IMG/VR virus record: IMGVR_UViG_2695420430_000007
Length of the DNA stretch: 5,707 bases
Source of the DNA: a virus
Taxonomy: Duplodnaviria; Heunggongvirae; Uroviricota; Caudoviricetes
Reading direction: 5' to 3' (one strand)
Shown here: piece after piece, positions 1 to 5,707 of the stretch
Layout of the letters: every line of letters starts with the position of its first letter
Position numbering within the stretch: the first letter of the stretch is position 1
The notes under the pieces: generated by a model
What the model was told of the DNA's origin: nothing
Seen by the model: the letters and a program-made list of their open reading frames with translations, nothing else
Database searches by the model: none
Translations under genes and position numbers: made by a program

Positions 1-215
1 GTAACGACTGGCAGACGCTGGAGCTGGTGTTCACCGCCGGCAGTGCCACGGTTACTCCGAAACTGAATGGAGTGGCTGGCCCGGCATTCCAGGTTATAAA
101 AGACAGTCTGACACTGGGACTGAATGCGCTGACGCTGACGGATGTTACAAAAAATGCAGCGTATGGCGTTGAGATAGAAAGTCTGGTGCTGGAGATAAAT
201 GCACCCGCAGCATAA
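1..215 (+). CDS. 3' end of an unidentified phage late-region protein; gene starts upstream of the window
   Basis: Frame is open from the window start to TAA at 213..215. The translation (..NDWQTLELVFTAGSATVTPKLNGVAGPAFQVIKDSLTLGLNALTLTDVTKNAAYGVEIESLVLEINAPAA) is near-identical to the C-terminus of ORF 632..973. I do not recognise the family. Confidence 0.55.
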   Translation, partial: NDWQTLELVFTAGSATVTPKLNGVAGPAFQVIKDSLTLGLNALTLTDVTKNAAYGVEIESLVLEINAPAA

Positions 216-222
216 TAAAAAA

Positions 223-252
223 AGCCAGCGCCCACTCTGAAGGACGCTGGCT
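223..252. terminator. Hairpin AGCCAGCG-N14-CGCTGGCT preceded by an A-run; reads as hairpin plus T-run on the minus strand
   Basis: Perfect 8-bp inverted repeat at 223..230 and 245..252 with A-run at 214..223. On the plus strand there is no T-run after the stem, so it looks like a minus-strand intrinsic terminator or a conserved structured element. Confidence 0.4.
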
Positions 253-427
253 AAAACGGGTAGATGTACTTCACATGATACTTATATCTGGCAGTACATT
301 TTCTGACAGATAGTGACGGATGTTGTCAAGATATTGTGTCATTTATAACCTGAATCAGGGGAGGCCGGAATGTTATCTGGCATTTTTAGCAGAGCCTGAA
401 TGCCATAATCACGGCTCCCGGAGTTGG

Positions 428-463
428 CCGTCAGTGGGTGACACTGGCGGCTTTTTTGTTTTT
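428..463 (+). terminator. Intrinsic terminator-like hairpin plus T-run upstream of the truncated holin copy (copy of 1341..1376)
   Basis: CCGTCAGTG-GGTGA-CACTGGCGG stem-loop followed by CTTTTTTGTTTTTC. Confidence 0.45.
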
Positions 464-507
464 CTTTACTTTCATTTTCTGTCGGCGGTGACGGAGACAT
501 ACATCAG

Positions 508-627
508 ATGGAAAAAATCACAACAGGTGTGTCATACACCACGTCAGCGGTGGGGACGGGATACTGGTTACTGCAGCTGCTGGACAAAGTCTCTCCGTCC
601 CAGTGGGTGGCAATAAACCGTTCCTGA
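508..627 (+). pseudogene. Truncated pinholin copy: first 35 codons of the S21-like holin fused to 3 foreign codons, then stop
   Basis: ATG at 508 gives [36 protein letters not shown], matching the 1421 holin, then NRS and a stop at 625..627. Homology to the intact gene ends at 614. Confidence 0.7.
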
Positions 628-631
628 TGGT

Positions 632-973
632 GTGGCGATGACGGGTACCGGTAATCCGTTCCTGATGTCGTACTTCACTCAGACCACTGACGGCAGAGTG
701 AATCTGATGCATCACAGGAAAGCCGGAAACACGAAGCTGGGGGAGTTCGGCGGTTACGGTAACGACTGGCAGACGCTGGAGCTGGTGTTCACCGCCGGCA
801 GTGCCACGGTTACTCCGAAACTGAATGGAGTGGCTGGCCCGGCATTCCAGGTTATAAAAGACGGTCTGACACTGGGACTGAATGCGCTGACGCTGACGGA
901 TGTTACAAAAAATGCAGCGTATGGCGTTGAGATAGAAAGTCTGGTGCTGGAGATAAATGCACCGGCAGCATAA
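632..973 (+). pseudogene. Duplicated 3' fragment of the upstream unidentified gene (113 codons from GTG 632 or ATG 638)
   Basis: C-terminal 63 residues are near-identical to ORF 1..215. The frame opens at 617, directly after an in-frame TAA at 614..616, which is the duplication junction. No convincing Shine-Dalgarno precedes 632 or 638. Possibly still expressed. Confidence 0.5.
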
Positions 974-981
974 TAAAAAAA

Positions 982-1016
982 GAGCCAGCGACTGACCTGA
1001 AAGAAGACGCTGGCTA
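982..1016. terminator. Second copy of the A-run plus GCCAGCG/CGCTGGC hairpin
   Basis: GCCAGCG at 984..990 and CGCTGGC at 1008..1014, with A-run at 974..980. Diverged loop relative to the 223..252 copy. Confidence 0.4.
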
Positions 1017-1122
1017 AAAGGCCTTATATGTTTGTAGAGACTTATTTTTCACAGACAGCAATGATGCCTGTCAATATATTATCAATATGCGGATTGTTTC
1101 AGTTACAGATGCTTTATTAAGG

Positions 1123-1165
1123 AAAAAAACAGCCAGCACTGACTTTCGGTGGAGAGGTGCTGGCT
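1123..1165. terminator. Third copy of the A-run plus hairpin element (AGCCAGCAC/GTGCTGGCT)
   Basis: A7 at 1123..1129, perfect 9-bp stem at 1131..1139 and 1157..1165. On the minus strand this reads hairpin plus T7. Confidence 0.4.
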
Positions 1166-1235
1166 CAGAAGGATAGTTGGATTTCACATGATACTTATGC
1201 CTGGCGGTATATTTTCTGACAGACAGTGACGGGTG

Positions 1236-1262
1236 TTGTCAAGATATTGTGTCATTTATAAC
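1236..1262 (+). promoter_or_regulatory. Candidate sigma70-type late promoter (pR'-like), TTGTCA-N15-TATAAC; copy also at ~323..349
   Basis: -35-like TTGTCA at 1236..1241 and -10-like TATAAC at 1257..1262. The 15-bp spacer is suboptimal. A terminator lies ~80 bp downstream and the holin ~160 bp downstream, resembling the lambda pR'/tR' layout. Position-based inference only. Confidence 0.3.
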
Positions 1263-1340
1263 CTGAATCAGGGGAGGCCGGAATGTTATCTGGCATTTTT
1301 AGCAGAGCCTGAATGCCATAATCACGGCTCCCGGAGTTGG

Positions 1341-1376
1341 CCGTCAGTGGGTGACACTGGCGGTTTTTTTGTTTTT
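1341..1376 (+). terminator. Intrinsic terminator-like hairpin plus T-run upstream of the pinholin (tR'-like)
   Basis: Stem CCGTCAGTG at 1341..1349 and CACTGGCGG at 1355..1363 (one mismatch), loop GGTGA, then TTTTTTTGTTTTTC. Confidence 0.45.
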
Positions 1377-1420
1377 CTTTACTTTCATTTTCTGTCGGCG
1401 GTGACGGAGACATACATCAG

Positions 1421-1627
1421 ATGGAAAAAATCACAACGGGTGTGTCATACACCACGTCAGCGGTGGGGACGGGATACTGGTTACTGCAGCTGCTGGACAA
1501 AGTCTCTCCGTCCCAGTGGGTGGCAATCGGTGTGCTGGGGAGTCTGCTGTTTGGCCTGCTGACGTATCTGACTAACCTTTATTTCAAGATTAAAGAAGAT
1601 AAGCGTAAGGTGGCGCGGGGAGAGTAG
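1421..1627 (+). CDS. S: Pinholin, phage 21 S21-like class II holin (68 aa)
   Basis: [68 protein letters not shown] aligns along its length with my recollection of S21 (..[51 protein letters not shown]). Two hydrophobic segments and a basic C-terminus. GGAG at 1406..1409. Confidence 0.9.
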
Positions 1628-1848
1628 TCGATGAATAAACAATACGAACTGGTTGTAAAATGAATATTTCTAACTGAAAAAACGTTCCATGAGGTAAGAA
1701 AAGGTCACAGGCAATCAATAACAGGACGTGATGAAAGACCCTTGCATTTGTGCGCTTTCTCTTTAGATAGCAGCAGATACTGAAAATCTGAGTTGTCGGG
1801 GAGTCAGGGATACAGCTGTGCAAGAGTTGGTCATTGTGATTCCATTGA

Positions 1849-1880
1849 AATCCTGTATGCCATGAAGGGCAGGATTTTAT
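1849..1880. terminator. Hairpin AATCCTG-N14-CAGGATT followed by TTTT, next to the stop of the minus-strand ORF
   Basis: 7-bp perfect stem at 1849..1855 and 1870..1876, then TTTTAT. Lies 3 bp beyond the stop of the minus-strand ORF and downstream of the holin on the plus strand. Could serve either strand weakly. Confidence 0.3.
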
Positions 1881-1882
1881 GG

Positions 1883-2197
1883 CTACCTGAGCTTTGGTGA
1901 TAGTAAGTTGAAAATTCGCATTTTTTGCTGACATGCGTAACGAGAATCCCATAAGCAGGGAGGACTTAATTCTTCATTAACCCATGCGTTGATATTATGT
2001 TTCAGCCGTTGAAGCATCAGCGGTGTTAATGTTGTGGTAATAATATCCAGCGTTTTATGTGAGATCTTACCGTAAGGGTCTGCAAGAATGCTGCTTGTTG
2101 CTTCGTTATTATCTGCCATCAGAAGAAGTAACTCTGATTTAACGTTTTCTGTCATTAGTTGTAAAAATCTTCTGCGCAAACTTTCTTTACTGTTCAT
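1883..2197 (-). CDS. Hypothetical 104-aa protein on the opposite strand, inside an AT-rich insert between pinholin and endolysin
   Basis: A 104-codon ORF in AT-rich DNA, where stop codons are frequent. Starts MNSKESLRRRFLQLMTENVK. Perfect TATAAT on the minus strand at 2270..2275. No family recognised; Shine-Dalgarno weak. Confidence 0.45.
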   Translation of the reverse strand: MNSKESLRRRFLQLMTENVKSELLLLMADNNEATSSILADPYGKISHKTLDIITTTLTPLMLQRLKHNINAWVNEELSPPCLWDSRYACQQKMRIFNLLSPKLR

Positions 2198-2314
2198 TTA
2201 TATGGCTTCATTTGTTGTAATCTGCTGCGTCTCAAGGGATATGTTTATGAGAGCGACCATGAGTGTTGGATTATATACCTAACATATCAAGGGATTAGAA
2301 ATCGATAAATCCCC

Positions 2315-2848
2315 ATGAACGAAAAAATAAAATACGGCCTGTCGGCTGCCGTTCTGGCGCTGATTGGTGCAGGTGCTTCTGCGCCTGAAATCCTCGACCA
2401 GTTTCTGGATGAAAAGGAAGGTAACCACACCACGGCATACCGTGATGGTGCGGGGATCTGGACCATCTGCCGTGGTGCCATTCTGGTGGATGGTAAGCCT
2501 GTTATTCCTGGCATGAAGCTGTCAAAGGAAAAATGCGACCGGGTTAATGCCATCGAACGTGACAAGGCTCTGGCATGGGTGGAGAAAAACATCCGGGTGC
2601 CGCTGACCGAACCCCAGAAAGCGGGGATCGCGTCATTCTGTCCGTACAACATTGGCCCCGGTAAGTGCTTCCCGTCGACGTTTTATAAACGAATTAATGC
2701 AGGCGATCGAAAAGGTGCCTGTGAGGCGATTCGCTGGTGGATTAAGGACGGTGGCAGAGACTGCCGTATCCGTTCAAATAATTGCTACGGTCAGGTCTCA
2801 CGGCGTGACCAGGAGAGCGCGCTGGCGTGCTGGGACATCGACAGATAG
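2315..2848 (+). CDS. R: SAR endolysin, T4-lysozyme-like muramidase (GH24), phage 21 R-like (177 aa)
   Basis: N-terminal Gly/Ala-rich weakly hydrophobic segment YGLSAAVLALIGAGASA typical of a signal-anchor-release domain. Catalytic motif E-x8-D-x5-T in EGNHTTAYRDGAGIWT. Overall resemblance to P21 R / RrrD lysozymes as I remember them. Confidence 0.88.
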   Translation: MNEKIKYGLSAAVLALIGAGASAPEILDQFLDEKEGNHTTAYRDGAGIWTICRGAILVDGKPVIPGMKLSKEKCDRVNAIERDKALAWVEKNIRVPLTEPQKAGIASFCPYNIGPGKCFPSTFYKRINAGDRKGACEAIRWWIKDGGRDCRIRSNNCYGQVSRRDQESALACWDIDR

Positions 2849-2937
2849 CAGAATATTTTCCTGAAAAATGACGTTGGCCAACGCGGGTGGATAACACGAA
2901 ATCCTGAAAACTGGTAAAACCTAAGTGAATAAAAGTA

Positions 2938-2977
2938 AAAACCCCGTTTGTTGGCAGCAAGCGGGGTTTTGTGTTTT
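2938..2977 (+). terminator. Rho-independent terminator between endolysin and the spanin genes
   Basis: AAAACCCCG..CGGGGTTTT stem (about 10 bp with wobbles) followed by TTTTGTGTTTT. A-run on the 5' side makes it potentially bidirectional. Confidence 0.6.
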
Positions 2978-3068
2978 CTGACCTTGAGTAAGGCAAGGGA
3001 GAAATTATGGGTAGGGAGGTACTTTCCCTGTGAGGAAGTATAAAAGATTCTTTCTGAGGTTGTCCATT

Positions 3069-3182
3069 ATGAAAGGCATTGAAGTGGAGACGCCAGCCAG
3101 TCTGGATTTAACAAGAGCGGCAGCTTTTGCCATTCGTATTGTGGCCATTGCTGTTCTGGTCTGGGCAATCCGTTGGTGGTGA
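3069..3182 (+). CDS. Hypothetical 37-aa single-pass membrane peptide, stop 1 bp from the Rz start
   Basis: ATG at 3069 with GAGG at 3056..3059 (9-nt spacing). Translation MKGIEVETPASLDLTRAAAFAIRIVAIAVLVWAIRWW has a hydrophobic core and a WW C-terminus. TGA at 3180..3182, Rz ATG at 3184. Too short for the ORF track. Confidence 0.4.
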   Translation: MKGIEVETPASLDLTRAAAFAIRIVAIAVLVWAIRWW

Positions 3183-3183
3183 T

Positions 3184-3651
3184 ATGAACCGTGTTCTGTG
3201 CGTGGTTATCATTGTCCTGCTGGTGGCCTGTGGTGCGCTTAGTCTGGGGCTGAATCATTACCGTGATCACGCCATCATCTACAAAGAGCAGCGCGATAAA
3301 AAAGCCAGTGAGCTGGAGCTGGCGAACGCGACAATTACTGATATGCAGATACGCCAGCGTGATGTCGCTGCACTTGATGCCAGATACTCGAGGGAATTAG
3401 CCGATGCGAGAGCTGAAAATGAAACTCTGCGTGCTGATGTTGCCGCTGGTCGTAAGCGCCTGCGGATCAACGCCACCTGCTCCGGTACCGTGCGTGAAGC
3501 CACCGGCACCTCCGGCGTGGATAATGCAACCGGCCCCCGACTGGCAGACACCGCTGAACGGGATTATTTCATCCTCAGAGAACGGCTGATGGCAATGCAG
3601 AAGCAACTGGAAGGAGCACAGGAATATATCCGTACCCAGTGTATACCGTGA
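3184..3651 (+). CDS. Rz: Rz i-spanin (inner-membrane spanin subunit), 155 aa
   Basis: From ATG 3184: [68 protein letters not shown].. matches my recollection of lambda Rz ([47 protein letters not shown]..). N-terminal TM helix then coiled-coil. The track ORF from 3127 is an upstream in-frame extension. Confidence 0.9.
   Translation: [155 protein letters not shown]
3404..3589 (+). CDS. Rz1: Rz1 o-spanin (outer-membrane lipoprotein), embedded in the +1 frame of Rz
   Basis: MRELKMKLCVLMLPLVVSACGSTPPAPVPCVKPPAPPAWIMQPAPDWQTPLNGIISSSENG: signal peptide with lipobox VSAC, proline-rich mature part, conserved PPAWIMQP..DWQTPLNGIIS as in lambda Rz1. Lies wholly inside Rz in another frame. Confidence 0.88.
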   Translation: MRELKMKLCVLMLPLVVSACGSTPPAPVPCVKPPAPPAWIMQPAPDWQTPLNGIISSSENG

Positions 3652-4116
3652 TGTTTTGTTATGAAGGTGTTACTGGTAACGTTAAGGTAATTTAACAAAG
3701 AGTCAGTTCCGGACTTTATAGTGTGCTCAGTTCATGGCCAAAAACGATTTCTGTGATAAATATTTTGAATATTATTTACAGGTAAATGGAGTGGGGCACA
3801 TGGATAGAAATATTACAATAGAGAATGAAGTATATGCCCGTATTGTATGGGCAGAGAAGGCAAAAACACGGTAATTCCGTGTGTTGCCATGATACCTGAT
3901 TGGCAGAATAGTTGTTTGGTTTTGAGTATATAGTCAGCGTTTTTTGTTCAGTAATTGCTCCCTCAAAAAATAATAAAATAAGGTGATTATTTTTGTTTAT
4001 TATTTAGTTTTTTTTGTGTGTTGTTTTATTGTTTTTGCGTGGTTTGTTTTTTATTGTTATTTCATTAAGGGAAGGTAAATTCAGGATGGCAGTCTGTAGA
4101 TAATCGGAGGTCACTT

Positions 4117-4431
4117 ATGCTACATGATCACGTGGCAGAATGTTTGGAGAAAAAAGGACTGTACCGGAGAGCAGCTGAACGATGGGCAAAAGTGATGGTA
4201 CAGCTAAGTGATGACCAGAAAAGAAAAGTGGCGGCACAGAAACGAGCAGAGTGTTTGCGTAAGGCGCGCCGGACTCCGGTTTCACCGGTGAACCTGACCG
4301 AAATAAAACAAGCGGTCAACAGACTACATTCTGAGTTGGGAATGGGATTTGAAGAGCGGCGGGTATTCCGACGATATAAAGGGACAGGAGAACAGAATAC
4401 GTCCGGAAACGCGCGGTCAAAAAAATGCTAA
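4117..4431 (+). CDS. PerC-family-like small basic protein (Pch-like candidate transcriptional activator), 104 aa
   Basis: GGAGG at 4106..4110, 6 nt before the ATG. N-terminal EKKGLYRRAAERWAKVM resembles the GLWRRAA..RW signature I recall for PerC/Pch. Family assignment from memory; needs an HMM or BLAST check. Confidence 0.55.
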   Translation: MLHDHVAECLEKKGLYRRAAERWAKVMVQLSDDQKRKVAAQKRAECLRKARRTPVSPVNLTEIKQAVNRLHSELGMGFEERRVFRRYKGTGEQNTSGNARSKKC

Positions 4432-4467
4432 AAAATATCTGAGAGAGTTATTGCCTGTTACCATAAG

Positions 4468-4494
4468 AAAAAGCGACTTTAGTGGTCGCTTTTT
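4468..4494. terminator. Bidirectional intrinsic terminator between the convergent PerC-like and YlcI-like genes
   Basis: AAAAAGCGAC-TTTAGTG-GTCGCTTTTT: 6-bp GC stem flanked by A5 and T5, so it is hairpin plus U-run on both strands. Lies between the stop at 4431 (+) and the stop at 4513 (-). Confidence 0.7.
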
Positions 4495-4512
4495 GTGTCA
4501 TATATAAGTCGT

Positions 4513-4737
4513 TTAAGTAAACCTGTCTGAACAGGTGCTCTGGTCGTGTTTGTCTTTGTTGGGTACAAATTGAGAATATTTTTCATTAATTAATCTTCTT
4601 CTGCAGGCTTCAATAACCCACGCTGAAAAATTACCTGAACCTTTCAGGTCAAGAGCGATGTTAATTTGTTCAATTATCTGGTTTGGAAATCGGATGTTGC
4701 GGGTTGTTGTTCTGCGGGTTCTGTTCTTTGATGACAT
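4513..4737 (-). CDS. YlcI-like (DUF3950-like) small protein, 74 aa
   Basis: MSSKNRTRRTTTRNIRFPNQIIEQINIALDLKGSGNFSAWVIEACRRRL.. matches what I remember of E. coli DLP12 YlcI, which sits just upstream of the Nu1 homologue nohD there, as here. From memory, not a search. Confidence 0.55.
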   Translation of the reverse strand: MSSKNRTRRTTTRNIRFPNQIIEQINIALDLKGSGNFSAWVIEACRRRLINEKYSQFVPNKDKHDQSTCSDRFT

Positions 4738-4807
4738 AATGTTGCCCCGTATTCAGTGTTGCTGATTTGTATTATCTGAAGTTGCTTTTACGCTAATTTG
4801 ATGCAGA

Positions 4808-4838
4808 TCAATTAATACGATACCTGCGTAATAATTGA
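4808..4838. promoter_or_regulatory. Imperfect palindrome TCAATTAATACG-N7-CGTAATAATTGA upstream of the YlcI-like gene
   Basis: 12-bp arms with one mismatch, 7-bp spacer, ~70 bp upstream of the minus-strand start at 4737. Candidate operator; function inferred. Confidence 0.3.
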
Positions 4839-4944
4839 TTATTTCTCGTGGTTTGATGGCGTACACACATGTCGTGATAAACCTCATGTAGATGATAATT
4901 ATTATCATTTTCGTGGGTCCTTTCCGGCGATCCGACAGGTTACG

Positions 4945-4956
4945 GGGCGGCGACCT
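4945..4956 (+). other. cos: cosN: lambda-type 12-nt cohesive-end sequence GGGCGGCGACCT
   Basis: 4881..4989 closely matches the lambda right-end/left-end junction as I recall it (..CGACAGGTTACG|GGGCGGCGACCT|CGCGGGTTTTCGCTATTTATGAAAATTTTCCGG). Similarity stops at ~4990 where cosB begins. Confidence 0.85.
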
Positions 4957-4991
4957 CGCGGGTTTTCGCTATTTATGAAAATTTTCCGGGA

Positions 4992-5093
4992 TCCATGTCC
5001 GGTTTCTCTTCAAGTTAACTATATGAAAAATATAAAAACAGGTCTTCTGTGAACCGGACATGAACAAAAAACAGACATGTAAACCGGACATGA
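4992..5093. promoter_or_regulatory. cosB-like region: three copies of AACCGGACATGA (two direct, one inverted) flanking an A/T-rich segment
   Basis: AACCGGACATGA at 5052..5063 and 5082..5093; inverted copy TCCATGTCCGGTT at 4992..5004. A/T-rich 5006..5050 lies between the inverted and direct copies, mirroring the lambda R3-I1-R2-R1 layout with a different repeat sequence. A partial copy CAGACATG sits at 5072..5079. Confidence 0.6.
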
Positions 5094-5139
5094 CCGGTTT
5101 TGTTGTGATTGTGAGGTGAGAGTTTTTGCGAGGTGAGGA

Positions 5140-5649
5140 GTGGCTACGCAGACTGAAGTTGCCAGGCATTTAAGTCTGACCGATCGCCAGCTTCGCAGAT
5201 TGCAGAAATTGCCGGGTGCCCCGATATCGAATAAGCGAGGGCAACTGGATCTGGATGCCTGGCGCGATTTTTACATATCGTATCTGAGGAGAAGTAAAAA
5301 CGATGTGCCTGATGGCGATAGCGAAGACGACTATGAGGAGAAATTGCTTATTGCCAGATGGGAACTGACAGCAGAACAGGCTGTTACACAGCAGTTAAAA
5401 AATGAGGTGTCAAAAGGAAAACTTATTGACACCGGGTTCTGTATTTTTGCCCTCAGTAAGCTGGCAATGGCGTTATCCAGTACGCTTGATTCCATCCCTT
5501 TATCCATGCAGCGACAGTTTCCTGATTTAACACCGCGCCATCTTGACCATCTGAAAACCCTTATTGCGAAGGGGGCAGATCAGTGTGCGCGGGCAGGGGA
5601 TAAATTACCGGATTTACTCGATGAATATATCAGAGCAACAACTGAATAA
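5140..5649 (+). CDS. nu1: Terminase small subunit, Nu1-like (169 aa), GTG start
   Basis: C-terminal part (DTGFCIFALSKLAMALSSTLDSIPLSMQRQFPDLTPRHLDHLKTLIAKGADQCARAGDKLPDLLDEYI) aligns with lambda Nu1 as I recall it (ETAFCTFVLSRIAGEIASILDGLPLSVQRRFPELENRHVDFLKRDIIKAMNKAAALDELIPGLLSEYI). N-terminal ~50 residues are divergent. GTG at 5140 is the first start after an in-frame TGA; GAGG lies immediately upstream. Confidence 0.85.
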   Translation: MATQTEVARHLSLTDRQLRRLQKLPGAPISNKRGQLDLDAWRDFYISYLRRSKNDVPDGDSEDDYEEKLLIARWELTAEQAVTQQLKNEVSKGKLIDTGFCIFALSKLAMALSSTLDSIPLSMQRQFPDLTPRHLDHLKTLIAKGADQCARAGDKLPDLLDEYIRATTE

Positions 5650-5707
5650 TATGATGGCTGCCGTTTCGGTTGCGCTGCAGCCTCTGGTCAGGGTTGTACC
5701 AATGACG
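5621..5707 (+). CDS. A: Terminase large subunit (gpA-like), first 29 codons; continues past the window end
   Basis: ATG at 5621 in a different frame from Nu1, overlapping its last 29 nt as in lambda. Translation MNISEQQLNNMMAAVSVALQPLVRVVPMT shares the MNIS start with lambda gpA and has no stop to the window end. Confidence 0.6.
   Translation, partial: MNISEQQLNNMMAAVSVALQPLVRVVPMT

Follow-up and report, generated by a model that had tools for sequence, protein, structure and literature searches.

A tandem-repeat-like joint between the esterase-holin regions of two lambdoid prophages, probably produced by assembly

One way to account for a stretch of phage DNA in which the same genes begin twice is to suppose that the region was duplicated in place. 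For the stretch considered here (5,707 nt of tailed-phage DNA, hereafter the window), what looks like a tandem duplication probably has no biological reality. Sequence comparison with related prophages demonstrates a two-parent origin and a non-homologous joint: 1-615 is the allele of one lambdoid prophage (P1), and 618-5707 that of another (P2). We infer, with moderate confidence, that the joint is a scaffolding or concatenation artefact, in which a 615-nt P1 contig was set before a 5,090-nt P2 contig.

Two copies, two prophages

The repeat finder and pairwise alignment agree with the preliminary description that two near-identical blocks are present. The first relates 1-224 to 759-982 at 99% identity, with two mismatches (105/863 and 206/964); the second relates ~265-614 to ~1178-1527 at ~95% identity, and includes an exact stretch of 131 nt (320-450 = 1233-1363). 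Identity between the copies ends past 614, and the repeat is far above chance expectation. Start-to-start spacing is 758 in the first block and 913 in the second; copy B is therefore 155 bases longer, which bears out the earlier estimate of ~155 bp, and alignment gaps locate the extra bases within ~981-1150.

Each copy has its own source (Table 1). Bases 1-614 form a single block of 100% identity with NZ_CP148374.1 (14589-15202), and also with NZ_CP145657.1; direct comparison with the P1 locus carries the identity to 615. P1 is an HK97-type prophage, carrying HNH, Terminase_2 and HK97-type late genes. From nt 109 onward its holin reads AGGTGTGCTGGGAAG..., toward the YdfR, HNH and Terminase_2 genes. 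On the other side, 618-1700 is 100% identical to the P2 allele in NZ_CP071263.1 and NZ_CP148579.1, and 1540-5707 is 100% identical to NZ_CP148374.1 (977090-981257, opposite strand); the whole of 618-5707 is 100% or near-100% identical to P2, a lambda-type prophage resident in the same E. coli strains as P1. In the closest complete genomes the two lie ~1 Mb apart in opposite orientation, P1 on the plus and P2 on the minus strand. The P1 part of the window is a PasC-type allele; the P2 part holds a PasA-type allele together with the whole lysis, cos and Nu1 region.

Both alleles are widespread as single copies, while the two copies in the window are only 95-99% identical to each other. At each of the ten places shown for this holin allele there is a single complete esterase and a single holin; the spacer may be of either type, and so may the packaging module. 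The full-length 616-aa esterase proteins carry DUF1737, SASA and DUF6645. On the evidence of these alleles, the 95-99% identity and the 155-nt indel are allelic differences older than the joint, not divergence that followed a duplication.

Table 1. Coordinates of features in the window
Feature	Position	Strand	Evidence
SASA-family sialate O-acetylesterase (nanS-p / yjhS type) 3' end, last 70 codons and stop, P1 allele	1..215	+	100% identity to NZ_CP148374.1, annotated SASA family carbohydrate esterase
pasC sRNA gene, copy A; Rho-independent terminator hairpin 223-252	217..297	-	PasC probe, E2348/69 alignment, terminator scan, fold
Structured element, copy A; terminator-like hairpin 426-452 and T run, 46 nt upstream of holin start	355..462	+	Terminator scan, fold
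Truncated class II (S21-type) holin ORF; codons 1-36 (TMD1 and loop), then N-R-S-stop from joint/esterase DNA	508..627	+	ORF list, Pfam PF04971
Joint	615..617	.	Direct comparison with P1 locus and P2 locus
Esterase 3' fragment, nt 1496-1851, P2 allele; ORF 632-973 (113 aa)	618..973	+	100% identity to NZ_CP071263.1, NZ_CP148579.1
Pas-like unit; terminator hairpin 983-1016	974..1060	-	Alignment with E2348/69 PP2, terminator scan
pasA-family sRNA gene, copy B	1119..1210	-	PasA probe, E2348/69 alignment
Structured element, second copy; terminator-like hairpin 1339-1365	1268..1375	+	Terminator scan, fold, pairwise alignment
Intact 68-aa class II holin (S21-type pinholin), P2	1421..1627	+	PF04971 E 1.9e-32, profile positions 1-63 of 64; annotated WP_000411804.1
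Endolysin partner, 177 aa, hydrophobic N-terminus, unduplicated	2315..2848	+	Pfam PF00959; annotated lysozyme

The spacer carries antisense sRNA genes

The region between esterase and holin had been taken for a promoter with a hairpin. Probe and alignment matches instead identify its minus-strand units as the known pasC and pasA-family antisense sRNA genes, which usually go unannotated; a consensus scan of the conserved spacer finds no plus-strand promoter-like site. In copy A, the published PasC northern probe CGCTGGCTAAAACGGGTAGATGTAC (PMC8550237 Table S6) occurs verbatim at 245-269, and the gene is near-identical to PasC of E2348/69 (NC_011601 1290832-1290909); the element folds at -30.2 kcal/mol (z -4.6). 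In copy B, the PasA probe GCCAGCACTGACTTTCGGTGGAGAG occurs verbatim at 1131-1155; over its 3' 50 nt the gene matches E2348/69 PasA exactly, and the 5' part is variant. The terminator scan gives minus-strand matches at 252-223 and 997-983, the latter in the Pas-like unit at 974-1060. The counterpart of this unit in E2348/69 is the end point of a 236-nt minor PasA transcript, the major and minor PasA 3' ends being given in Table S6 (PMC8550237). The same table records the Pas layout, on the opposite strand between esterase and holin, as directionality '> < >', and that layout is the one seen here; Hfq-dependent expression has been shown for E2348/69 only (PMC8550237). PasC-type and PasA-type spacers differ by 155 nt, and each type is single-copy in the fetched loci, including E2348/69.

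A plus-strand structured element lies between the sRNA genes and the holin in each copy; that of copy A folds at -44.6 kcal/mol (z -3.2). An Rfam scan of the whole window with E up to 1 returned nothing in 1-1700, and so matched neither the Pas sRNAs nor the structured element; its only match in the window is a sub-threshold rimP-leader at 2928-3003.

The truncated reading frames

The ORF list contains both of the truncated frames that had been described, the 39-aa holin frame with TM1 only (508-627) and the C-terminal esterase fragment (632-973), which has a GTG start. The first is identical to the P1 holin through nt 108; its PF04971 match takes in residues 2-36 only (profile positions 1-35 of 64), and TMD2 is missing from that match. 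By domain content this ORF is a holin fragment, not a holin. TMD2 is reported to be necessary and sufficient for pore formation (bioRxiv 10.1101/2021.04.20.440580); with that domain missing, the proposal that the fragment influences lysis timing finds no support. In the esterase fragment Pfam matches just a portion of the C-terminal DUF6645 (profile positions 40-115 of 119); the catalytic SASA domain (PF03629) is absent. The P2 lysis cassette downstream is intact. Neither holin start shows the dual-start motif of holin and antiholin, as neither 508 nor 1421 has an upstream ATG in the same frame; holin alleles of 71 aa exist in other prophages.

The joint

Direct comparison with both parental loci gives the order of the joint as holin nt 108, AA, esterase nt 1496. 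A615 belongs to the P1 holin allele; A616 and A617 match neither parent, and there is no microhomology. The head-to-tail novel joint, unit end to unit start, is thus present at 615-618. The preliminary description had placed a joint at 614-617 and the interior of the upstream gene beyond it, and both stand; the native holin codons number 36, not 35, and the esterase DNA begins at 618 (nt 1496, codon 499).

Two candidate explanations of the junction sequence were rejected. Between the holin end GGGTGGCAAT and esterase GGGTACCGGTAAT at 643-655 there is a likeness (repeat D6); it does not explain the joint, because the joint enters the first CCGTTCCTGATG copy and not the second. An esterase allele with A before CCGTTCC would abolish the filler; there is none in IMG/VR, and the sole match among GTDB representatives is a chance match on an unrelated high-GC Kiritimatiellae contig.

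None of the six collections searched contains the joint. The 5,426 complete E. coli genomes hold no contiguous match, every match listed being in two pieces; nor does the joint occur in the INPHARED phages, the GTDB species representatives, IMG/VR or the JGI metagenomes. The junction ORF products (39 aa, 98 aa and 113 aa) are not found among ~15 billion proteins. A 111-aa esterase fragment that begins at an internal ATG and lies wholly on one side of the joint is recorded from three short contigs, the longest of 4,754 nt; this fits contigs that simply start within the esterase gene.

Origin of the joint

The preliminary description had raised an assembly artefact as a caveat; it is now the leading explanation. 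That is, two lambdoid prophages would each supply a cassette of ~0.8-0.9 kb, consisting of the esterase 3' end, the antisense Pas sRNA gene or genes, a structured leader and the pinholin 5' end, and the two would stand in series. The join would have been made in silico, with a repeat-bounded 615-nt contig bearing the P1 spacer placed ahead of a 5,090-nt P2 contig; as the P2 contig starts inside the esterase gene, the region common to both would appear twice. Both the 39-aa holin frame and the 113-aa esterase frame would then be functionless by-products of the join.

This reading is favoured because base 1 and both sides of the joint lie at recurrent start or end positions of short-read contigs in other E. 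coli assemblies. At least six independent draft contigs (NCBI, ENA metaSPAdes) begin exactly at window base 1. The holin break falls on a P1/P2 SNP, nt 108; N-terminal holin partials of 35 aa are found on 151 contigs, and of 36 aa on 45. The esterase break falls 3 nt past the P1/P2 SNP at nt 1493; a 118-aa P2-allele partial, corresponding to a contig start at nt 1493-1495, is found on 21 contigs, and partials of 116, 117, 119 and 120 aa are not on record. The edges of the joint thus coincide with recurrent contig ends. In the collections searched, independent genomes lack the joint but have both parental arrangements, each as a single copy. At its far end the window stops 12 nt inside the point where other lambda-type terL genes start aligning; this end is in frame after terL codon 29, directly before a conserved AVEWAD stretch. 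A rotated record, in which the window would be the final part of a complete genome made to begin in terL, was considered and dropped, base 1 being a recurrent draft-contig start.

Some points speak against an assembly origin. A de Bruijn graph assembler cannot build the holin-to-esterase adjacency unless reads contain it, and the AA (or AAA) filler is explained by neither parent. Holin contig ends are spread over codons 29-45; therefore, the coincidence on the holin side is only moderately informative. The remainder of the window is an error-free match to its relatives, so that the assembly is otherwise good. When a de Bruijn k was sought in the spacing of edges and SNPs, no standard value fitted.

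A second perspective, possible but unlikely in our judgment, supposes a genuine and very recent illegitimate (homology-independent) recombination of co-resident P1 and P2. P1, up to holin codon 36, would have been fused to P2 from esterase codon 499 onward, two untemplated A residues lying between them, either by chromosomal inversion between P1 (plus) and P2 (minus) or in a hybrid phage formed upon co-induction. This would give a prophage that has the P1 early genes and P1 esterase, dead stubs of holin and esterase, tandem pasC and pasA, and an intact P2 lysis and packaging module. The presence of both parents in the same strains in opposite orientation suits this account, as inversion at both sites gives exactly this joint; the lack of any divergence from the parental alleles is what a very recent event would leave, and the intact downstream lysis cassette, the need of graph assemblers for reads across a joint, and the commonness of mosaic exchange between these modules all speak for it. 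Several features nevertheless tell against it. The structure is absent from the E. coli genomes, INPHARED, GTDB representatives, IMG/VR and JGI metagenomes searched; a joint with no microhomology and a 2-nt filler is unusual for illegitimate recombination in E. coli; and the natural P1/P2 hybrids seen are all single copy, formed by homologous exchange. Each breakpoint, in addition, sits at one of the few positions where P1 and P2 differ, or no more than 3 nt away, and these positions are recurrent contig ends; by a rough estimate, chance would give such a coincidence in well under 1% of random pairs.

A variant in two steps is very improbable. It supposes a duplication within P2 (holin nt 107, AAA, esterase nt 1496), after which homologous gene conversion by P1 replaced everything in the upstream copy up to an 89-nt shared stretch before the joint. 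If A615 is filler, the last P1-specific marker is 525, and the 89 nt of shared homology (526-614) is where a conversion tract could end; however, two rare events are needed where one suffices, the structure is found nowhere else, and the filler and the breakpoints on SNP and contig-end positions remain. Duplication of one locus in situ by slippage or unequal crossing-over, with later substitutions and a 155-nt indel, as first proposed, accords with the head-to-tail arrangement and the 95-99% copy identity, but is refuted by the comparison with related prophages and keeps next to no credibility: the two copies match two different extant single-copy alleles (P1 and P2) at 100% identity, the copies are not each other's closest relatives, the 155 nt correspond to the known polymorphism between PasC-type and PasA-type spacers, and independent divergence cannot recreate two existing alleles exactly.

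Implications

If the joint is an artefact of assembly, it serves as a warning: paralogues of lambdoid prophages in E. coli drafts can appear as false tandem duplications. These yield truncated 'genes' and false tandem sRNA copies, which would contaminate surveys of copy number for holins, nanS-p or Pas. The esterase-holin spacer, for its part, is the site of known antisense sRNA genes, not of a promoter and hairpin.

The joint may, with rather low probability, be real, in which case it would be a fresh homology-independent joint of co-resident lambdoid prophages, seen before selection or decay. It would then offer a direct snapshot of phage mosaic formation, and a rare unselected illegitimate phage-phage joint; pasC and pasA, at a distance of 913 bp, would be the first such sRNA pair in tandem. 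The late transcript would carry, before the real holin, a pinholin stub that has TMD1 only and keeps its native ribosome-binding site; the arrangement would be a natural construct for the effect of free TMD1 peptide on pinholin timing, and for the dosage of tandem pasC/pasA sRNAs.

Comparison with known systems

Each copy in the window has the layout of the esterase-pasA/pasC-holin-lysozyme module of lambdoid (Stx-type) prophages (Pearl Mizrahi et al. 2021, PMC8550237; Zhu, Shabalina and Storz 2026, bioRxiv 10.64898/2026.05.13.724894): sialate esterase, minus-strand Pas sRNA with its terminator beside the esterase stop codon, class II holin, lysozyme. The window differs in having a pasC unit and a pasA-family unit in tandem, 913 bp apart, a state that is probably a product of assembly. 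Across 1,362 genomes, two pasA copies are never closer than 22,551 bp and two pasC copies never closer than 48,389 bp, and tandem pasA duplication is ruled out by the authors (PMC8550237; bioRxiv 10.64898/2026.05.13.724894); these distances concern copies of the same gene, and the pair in the window is pasC beside pasA.

The S21 pinholin and SAR endolysin system of phage 21 is a further likeness: downstream of a full-length PF04971 holin of 68 aa come a lysozyme whose N-terminus is hydrophobic and then Rz. The holin allele of the window differs from S21 in its single start codon, with no antiholin start of the S21-71 type (read from 490-510), and the extra 39-aa ORF consists only of TMD1 and loop, without the pore-forming TMD2.

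The novel joints of lambdoid phage mosaicism reportedly arise by illegitimate recombination, in the model of Hendrix and Juhala. If real, the joint described here would resemble the raw product of that process before selection: a non-homologous lambdoid joint with incomplete gene copies left beside it. The mosaic boundaries known so far mostly coincide with gene borders and occur in many genomes; the joint in the window, by contrast, lies inside two genes, is found nowhere else, and falls on contig-end positions.

The last comparison is with the unrolled bubble, an artefact in which allelic or paralogous contigs stand side by side in short-read scaffolds, normally with a run of N between them. 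The window differs in having two to three A residues in place of the N run. It is like such joins in that alleles E-A-H and E-B-H, with shared flanks, are written as E-A-H-E-B-H, and in that all edges fall at paralogue forks.

Parental prophages of the repeat

The tandem structure at the left of the window brings together homologous segments of two different prophages, and their tandem arrangement is itself most likely not biological. The preliminary description had read 1-1540 as an imperfect tandem duplication, with ORFs at 508-627 (39 aa) and 632-973 (113 aa). Repeat search and pairwise alignment bear out the repeat, and both ORFs are present: positions 1-224 equal 759-982 save for 2 mismatches; ~265-614 matches ~1178-1527 at roughly 95% identity, including a 131-nt exact stretch, with no similarity past 614; and the downstream copy (B) is 155 nt longer than the upstream copy (A, 1-615). 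Duplication of one locus followed by divergence does not stand, however, as each copy matches a different prophage; the preliminary interpretation is supported in part.

Positions 1-614 form one 100% block with NZ_CP148374.1 14589-15202, and likewise with NZ_CP145657.1, in a prophage (P1) with HK97-type late genes (HNH, Terminase_2); on direct comparison with the P1 locus L003, identity reaches 615. The downstream part belongs to a lambda-type prophage (P2): its copies in NZ_CP071263.1 and NZ_CP148579.1 match positions 618-1700 at 100% identity, and 1540-5707 correspond, again at 100%, to 977090-981257 of the closest relative, NZ_CP148374.1, read on the other strand. The sole difference in the latter genome's P2 copy is an IS1203 insertion at 1127-1130. 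This element (IS3 family, ~1.3 kb; 5513-6823 of L002, the locus fetched from that genome) has its insertion point in the A run that makes up the tail of the PasA terminator; its borders overlap by 4 bp. Because both prophages match the nearest complete genomes, they are co-resident there, ~1 Mb apart.

Origin of the joint

Base-by-base comparison with the parents gives the order at the joint: P1 holin to nt 108 of the gene (615), AA matching neither parent (616-617), then P2 esterase from nt 1496 of the gene (618), with no microhomology. Among 5,426 complete E. coli genomes there are two-piece matches only; the joint is unmatched in INPHARED phages, GTDB species representatives, IMG/VR and JGI metagenomes, and in the first 19 (L001-L019) of the 29 loci used for comparison. 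Junction ORF products of 39, 98 and 113 aa are not found among ~15 billion proteins; a 111-aa version of the esterase fragment, not crossing the joint, is on record there.

The tandem structure is probably an assembly artefact. A 615-nt repeat-bounded P1 contig with the PasC spacer would have been put ahead of a 5,090-nt P2 contig; as the latter would start inside the esterase gene, the segment common to both would be written twice. Six or more independent contigs from draft assemblies (NCBI and ENA metaSPAdes) begin with precisely the first base of the window, and the window end lies 12 nt inside the position from which other lambda-type terL genes become alignable; the window therefore resembles a complete contig or scaffold from short-read assembly. 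In NZ_CP148579.1 and NZ_CP145657.1, complete genomes with records opening at the P1 terL gene, the equivalent of base 1 stands 5,708 nt before the end of the record, against a window length of 5,707 nt; no causal link was found for this agreement, which is treated as coincidence.

Both edges of the joint also lie at P1/P2 SNPs. Only five sites separate the parents over the final 900 nt of the esterase gene (963, 1493, 1631, 1741 and 1842), and four over the opening 160 nt of the holin gene (18, 108, 120 and 159); the joint leaves the holin gene at nt 108 itself and enters the esterase gene 3 nt past 1493. By a rough estimate, random breakpoints would fall this close to SNPs in well under 1% of cases. 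The same positions are contig ends in other assemblies: 35-aa and 36-aa N-terminal holin partials are known from 151 and 45 contigs, respectively, and a 118-aa P2-allele esterase partial, equivalent to a contig starting at nt 1493-1495, from 21; esterase partials of 116, 117, 119 and 120 aa are not on record.

These coincidences of base 1, SNPs and contig ends count against a genuine, recent illegitimate joint of P1 and P2, which is possible but unlikely. Several points speak for it: graph assemblers build a joint only from reads across that joint; no program step could be named that makes such a join; neither parent explains the AA filler; holin contig ends are scattered over codons 29-45, so that the holin-side coincidence is weakened to moderately informative; and P1 and P2 are oppositely oriented in the nearest genomes, where an inversion with these breakpoints would give exactly this joint. 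A two-step origin, by duplication and gene conversion, is quite improbable. Duplication followed by divergence is least credible of all and in effect excluded, since the differences between copies A and B are allelic and older than the joint. These four readings leave a small remainder of the probability unassigned.

The identical 68-aa holin allele is single copy in 10 of the 10 places shown (L010-L019), whatever the spacer type or packaging module. It is found there with two Q antiterminator types, with either type of spacer, and with lambda-type (Nu1/gpA) as well as HK97-type (HNH/Terminase_2) packaging; this variety illustrates frequent homologous exchange within the common esterase and holin segments.

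If the joint is real, the P2 lysis cassette would be intact, as would pasC and the pasA-family gene. The 39-aa ORF keeps TMD1 and the loop but not TMD2, its Pfam match covering profile positions 1-35 of 64. TMD2 is reported necessary and sufficient for pore formation, while the N-terminus times activation (bioRxiv 10.1101/2021.04.20.440580); an effect of the ORF on lysis timing is speculation. The 113-aa ORF holds part of DUF6645 only, without the SASA catalytic domain (Pfam).

Gene content

The window represents the late region of a lambdoid prophage of E. coli.

Features of the window, with position or place in the gene order
Feature	Position	Strand	Basis or place
SASA-family sialate esterase gene (nanS-p / yjhS type), 3' end			first in gene order
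Spacer			between esterase 3' end and holin
pasC sRNA gene, copy A	217-297	-	PasC northern probe; alignment with E2348/69
Third Pas-like unit with terminator, copy B	974-1060	-	alignment with E2348/69
pasA-family variant sRNA gene, copy B	1119-1210	-	PasA northern probe; alignment with E2348/69
Structured element, two copies	355-462, 1268-1375	+	strong predicted fold, z ~ -3
Class II holin, 68 aa			after spacer; PF04971
Lysozyme, Rz			after holin
PerC homologue, DUF3950 gene			after Rz
Nu1, start of large terminase gene			last in order

Between the holin and endolysin genes sits a minus-strand ORF (1883-2197, 104 aa), without a Pfam match, annotated in relatives as a 90-aa hypothetical protein. 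The PerC-family regulator gene (4117-4431, plus strand, 104 aa, PF06069) follows a very AT-rich stretch with many T runs (3900-4080). Positions 4940-5100 contain what we take to be a likeness to the lambda cos region (GGGCGGCGACCTCGCGGGTTTTCGCTATTTATGAAAATTTTCCGG). Downstream of it, just upstream of Nu1, repeat search finds AACCGGACATG three times (4992-5006, inverted; 5048-5063; 5078-5093); these may be terminase-binding R sites.

The spacer and its small RNAs

What had been taken for a hairpin/promoter region holds known Hfq-dependent minus-strand sRNA genes. Published northern probes occur verbatim, PasC at 245-269 and PasA at 1131-1155 (Pearl Mizrahi et al., PMC8550237, Table S6). By alignment, the 155 extra bases of copy B correspond to the third Pas-like unit; the 236-nt minor PasA form of E2348/69 ends at this terminator unit (PMC8550237). 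All three units lie antisense between esterase and holin genes and are unlisted in the RefSeq annotation of matching genomes. Within the esterase 3' end, at 175-205 and 933-963 (plus strand), is GATAGAAAGTCTGGTGCTGGAGATAAATGCA, which the supplement of PMC8550237 gives as the PasA motif site of the E2348/69 esterase mRNAs; a Pas sRNA may thus pair with the esterase gene that it overlaps tail to tail.

At its end, 46 nt before the start of either holin, the structured plus-strand element has a terminator-like hairpin followed by a T run, and 320-450 is identical between the copies. No Rfam match and no description was found for it.

The esterase-Pas-holin-lysozyme module has been described by Zhu, Shabalina and Storz (bioRxiv 10.64898/2026.05.13.724894), with a minimum pasA-pasA spacing of 22.5 kb and pasA copies judged not to be tandem duplicates. 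If real, the joint would be new: an illegitimate fusion of two lambdoid prophages on which selection had not acted, with pasC and pasA in tandem. Each copy in the window is an ordinary member of the esterase-Pas-holin module, and the holin, which has a single start codon, is likewise an ordinary member of PF04971.

Follow-up and report, generated by a model that had tools for sequence, protein, structure and literature searches.

Three esterase–holin spacer hairpins as probable terminators of PasC, EcOnc52 and PasA/EcOnc51 small RNA genes

Described Pas and EcOnc sRNAs and their counterparts in the window

PasA and PasC are sRNAs of the EPEC strain E2348/69, for which northern probes and genome coordinates are listed in Table S6 of Pearl Mizrahi et al. 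2021 (PMC8550237). Both RNAs are Hfq-dependent in northern blots of this strain (PMC8550237). Expression of the E2348/69 Pas RNAs is documented by northern blot, RNA-seq and RIL-seq, and that of the identical copies in EHEC Sakai by Hfq-CRAC. In the E2348/69 RIL-seq data, the entries pasA, pasC and pasA.E2348C_0688.IGR map to the minus strand, carry a U-tract of 7 and occupy the RNA2 position in 94-100% of their chimeras, pasA.E2348C_0688.IGR in every one. PasA is assigned one start and two ends in Table S6 (PMC8550237), at 743415 (major) and 743264 (minor). EcOnc51 and EcOnc52 were reported as Hfq-crosslink peaks in EHEC Sakai, both flagged with a predicted Rho-independent terminator (Tree et al. 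2014, PMC4104026). In EPEC RIL-seq, the Pas sRNAs belong to the accessory-genome sRNAs with the most connections, and they are enriched in EPEC and EHEC, beside Shiga-toxin, esterase and lysis genes. According to the published view, Pas copies never occur in tandem, and the closest pasA pair lies 22 kb apart. PMC12711010 was set aside as a source on this locus, as its EcOnc mentions refer to EcOnc27.

The window analyzed here is a stretch of 5,707 nucleotides from the IMG/VR virus record IMGVR_UViG_2695420430_000007. The esterase–holin spacer sequence in this window contains three hairpins that we assign, with high confidence, as Rho-independent terminators of leftward sRNA genes running antiparallel to the late operon. 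The hairpins are already known: they are the terminators of the described sRNAs PasC, PasA/EcOnc51 and EcOnc52 of E. coli lambdoid prophages. What sets the window apart is solely that it carries three such units in series. The PasC and PasA northern probes (PMC8550237) match the window plus strand exactly at 245-269 and 1132-1156, respectively, so the RNAs that they detect are minus-strand transcripts that include hairpins 1 and 3. Carrying over the E2348/69 coordinates places PasC at 294..217, PasA at approximately 1207..1123 and the end of the 236-nt PasA form at 974, with the 3' ends inside U-tracts. Units 3 and 2 reproduce the published EcOnc51 and EcOnc52 sequences, respectively, with 100% identity. 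The Sakai interval 2237479-2237555(+) falls inside a copy identical to the window PasA at 85/85 positions, and 1181998-1182075(-) overlaps a copy identical to unit 2 at 73/73, with the caveat that the Sakai record compared is version.2, against which the published peak coordinates may be shifted by a few nt.

The gene order also agrees with the published one, esterase-sRNA-holin ('> < >'), with a sialate O-acetylesterase (nanS-p/SASA), a class II holin and sRNAs opposite to both. The features that define the PasA/PasC family are all present: homology to the E2348/69 types, location and orientation, a U7 tract after each stem, and the PasA seed. Expression and Hfq-dependent stability of the window units would be expected from E2348/69 and the identical Sakai copies. 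The initial annotation had proposed terminators of antisense transcription; instead, each hairpin closes a dedicated Hfq-bound sRNA gene of ~65-85 nt (PasC, EcOnc52/long PasA and PasA/EcOnc51). Another of its proposals, RNA processing or stability elements, found nothing in support on the plus strand. Recognizing these elements as Pas/EcOnc averts re-reporting them as new and annotates a region that is blank in RefSeq/PGAP and Rfam. Scanning the window against Rfam 15 (E<=1) assigned these RNAs to no family and returned only a chance rimP-leader match elsewhere; a scan of eight related loci at gathering score gave only STnc100/PasD, upstream of the esterase, and no AgvB/AsxR.

Hairpin anatomy, strand and covariation

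The pattern AAAAA-N0-4-GCCAGC-N8-34-GCTGGC occurs on the plus strand at exactly three sites, 217-251, 975-1014 and 1123-1164 (nine overlapping matches), and in 0 of 200 dinucleotide shuffles. Extended to the full A7 run and hairpin, the sites span 217-252, 975-1015 and 1123-1165. Pattern search and folding thus bear out the earlier description of three A-run plus GCCAGC/GCTGGC hairpins with differing loops, whose coordinates were right to within 1-2 nt. Loops vary from 8 to 17 nt, whereas the stems have common GCCAG/CTGGG-type arms; the seventh pair is G-C or A-U. The loops of hairpins 2 and 3 (13-17 nt) are above typical terminator size and are partly structured. Minus-strand folding energies of hairpins 1, 2 and 3 are -22.7, -16.0 and -16.3 kcal/mol, and the plus-strand values are -18.1, -15.6 and -20.8 kcal/mol, hairpin 3 being the more stable on the plus strand. 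Z-scores for the three hairpins on both strands range from -2.6 to -5.0.

The sequence after the stem distinguishes the two strands. On the minus strand only, all three stems run directly into a U7 tract at their 3' side; the plus strand has UAAAAC, UAAAAG or UCAGAAG in its place. Taking a GC-rich stem followed by at least five U as the definition of an intrinsic terminator, 3/3 hairpins qualify on the minus strand and 0/3 on the plus strand, in agreement with the initial annotation, which had read them as intrinsic terminators on the minus strand only, antiparallel to the late genes. A simple terminator scan of the minus strand called hairpin 1 and part of hairpin 2, and made no call at hairpin 3. 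In the phage 434 record, minus-strand terminators are annotated independently at the two corresponding sites. Related phages carry the motif too, and RNA 3' ends reported in the literature fall at these positions, the two observations whose absence would have spoken against the original description.

Comparison of 14 variants indicates that pairing itself is conserved. Compensatory changes on both sides are seen at five of the ten stem pairs; the core five pairs are invariant and hence uninformative for covariation. The ten-pair stem is 92.9% paired, against 21-52% in slid controls, and none of 500 shuffles reached the observed covariation and pairing scores. The changing pairs are A-U/C-G at the base, C-G/U-A, G-C/A-U/G·U and inner pairs. 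As a strand indicator, wobble pairs are mixed: the minus strand is favored by PasC and the type D unit, the plus strand by the inner stem of hairpin 3.

Termination at the three hairpins would follow from the RNA 3' ends reported at homologous U-tracts. In the proposed mechanism, each unit would comprise a promoter whose -35 box is a perfect TTGACA, a body of ~40-50 nt, a GC-rich stem of 8-11 bp and U7. Judging from their anatomy, stem and U-tract would release RNA polymerase, and together they would form the 3' module bound by Hfq, as has been demonstrated with identical or near-identical copies from EPEC and EHEC. Hairpin 1 would end PasC, hairpin 3 PasA and hairpin 2 the EcOnc52 unit; hairpin 2 may also act as a back-up terminator for transcription that continues past hairpin 3, giving the minor PasA isoform of ~236 nt. 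On the plus strand the hairpins are without a U-tract, so late transcription is expected to pass through.

The three units, their promoters and the rearrangement

Unit 1 is the PasC gene (217..294, minus strand, 78 nt), with a terminator stem-loop at 223-252 and U7 at 217-223; it folds into an 11-bp terminator stem followed by U7. E2348/69 PasC (NC_011601 1290909..1290832, Table S6) is identical to window 286..217 at 70/70 positions. By homology to Table S6, the PasC 5' end is C294, 7 nt downstream of the -10-like hexamer of a putative promoter at 301..329 (minus strand; -35 TTGACA 329..324, 17-nt spacer, TCAGAA 306..301). The counterpart in E2348/69 prophage PP5 (PMC8550237; Zhu, Shabalina & Storz 2026, bioRxiv 10.64898/2026.05.13.724894) shares the terminator, U7, the antiparallel orientation and the position directly past the esterase stop, and differs by one or two changes in the first 8 nt. 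The surroundings differ as well: to the right of PasC, the window has no intact holin but a truncated one followed by a second esterase fragment, and E2348/69 carries an IS there.

Unit 3 is a PasA gene (1123..1207, minus strand, 85 nt; stem-loop 1131-1165, U7 1123-1129) of the variant identical to Sakai Sp12 EcOnc51, the Sp12 copy matching at 85/85 positions and containing EcOnc51. Its putative promoter lies at 1214..1242 (minus strand; -35 TTGACA 1242..1237, 17-nt spacer, TCAGAA 1219..1214), with the homologous 5' end at C1207. E2348/69 PasA agrees with the window at 64/68 positions over the 3' part, whereas the first ~40 nt depart from the E2348/69 type (the 5' 17 nt of the window PasA differ); the window copy probably belongs to the 'PasA-2' class of Zhu et al. 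The PasA of E2348/69 PP2, equivalent to Sakai Sp12 EcOnc51 (Tree et al. 2014, PMC4104026), has the same terminator, seed GCCAGCACCU and orientation, and likewise lies ~215-300 nt upstream of the holin. The window also shares the PasA two-terminator arrangement that gives 85-nt and ~236-nt forms.

The PasA seed GCCAGCACCU (1164..1155, minus strand; from fig. S5, PMC8550237) coincides with the 5' arm of the terminator stem. According to the published RIL-seq motif inference, this arm would double as a seed for CUG(A/G)UGCUGG-type sites, and one such site would lie within the esterase mRNA itself. At the esterase 3' end, CTGGTGCTGGA (183..193, plus strand; repeated at 941-951) includes an 8-nt complement of the PasA seed (CCAGCACC). 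For E2348C_1246 and E2348C_0688, both esterase genes, table S8 of PMC8550237 lists a CTGGTGCTGGA site under the published PasA target motif. In RNAduplex comparisons of PasC, PasA and unit 2 with the esterase 3' end, the predicted pairing was no better than in shuffles (17-53/300 as good), and the basis for a PasA–esterase pairing is confined to the published motif and the plain 8-nt complementarity. The PasA stretch GCCAGCACC is the counterpart of the esterase site CTGGTGCTGGA in the proposed pairing.

Unit 2 (975..1039, minus strand; stem-loop 983-1015, U7 975-981) is a shortened PasC-like paralogue equivalent to EcOnc52, and is identical at 73/73 positions to Sakai Sp4 1182081..1182009, the EcOnc52 Hfq-CRAC peak. 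A promoter-like sequence at 1046..1074 (minus strand; -35 TTGACA 1074..1069, 17-nt spacer, TGAAAA 1051..1046) is putative and predicts a start at C1039, which agrees to within 1 nt with where the EcOnc52 peak has its 5' edge. The stretch CUCUACAAACAUAUAAGGCC is particular to this unit. The same hairpin would end the minor read-through isoform of PasA (975..1207, minus strand), which begins at the PasA start, runs through hairpin 3 and measures 233 nt here against 236 nt in E2348/69; the E2348/69 isoform aligns to 1190..977 with 96% identity (208/216). Cross-pairing between the two hairpins of the long isoform is predicted, at a non-significant level (z = -1.4). EcOnc52 of Sakai Sp4 (Tree et al. 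2014, PMC4104026) likewise lies on the minus strand, abuts the esterase stop and is flagged with a predicted Rho-independent terminator; it has no characterization as a separate gene, and the corresponding EPEC 3' end is described only as a minor PasA end.

A conserved sequence, TTTTC..ACAGA.AG…TGTCAA.ATATT, follows each hairpin on the plus strand (298-329, 1043-1078 and 1211-1242), shortened in the middle copy. The initial annotation had noted this promoter-like sequence at each hairpin, which holds; rather than a plus-strand promoter, it appears to be the minus-strand promoter of the sRNA itself, lying upstream of the sRNA. TTGACA-N17-T(C/G)A(G/A)AA is kept upstream of every unit type, and the -10-like hexamer precedes the reported 5' ends by 7 nt. 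Because these hexamers are poor TATAAT matches (2-3/6) and the mature PasA 5' end may come from cleavage (Zhu et al., bioRxiv 10.64898/2026.05.13.724894), we can only infer that the minus-strand TTGACA sequences are the sRNA promoters.

The tandem order of PasC-type and PasA-type alleles coincides with a rearrangement (508..973, plus strand): the holin is truncated after 614, followed by an AAA filler and an esterase 3' fragment from 618 (ORF 632-973), with repeats D1 and D2. We infer that a PasA-type allele already containing two tandem paralogous units was joined upstream to a PasC-type allele by an illegitimate junction. The first 617 nt of the window are absent from L005 and from the complete genomes. 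A megablast search for the 614/618 junction in 5,426 complete E. coli genomes yielded nothing but two-piece matches with the normal order of esterase, then holin; scanning IMG/VR and JGI metagenome contigs for the exact pattern gave 0 matches, and exact-protein look-ups of the junction ORFs gave none. The arrangement may be rare or an assembly artefact, a graph chimera being disfavored because there is no shared k-mer at the junction. If real, the PasC-EcOnc52-PasA array would be a natural variant of three-gene dosage and specificity.

Alternative readings and comparison with known systems

Two alternatives would deny the hairpins a place in sRNA genes or add another function to it. The hairpins could act on the plus-strand late mRNA, either by stabilizing the 3' end of the esterase transcript or by serving for RNase processing between esterase and lysis genes. 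Their plus-strand folds are stable, particularly that of hairpin 3; hairpins 1 and 2 begin 8-10 nt past the esterase stop codon; and RIL-seq includes a plus-strand RNA over the PasA 5' region, pasA.E2348C_0689.IGR. However, the conserved U7/A7 run makes sense for the minus strand only, the U·G pairs of PasC variants and the G·U of L044 become C·A mismatches on the plus strand, and minus-strand RNAs are documented by experiment. A plus-strand role is therefore unlikely, and would at best be additional to minus-strand termination, not an alternative to it. Still less credence is given to generic insulators against antisense transcription from minus-strand genes lying to the right. Such an ORF (1883-2197) does lie between holin and lysozyme in the window, and hairpins 3 and 2 in series resemble a fail-safe, but phage 434 and E2348/69 PP2 share the hairpins without a minus-strand gene at that place. 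The detected RNAs are, moreover, 78-85 nt long, with 5' ends only ~80 nt upstream and a conserved -35 box ahead, which makes the insulator reading extremely improbable next to the terminators of sRNA genes.

Among the sRNA units themselves, the odds are even as to whether hairpin 2 is a back-up terminator and evolutionary relic without a transcript of its own, or the end of a separately transcribed third sRNA, EcOnc52. The unit 2 body is shorter than those of PasC and PasA by 15+3 nt, Table S6 treats its 3' end as a minor PasA end, and identical copies elsewhere may, through multi-mapping, be the source of the EcOnc52 reads assigned to Sp4. Against the relic, the perfect -35 and the CTGTCTGTGAAAAA block are kept in all copies found, and the EcOnc52 peak edge agrees to the nucleotide or nearly so with the promoter-predicted start. 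In Sakai Sp4, IS629 parts unit 2 from any PasA unit and a peak was nevertheless called there; the RIL-seq entry pasA.E2348C_0688.IGR acts as an sRNA 3' end with five partners of its own. As for how the copies arose, the stems had also been proposed as recombination hotspots behind the local rearrangements. Different unit types do have common flanks, made up of the esterase 3' end with the U-run and stem (~25 nt) at one edge and the promoter/holin leader at the opposite edge, and their bodies and loops differ, as expected from exchange in conserved flanks. Such mosaicism through flanking homology requires no special property of the hairpins, and the only base-level junction, 614/618, joins holin codon ~36 to the esterase interior via the three filler bases, within the two coding sequences and far from any hairpin; a hotspot is highly unlikely. 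A broader and tentative reading, which we regard as possible but doubtful, treats the esterase–holin spacer as a cassette site. Interchangeable sRNA bodies would be held between the -35 TTGACA promoter and the GCCAGCG/CGCTGGC terminator abutting the esterase stop, unit 2 would be a separately transcribed third sRNA, and arrays would lengthen as co-resident prophage alleles recombine unequally or illegitimately, with the window as a caught example. This runs contrary to the published view on tandem Pas copies. At least five body types occur at the site: PasC, PasA, EcOnc52 and the unnamed types D (phage Evi and ten viral contigs) and E (225 phage records, Stx2a phages included); no EcOnc peak is listed for the type E unit in Sakai Sp5.

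The tandem array and the two further unit types at the same site are minor new points. They raise two small questions: whether the middle unit is an independent sRNA, and whether the further unit types, one of them in Stx2a phages, are Hfq-bound RNAs. AgvB and AsxR of EHEC lambdoid prophages resemble the Pas units in outline, as short Hfq-bound RNAs that lie in the 'moron' zone of the late region and oppose the late operon; in both, the terminator module at the 3' end is conserved and the 5' parts vary. They differ in their shorter length (51-60 nt) and in location (downstream of Q/stx and upstream of the esterase) and lack a match in sequence or structure; membership in these families (Rfam RF02702/RF02703) was rejected, with no covariance-model match in the window (E<=1) or the related loci. 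Compared with canonical intrinsic terminators, the three hairpins are alike in their GC-rich stem of 8-11 bp, the U7 that follows at once and the compensatory substitutions that preserve pairing. They differ in the unusually large loops of hairpins 2 and 3, and in that part of the PasA stem reportedly doubles as a target-pairing seed.

Minus-strand hairpins and their RNAs

Hairpins 1, 2 and 3 (217–252, 975–1015 and 1123–1165) share a GCCAGC…GCTGGC stem. A pattern scan (A5-7, 0–4 nt, GCCAGC, 8–34 nt, GCTGGC) found the motif at three places only in the window and in 0 of 200 shuffles of it. All three hairpins fold on both strands, with z-scores of -2.6 to -5.0, and the terminator anatomy, a U7 tract 3' of the stem, is restricted to the minus strand in each case. 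A promoter-like sequence accompanies every hairpin, shortened in the middle copy. The initial annotation of three hairpins with this accompanying sequence was accurate. A weak look-alike, AAAAAA-GCCAGTGAGCTGGAGCTGGC, lies inside the i-spanin (Rz) gene (3298–3323); it has a 5-bp stem with T6 on the minus strand, recurs in related loci, and is probably coincidental coding sequence.

The identity of the units came from a literature search on prophage sRNAs. The Hfq-dependent sRNAs PasA and PasC are encoded exactly between the genes for the sialic acid esterase and the holin (Pearl Mizrahi et al. 2021, PMC8550237; Zhu, Shabalina & Storz 2026, bioRxiv 10.64898/2026.05.13.724894). Both are opposite in strand to the neighbouring genes ('> < >'), and PasA, from a single start, ends at two positions, which gives forms of 85 nt (major) and 236 nt (minor) (Table S6, PMC8550237). 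The northern probes for PasA (GCCAGCACTGACTTTCGGTGGAGAG) and PasC (CGCTGGCTAAAACGGGTAGATGTAC) listed in Table S6 of PMC8550237 match the window plus strand exactly, at 1132–1156 and 245–269; therefore, the detected RNAs are minus-strand transcripts containing hairpins 3 and 1, respectively. We fetched the loci of the EPEC strain E2348/69, cut out the published PasA and PasC coordinates, and aligned them to the window. PasC maps to 294..217, with 70/70 identity over the 3' part, and PasA to ~1207..1123, with 64/68 over the 3' part and the first 17 nt diverged; the 236-nt PasA form extends to 974 at 96% identity, ending in the hairpin 2 U-tract. Table S6 of PMC8550237 also names EcOnc51 and EcOnc52 as the homologues in EHEC; both are marked with a predicted Rho-independent terminator (Table S2, Tree et al. 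2014). EcOnc51, from prophage Sp12 of the EHEC strain Sakai, falls within a copy that matches the window PasA at 85/85 positions, and EcOnc52, from Sakai Sp4, is the middle unit (unit 2, 1039..975), 73/73 identical. In the RIL-seq data, three minus-strand entries (pasA, pasC, and the pasA–esterase intergenic segment) carry U-tracts of 7 and take the second-RNA position in 94–100% of chimeras, as is characteristic of an sRNA 3' end bound by Hfq. Probes, coordinate transfer, EcOnc peaks, and RIL-seq together place all three hairpins at RNA 3' modules observed experimentally in EPEC and EHEC. The hairpin feature is genuine and functional, and it had been described before (2014, 2021, 2026). PasA, PasC, and unit 2 have no annotation in Rfam or RefSeq/PGAP; the phage 434 record marks the corresponding terminators.

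Unit anatomy and the role of the hairpins

Read on the minus strand, every unit carries a perfect TTGACA, 17 nt, and TCAGAA (TGAAAA in unit 2). PasC and PasA have their reported 5' ends (CTGCCA…) 7 nt past this -10-like hexamer, at C294 and C1207 of the window, and the same spacing predicts C1039 as the unit 2 start, no more than 1 nt away from where the EcOnc52 peak has its 5' edge. We infer that TTGACA-N17-hexamer is the sRNA promoter, a cautious assignment because the -10-like hexamers are weak and PasA may be processed at its 5' end (Zhu et al. 2026, bioRxiv 10.64898/2026.05.13.724894). A unit body of ~40–50 nt precedes the stem and U7. The published PasA seed, GCCAGCACCU (PMC8550237), is the 5' arm of the terminator stem, and the published PasA target motif, which in esterase genes includes CUGGUGCUGGA (PMC8550237), is found in the window at 183–193 and 941–951. 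In the long PasA isoform (975–1207, minus strand), the shared GCCAGC/GCTGGC arms would let hairpins 3 and 2 cross-pair, the 5' arm of either with the 3' arm of the other; this alternative long-range fold (-51.7 kcal/mol, z = -1.4) is not significant.

Of the mechanisms considered, ordinary intrinsic termination of the antiparallel sRNA genes has the best support. The stem and U7 would terminate each sRNA gene on the minus strand, the terminator doubling as the Hfq-binding 3' module and, in PasA, additionally as the seed; late transcription would not be stopped at the hairpins, since the plus strand has no U-tract. Three other roles are weaker. On the plus strand, the hairpins might stabilise or process the esterase message, an unlikely reading. 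A generic insulator role misfits both short RNAs with conserved promoters and phages that lack any downstream minus-strand gene. The hairpins had also been proposed as recombination hotspots, at odds with the sole readable junction, which lies in coding sequence; of the earlier proposals, intrinsic terminators confined to the minus strand stand, and the hotspot idea is not supported.

Unit types and the PasA-type allele

Among 142 holin-anchored loci fetched from viral contigs and species-representative genomes, PasA/PasC-like units are confined to Escherichia, E. albertii included. The stem recurs at the esterase–holin site of related loci. Two further unit types, D and E, occur at this site on the minus strand, each abutting the esterase stop codon. 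Both keep the GCCAGCG/CGCTGGC stem, with a different loop and body and a TTGACA box ~75–80 nt upstream; type E is present in 225 phage records, Stx2a phages included, and type D in phage Evi and ten viral contigs. One related locus (L025) has a PasA-like unit right behind the stop codon, with stem GCCAGTAC/GTACTGGC, and the 161–162-nt spacer type has no hairpin, keeping the remnant AAAAAGTGAGCCAGTC alone. Across 14 distinct terminator sequences, the 10-pair stem is 92.9% paired, with compensatory changes at five of the ten pairs; the observed stem scores were reached by none of 500 shuffles, and slid-register controls gave 21–52% pairing. The five core pairs (GCCAG/CTGGC) are invariant and uninformative for structure, compatible with either a sequence-specific (seed) constraint or shared ancestry.

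The PasA-type spacer (444–448 nt) always holds unit 2 and PasA, 148 nt apart. Unit 2 aligns with PasC across promoter and terminator, lacks 15+3 nt of the PasC body, and adjoins the stop codon, as PasC does. This constancy, alignment, and position suggest, at the level of sequence, that the PasA allele is an old tandem pair; unit 2 has about an even chance of being transcribed on its own. In Sakai Sp4 (L147 1131–1816), an IS629/IS1203 element lies 121 nt past the esterase stop and ~28 nt upstream of the unit-2 TTGACA box, any PasA unit having been removed; the EcOnc52 peak is assigned to Sp4 despite this element. Related prophages carry STnc100 (RF02076, the PasD family) on the upstream side of the esterase gene (L002 696–868, L044 978–1195), which therefore has sRNA genes on both flanks, as reported (Zhu et al. 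2026, bioRxiv 10.64898/2026.05.13.724894).

Gene setting and the duplicated segment

The window corresponds to the late region of a lambdoid prophage of E. coli. Matches to it occur in 395 phage records, most of them Stx-converting phages, and in nearly all complete E. coli genomes. In gene order, a SASA/nanS-p sialate esterase gene (3' end, to 215) comes first, then a class II holin (1421–1627) and a SAR lysozyme (2315–2848), followed by the spanin, a PerC-family gene, a YlcI/YnfO gene, cos, and the terminase small subunit gene. Between holin and lysozyme, a minus-strand ORF of 104 aa (1883–2197), whose RefSeq homologues are annotated as a 90-aa hypothetical protein, looks like a moron; the two genes abut, without such an ORF, in phage 434 and E2348/69 PP2. 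The lambda-type cos sequence GGGCGGCGACCTCGCGGGTTTTCGCTATTTATGAAAATTTTCCGG, within 4941–5100, is followed, upstream of the terminase small subunit gene, by three or four direct and inverted copies of AAACCGGACATG (4994–5005, 5048–5063, 5078–5093) that are probably cosB-like terminase binding sites.

A plus-strand hairpin resembling an intrinsic terminator, GGCCGTCAGTG…CACTGGCGGC then T6-7, occurs at 426–459 and 1339–1372, ~50 nt upstream of the holin start. The phage 434 record annotates it as a terminator, and an equivalent with an A-T to G-C compensatory change (AGCCATCAGT…ACTGGTGGCT) occurs in the unrelated 162-nt and type D spacers. A possible role of this hairpin is to shield the lysis genes from transcription that is not antiterminated. 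A 16-nt inverted repeat, 15/16 complementary, joins 90–105 with 337–352 and also 848–862 with 1251–1265, against a chance expectation of ~0.2 in a window this size. One arm, CAGGTTATAAAAGACA, is esterase coding sequence, and the other, TGTCATTTATAACCTG, lies right upstream of the Pas promoter; on the plus strand, the two would enclose the entire region antisense to PasC. The strong hairpin AAAACCCCG…CGGGGTTTT (2931–2977), with A-rich and T-rich flanks on both sides, lies in the ~280-nt lysozyme–spanin spacer and resembles a bidirectional terminator at the centre of the lysis cassette. The sole Rfam hit in the window, a rimP leader at this hairpin (E=0.9), was rejected as a chance match.

A segmental duplication relates 1–224 to 759–982 (99%) and 246–545 to 1159–1458 (95%). 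In addition to the PasA-type allele, the window has a PasC-type allele upstream, made up of the 3' end of the esterase gene, PasC, the leader of the holin, and 107 nt of holin. At 618, via AAA, this allele runs into an internal part of a second esterase copy. In the rearranged segment (508–973, junction 614–618), the holin is cut after codon ~36 and continues through the AAA filler into an internal esterase fragment. The junction is absent from 5,426 complete E. coli genomes, the phage collection, IMG/VR and JGI metagenome contigs, and the called ORFs; the closest contig (L005) matches at 99.9% identity from 618 on and has ordinary esterase sequence before it. Either the rearrangement is rare or it is an artefact of assembly.

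Novelty is limited to the tandem array, to EcOnc52 being read as a degenerate paralogue, and to the two unnamed unit types at the same site. Copies of pasA are reported never to lie closer than 22 kb and not in tandem (Zhu et al. 2026, bioRxiv 10.64898/2026.05.13.724894), a rule to which the arrangement in the window, if real, is an exception.

Follow-up and report, generated by a model that had tools for sequence, protein, structure and literature searches.

Layout of the interval between the pinholin and endolysin genes

The DNA analysed here is a stretch of 5,707 nucleotides (IMG/VR record IMGVR_UViG_2695420430_000007), referred to as the window, and from its gene content it belongs to the late region of a lambdoid prophage of E. 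coli. In plus-strand order it opens with the C-terminus of a NanS-p-type esterase, which lies to the left of an S21-type pinholin gene, S (1421..1627; PF04971, E=1.9e-32; class II holin according to PGAP). The SAR-type endolysin (lysozyme) gene, R, is found at 2315..2848 on the same strand (PF00959, E=7.6e-24; phrog_7), and past R the late region continues on the plus strand with Rz/Rz1, a PerC-family gene and a Nu1-like small terminase gene. S and R are separated by 687 bp (1628-2314). The original prediction had described this interval as an AT-rich block of about 690 bp, and the description is accurate, with a GC content of 0.390 across the block as against 0.522 in the pinholin gene and 0.541 in the endolysin gene. 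The further idea of a single insert had to be given up, since the left third of the block is a decayed gene of the ydfR family lying on the same strand as S and R. By comparison with related loci, the block is a composite of three parts, namely the decayed ydfR-family gene (1628-1882; GC 0.404), a minus-strand open reading frame of 104 codons, hereafter ORF104 (1883..2197; GC 0.384), and the promoter and 5' UTR of ORF104 (2198-2314; GC 0.376). A search of Rfam gave no match across the whole window.

Two pieces of the decayed gene can be traced on the plus strand. At 1631..1666 a ydfR/DUF1327-type gene survives as its first 12 codons, now reduced to a mini-ORF (MNKQYELVVK) with a stop at 1661-1663; 9 of the 12 residues match the N-terminus of Stx2-86 gp05 and 7 of 10 match K-12 YdfR, and the remnant shows 87-92% nucleotide identity over 38 nt to four of the related loci (L003, L072, L096 and L097). 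A degenerate stretch at 1713..1835 may represent the C-terminal remnant of this gene, of the phrog_1085 family, the resemblance being weak (39% identity to residues 146-186 of a 213-aa protein of locus L004; tblastn against a small database, E=3e-4). In most of the diverged relatives the place of the remnant is taken by a complete late-strand gene coding for 184-268 aa, whose 3' end lies 8-16 bp from the ORF104 stop or overlaps it. These genes, which we refer to as partner genes, share a C-terminal domain (GRCMGYLQ...PPFK; phrog_1085/phrog_26186) and vary in their N-termini, one of which is DUF1327. The order in the window lineage is S, the wrecked partner gene, ORF104 in antisense with its promoter, and R, and it is because the ydfR-family/phrog_1085 neighbour has decayed that S and R look split by a 690-bp AT-rich block.

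The original prediction also pointed to an uncharacterised gene at the same position in the Qin prophage of E. coli K-12. The position is correct, as ydfR does lie between essQ and rrrQ; a relationship to ORF104 is not borne out, and BLASTP of ORF104 against K-12 YdfR gave no alignment at E<=100. YdfR (DUF1327, PF07041) likewise occurs between the genes for an S21-type holin and a SAR endolysin, however, ydfR shares the strand of the lysis genes and leaves little room between itself and essQ or rrrQ, whereas ORF104 is on the opposite strand, and the similarity to K-12 YdfR in the window is limited to the 12-codon remnant at 1631-1666. [quoted passage not shown]

Conservation and predicted product of ORF104

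ORF104 runs on the minus strand from an ATG at 2197 to a TAG at 1885..1883 and, as originally predicted, it is present, intact and closed. It corresponds to ECs_1097 in prophage Sp4 of the O157:H7 strain Sakai, to EDL933_RS06280 in EDL933, likewise O157:H7, and to WP_000138558.1. When the 687-bp block was randomised, closed ATG-initiated frames of at least 104 codons appeared in 0.9% of mononucleotide shuffles and 2.6% of first-order Markov simulations, so that the length is indeed improbable by chance, as had been argued, without being decisive alone. The fetched loci provided 33 distinct nucleotide versions, 25 of them intact and coding for 104-106 aa. The median dN/dS is 0.20 (range 0.08-0.48; pairwise Nei-Gojobori, 255 pairs with dS > 0.05), and variable sites among the homologues are distributed over codon positions 1/2/3 as 75/59/98. 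Close relatives in which the partner gene is missing (L062-L065) still show values of 0.10-0.14. Homologues broken by frameshifts or stops had been named as the outcome that would speak against the prediction; what was found is a frame kept under purifying selection in the 25 intact homologues. Judged by these substitution patterns, ORF104 is a genuine gene under purifying selection.

The family to which ORF104 belongs is already known, being catalogued as phrog_1853 and as Stx2-86 orf6 and annotated as hypothetical. The match to phrog_1853 has an E-value of 3.5e-47 and aligns residues 1-102 of ORF104 with positions 57-158 of the 159 in the profile; in PHROGs v4 the annotation is 'unknown function'. 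The original prediction could assign ORF104 to no family; the PHROG match supplies one. When 5.8 billion proteins were searched, all matches were E. coli hypothetical proteins, and an exhaustive profile search of 1.8 billion representatives recovered 20 clusters, mostly of about 105 aa, reaching down to 21% identity; over this range the family length stays at 104-107 aa. The three most distant members, used as queries on viral contigs, gave no matches, and scans of genome contigs gave no confirmed hit; the members recovered come from E. coli prophages and metagenomic contigs. Of 5426 complete E. coli genomes, at least 674 have the window-type allele, and almost all of these have it as a single copy. 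Our literature search found no paper naming WP_000138558, ECs1097 or the neighbouring locus tags, and ORF104 goes unmentioned in a study of the sequences flanking stx2a operons. The Sakai Ribo-seq supplement, which covers short genes only, lists ECs1098 at low RPKM and not ECs1097, and the coordinates of ORF104 are absent from the EDL933 translatome supplements.

Annotation pipelines disagree about the start of the gene, giving products of 78, 90 or 104 aa. PGAP begins at M15 (window 2155), which yields 90 aa and is 14 codons short of the 104-aa form. The longer form is favoured because phage-86-type homologues have Ile in place of M15, because the first 14 residues are conserved among homologues and because a GAGG/GAAG motif precedes the upstream ATG by 7-8 nt. 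In the window this motif would be the weak Shine-Dalgarno-like GAAG at 2206..2209 on the minus strand, 8 nt before the ATG at 2197, and other lineages have GAGG or GAGGA at the aligned position. A conserved uORF of 5 codons upstream of the ATG was also considered and is better read as the Shine-Dalgarno region. Two other frames were set aside: the plus-strand ORF of 64 aa formerly annotated as ECs1098 (2088..2282), which is not conserved, its length in homologues being anything from 12 to 71 aa, and a minus-strand ORF of 120 aa at 1590..1952, which has no family matches.

AlphaFold2, run on a shallow alignment, models the product with good confidence as a five-helix bundle (pLDDT 84.7, pTM 0.74). 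The highest 19-residue Kyte-Doolittle window scores 0.66, with no hydrophobic or membrane segment, and the product carries no DNA-binding signature. Net charge is not conserved, family members having pI values anywhere between 4.6 and 9.6. On the basis of this model the protein is inferred to be soluble and cytoplasmic with five helices. A holin, an antiholin or another membrane lysis protein was rejected as an identity, given the absence of a transmembrane segment, the soluble five-helix model and the strand opposite to that of the lysis genes. Since it has neither a membrane segment nor a DNA-binding signature, and its charge varies among homologues, the protein most likely acts in trans by binding another protein.

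Searches for a more specific identity returned little. ORF104 matched nothing in Pfam at E<=0.01, none of 12 family members matched PF07041 at E<=10, and NCBIfam gave no match. A profile search of PDB sequences gave nothing below E=0.04, and Foldseek against BFVD nothing at E<1, leaving no informative structural neighbour. No model in PADLOC-DB 2.0 was hit at E<=1 by four diverse members, a result with which a new kind of defence role is still compatible. The family HMM did match a NACHT-HEAT protein with E=1.9e-5, summed over 9 repeats; however, hhalign gave the HEAT comparison a probability of 14% and Pfam HEAT_EZ was reached in a single member only (E=0.87), and the HEAT-repeat resemblance (residues ~17-49) is too slight to build on.

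Transcription of ORF104 and its signals

A minus-strand transcript starting near 2260 had been anticipated for ORF104. In the Cappable-seq atlas of transcription start sites of EDL933, the gTSS at 1272853 is listed for this gene in 8 of 8 uninduced conditions, which comprise exponential and stationary phase in LB, in minimal medium (M9) and under acid and salt; with mean relative read scores of 31-72 it is on par with the main TSSs of yaaA and nhaA, and a second, minor gTSS at 1272864 appears in two of the eight conditions, both stationary-phase (PMC10469882, Tables S5, S7). The sequence of EDL933 is identical to the window across 2152-2327, and on mapping the coordinates these sites fall at 2274 and 2263 respectively, on the minus strand. 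Independent transcription is thus confirmed by a start of its own in all eight uninduced EDL933 conditions, and the anticipated position holds in part, since a start exists at 2263 but is minor and the main start is at 2274. The main TSS, an A at 2274, defines a 5' UTR of 77 nt (2198..2274, minus strand), in which an alignment of UTRs reveals a conserved small stem, TCTCA...TGAGA. The ORF104 start site had so far been an unremarked entry in a published supplementary table (PMC10469882).

The perfect TATAAT noted on the minus strand at 2270..2275 is present, but it is not the main -10 element. As the main TSS at 2274 falls inside the hexamer, the motif can serve only the minor TSS at 2263, for which it is a plausible -10, and its candidacy as the main -10 was rejected on the same ground. 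It is the only copy in the window, whereas shuffled sequences average 3.1, so the hexamer by itself is not significant; it is conserved in five of the related loci (L005, L008, L009, L015 and L018). For the main TSS the likely -10 is the extended -10-like element TGATATGTT (2281..2289, minus strand), although its spacing of 4 nt to the TSS is unusually short. A GATATGT block in this region is conserved across lineages. The best candidate for the -35 is TTTATC (-35-like, 3/6; 2304..2309, minus strand), which lies 17 nt upstream of TATGTT within a conserved GGATTTA block adjoining the R start codon. Both assignments were made by motif and alignment; a strict consensus promoter scan called no promoter in this region.

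A hairpin had also been noted beside the ORF104 stop. It is present at 1849..1880, with an 8-bp stem formed by AAAUCCUG/CAGGAUUU, but it is neither significant nor conserved and is probably not functional. Compared with shuffles its folding has z = -1.1 (minus strand) and z = -1.3 (plus strand), and the hairpin is limited to the window lineage, with a stem mismatch already in the close relatives L062/L063. With this score, with its restriction to one lineage and with no U tract on the strand of ORF104, it was rejected as a terminator. A terminator scan of the minus strand from 1883 to 1628 called none. In the absence of a terminator after ORF104, the transcript probably continues in antisense through the interval between R and S and may reach S, and such read-through could be a side effect or a second function.

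Distribution of the cassette and its interpretation

ORF104 is almost always divergent from R, with start codons 118-129 bp apart across lineages and an ATG-to-ATG spacing of 118 bp in the window. The most distant homologues are divergent not from R but from holin genes of other families (PF16080, PF05106, PF04971 and PF16931). The original prediction had proposed a comparison with related phages in which the two lysis genes are adjacent, and this comparison uncovered a clean presence/absence polymorphism beside R: a cassette of about 440 bp, comprising ORF104 and its promoter, is present or absent at exactly the same junction. No cassette is found in DLP12, where essD and rrrD are contiguous, in Qin, where ydfR and rrrQ overlap, or in Stx2_95, where the partner gene lies 36 bp from R. 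Among 78 IMG/VR loci with the partner C-terminal domain, the distance to R is ~450 bp in the 40 that have the cassette and <50 bp in the 38 without it. One cassette-free allele still has the last 13 nt of ORF104, joined through a CCGATAA microhomology to the sequence that immediately precedes R, and these leftover nucleotides indicate a deletion of the cassette. Since it is deleted in about half of the sampled partner loci, the cassette is dispensable for the phage.

The gene is also found intact where the lysis functions are not. In one prophage remnant (L008) ORF104 is intact beside a frameshifted R and no holin, and in a degraded prophage (L015-17) it is intact although R is gone and the holin is absent. 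A homologue is likewise present in front of a porin gene, where Q lies on one side and another kind of lysis cassette on the other; blastn homology in such porin-context loci covers window positions 2198..1884, that is, ORF104 plus one base. In Sakai and EDL933 an inversion between IS629 and ISEc8 has taken the segment from S to pchA, and with it the lysis module, away from Q; even so, the TSS of ORF104 is active in EDL933.

Morons, in the sense of Hendrix and Juhala, are extra transcription units in phage genomes. ORF104 lies between genes that are adjacent in related phages (DLP12, Qin, Stx2_95 and the 38 cassette-free loci), has a promoter of its own that is active in the repressed prophage, as the published gTSS in all uninduced conditions indicates, and differs in base composition, the ORF and its upstream region being poorer in GC than both S and R; a terminator of its own was not found. 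Four of the five moron features fit with the terminator missing, and a trans-acting protein expressed in the lysogen is therefore favoured. Purifying selection, the EDL933 start site, presence and absence in related phages and deviant composition all agree with the moron reading put forward at the outset, and on the whole we consider it probable, with appreciable room for doubt, that ORF104 is an independently and constitutively transcribed moron coding for a trans-acting accessory protein of the lysogen. Under this reading ORF104 would be transcribed from its own promoter in the uninduced lysogen, against the direction of the late operon, and its protein would work in the lysogen rather than during lysis. 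Activity in the lysogen would in turn imply a benefit to the lysogen or the resident prophage; purely as a guess, this might consist in excluding or interfering with other phages, or in modulating a host process. A function in lysis timing is probably not what the gene provides. A counter-point to the moron reading is that ORF104 nearly always flanks the 5' side of a lysis gene, which may mean a lysis-linked role.

Such a role would be filled if the cassette were a regulator or safeguard of the lysis cassette, acting either through convergent transcription or antisense RNA that damps leaky read-through into the Sec-exported SAR endolysin, or through a protein that binds a lysis protein or modulates timing. 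The near-constant divergence from the start of a lysis gene, with a spacing fixed within 118-193 bp (R in E. coli, holins in the distant homologues) is what such a device would look like, as are constitutive transcription in the lysogen and the lack of a terminator before an upstream late gene whose 3' end lies 8-16 bp away or overlaps. However, selection acts on the protein and not on the promoter alone, ORF104 stays intact in prophages whose R and holin are destroyed or absent (L008, L015-17) and, where the module is no longer coupled to Q, is likewise intact and keeps its TSS active, the protein is predicted to be cytoplasmic with no membrane segment, and about half of otherwise similar phages do without the cassette. 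The neighbours moreover come from several unrelated lysis protein families, and a specific protein partner is therefore disfavoured. On balance a safeguard of this kind appears unlikely, though it deserves consideration. A broader version, that ORF104 is a previously unrecognised lysogen-protecting device on lysis cassettes, whether a constitutively expressed guard, made up of antisense transcription and a protein, that silences the expression or action of the holin or SAR endolysin in the lysogen or blocks lysis by related superinfecting phages, or the founder of an exclusion or defence family, is in our estimation quite unlikely.

The close association with the partner gene suggests another arrangement, in which ORF104 would be one half of a two-gene module with the convergent phrog_1085/phrog_26186 gene, for example as antidote or regulator of a late-expressed effector, and the window copy would be an orphan. 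The partner is found beside ORF104 in most of the diverged lineages, including the most distant (P0019, P0023 and P0033), with 3' ends nearly touching or overlapping; its domain occurs in five of 50,697 phage records, four of which also have ORF104, and what is left of it borders the ORF in the window, L008, L009 and L015. Adjacency alone, however, would give the same co-occurrence, 38 of the 78 partner loci have no ORF104, and no toxin or antitoxin family was matched. In the window lineage, which is very common, in L073/74/77 and in the porin-context copies the ORF is moreover still under purifying selection although the partner is missing, and we give the module a low probability. That ORF104 has no function at all, being a chance frame in AT-rich junk or owing its conservation to a feature of the other strand such as ECs1098 (2088..2282), might be argued from the lack of a known domain, the weak Shine-Dalgarno GAAG, the conflicting start annotations (78, 90 and 104 aa) and the occurrence of equally long frames in 1-3% of shuffles. 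This is essentially excluded by a dN/dS of about 0.2 over 255 pairs, a length of 104-107 aa kept down to 21% identity, homology that stops at the ORF borders in a foreign context, a plus-strand ORF that ranges from 12 to 71 aa and a dedicated TSS.

The preferred moron reading can be set against known systems. Within its own family, gp06 (orf6) of the Stx2-converting phage 86 is a member of phrog_1853 that is 53% identical to ORF104 and is oriented and placed alike, with a YdfR-family gene on one side and R on the other; the window differs in having no intact YdfR-family neighbour, and there is no difference at the family level. Among lambdoid phages, bor and lom of lambda and the nmpC/lc porin gene of DLP12 and PA-2, located between Q and S, are morons of the late region that are transcribed against the late operon or independently of it, and they are the closest functional analogues of ORF104. 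ORF104 resembles them in being wedged between late genes on the opposite strand, in being AT-richer and in having its own promoter and uninduced expression, and one family member lies directly upstream of such a porin gene. Their products, however, are envelope proteins with known lysogen phenotypes, whereas that of ORF104 is a predicted soluble cytoplasmic helical protein, and unlike them ORF104 has no recognisable terminator and its stop nearly abuts a convergent neighbour. T4 RIII and P1 LydB are small cytoplasmic lysis regulators encoded in lysis cassettes and co-transcribed with regulated lysis genes. The likeness to ORF104, which is also small, soluble, helical and placed among lysis genes, is a functional analogy only; unlike them ORF104 is antisense, constitutive in the lysogen and persistent where the lysis genes are gone.

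At least 12% of the complete genomes of E. coli have ORF104, among them the reference EHEC strains Sakai (Sp4) and EDL933, with constitutive transcription in the latter, yet its product has never been studied and has been shortened by automatic annotation. It offers a compact target of 104 aa with a mapped TSS and natural alleles with and without the cassette, which could help in asking what lysogen-expressed genes antisense in lysis cassettes do and in finding a function for an orphan PHROG. Should ORF104 be an ordinary moron, the outcome would be a tidy correction of annotation; should it guard or modulate lysis or exclude phages, it would represent a new mechanism in a very well-studied module. 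In the Sp4 prophage of Sakai the copy of ORF104 adjoins the virulence regulator gene pchA.

Partner genes convergent with ORF104

In most relatives, ORF104, the 104-codon minus-strand ORF between the pinholin and SAR endolysin (R) genes, is convergent with a partner gene on the late strand, whose C-terminal domain is conserved (H..II...GRCMGYLQVAAEIE...PPFK..P.GW..PG; phrog_1085/phrog_26186) and gives no match in Pfam. Ahead of this domain the N-termini are interchangeable, consisting of DUF1327, a coiled coil or none at all. The partner genes are found on the minus strand of the comparison loci L003 (4292-5098), L012 (4324-4899), L104 (5338-5895) and L101 (1710-2264), and the window retains remnants at 1631-1666 and 1713-1835. 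The K-12 gene ydfR lies at 6055-6366 of the Qin locus (L002). Its product, YdfR (DUF1327), is reported to bind RNase E at the enzyme's catalytic N-terminal half and to co-purify with RNA (PMC13232886, 2026). This binding may have a bearing on a role in lytic growth for those neighbours of ORF104 that contain DUF1327.

The pch-bearing prophage and its inverted lysis segment

A PerC-family gene is present at 4117-4431 (+) of the window, at the position occupied in O157:H7 Sakai by pchA (ECs_1091), an activator of the LEE virulence island. The protein, WP_001303878.1, is encoded in the window as well as in EDL933, ATCC 43894 and L001, a reference locus nearly identical to the window; the shared position and protein place ORF104 in a pch-bearing prophage. 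Published Cappable-seq tables for EDL933 assign the PerC-family/pchA gene a start site at 1271063 in 8/8 conditions (PMC10469882). In the degraded prophage remnant L015-17, the ORF104 homologue has a PerC homologue on its own strand, 460 bp further upstream.

In Sakai Sp4 (L099, 33366-36376), EDL933 (L186, 15697-18707) and ATCC 43894 (L098), the entire S-ORF104-R-Rz-pchA segment is reversed with respect to the Q, nanS-p and terminase genes and is flanked by IS629 and ISEc8. Owing to this inversion between the two elements, the lysis genes of these three strains are uncoupled from the late promoter.

Around ORF104, the EDL933 data also record a weak antisense start site inside the ORF, at window 2039 (+), corresponding to EDL933 1273088 (-), with a relative read score of 2-4 in five conditions; two very weak sites, at window 2231 and 2219, each seen in a single condition, are assigned to the lysozyme gene (PMC10469882). 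The site at 2039 is on the late-gene strand, 276 nt upstream of R. R and Rz are separated by 335 bp, and in this interval a 37-aa ORF (3069-3182, +; PGAP hypothetical protein WP_000675931.1), hydrophobic in its C-terminal half, ends one base short of the Rz start.

Duplication at the pinholin gene and insertions beside ORF104

The pinholin gene is closely preceded by a strong hairpin that resembles an intrinsic terminator and has a T run after it (1339-1365, +); this is presumably a terminator traversed by Q-modified polymerase. A second copy near 426-452 belongs to a segmental duplication of 1-627 against 759-1530 (1-224 with 759-982 at 99% identity, 246-545 with 1159-1458 at 95%), comprising the NanS-p C-terminus, the terminator-like hairpin that follows it and pinholin codons 1-37, the truncated second pinholin copy being at 508-618. 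The double arrangement is absent from L001 and the remaining fetched loci, and may have arisen either in the assembly, as an artefact, or when prophages recombined. A comparable hairpin (GCCAGTG...CACTGGC followed by T) occurs in phage-86-type relatives, where it has the opposite orientation and lies in the 5' leader of the ORF104 homologue.

Insertions of about 2.5-2.9 kb, probably IS elements, are present in two loci from IMG/VR that are related to the window-type locus (L052, 2433-5001; L025, 5312-8200). One is located between ORF104 and the pinholin gene; the other, between R and ORF104, splits the 5' leader and so separates ORF104 from its promoter.

Follow-up and report, generated by a model that had tools for sequence, protein, structure and literature searches.

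Several described systems come close in form to the locus reported here. In hok/mok/sok, which is found on plasmid R1 and in chromosomal and prophage copies in E. coli, a constitutive antisense promoter lies in the 5′ part of an upstream-starting frame and fires away from the toxin ORF. Ldr, the toxin of ldr/rdl in E. coli K-12, is a peptide of 35–37 aa with a C-terminal hydrophobic segment and a Trp-rich end. Classical type I toxin mRNAs are transcribed from promoters of their own. Phage lysis genes offer further points of comparison, among them the dual-start holins of lambda (S107/S105) and phage 21 (S71/S68), and P2 LysA, a precedent for a membrane protein encoded between endolysin and spanin that is much larger than the one considered here. 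Lambdoid lysis cassettes are among the best-studied gene sets, yet a small gene that recurs in thousands of genomes from E. coli, Shigella and relatives, with Stx-converting and LT-II prophages among its carriers, is annotated in them as hypothetical. We analysed this gene, ORF37, in a 5,707-nt stretch of viral DNA (Caudoviricetes; IMG/VR record IMGVR_UViG_2695420430_000007), which in its entirety is called the window below. ORF37 lies in the spacer between the endolysin gene R and the spanin gene Rz, and the arrangement of this spacer resembles, by analogy, a type I toxin–antitoxin locus placed in a lysis cassette.

ORF37 and its place in the lysis cassette

The cassette in the window consists of an S21-type pinholin as its holin (1421–1627; Pfam profile search), R (2315..2848, + strand; Pfam Phage_lysozyme, E = 7.6e-24), and the i-spanin Rz (3184..3651, + strand; Pfam Phage_lysis, E = 8.4e-49) with the o-spanin Rz1 embedded in it (3404–3589, + strand; PF06085, E = 1.7e-21). 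The N-terminus of R is hydrophobic, that is, of the phage-21-type signal-anchor-release form. The initial annotation had implied that the 335-bp spacer between R and Rz (2849–3183) is out of the ordinary. The spacer is there, but it is not unusual, as its first part occurs in 2037 of 5426 complete E. coli genomes; R and Rz overlap in K-12 DLP12 and Qin. Their junction is a real insertion hot spot, at which LT-II and ant genes are found in other prophages. Positions 2849..2937 (+ strand) form the 3′ flank of this R allele and accompany R in every arrangement, even in Sakai Sp10, where the hairpin described below is absent. R is the upstream edge only and stands outside the ORF37 module.

Two other elements of this part of the spacer were considered and set aside. 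The 12-bp palindrome CGTTGGCCAACG, reported earlier at 2872–2883, is present but is at chance level, with two perfect 12-nt palindromes in the window against 1.38 expected, and it is broken in GER2, CP-1639 and Sakai Sp10. Chance frequency together with this lack of conservation rules it out as an operator or binding site. A + strand ORF that runs from R into the spacer (2652–2864), annotated as a hypothetical protein in GER2, was rejected because a 1-nt indel breaks its frame in the window.

ORF37 itself occupies 3069..3182 on the + strand and has 37 codons, with a GAGG Shine–Dalgarno (SD) sequence at 3056–3059, 9 nt upstream of the ATG; both the coordinates and the SD sequence agree with what had been noted before. 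Its product begins with an acidic 16-aa N-terminus, followed by a predicted C-terminal transmembrane (TM) helix ending in RWW. The Kyte–Doolittle hydropathy is 2.6 over 15 residues (FAIRIVAIAVLVWAI) and 2.1 over 19 residues (positions 17–35), which bears out the earlier description of a hydrophobic helix with a C-terminal RWW. At 37 aa, or 50 aa in the longer form discussed below, the protein falls within the <60 aa, hydrophobic, TM-helix profile of type I toxins. The ORF had been called unannotated, which is incorrect: it is a hypothetical protein, ECs_1094 in Sakai prophage Sp4, EDL933_RS06270 and WP_000675931.1, and belongs to phrog_4493 (E = 5.5e-16 for the 37-aa form). The family comprises 66 cluster representatives, with records from E. 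coli, Shigella, Citrobacter, Salmonella and Yersinia. Beyond PHROGs no homology was found in Pfam, NCBIfam, PADLOC or PDB, and searches of the first three of these returned no match of ORF37 to Hok, Ldr or other described toxin or antitoxin families (TisB, Ibs, ShoB, DinQ, Zor). A scan of species-representative genomes gave spurious matches only, in Streptomyces and one Myxococcaceae MAG. ORF37 is absent from the list of novel genes of Hücker 2017, and our literature search returned nothing on the peptide sequence, on ECs1094, or on antisense or type I toxin–antitoxin systems in lysis cassettes. Nor does the protein have the marks of a holin or a spanin. Its one TM helix is C-terminal, no holin family matched it in Pfam or PHROGs, and it lacks the N-terminal TM segment with a long periplasmic coiled coil, as well as the lipobox, of spanins.

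Conservation of the frame had been proposed as the test that could refute the ORF. The frame is kept, with a dN/dS of 0.03–0.07 across four lineages whose synonymous sites are saturated, and amino acid identity across such lineages is 86–100%. Of the approximately 25 nucleotide differences, 17–20 fall at third codon positions, a bias that control frames fail to reproduce. The AGG codon that makes up the SD sequence of ORF37 is invariant. ORF37 is also better conserved than the adjoining Rz: between the window and GER2 the two proteins are 100% and 56% identical, respectively, and in a second comparison 89% and 43%. By these codon-level measures ORF37 is a real, selected gene for a membrane-type small protein.

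The TGA stop codon of ORF37 lies 1 nt before the Rz ATG, as had been noted, within the junction CGTTGGTGGTGAtATG (3172..3186, + strand), and the final ORF37 codons constitute an SD-like sequence, GGTGGTGA, for Rz. The TGA-N-ATG junction with the next gene was found at 97/97 loci. This invariant spacing fits the translational coupling suggested in the initial annotation. The genes on the two sides vary. Those upstream of ORF37 encode lysozyme (57), M15 peptidase (19), GH108 (15) or LT-IIB (3), such that the module stands behind three unrelated endolysin types (lysozyme, M15 peptidase and GH108); those downstream encode Rz (63) or the 60-aa lipoprotein phrog_7528 (34). On this comparative evidence the ORF37/Rz junction is also a recombination joint between modules, and the partner to which ORF37 is linked is the final lysis gene rather than the endolysin. 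The R–Rz junction is thus shown to be a modular exchange point, at which the conserved ...RWW-TGA-N-ATG joint connects interchangeable upstream and downstream genes.

Terminator hairpin, antisense RNA and a possible long form

A terminator scan placed a bidirectional intrinsic terminator at 2938..2977, a GC-rich hairpin flanked by U-tracts on either side. The strong hairpin and T-run reported there before are present, but the one-directional reading has to be given up, as the element works on both strands. Its 15-bp stem has a folding energy of −21.9 kcal/mol on the + strand (z = −3.5) and the minus-strand fold one of −14.2 kcal/mol. The distance from the hairpin to the ORF ATG is fixed at 125–138 nt in the lysozyme, M15 and GH108 lineages, among which the inner stem differs and the outer stem shows one compensatory change (G-C to A-U). 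The terminator is predicted to stop Q-independent + strand transcripts after R as well as a minus-strand antisense RNA. When the whole window was scanned against Rfam by E-value, the sole match was a rimP-leader at chance level, located on the terminator (E = 0.9); the antitoxin RNAs Sok, Rdl, IstR and Sib gave none.

Inspection of the minus strand revealed a promoter and an antisense RNA that had been overlooked in the initial annotation. The sigma-70 promoter, TGGACA-N18-TATACT (3037..3066, minus strand), has 7 nt between its −10 hexamer and the +1 A at 3029, and it overlaps the SD sequence and 5′ leader of ORF37. It was the sole promoter-like site in a scan of positions 2200–3800, in which no sigma-70-like site was detected on the + strand of the spacer. 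The motif is unique in the window, its hexamers do not vary among 31 distinct upstream sequences, and the same promoter and RNA layout is predicted in locus L011 and in a paralogue at locus L007. Because this block doubles as coding sequence and SD, the promoter cannot take sole credit for its conservation; the synonymous rate in this block is lower, which is a trend only and not significant (p = 0.07–0.4).

Published Cappable-seq data for EDL933 list an antisense start site (u-asTSS) for gene 6270, the ORF37 copy, at 1272098 (+) in 8/8 conditions (PMC10469882, suppl. Table S6). This coordinate corresponds to position 3029 on the minus strand of the window and matches the predicted position exactly. 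The site is primary and was reproducible in triplicate. Among the entries listed for the eight conditions, which include neighbouring genes, there is no sense start site for gene 6270 or for Rz. The data describe the Sp4/CP-933M copy, which is inverted and severed from PR′, in these eight conditions, outside lytic growth.

The start site defines the 5′ end of a cis-antisense RNA of approximately 100 nt (2925..3029, minus strand) without an AUG, whose 3′ end and length are predicted. Its predicted fold has an energy of −26.5 kcal/mol (z = −3.55) and includes an intrinsic terminator with a U-tail and a preceding A-rich tract. Minus-strand RNA and a ribosome signal (XECs106) are seen just past the hairpin, suggesting some read-through of the terminator. 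The RNA abuts a GTG at 3030, and its complementarity to the sense leader takes in the SD sequence at 3014–3019. The SD sequence and ATG of the 37-codon form (3056–3071) lie outside the duplex, and the antisense RNA may therefore not control this short form. The body of the RNA is of three types, poorly conserved between lineages, that have only the terminator stem in common; all three begin next to the GTG and are complementary to the SD sequence of that start. A conserved structure beyond the terminator was considered and rejected, as the 4-bp 5′ helix that covaries encloses a 31-nt loop, unlike the single-sequence fold. About 80 nt of the antisense RNA are 86–88% complementary to the R–Rz spacers of Stx phages that carry the 2849–3004 segment. 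No Hfq peak is listed at the ORF37 locus in Tree 2014 Table S2, or at any Sakai R–Rz spacer that we checked. Known sRNAs were also compared and discarded: AgvB/AsxR and PasA/C/D are encoded ahead of the holin gene, outside this spacer, and EcOnc10/11/12, promising in copy number and spacing, were placed beyond Rz, where an antisense DUF3950 gene has its 3′ end.

The GTG at 3030 is a candidate in-frame start that had likewise been missed. Together with the ATG at 3069 it would give ORF37 two in-frame starts, each with an SD sequence. The candidate long form (3030..3182, + strand) would have 50 aa and be initiated with GGGAGG at 3014–3019, an SD sequence that is located within a hairpin and under the antisense RNA. 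The extension, RKYKRFFLRLSI, adds a charge of +5 over 13 residues, and substitutions in it are synonymous almost throughout. The GGAG-N9/10-GTG arrangement occurs in 4/5 lineages and is lost in the LT-II lineage. Existence of this form is possible and is supported by two observations: the extension is homologous to the N-terminus of the 60-aa paralogue in L007, which starts with ATG, and the PHROG match improves, as the 50-aa form aligns end to end with positions 1–54 of the 56 in phrog_4493 (E = 1.4e-24).

Proposed mechanism and alternatives

We tentatively favor the view, to which we would give a little under an even chance, that the locus encodes a hok/sok-like, antisense-controlled small membrane protein at the spanin end of lysis cassettes. 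The earlier suggestion of a type I toxin-like peptide gains support from the constitutive antisense start site at 3029, the conserved promoter, and an RNA that covers the initiation region of the long form. Of the hallmarks of type I systems, a cis-antisense RNA to the leader and initiation region is found for the long form, and a promoter for the toxin mRNA was found neither in the spacer scan nor among the EDL933 start sites listed. Both the U-tracts on the two strands of the hairpin and its fixed distance from the ORF were counted in favor of the antisense-RNA reading.

In our model, the terminator, antisense RNA and ORF37 would form a compact mobile module at the distal (outer-envelope) end of lambdoid lysis cassettes, with the ORF37 stop codon embedded in the ribosome-binding site of the gene that follows, Rz here and the 60-aa lipoprotein elsewhere. 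In a lysogen, the antisense promoter fires constantly, as the published start site shows, and no sense promoter is active among the start sites listed in the same data. A stray + strand transcript that passed the terminator would, from the geometry of the locus, pair with the antisense RNA across the leader; this pairing would hide the long form's SD sequence and start, probably with RNase III cleavage to follow. Upon induction, Q-modified RNA polymerase would pass the terminator, and sense RNA would swamp the antisense RNA. The peptide could then be made, and terminating ribosomes would re-initiate on Rz or the lipoprotein gene. Acting in the inner membrane, the peptide might be a modulator of lysis timing or a true toxin; its near-invariant soluble N-terminus is more in keeping with a specific partner than with non-specific damage to the membrane.

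A more ambitious version of this model, which we regard as doubtful, treats the locus as a type I toxin–antitoxin-like switch in lysis cassettes. The antisense RNA would silence the peptide and, by coupling, the spanin in lysogens; late transcription would override this control, and the peptide would help to set the moment of lysis. Both the long and the short form could contribute to timing, for example by perturbing the membrane potential and triggering the holin. Because of the complementarity to R–Rz leaders described above, a cryptic copy of the Sp4 type could also dampen Stx-phage lysis genes in trans.

The plainest alternative is that ORF37 is a late lysis accessory gene for a small membrane protein that tunes lysis, for example in triggering the holin, in the function of the spanins, or in delivering Rz or the lipoprotein, with the antisense RNA incidental or serving to damp leaky expression, and no toxin–antitoxin pair. 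We consider this rather unlikely. In its favor, ORF37 was found only in lysis cassettes, invariably as the immediate upstream neighbour of the last envelope gene, and without a sense promoter of its own in the scan or among the start sites listed; its absence from the simple lambda-like cassettes of DLP12 and Qin marks it as accessory. Other small TM ORFs (phrog_4906, phrog_6632, phrog_1115 and phrog_3246) take the same slot, and the conserved soluble N-terminus suggests a specific partner. However, the holins that accompany ORF37 differ, the endolysins are of three unrelated kinds and the downstream genes of two, from which no cassette-specific partner emerges, and an accessory role leaves unexplained an invariant promoter, active in all conditions, whose RNA begins exactly at the long-form start. 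If ORF37 were instead a coupling leader only, an upstream ORF that unfolds the mRNA and brings ribosomes to Rz while its peptide has no function, the invariant junction and the contribution of the last codons to the Rz SD sequence would be accounted for. Such a leader would not hold its amino acid sequence at the dN/dS and identity values given above, nor would it exceed Rz itself in conservation, and this explanation is very improbable.

The antisense RNA could also act mainly in trans, as a prophage sRNA on host or co-resident phage mRNAs, its position next to ORF37 being a moron-type coincidence. The RNA contains C/U-rich, anti-SD-like motifs such as CCUCCCU and UUUCUCCCUU, it has an intrinsic terminator with the U-tail and A-rich tract already described, and it is complementary to Stx-phage spacers. 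EHEC prophage late regions are moreover rich in sRNAs (PMC4104026). Against this stands the pattern of conservation, in which the body of the RNA diverges while the promoter does not and the RNA keeps its start position relative to the GTG, as fits a cis-antisense RNA and not a trans-acting seed; no Hfq peak is listed at the locus, and no Rfam family was matched. We judge a mainly trans-acting role improbable. The description of ORF37 as a moron, raised in the initial annotation, fits poorly as well, in that the ORF has a terminator upstream, no sense-strand promoter was detected, and it always accompanies the last lysis gene, being probably coupled to Rz here.

Relation to known systems

Until now the antisense RNA has been described in one line of a supplementary table of start sites. 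If it controls the peptide, and by coupling the spanin, a new regulatory layer would be added to phage lysis, with a bearing on the lysis-dependent release of Shiga toxin. The locus would then be the first type I toxin–antitoxin-like unit within a lysis operon, and dampening in trans, if true, would link cryptic prophages to toxin-phage release. ORF37 in addition provides a clean case of validating a small ORF by codon-level evolution.

Small TM ORFs in the R–Rz slot, phrog_1115/3246, phrog_4906 (Sakai ECs_1966) and phrog_6632 (CP-1639 EC_CP1639_39), resemble ORF37 in their position directly upstream of Rz, in size, and in having one hydrophobic segment, and phrog_6632 shares its IRWW-TGA-N-ATG ending. 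Detectable homology to ORF37 is confined to the paralogues phrog_1115 and phrog_3246. With the dual-start holins, ORF37 has in common two candidate in-frame starts and a putative longer form with extra positive charge at its N-terminus, but its extension is 13 codons instead of 2–3, it has a single C-terminal TM helix, and the cassette already contains a pinholin. To our knowledge, 37 or 50 residues is below the size of any known holin class.

In form, and by analogy, the locus corresponds to a "divergently overlapping" antisense system of the hok/mok/sok or ldr/rdl kind. Its likeness to ldr/rdl lies in peptide size, the Trp-rich C-terminus, and a cis-antisense RNA whose target is the 5′ leader instead of the toxin ORF; ORF37 differs in having no Pfam Ldr_toxin match and in residing in a phage lysis cassette instead of chromosomal long direct repeats. 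As in hok/mok/sok, a small hydrophobic membrane protein is combined with an overlapping or extended frame from an upstream start whose initiation region is the antisense target, the constitutive antisense promoter lies in the 5′ part of that frame and is directed away from the ORF, and the antisense RNA complements the leader and SD sequence. There is no family relationship, as the locus has no Pfam HOK_GEF or Rfam Sok match; the TM helix is C-terminal in ORF37 and N-terminal in Hok, and neither a dedicated sense promoter nor an mRNA with 5′–3′ fold-back was found. Unlike hok/mok/sok, ORF37 sits inside a lysis operon and is probably coupled to Rz.

Gene content and the R-Rz junction

The window comes from a lambdoid prophage of enterohaemorrhagic E. 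coli and comprises its late and lysis region. The 335 bp spacer (2849–3183) between R and Rz was 100% identical to many O157:H7 chromosomes, EDL933 differed from the window by three SNPs only across 2200–3700, and the Sakai counterpart is prophage Sp4. An S21-type pinholin gene (1421–1627), a phrog_1853 gene (1883–2197, minus strand) and the lysozyme gene R (2315–2848), whose product has a hydrophobic N-terminus, precede the spacer. Rz (3184–3651) with embedded Rz1 (3404–3589), a PerC/PchA-type regulator gene (4117–4431, plus strand) and a DUF3950 gene (4513–4737, minus strand) follow it, and a small terminase subunit gene and duplicated esterase and holin gene fragments are also present. The tandem duplication (1–224 versus 759–982, 99% identity; 246–545 versus 1159–1458, 95%) takes in the end of the esterase gene (3′), the intergenic stretch and the initial portion of the holin gene; a truncated holin copy (508–627) is left ahead of the intact holin gene at 1421–1627. 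The best genome matches to this region needed three pieces, indicating that the exact arrangement is unusual. The PerC-family regulator gene just downstream of Rz is PchA (ECs_1091) in Sp4, PchA being a known type of LEE activator, and has a sense TSS at 4064, 53 nt upstream, in 8 of 8 EDL933 Cappable-seq conditions. The abundant Hfq-bound candidates EcOnc10/11/12 (Tree 2014) lie shortly after Rz too, where the antisense DUF3950 (YlcI/YnfO) gene has its 3′ end; in the Sakai locus L025 this site is at 5820–5868 (1946819–1946867, minus strand), with equivalents in Sp9 and Sp12, and the analogous place in the window is ~4440–4512 (minus strand), where the DUF3950 gene is followed by a hairpin.

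The initial annotation had regarded the gap between R and Rz as unusual. R and Rz overlap in K-12 DLP12 and Qin, but the gap is common: the first 156 nt of the spacer occurred in 2037 of 5426 complete E. coli genomes. The junction is also a known insertion site, as LT-II enterotoxin operons lie directly 3′ of phage lysozyme (PMC3252337), an arrangement that we also observed directly, and an antirepressor gene occupies it in Sakai Sp9, Sp10 and Sp12. The slot directly before Rz is filled in other prophages by other small single-helix ORFs (phrog_4906, phrog_6632 and tandem sets of up to three), examples being L025 5125–5271 (Sakai ECs_1966), L004 2659–2796 (prophage CP-1639) and a further comparison locus, L006 1792–2140. 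The phrog_6632 frame of Stx2_14040 contains an in-frame TAG, and the CP-1639 ORF holds a weaker minus-strand promoter-like site.

Every sequence feature listed in the initial annotation was found where it had been placed, and its observation was largely confirmed; its interpretation was right in part. A real gene is present, its coupling is plausible, and the antisense RNA described below supports a toxin-like architecture. The palindrome CGTTGGCCAACG (2872–2883) proved unremarkable, since the window contains two perfect 12-nt palindromes against 1.4 expected; one arm is mutated in phage GER2, and the element is absent from CP-1639 and Sakai Sp10. Contrary to the initial annotation, the ORF had been annotated before, as the 'hypothetical protein' WP_000675931.1, with the locus tags ECs_1094 (Sakai) and EDL933_RS06270 (EDL933).

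The 37-codon ORF and its neighbours

The 37-codon ORF (ORF37; 3069–3182, plus strand) matched phrog_4493, a phage family without assigned function (E = 5.5e-16). With the GTG-extended 50-codon frame as query, a homologue search yielded 66 cluster representatives, which came from records of E. coli, Citrobacter, Yersinia and Salmonella, with Shigella among the cluster members; a scan of species-representative genomes gave no true homologues beyond this prophage group. Codons were compared among four lineages whose DNA differed at 21–24% of ORF positions. Each pair had 23–27 differences, 15–20 at third and 0–1 at second codon positions. Nei-Gojobori dN/dS was 0.03–0.07 for pairs that included the window, the synonymous sites being almost saturated, whereas both alternative forward frames contained stop codons in at least some lineages and gave ratios of at least 1 in all but one pair. 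The initial annotation had named loss of the frame as evidence against a gene; the frame was kept, and the dN/dS values, third-position bias and control frames speak decisively against such loss. On these comparative grounds ORF37 is a real, selected small membrane-protein gene. Its acidic 16-residue N-terminus (MKGIEVETPASLDLTR) is almost invariant; a hydrophobic helix (AAAFAIRIVAIAVLVWAI) comes next, with RWW after it. By family and by topology ORF37 matched neither holins nor spanins, and the unit is not a classical moron, having a terminator upstream and no sense promoter.

Upstream of the ATG no stop interrupts the frame as far as a GTG at 3030, a start that would give 50 residues; this form matched phrog_4493 end to end (E = 1.4e-24), better than the 37-residue form. 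Strain 2014C-4135 has a 60-aa paralogue with a canonical ATG start behind a GGGAG SD sequence, and the 13 added residues of the long form (RKYKRFFLRLSI) are homologous to its N-terminus (MEKYKRILLRLTM...). Of five lineages, four keep GGAG-N9/10-GTG, and the LT-II lineage has lost it. The downstream start, ATG 3069, also looks real: its GAGG SD sequence is built from a rare AGG codon that is invariant in every lineage, and the L020 and L002/L006 lineages encode short forms only. Two isoforms differing by +5 in N-terminal charge are thus possible. An 8-codon mini-ORF (3007–3033, plus strand; ATG 3007, SD GGGAG 2997–3001) has a TGA that overlaps the GTG (GTGA), so that ribosomes terminating there might reinitiate on the long form; other lineages do not conserve this mini-ORF.

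We examined the neighbours of 97 ORF37 instances in fetched loci, 80 of them from IMG/VR. Upstream were three unrelated endolysin types, namely R21-type lysozyme (57 loci), M15 peptidase (19) and GH108 (15), or LT-IIB (3 loci), and the holins also differed. The downstream junction was TGA, one base, ATG in 97 of 97 loci, leading into Rz in 63 and into a 60-aa lipoprotein (lipobox LVGC, phrog_7528, function unassigned) in 34, including three LT-II loci that retain only 16 codons of the lipoprotein frame. The final ORF37 codons, CGT TGG TGG TGA, form an SD-like GGUGGUGA for the next gene, which together with the 1-nt junction makes translational coupling plausible. Judged from sequence identities, the joint also marks a boundary for recombination: the window and GER2 show 100% identity in ORF37 but 56% in the adjoining Rz proteins, and for the GH108 lineage the two values are 89% and 43%. 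We therefore assign ORF37 not to the endolysin but to the distal part of the cassette, which concerns the outer envelope. In Phage_holin_8 plus Phage_holin_3_7 cassettes with M15 or GH108 endolysins (L011 1616–1798; also L012–L016 and L085–L109), ORF37 is apparently coupled to the lipoprotein gene and not to Rz, and no Rz/Rz1 follows ORF37 in these loci. The lipoprotein, with three Cys in its 30-aa mature part, might be a protein, so far undescribed, that disrupts the outer membrane, or a substitute for a spanin.

Antisense promoter and RNA

The sole sigma-70-like promoter found by scanning 2200–3800 is on the minus strand (TGGACA-N18-TATACT, 3066..3037). Cappable-seq of EDL933, which enriches primary 5′-triphosphate ends, was carried out under eight conditions in triplicate (PMC10469882). 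In 8 of 8 conditions it recorded a TSS at 1272098, opposite in strand to gene 6270 (ORF37) and classed as 'upstream antisense' for that gene. Anchored on identical spacer sequence, this position is 3029 (minus strand), an A seven bases past the −10 hexamer. In the gene-associated TSS table, starts are given for three neighbours, the lysozyme, PerC and phrog_1853 genes; among its entries there was no sense TSS for ORF37 or Rz (PMC10469882). The antisense RNA is therefore constitutive, and the sense mRNA is without its own promoter in uninduced lysogens. The phrog_1853 gene (E = 3.5e-47; no assigned family function), between holin and R, is a second constitutive antisense-oriented unit within the cassette; its transcription runs counter to the late operon and begins at a TSS at 2274 (minus strand) in 8 of 8 EDL933 conditions.

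A transcript from 3029 would extend ~100 nt to its predicted end at the hairpin (2938–2977). On the minus strand the stem CCCCG...CGGGG is followed by UUUUUACUUUUAUU, so the terminator, taken as one-way in the initial annotation, is bidirectional and would also end the antisense RNA. The hairpin lies 125–138 nt from the ORF37 ATG behind lysozyme, M15 and GH108 endolysins; its inner stem sequence varies between lineages with pairing mostly kept, and the LT-II lineage has lost the plus-strand U-tract. For the RNA, which contains no AUG, folding predicted three hairpins (−26.5 kcal/mol, z = −3.55). XECs106, known from RIBOseq/RNAseq of Sakai, was described as a translated small ORF of 34 codons with an ATT start (Hücker 2017; PMC5597208). 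It maps to 2801–2902 (minus strand), antisense to the end of R and just beyond the hairpin, and fits partial read-through of the antisense RNA.

The promoter hexamers and spacing were invariant in 31 of 31 distinct upstream sequences. The RNA body falls into three diverged types sharing little beyond the terminator stem, yet each begins at the base adjoining the long-form GTG, and its first 13–19 nt complement the SD sequence and spacer of that start (for example, 5′-GAGGAUUUUCUCC with GGAGAAAAUCCUC|GUG). The paralogous module in locus L007 has a predicted TAGTCA-N18-TATACT with a predicted start adjoining its ATG.

Proposed control and comparison with known systems

The data establish that a small membrane-protein gene under selection adjoins the next lysis gene through an invariant 1-nt junction, that an antisense TSS is constitutively active, that the terminator is bidirectional and that lysogens show no sense TSS. 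We tentatively read these features as an antisense-controlled, type I TA-like unit. In the lysogen, the antisense RNA would pair with any plus-strand transcript escaping the terminator, blocking the long form's initiation region and probably leading to duplex cleavage. After induction, Q-modified polymerase would read through the terminator and sense RNA would outnumber antisense RNA. The peptide would then be made and act in the inner membrane, and ribosomes finishing ORF37 would re-initiate on Rz or the lipoprotein gene. Because the soluble N-terminus is invariant, a specific partner is favoured over non-specific damage.

It is rather unlikely that ORF37 is a plain lysis accessory gene whose antisense transcript is incidental. 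The promoter block is also long-form coding sequence and short-form SD, so its conservation has several possible causes, and its synonymous rate (0.28–0.41, versus 0.64–0.72 in the ORF body) did not differ significantly (p = 0.07–0.4); promoter activity is shown by the experimental TSS, not by conservation. We consider it improbable that the RNA is mainly a trans-acting sRNA, which would be expected to keep a seed, whereas the body drifts freely; a fixed promoter and start with such a body is the pattern expected of a cis-antisense RNA. That ORF37 serves purely as a coupling leader, a role that its junction would suit, seems very improbable indeed.

We found no paper naming the gene, peptide or antisense RNA at this position, the sole record of the antisense TSS being one line of a supplementary table (PMC10469882). 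Membership of the type I TA systems is not established, because searches of Pfam, NCBIfam, PADLOC and Rfam gave no homology of ORF37 or the RNA to any described toxin or antitoxin family, neither the promoter scan nor the listed EDL933 TSS entries contained a dedicated toxin promoter, and toxicity and repression are hypothetical. The likeness to hok/mok/sok and ldr/rdl, 'divergently overlapping' cis-antisense type I TA systems, is one of architecture. The geometry matches and the protein is small and hydrophobic; an upstream-starting frame offers its initiation region as the antisense target, and the constitutive antisense promoter lies within that same frame.

Follow-up and report, generated by a model that had tools for sequence, protein, structure and literature searches.

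Does the open reading frame that lies between the lysis genes and cos in this piece of phage DNA encode a regulator directed at the bacterial host and, if so, which one? The window analyzed here is a 5,707-nucleotide stretch of the IMG/VR virus record IMGVR_UViG_2695420430_000007 (Caudoviricetes), and an initial annotation, made from the letters of the DNA, had proposed a PerC-like regulator carried as a moron. Our results indicate, with little room for doubt, that it belongs to the group 1 pch genes (pchA/B/C type) and encodes the DNA-binding regulator PchA, and that a lambda-like (Sakai Sp4-like) prophage carries it as cargo between Rz and cos. The features on which this reading is built are listed in Table 1.

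Table 1. Coordinates of the features discussed, numbered from the first base of the window
Feature	Position	Strand	Basis
Lysis cassette	1421..3651	+	Pfam Phage_holin_2_1, Phage_lysozyme, Phage_lysis, Rz1; PHROGs
Holin S, P21-type	1421-1627	+	Pfam
Endolysin R (lysozyme)	2315-2848	+	Pfam
Rz	3184-3651	+	Pfam
Rz1, embedded in Rz	3404-3589	+	Pfam
Variable cargo segment, 961 bp, from Rz to the conserved part of the YlcI-like gene	3642..4602		YYZ-2008 comparison, GC
AT-rich 242-bp spacer, presumed pchA promoter/regulatory region and 5' UTR	3875..4116	+	Composition, Sakai identity
Shine-Dalgarno GGAGG	4106..4110	+	6-nt spacer to ATG, read from sequence
pch gene (group 1, PchA-identical), 104 aa	4117..4431, stop codon included	+	ORF, Pfam PerC, Sakai PchA identity
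Hairpin A5-GCGAC / loop / GTCGC-T5, candidate bidirectional intrinsic terminator	4468..4494	both	Folding, sequence
YlcI/YnfO-family (DUF3950) convergent gene, 74 aa, neighbour outside the regulator	4513..4737	-	Pfam DUF3950 E=1.3e-17; NCBIfam YlcI_YnfO_N
cosN, exact lambda 12-mer GGGCGGCGACCT	4945..4956	+	Exact match
Nu1	5140-5649		Pfam

The pch open reading frame has an ATG start, a TAA stop and 104 codons, with a GC content of 0.489. Its product is basic (pI 10.3; 25 K+R versus 12 D+E), and residues 14 to 23 read GLYRRAAERW; both the 104-aa basic protein and the N-terminal PerC/Pch-type motif of the initial annotation were thus borne out. The Pfam search that the annotation had called for matched PerC (PF06069) end to end, with residues 1 to 89 aligned to profile positions 1 to 89 of 90, at 149.3 bits (cut-off, 22.6; E=3.8e-44). 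With this E value, the open reading frame is far beyond chance. PHROG families labelled transcriptional activator also matched the protein, no NCBIfam model did, and no unrelated protein family was found to match it. It is named "PerC family transcriptional regulator" in RefSeq (WP_001303878.1) and "PchABC family transcriptional regulator" in UniRef. A sequence search of the PDB at E<=1 gave no relative. A single-sequence AlphaFold2 model was unreliable (mean pLDDT, 51; pTM, 0.33), and at this low confidence it predicted helices at residues 3-13, 16-27, 32-52 and 60-74, together with a disordered tail.

The protein was identical at 104 of 104 positions to PchA (ECs_1091, NP_309118.1), encoded by prophage Sp4 of O157:H7 strain Sakai, an identity that, together with the PerC match, bears out the proposal of a PerC-like regulator. 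The assignment to group 1 Pch (PchA/B/C) was made with PchA as the sole member compared. At the DNA level, window positions 1100-4594 differed from the Sakai pchA locus at 20 of 3,495 bases (99.4% identity over 3.5 kb). The coding sequence carried a single base difference, at 4144, which is synonymous; positions 3666-4143, covering the entire spacer upstream of pch, were the same base for base, and base 4446, downstream of pch, differed. In addition, 1.5 kb of the pch locus was 100% identical to a lambdoid prophage of E. coli Z1323HEC0108. The gene order around pch is the same in Z1323HEC0108 and in Sakai Sp4, and in both pch sits within a full lambdoid prophage. The Z1323HEC0108 prophage carries further cargo (37096-37623 and 41302 onward), with sodC between the tail assembly genes and J and an Ail/Lom-family gene after J, as well as hokD, dicB and three tRNA genes (Ile, Arg, Arg) after Q.

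Because the PerC domain is common to all Pch paralogues, the Pfam match alone cannot discriminate among them, and the gene might be read as a paralogue that does not activate the LEE, of the group 2 PchD or group 3 PchE type, acting instead to repress curli/csgD or flagella. PchD and PchE have little effect on the LEE and repress curli/csgD or flagella (PMC6265319). However, the full-length identity, in a comparison made with PchA, is to a group 1 member, and the flanking DNA is that of the Sakai pchA locus; the chance of such a paralogue is therefore vanishingly small. A group 2 or 3 identity was rejected on the identity to PchA, given the annotation of Sakai ECs_1091 as pchA.

The initial annotation had placed the gene between the lysis cassette and cos, and this held: pch lies past the end of Rz and before cosN. 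The latter is the window's only exact match to GGGCGGCGACCT and is located 184 bp upstream of Nu1. With holin, endolysin, Rz/Rz1, cosN and Nu1 on its flanks, pch is encoded here on a lambdoid prophage, as expected of group 1 Pch. Within the lysis cassette, a 104-aa open reading frame on the minus strand (1883-2197; phrog_1853; no Pfam match; GC, 0.384) was found between holin and endolysin. At this site, Z1323HEC0108 has a shorter, 273-nt hypothetical gene in RefSeq, the Sakai record annotates one too, and YYZ-2008 has a plus-strand YdfR-family gene instead. The open reading frame looks like a second AT-rich insert, inside the lysis cassette.

The segment that holds pch and a 46-aa open reading frame (3734-3874) has a GC content of 0.386, versus 0.52-0.55 for S, R and Rz. 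The Stx1 phage YYZ-2008 lacks a counterpart of 3642-4602 and has 465 unrelated bases there, and Rz and the YlcI-like gene, which flank the segment, align to YYZ-2008 at about 90% identity. The equivalent slot in K-12 DLP12 is occupied by borD, ybcV and ybcW. Of the features of a moron, absence from the YYZ-2008 site, a deviating base composition and a putative terminator, the latter shared with a neighbour (see below), were found for pch. The label moron is thus reasonable: the AT-rich segment missing from YYZ-2008 and the other genes found in DLP12 speak for it, and a promoter was not pinned down by the sequence scan. The 46-aa open reading frame, on the plus strand, belongs to phrog_2157 (E=2.7e-37; unknown function; GC, 0.348) and is without annotation in the Z1323HEC0108 and Sakai records; a palindrome after it (3866-3882) reads as a terminator on the minus strand only.

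As the initial annotation had stated, pch has its own Shine-Dalgarno sequence, 6 nt from the ATG. The spacer upstream has a GC content of 0.314, with a T-rich tract at about 3996-4060. A sigma-70 scan of 3600-5300 returned 2 sites versus 4.3 expected from shuffles, and since the sites were fewer than in the shuffles, we claim no pch promoter from the sequence. A native pchA promoter that responds to butyrate/Lrp and to LrhA has been reported for this upstream sequence, which Sakai shares (PMC10101121, PMC4456613). An Rfam search of the entire window at E<=0.1 returned nothing, and hence no known small RNA lies within the spacers.

Downstream of pch, a hairpin starts 36 bases past the stop codon and reads AAAAAGCGAC-TTTAGTG-GTCGCTTTTT. 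As a 41-nt RNA, it folded with -14.7 kcal/mol on the plus strand and -11.2 kcal/mol on the minus strand, corresponding to z values of -4.05 and -3.89, respectively, and none of 200 shuffles was as stable. A consensus terminator scan did not list this hairpin, although direct folding shows it clearly, possibly because pairing between its A-run and T-run extends the stem and leaves no free T tail. We infer from these properties that it is probably the terminator of pch. As it is flanked by the stop codons of pch (4431) and of the convergent YlcI/YnfO-family gene, it is common to both genes. Thus, of the dedicated bidirectional terminator initially suggested, folding on both strands agreed with the claim, and "dedicated" had to be dropped.

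To see where the gene occurs, we used a sample of 5,426 complete E. coli genomes. Among these, 673 carried pch (median, 3 copies; maximum, 5), and the copies were at least 99% identical in 682 of 688 records. The Sakai ler gene with the LEE1 promoter was found in 697 genomes, one copy each. A joined query of pch and ler retrieved 699 genomes, and the places were additive (1,877+697=2,574). It follows from the three genome counts that both are present in 671 genomes, i.e., in 99.7% of the pch carriers and 96% of the ler carriers. Adding ler to the query with the 1.5-kb locus gave exactly one extra place in 23 of the 25 closest genomes; the closest, Z1323HEC0108, went from 7 places to 8 and so carries ler too. 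Counts of places in a record were ambiguous for the other 2 of the 25 genomes, and the union test gave the cleaner figure. No complete E. coli genome was colinear with the entire window. The LEE is very probably present in the genome from which the window came, by statistical inference from the 671 of 673 complete genomes. There is a slim chance that the source is among the very few genomes that carry group 1 pch but lack the LEE (2 of 673) or that this pch copy sits on a still-packageable phage. In the former case, PchA would act only on non-LEE, H-NS-silenced targets; in the latter, with native orientation and an intact cos and Nu1, a master activator of the LEE could move between strains.

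The exact protein was found on at least 1,000 public contigs. Among 50,697 deposited phage records, a single one encoded it, a 1.57-kb fragment, and pch is therefore a feature of resident prophages, not of the phages isolated so far. A few records deposited as plasmids (59-420 kb) also contained exact group 1 pch copies; these records may represent phage-plasmids, chromids or contigs binned wrongly. Variants with 78.6% identity occurred on plasmids of 75-84 kb.

These distributions bear on whether pch serves the phage itself, as a late-operon regulator of phage genes whose activation of the LEE would be incidental. The gene follows the late lysis genes and is oriented as they are, and the consensus scan found no plus-strand terminator between Rz and pch, an arrangement from which read-through of pch may be expected. 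Upon SOS induction, pch would then also be read through from the Q-antiterminated late transcript, and this anatomy fits the reported enhancement of group 1 pch transcripts by the SOS response (PMC6265319). Such a phage-serving role is very improbable, however: the related phage YYZ-2008 does without the segment, the deposited phage records are nearly devoid of the gene, its near confinement to ler-positive genomes is unexpected for a phage housekeeping gene, and the published Pch regulon consists of host virulence loci (PMC4764244). We thus retain the reading of pch as a host-directed cargo gene.

A further question is whether the copy has become silent or decaying cargo of a defective prophage, without present function. 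Many pch prophages are ridden with insertion sequences: in Sakai Sp4 the lysis-pchA block is inverted next to IS629 and ISEc8 lies in Nu1, and Z1323HEC0108 has IS1203 just upstream of the holin gene, plus pseudogenes; moreover, the window has an odd duplicated junction at about 615. Against this, the open reading frame, Shine-Dalgarno sequence, upstream region and hairpin are all intact, and the coding sequence equals the functional Sakai copy save the one synonymous change. The near uniformity of the copies among the 688 records suggests purifying selection or recent spread, and Sakai pchA is functional despite its defective prophage (PMC4764244). Loss of function is accordingly unlikely in the extreme, if a shade less so than a phage-serving role, and we favor an intact PchA gene.

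The junction is at the edge of a repeat. Positions 1-256 are a 95.8% copy of 759-1019, and positions 246-614 are a 95.9% copy of 1159-1527. The repeat at 1-617 comprises the 3' end of a SASA-esterase/DUF6645 gene and about the first 35 holin codons, without 139 bp, and is joined at about 615-617 into the middle of a second esterase copy. An exact-match scan of genome contigs gave no match to the junction, which in one piece was also absent from complete E. coli genomes, where its halves were always about 910 bp apart and in the other order. It stems either from recombination between paralogous prophages or from a join made during assembly.

Pch activates the LEE1 promoter about 110-fold in K-12 (PMC4764244). 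This activation is abolished by a double deletion of hns and stpA (PMC4764244), and Pch therefore acts as an anti-silencer. Of note, 88% of the Pch-binding regions are within H-NS-bound, AT-rich regions, occupancy by H-NS/StpA at the LEE and other virulence loci drops with pch expression, and H-NS binding was greatly reduced by a PchA-containing protein mixture in reconstituted LEE1 promoter complexes; no interaction between Pch and H-NS was detected (PMC4764244). According to PMC6265319, which cites Iyoda & Watanabe 2004 and Porter 2005, full ler/espA expression and adherence require the pch genes of group 1 (A, B and C), and those of groups 2 and 3 (D and E) are dispensable for both. The pchA gene is controlled by LrhA and by Lrp/butyrate/LeuO (PMC4456613, PMC10101121).

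As published for the identical protein, Pch binds AT-rich, H-NS-covered DNA, the LEE1 promoter included, and lowers the occupancy of H-NS/StpA/Hha at LEE1, so that ler is de-silenced. Ler in turn activates the other LEE operons as well as effector genes outside the LEE, an activation that Pch enhances, and the outcome is type III secretion and intimate attachment. In lysogens, a promoter of its own within the AT-rich spacer would probably drive pch, integrating the LrhA and Lrp/butyrate/LeuO inputs. By analogy, the window copy would be expected to activate LEE1/ler as Sakai PchA does; the experiments were made with the sequence-identical Sakai protein (PMC4764244). Identity to this experimentally studied protein supports the suggestion that the prophage carries a host-directed transcription factor.

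In EHEC and atypical EPEC, the LEE regulatory cascade is headed by Pch proteins, which prophages encode. The presence of pch therefore very probably marks the window as DNA of an attaching-and-effacing E. coli whose prophage contributes to virulence regulation, and recognition of the gene is useful for annotation and pathotyping. The gene itself is already known: its product is identical to a well-characterised virulence regulator, and it occupies the prophage position usual for that regulator. No new biology is involved, since publications already cover the protein, the locus, the regulation and the anti-H-NS mechanism.

The closest known system is PchA of Sakai Sp4, which has the same protein, an identical upstream spacer and the same lysis cassette-pch arrangement. 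The two loci differ in their rearrangements. In Sp4 (42130-49826), the block from holin to pchA (window 1100-4594) is inverted and abuts IS629, whereas the window has it in native orientation; the YlcI-like gene of Sp4 is truncated, with window positions 4595-4701 missing, whereas that of the window is intact; and ISEc8 interrupts Nu1 in Sp4, whereas the window keeps cos and Nu1 (compared up to 5402). The IS1203 of Z1323HEC0108 is located at window 1127-1130. Judging from these alignments, the surroundings of pch are a hotspot for insertion sequences, and the un-rearranged order is that of the window.

PerC of EPEC belongs to the same Pfam family as the window protein, with 47% identity over 87 residues, as the comparison with PerC advised in the initial annotation showed. 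The motif G-(L/F)-YRRAA-x-RW is found in both, as GFYRRAADRW in the plasmid PerC and GLYRRAAERW in the window protein, and both PerC and Pch activate the LEE1 promoter (PMC4764244). PerC has 89 aa and is plasmid borne, whereas the window protein is prophage cargo with a basic tail 15 aa longer. Moreover, perC is the third gene of perABC on an EAF-type IncF plasmid, and in the plasmid used as comparator it is preceded by an AraC-type open reading frame (perA-like) and an 88-aa open reading frame (perB-like). The pch gene of the window is monocistronic, with Rz, the 46-aa open reading frame and the 242-bp spacer upstream and no AraC-type gene there; accordingly, it is homologous to perC without forming a perABC locus. 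EHEC depends on Pch for LEE expression; in EPEC, PerC is required under certain conditions only (PMC4764244). Finally, lambda bor and DLP12 borD/ybcV/ybcW occupy the same Rz-to-YlcI/Nu1 slot as pch, which is variable and AT-richer than its flanks. The products are unrelated: bor-type genes, located on the opposite strand, specify lipoproteins, and pch, on the strand of the late genes, specifies a regulator.

Follow-up and report, generated by a model that had tools for sequence, protein, structure and literature searches.

The stretch of DNA analyzed here (hereafter the window) comprises 5,707 nucleotides of a Caudoviricetes virus record (IMGVR_UViG_2695420430_000007). Positions 4915-5100 constitute a full lambda-type cos in a packaging-start layout, with overlapping genes for a Nu1-family TerS and a gpA-family TerL located directly downstream (Table 1). 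A lambda-like cosQ-cosN segment containing GGGCGGCGACCT had been proposed in an earlier note on the window, and it is present at precisely the position given there. The cosQ heptamer is the same as that of lambda in both sequence and position, and the identical heptamer of the Sp4/Sp14 prophages was marked as cosQ by Asadulghani 2009 (Fig S8; PMC2669165). The cohesive end matches those of lambda, 21, and phi80 at 12/12 positions, its sequence carries a cos-site annotation in the DE3 and phage 21 records, and it is preceded by ACG and followed by CGCG (4942-4960), which places conserved CG dinucleotides on both of its sides. By analogy with lambda, the top strand would be nicked at 4944/4945 and the bottom strand at 4956/4957. 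Between cosN and cosB sits the AT-rich I2, including the critical bp 30-35, which are essential in lambda (PMC4856287).

Table 1. Features of the cos region and terminase genes of the window (bp 1 is window position 4945, the first base of the cohesive end)
Feature	Sequence	Window position	Strand	cos bp	Remarks
cosQ heptamer	GGGTCCT	4915..4921	+	-30 to -24	packaging-termination signal
cosN cohesive end	GGGCGGCGACCT	4945..4956	+	1-12	
I2 spacer		4962..4993	+	18-49	conserved core TATTTATGAAAATTT at 4970-4984
R3	CATGTCCGGTTT	4994..5005	+	50-61	proposed critical TerS site
I1, IHF-like	TAACTATATGAAA	5016..5028	+	72-84	
R2	AACCGGACATG	5052..5062	-	108-118	inverted relative to R3
R1a	AACCGGACATG	5082..5092	-	138-148	same orientation as R2, 30 bp away; accessory
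R1b	CATGACCGGTTT	5089..5100	+		degenerate copy, overlaps R1a
TerS		5140..5649	+	196	169 aa, GTG start at bp 196
TerS residues 1-55		5140-5304	+		predicted winged helix-turn-helix; recognition helix residues 15-22
TerL start (gpA family)		5621..5707	+		29-nt overlap with TerS end; runs off the window

When the window and lambda are anchored on the cohesive end, they agree at 29/31 positions upstream of it (bp -31 to -1) and at 33/33 positions from bp 13 to 45, after which identity drops to 3/20 over bp 46-65 and to 35/130 over bp 66-195. Upstream of cos, similarity to lambda (~90%) reaches at least window position 4700. The break falls at window 4989/4990, 4 bp short of the lambda R3 (bp 50-65). 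The earlier note was correct in its description of a lambda-identical left end followed by an abrupt switch, but the identity extends over the first 45 bp instead of ~30.

Beyond this break, where the R sequence of lambda is CGTTTCCtTTCT, the window contains repeats with a common 11-mer core (AACCGGACATG / CATGTCCGGTT), and its R sites read (T/C)CATGTCCGGTT(T/C). Three copies of AACCGGACATGA, one inverted and two direct, had been reported previously. Those at 5052-5063 and 5082-5093 are exact, whereas the inverted copy at 4993-5004 matches at only 11/12 positions, and a fourth, overlapping copy with a single mismatch (CATGACCGGTTT, 5089-5100) had been overlooked. The repeats are not a product of chance, as ACCGGACATG with no more than one mismatch has four matches against 0.30 expected and none of 200 shuffles reached four. 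Likewise, the 11-mer is confined to the cosB cluster in a related prophage of 29 kb. The two overlapping copies, R1a and R1b, form an imperfect palindrome with a terminator-like hairpin (RNA energy -9.3 kcal/mol), and R1b is probably dispensable. Between R3 and R2, the I1 segment differs from the complement of WATCAANNNNTTR by two mismatches and is a candidate IHF site, having the same position and core as those of lambda (TAACTTAATGTTT) and 21 (TAACTTTTTGTTT) at bp 74-86. A perfect YAANNNNTTGATW is found at I1 in the related loci L015, L021, and L026.

Two sets of relatives were used to assess the conservation of these features. The first consists of 13 loci from Escherichia, Klebsiella, Salmonella, Citrobacter, and Enterobacter, which were gathered by exact-protein look-ups and encode TerS proteins 61-99% identical to that of the window. 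The second derives from a scan of viral contigs that yielded 80 loci, all 99% identical, and is therefore informative for within-class variation only. Scanning genome contigs with the TerS alignment recovered just six loci, all of them distant and none enterobacterial. Among the 13 enterobacterial loci, R3 and R2 are present in every case with a constant start-to-start distance of 58 bp, and R3 begins at bp 50 in all except one, where it begins at bp 51. These two sites are the best-conserved segments of the entire cos (1.79 bits per position for R3 and 1.80 for R2), compared to a mean of 1.68 for the I2 core TATTTATGAAAATTT, 1.17 for I1, 0.98 for the cohesive end, and 0.36-0.66 for the spacers. 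The cosQ heptamer is found in 12/12 of the loci whose DNA covers its position (L030 begins at bp 28) and is unchanged across 45 distinct haplotypes. Within the class, where indels made ungapped comparison past ~bp 125 unreliable and motif searches took its place, R3 is perfect in 25/25 distinct haplotypes and R2 in 22/25, while R1a occurs in 24/25 (perfect in just 16) and R1b in 18/25. Only five of the 13 diverged loci retain R1a. R3 is thus the most constrained site among the haplotypes, which mirrors the hierarchy of lambda. Among complete E. coli genomes, 21% carry the class, and the cosB of the window is 100% identical in many genomes of O157:H7.

The TerS protein appears similarly divided. 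Its match to Pfam Phage_Nu1 (PF07471) scores 66.7 bits, exceeding the gathering threshold of 30, yet is confined to residues 49-149 (profile positions 62-162), whereas PHROG 57 spans the full length of the protein. By tblastn, the TerS proteins of lambda, 21, phi80, and N15 align only past residue ~59-73 with 39-46% identity, the alignments starting at TerS residue 64 for phage 21 gp1 and at residue 59 for N15 gp1. The comparison with these four phages suggested by the earlier note ended with a shared cohesive end in lambda, 21, and phi80, and with a TerS N-terminus that tblastn aligns to none of them. The N-terminal 58 residues alone returned nothing meaningful from Pfam, a Foldseek search of the PDB gave no significant match, and a profile search of PDB sequences yielded a spurious match only. 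This region is nevertheless predicted to adopt the same winged helix-turn-helix as Nu1, so the previously asserted dissimilarity to Nu1 holds for the sequence and probably not for the fold. The remainder of the protein is predicted to be the Nu1-type oligomerization and TerL-binding region. It had been called lambda-like, and it is indeed of the Nu1 type and alignable, albeit at an identity of just ~45%. TerL begins MNISEQQLNN..., and its full-length copy in locus L003 shares 71% identity with lambda gpA across 278 aa but has diverged in the first 30 residues. Since the TerS C-terminus is ~45% identical and the TerL N-terminus has diverged along with it, the pairing between the two subunits is probably non-lambda as well. 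We also considered whether this TerS might be an Rpp (PICI redirecting-packaging) protein, a TerS-like DNA-binding domain that lacks the TerL-binding C-terminus and is encoded ~100 bp from the cos of an island devoid of TerL. This is ruled out by its Nu1 C-terminal half and the adjoining downstream TerL; Rpp chains in the PDB have no sequence match to it.

One line of support for a separate specificity is the co-variation of the R sequence with the TerS DNA-binding domain. The sequence CATGTCCGGTT is paired with the recognition helix RQLRRLQK, which has Arg20, in seven loci, while CA(T/C)TTCCGGTT is paired with Asp20 or Asn20 in six enterobacterial loci, and distant members of the family adhere to the same rule between R subtype and residue 20. 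The subtype tracks the N-terminal domain of TerS and not its C-terminal half. For example, the TerS of P0011 is 93% identical at the C-terminus and only 65% identical in the DNA-binding domain. Mosaic TerS proteins place the same C-terminal half behind DNA-binding domains of the N15 type or the lambda/21 type. Based upon these pairings, we propose two putative sub-specificities, with G-type sites read by Arg20 and T-type sites by Asp20 or Asn20. However, the co-variation coincides with a division of the DNA-binding domain into two or three clades, and a residue of the wing (Leu/Met36 vs Tyr36) separates the loci in the same manner as residue 20. Consequently, the pattern reflects few independent events and does not pinpoint the contacting residue.

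When compared to characterized systems, the window shares with lambda its cosQ, cohesive end, and bp 13-45, as well as the positions of R3, I1, and R2 and a TerS gene located ~195 bp from the end with an overlapping TerL. The distance between R3 and R2 centers is also nearly equal (~60 bp in the window, compared with 61 bp for lambda and 59 bp for 21, using in-register sequences). The differences from lambda lie in the R sequence, in the orientation of R1, which in the window is that of R2 and which is optional among relatives, in the R3 core, which in lambda is ~3 bp farther from cosN, in a TerS N-terminus that neither BLAST nor Pfam could align, and in the first 30 residues of TerL. With neither an R sequence of the CGTTTCCtTTCT type nor a Nu1-type recognition helix, the window does not fit the lambda cosB class. 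The N15/Monarch group is likewise a non-lambda, non-21 class on a lambda-type cosN, and its definition is partly bioinformatic. Members of the Monarch group have a tripartite layout, while N15 itself contains only R3 and a remote rR2. Both the R sequence GAGGTTGTTGTT and the TerS DNA-binding domain of this group are unlike those of the window, and its R3 sequence (bp 48-59) was not found in the window. The earlier prediction of a cosB specificity different from lambda on a lambda-type nicking site is supported by several independent comparative lines.

Based upon these features, the locus is very probably the cos of a lambda-family prophage whose terminase operates as outlined below with a cosB specificity module of its own. 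TerS and TerL would assemble on concatemeric DNA, where a TerS dimer would bind R3 and the inverted R2 through its winged helix-turn-helix domains, the two sites being set face to face by an IHF-induced bend at I1, with R1a contributing affinity. TerS bound at R3 would then position the TerL nuclease on cosN for two nicks 12 nt apart, after which packaging would run rightwards until terminated at the next cos with the aid of cosQ. Changing the spacing of R3 and cosN by 3 bp is harmful in lambda, and since R3 of the window lies 3 bp nearer to cosN than the cores of lambda and 21, the docking geometry would have to differ somewhat. The segments cosQ, cosN, and I2 would be interchangeable with those of lambda, while a separate, co-inherited specificity module would consist of the TerS N-terminal domain together with the R sequence CATGTCCGGTT, in which case the terminase should select its own DNA and not that of lambda, and vice versa. 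Comparative data point to this being a distinct and common recognition class that is so far uncharacterized, although it may have been mentioned in earlier literature.

It is conceivable, and compatible with the preceding interpretation, that the site is of a functional type but belongs to a defective element, its cos being used in trans by the terminase of a related prophage, a situation already proposed for Sp4 of O157 Sakai. We regard this as a possible but not a favored scenario. Part of the window is duplicated internally, with an additional, truncated holin copy, residue 147 of the window's TerS is Asp in contrast to the Asn of all other family members examined, and many lambdoid prophages of the O157 type are defective (PMC2669165). 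On the other hand, cos, TerS, and the start of TerL are all intact, a region of strain MEI003 that is 99.5% identical leads into a complete set of lambda-like head and tail genes, and the Asp147 allele persists on 87 contigs.

A second and unlikely scenario is that the cos is genuine but has the same specificity as phage 21, an R core of CATGTC(C)GG being read by both types of TerS. Phage 21 has an identical cosN, the same R3-I1-R2 architecture at nearly equal spacing (annotated R3 50-65, I1 74-86, R2 107-122, gene start 189), and R sites (TTTCATGTCGGnCCTT) that have TCATGTC plus GG in common with those of the window. However, the similar cores (CATGTCGG against CATGTCCGG) correspond as CATGTC-GG against CATGTCCGG, which entails a one-bp insertion in addition to the 3-bp shift towards cosN. 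The DNA-binding domain of 21 gp1 is a close relative of Nu1, while that of the window has no BLAST-detectable similarity to it. Furthermore, differences at two base pairs and at a small number of helix residues suffice for >1000-fold discrimination between lambda and 21 (PMC4669245). Despite a similar core, the window thus lacks both the R sites of the 21 class (CaTGTCGGnCCT at bp 50-65, 107-122, and 150-166) and its gp1-type helix, and we infer from the sequences that its class is independent of phage 21, though the common CATGTC..GG may permit some cross-recognition. Phage 21 instead serves as a precedent for an altered cosB and an altered recognition helix with an unchanged nicking site. 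Lastly, it is highly improbable that the repeats are operators of a regulator encoded nearby (one of the PerC-like or YnfO-like proteins), or that they act at the RNA level upstream of the terminase genes, as hairpins or terminators: a scan does mark terminator-like hairpins at 5081-5100, where R1a and R1b pair, and at 4986-5002, but the 58-bp R3-R2 gap excludes a local hairpin, the distance of the repeats to cosN is constant even though the upstream genes differ among loci, their subtype varies with the DNA-binding domain of TerS, the R1b arm is absent from many relatives and satellite copies, and no promoter-like site was found in the scan.

A specificity module of this type should be of consequence for gene transfer, as packaging specificity determines which DNA a terminase moves between cells. 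The class includes effector-carrying lambdoid prophages of O157:H7, in which neighbors package defective prophages, and a shared cosB/TerS class among prophages predicts which of them mobilizes which. It also supplies a third, naturally diverged test case of a TerS winged helix reading R sites. The Sp4/Sp14 prophages of O157:H7 Sakai have the same cos (their ‘putative cos’) and Nu1, as their printed cos matches from cosQ to ...CCGGGATCCATGT and their Nu1 begins MATQTEVARHLSLTDRQLRRLQK. In that study (Asadulghani 2009, PLoS Pathog, Fig S8; PMC2669165), only cosQ, cosN, and an ‘IHF’ segment in I2 were marked and Nu1 was aligned with that of lambda; the cos alignment ends at the start of R3, and neither the cosB repeats nor a specificity class was described. 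Sp4 has a disrupted nu1 and was found packaged, which the authors credit to the Sp14 terminase (PMC2669165). The same R sites are also carried by five plaque-forming PhiR12 phages (host given as K-12 or E. coli C), whose TerS is 98.8% identical. A literature search found no description of these phages, and a paper on EHEC phages contained no cos data.

The module is portable as well, since satellite islands without a terminase carry precisely its segment from cosQ through R1a. In EcCICFT073, the prototype Gram-negative phage-inducible chromosomal island, the site cos2 (CFT073 minus strand, ~1,388,130-1,388,345) contains cosQ, cosN, I2, R3 (CATGTCCGGTTT), I1 (TAACCATATGAAA), R2, and R1a, and is almost identical to the cosB of PhiR12_1. 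The similarity stops just past R1a and R1b is missing. Islands with cos2 occur in 53 genomes. EcCICFT073 has no terminase genes, and its cos2 adjoins the Rpp-dependent cos1. Its discoverers identified no phage cosB in the island and found cos2 to be unneeded for transfer by lambda or phi80 (Fillol-Salom 2018, 2019), so the match would assign a testable function to a site they had left without one. Taken jointly, a new specificity class, a cosB and TerS domain that are mobile as a single module, two sub-specificities, and the origin of EcCICFT073 cos2 form a reading that we favor by a modest degree. If true, these islands would carry an Rpp-dependent cos for helpers of the lambda, 80, and 21 types in addition to a plain cos copied from a phage, and the second cos would allow packaging without Rpp by helpers of the class found in the window. 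This suggests that satellites may broaden their helper range by gathering cos modules of different specificity. In a related island, the cos of this class is instead accompanied by one of the N15/Monarch type. No rpp gene was found by sequence adjacent to the cos of the strain-135 island.

A lambda-type cos paired with a cognate winged-helix small terminase (TerS) is an already known kind of system, and the sequence considered here was printed earlier as a putative cos. What is new relative to the accessible literature is the definition of the window cosB, the sequence-based evidence that it represents a specificity class of its own, very common and divided into two subtypes, the apparent exchange of cosB and DNA-binding domain as a module, and the apparent identity of window-type cosB with cos2 of the satellite island EcCICFT073.

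The window corresponds to the late part of an E. coli lambdoid prophage; upstream of cos, similarity to lambda is ~90% and reaches at least window 4700. Ungapped identity drops after bp 45, so that the switch from lambda to non-lambda sequence at 4989/4990 is abrupt; it falls 4 bp ahead of the position of lambda R3 (bp 50-65; PMC9026076). The earlier note had recognized lambda identity past cosN, although its extent in the ungapped comparison is 45 identical bases rather than ~30. Beyond the switch, the 11-mer AACCGGACATG occurs exactly at 5052-5062 and 5082-5092, and its reverse complement exactly at 4994-5004. The three copies previously described, one of them inverted, are thus real, except that the inverted copy matches at 11/12 and that 5089-5100 holds a fourth copy, overlapping and degenerate by one mismatch. 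Four matches compare with 0.30 expected, a number reached in 0/200 shuffles, and outside the repeat cluster no copy of the 11-mer is found in the 29-kb locus of strain MEI003. We consider it very likely that the mechanism is that of lambda with a different key: with the DNA bent by IHF at I1, a TerS dimer would read R3 together with the inverted R2, R1a would contribute affinity, and R3-bound TerS would position the large terminase (TerL) for nicking of cosN 12 nt apart, while cosQ would act in termination.

Features of the window and its cos region (bp 1 = first base of the cohesive end; identity to lambda ungapped; bits per position from 13 enterobacterial loci; haplotypes from the window's own class)
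Feature	Window	bp	Sequence or remark	Identity to lambda	Bits	Haplotypes
Duplicated fragment	upstream part		esterase gene end and holin start			
Phage-21-type holin	1421-1627					
Lysozyme	2315-2848					
Rz	3184-3651					
PerC-family regulator gene	4117-4431					
YlcI/YnfO-family (DUF3950) gene	4513-4737		minus strand			
Flank including cosQ		-31 to -1		29/31		
cosQ	4915-4921		GGGTCCT		1.45	
Cohesive end	4945-4956	1-12	GGGCGGCGACCT	12/12	0.98	
Segment past cohesive end		13-45		33/33		
I2 core					1.68	
Segment		46-65		3/20		
Segment		66-195		35/130		
R3		50-61	CATGTCCGGTTT		1.79	25/25 perfect
I1		72-84	TAACTATATGAAA, IHF-like		1.17	
R2		108-118	AACCGGACATG, inverted		1.80	22/25 perfect
R1 (R1a)		138-148	AACCGGACATG			16/25 perfect
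R1b						18/25 present
Spacers					0.36-0.66	
TerS start		196	GTG			
TerS	5140-5649		169 aa			
TerL, gpA-type	5621-5707		first 29 codons			
R core, window	4994-5005	53-64 in lambda/21	CATGTCCGG			
R core, phage 21			CATGTC-GG			
R core, lambda			CGTTTCCG-TTCT			
R core, T-type of window family			CATTTCCGGTT			

This cosB is present in 1154/5426 complete E. coli genomes, with 100% identity in many O157:H7 strains. Among 50,697 phage genomes it is found only in the five deposited phages PhiR12_1 to _5 (stated hosts K-12 MG1655 or E. coli C), which have identical R sites and a TerS 98.8% identical to that of the window. In MEI003, a 99.5% identical stretch resides in a prophage whose immunity genes are dicA/dicC, and downstream of the stretch the lambda-like head and tail genes form a complete set. 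Asadulghani et al. (2009) presented a "putative cos" and Nu1 of the Sakai prophages Sp4 and Sp14 in their Figure S8 (PMC2669165), and the printed sequences are the window cos and the window TerS (MATQTEVARHLSLTDRQLRRLQK...); their alignment ends at the first R3 bases, leaving cosB unanalysed (PMC2669165). The same authors detected Sp4 DNA in particles despite its disrupted nu1 and ascribed this packaging to the Sp14 terminase acting on an identical cos (PMC2669165). The site may be functional while the element carrying it is defective, at decidedly less than an even chance; this would be compatible with a lambda-like mechanism.

For comparison with known cos sites, the left ends of lambda, 21, phi80 and N15 were set in register with the window, using the annotated phage 21 record as reference (R3 50-65, I1 74-86, R2 107-122 in opposite orientation, R1 150-166, TerS start 189). 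The distance between R3 and R2 centres is ~60 bp in the window, 61 in lambda and 59 in phage 21, and I1 reads TAACTTAATGTTT in lambda, TAACTTTTTGTTT in 21 and TAACTATATGAAA in the window. Unlike in lambda, the window R1 is oriented like R2 rather than R3, and the R3 core starts ~3 bp closer to cosN. A single extra base distinguishes the R cores both of lambda and the T-type and of 21 and the window. Furthermore, the specificities of the lambda/21 pair, like those of the window family, differ by T vs G at core position 4; in lambda/21 this is bp 56, one of two discriminating positions (PMC4669245). The alignment suggests that the R sites of lambda/21 and the window family share ancestry. On account of such kinship, a small probability is kept for cross-recognition with 21. 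We consider it improbable that the window cosB is a mere variant of the 21 class. We favor a window specificity independent of phage 21, and in all likelihood lambda terminase does not recognize the window cos. According to papers from the Feiss laboratory, the cosB types studied are those of lambda, 21, phi80, Gifsy-1, N15 and Monarch.

A protein search yielded full-length TerS relatives down to 43% identity, and upstream DNA was fetched for twelve of these as well as for the plaque-forming phage PhiR12_1; the recorded sources are Escherichia, Klebsiella, Salmonella, Citrobacter and Enterobacter, several loci coming from sequencing-run assemblies. All 13 enterobacterial loci (window counted) contain a forward and an inverted copy of xxxxTCCGGTT, exactly 58 bp apart from start to start, and the forward copy begins at bp 50 in 12 loci and bp 51 in one, despite differing cohesive-end sequences. 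I1 is a perfect IHF consensus (YAANNNNTTGATW) in three loci and has one mismatch in most others, and R1 is found in only 5/13. In the window's own class (86 loci, 25 distinct haplotypes), variable positions number 2/22 in R3 and R2 vs 13/38 in spacers (Fisher p = 0.035). Within the class, no site is more constrained than R3, which is also the critical site in lambda. It is scarcely credible that repeats so arranged are operators or hairpins unrelated to packaging. Among distant relatives sharing the MATQ-type TerS N-terminus (L008:135-160, L009:1155-1185 and L031:40-65, a set that includes Pseudomonas phage LPPA33, a Pseudomonadota MAG and a Logan contig), the R3-I1-R2 layout is replaced by tandem direct CCGGTTCCGGTT, lying 20-45 bp ahead of the TerS start; cosQ, cosN and I2 are still recognizable in L009.

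The N-terminal region of TerS had been described as unlike lambda Nu1, and in sequence it is: the Pfam Phage_Nu1 match is confined to residues 49-149, and in tblastn against lambda, 21, phi80, N15 and Gifsy-1 TerS aligns only from residues 59-73 onward (34-46% identity). The description does not extend to the predicted architecture. The AlphaFold model (mean pLDDT 74, ~80 over residues 1-50) has a strand, helices 4-10 and 15-22, a wing and helix 38-54; Foldseek places MerR-type winged helices at the top, along with one chain from the RppC-TerS-lambda complex, all of them non-significant. The full length of TerS is spanned by PHROG 57 ("terminase small subunit"). In hhalign, TerS can be aligned from end to end with a lambda/21/phi80/N15 profile, and the alignment sets Arg16 opposite lambda Arg17, Lys23 opposite Glu24, the lambda specificity residue, and Arg33 opposite Lys35, a lysine of the wing. 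Very probably, the modelled domain has the same fold as Nu1. The C-terminal domain is lambda-like as proposed, but only ~45% identical to Nu1. TerL is 71% identical to gpA overall with its first 30 residues diverged, and TerS-TerL pairing is probably class-specific as well. Codon 147 of TerS (5578-5580) encodes Asp (GAT), where 19/19 other aligned family members and 11/11 TerS of a second alignment (lambda, 21, phi80, N15 and seven search matches) have Asn; the exact Asp147 protein, an allele that may be mildly impaired or neutral, is present on 87 contigs vs at least 999 for the common allele.

R subtype and TerS co-vary. The seven loci with a G-type R sequence (CATGTCCGGTT or GATGTCCGGTT) all encode the recognition helix RQLRRLQK with Arg20, and the six with a T-type sequence (CA(T/C)TTCCGGTT) all encode Asp20 or Asn20. 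Distant members (LPPA33 and several metagenome genomes) obey the rule where the site is recognizable, with Asn, Asp or Ser accompanying TTCCGGTT and Lys accompanying GGCCGGTT. The subtype split amounts to two or three clades and position 36 in the wing (Leu or Met vs Tyr) divides likewise; hence, the co-variation supports a link between site and protein without naming the contact. The subtype tracks the N-terminal domain, not the rest of the protein. One relative with a T-type site (P0011) has 93% identity to the window TerS over residues 64-169 and 65% over residues 1-52. For P0030 and P0035, identity is 56-59% over the C-terminal half and 75% over the N-terminal domain; of these two, upstream DNA was fetched for P0030, and that locus has a G-type site. 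Natural chimeras place an N15-type (P0052) or lambda/21-type (P0060) N-terminus on a window-type C-terminal half, joined near the DYEEKLLIAR segment, and their sequences are evidence of domain-level recombination within terS. Given this tracking and these chimeras, DNA-binding domain and cosB appear to behave as one exchangeable module, with its left edge at bp 45/46 and its right edge near TerS residue 55-64.

Terminase-less satellite islands carry exactly the window cos module. EcCICFT073 cos2 (L040:3130-3345, minus strand; NC_004431.1 ~1,388,130-1,388,345, strain CFT073) comprises cosQ, GGGCGGCGACCT, I2, CATGTCCGGTTT, TAACCATATGAAA, AACCGGACATG and AACCGGACAT in minus-strand order, matching PhiR12_1 cosB almost base for base until similarity stops right after R1a. 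The block common to satellites and window, ~4913-5091, is the predicted functional unit, with R1b outside it. Cos2 plus flank occurs in 53/5426 complete E. coli genomes. Fillol-Salom et al., whose two papers are the only ones in the searchable literature to mention this cos2, could identify no phage cosB in EcCICFT073; they reported that cos2 was dispensable for its transfer by lambda and phi80 and that transfer was abolished on deletion of both cos sites. An EcCICFT073-like island of 11 kb, located at tRNA-Pro in strain 135, encodes an integrase, replication helicase, PerC, lambda E-like capsid and D-like decoration protein, with no terminase and no rpp gene detectable by sequence. It contains two convergent cos sites (L039:12965-13580, NZ_CP080260.1): the first matches the window from cosQ through R1a, then diverges and is followed by an extra T-subtype site, AACCGGAAGTG; the second, on the minus strand, has an N15/Monarch-type cosB (GGTTGTTGTTTAAT and inverted ACAACAACC). 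This island gives the impression of a satellite that accumulates cos modules differing in specificity, here two. PerC-family genes of satellite islands lie directly upstream of capsid genes; in the window, the PerC-family and YlcI/YnfO genes lie between lysis cassette and cos.

Ahead of TerS is the direct repeat TTGTGAGGTGAG and TTGCGAGGTGAG (5109-5120 and 5126-5137); the second copy supplies the TerS Shine-Dalgarno sequence, and the first looks like a duplicate. A partial tandem duplication (1-224 vs 759-982, 99% identity; 246-545 vs 1159-1458, 95%) takes in the end of the esterase gene and the start of the holin as well as the intergenic region, resulting in a truncated extra holin copy at ~510-628; the region measures 5090 bp in most matching genomes, vs 5707 bp in the window.
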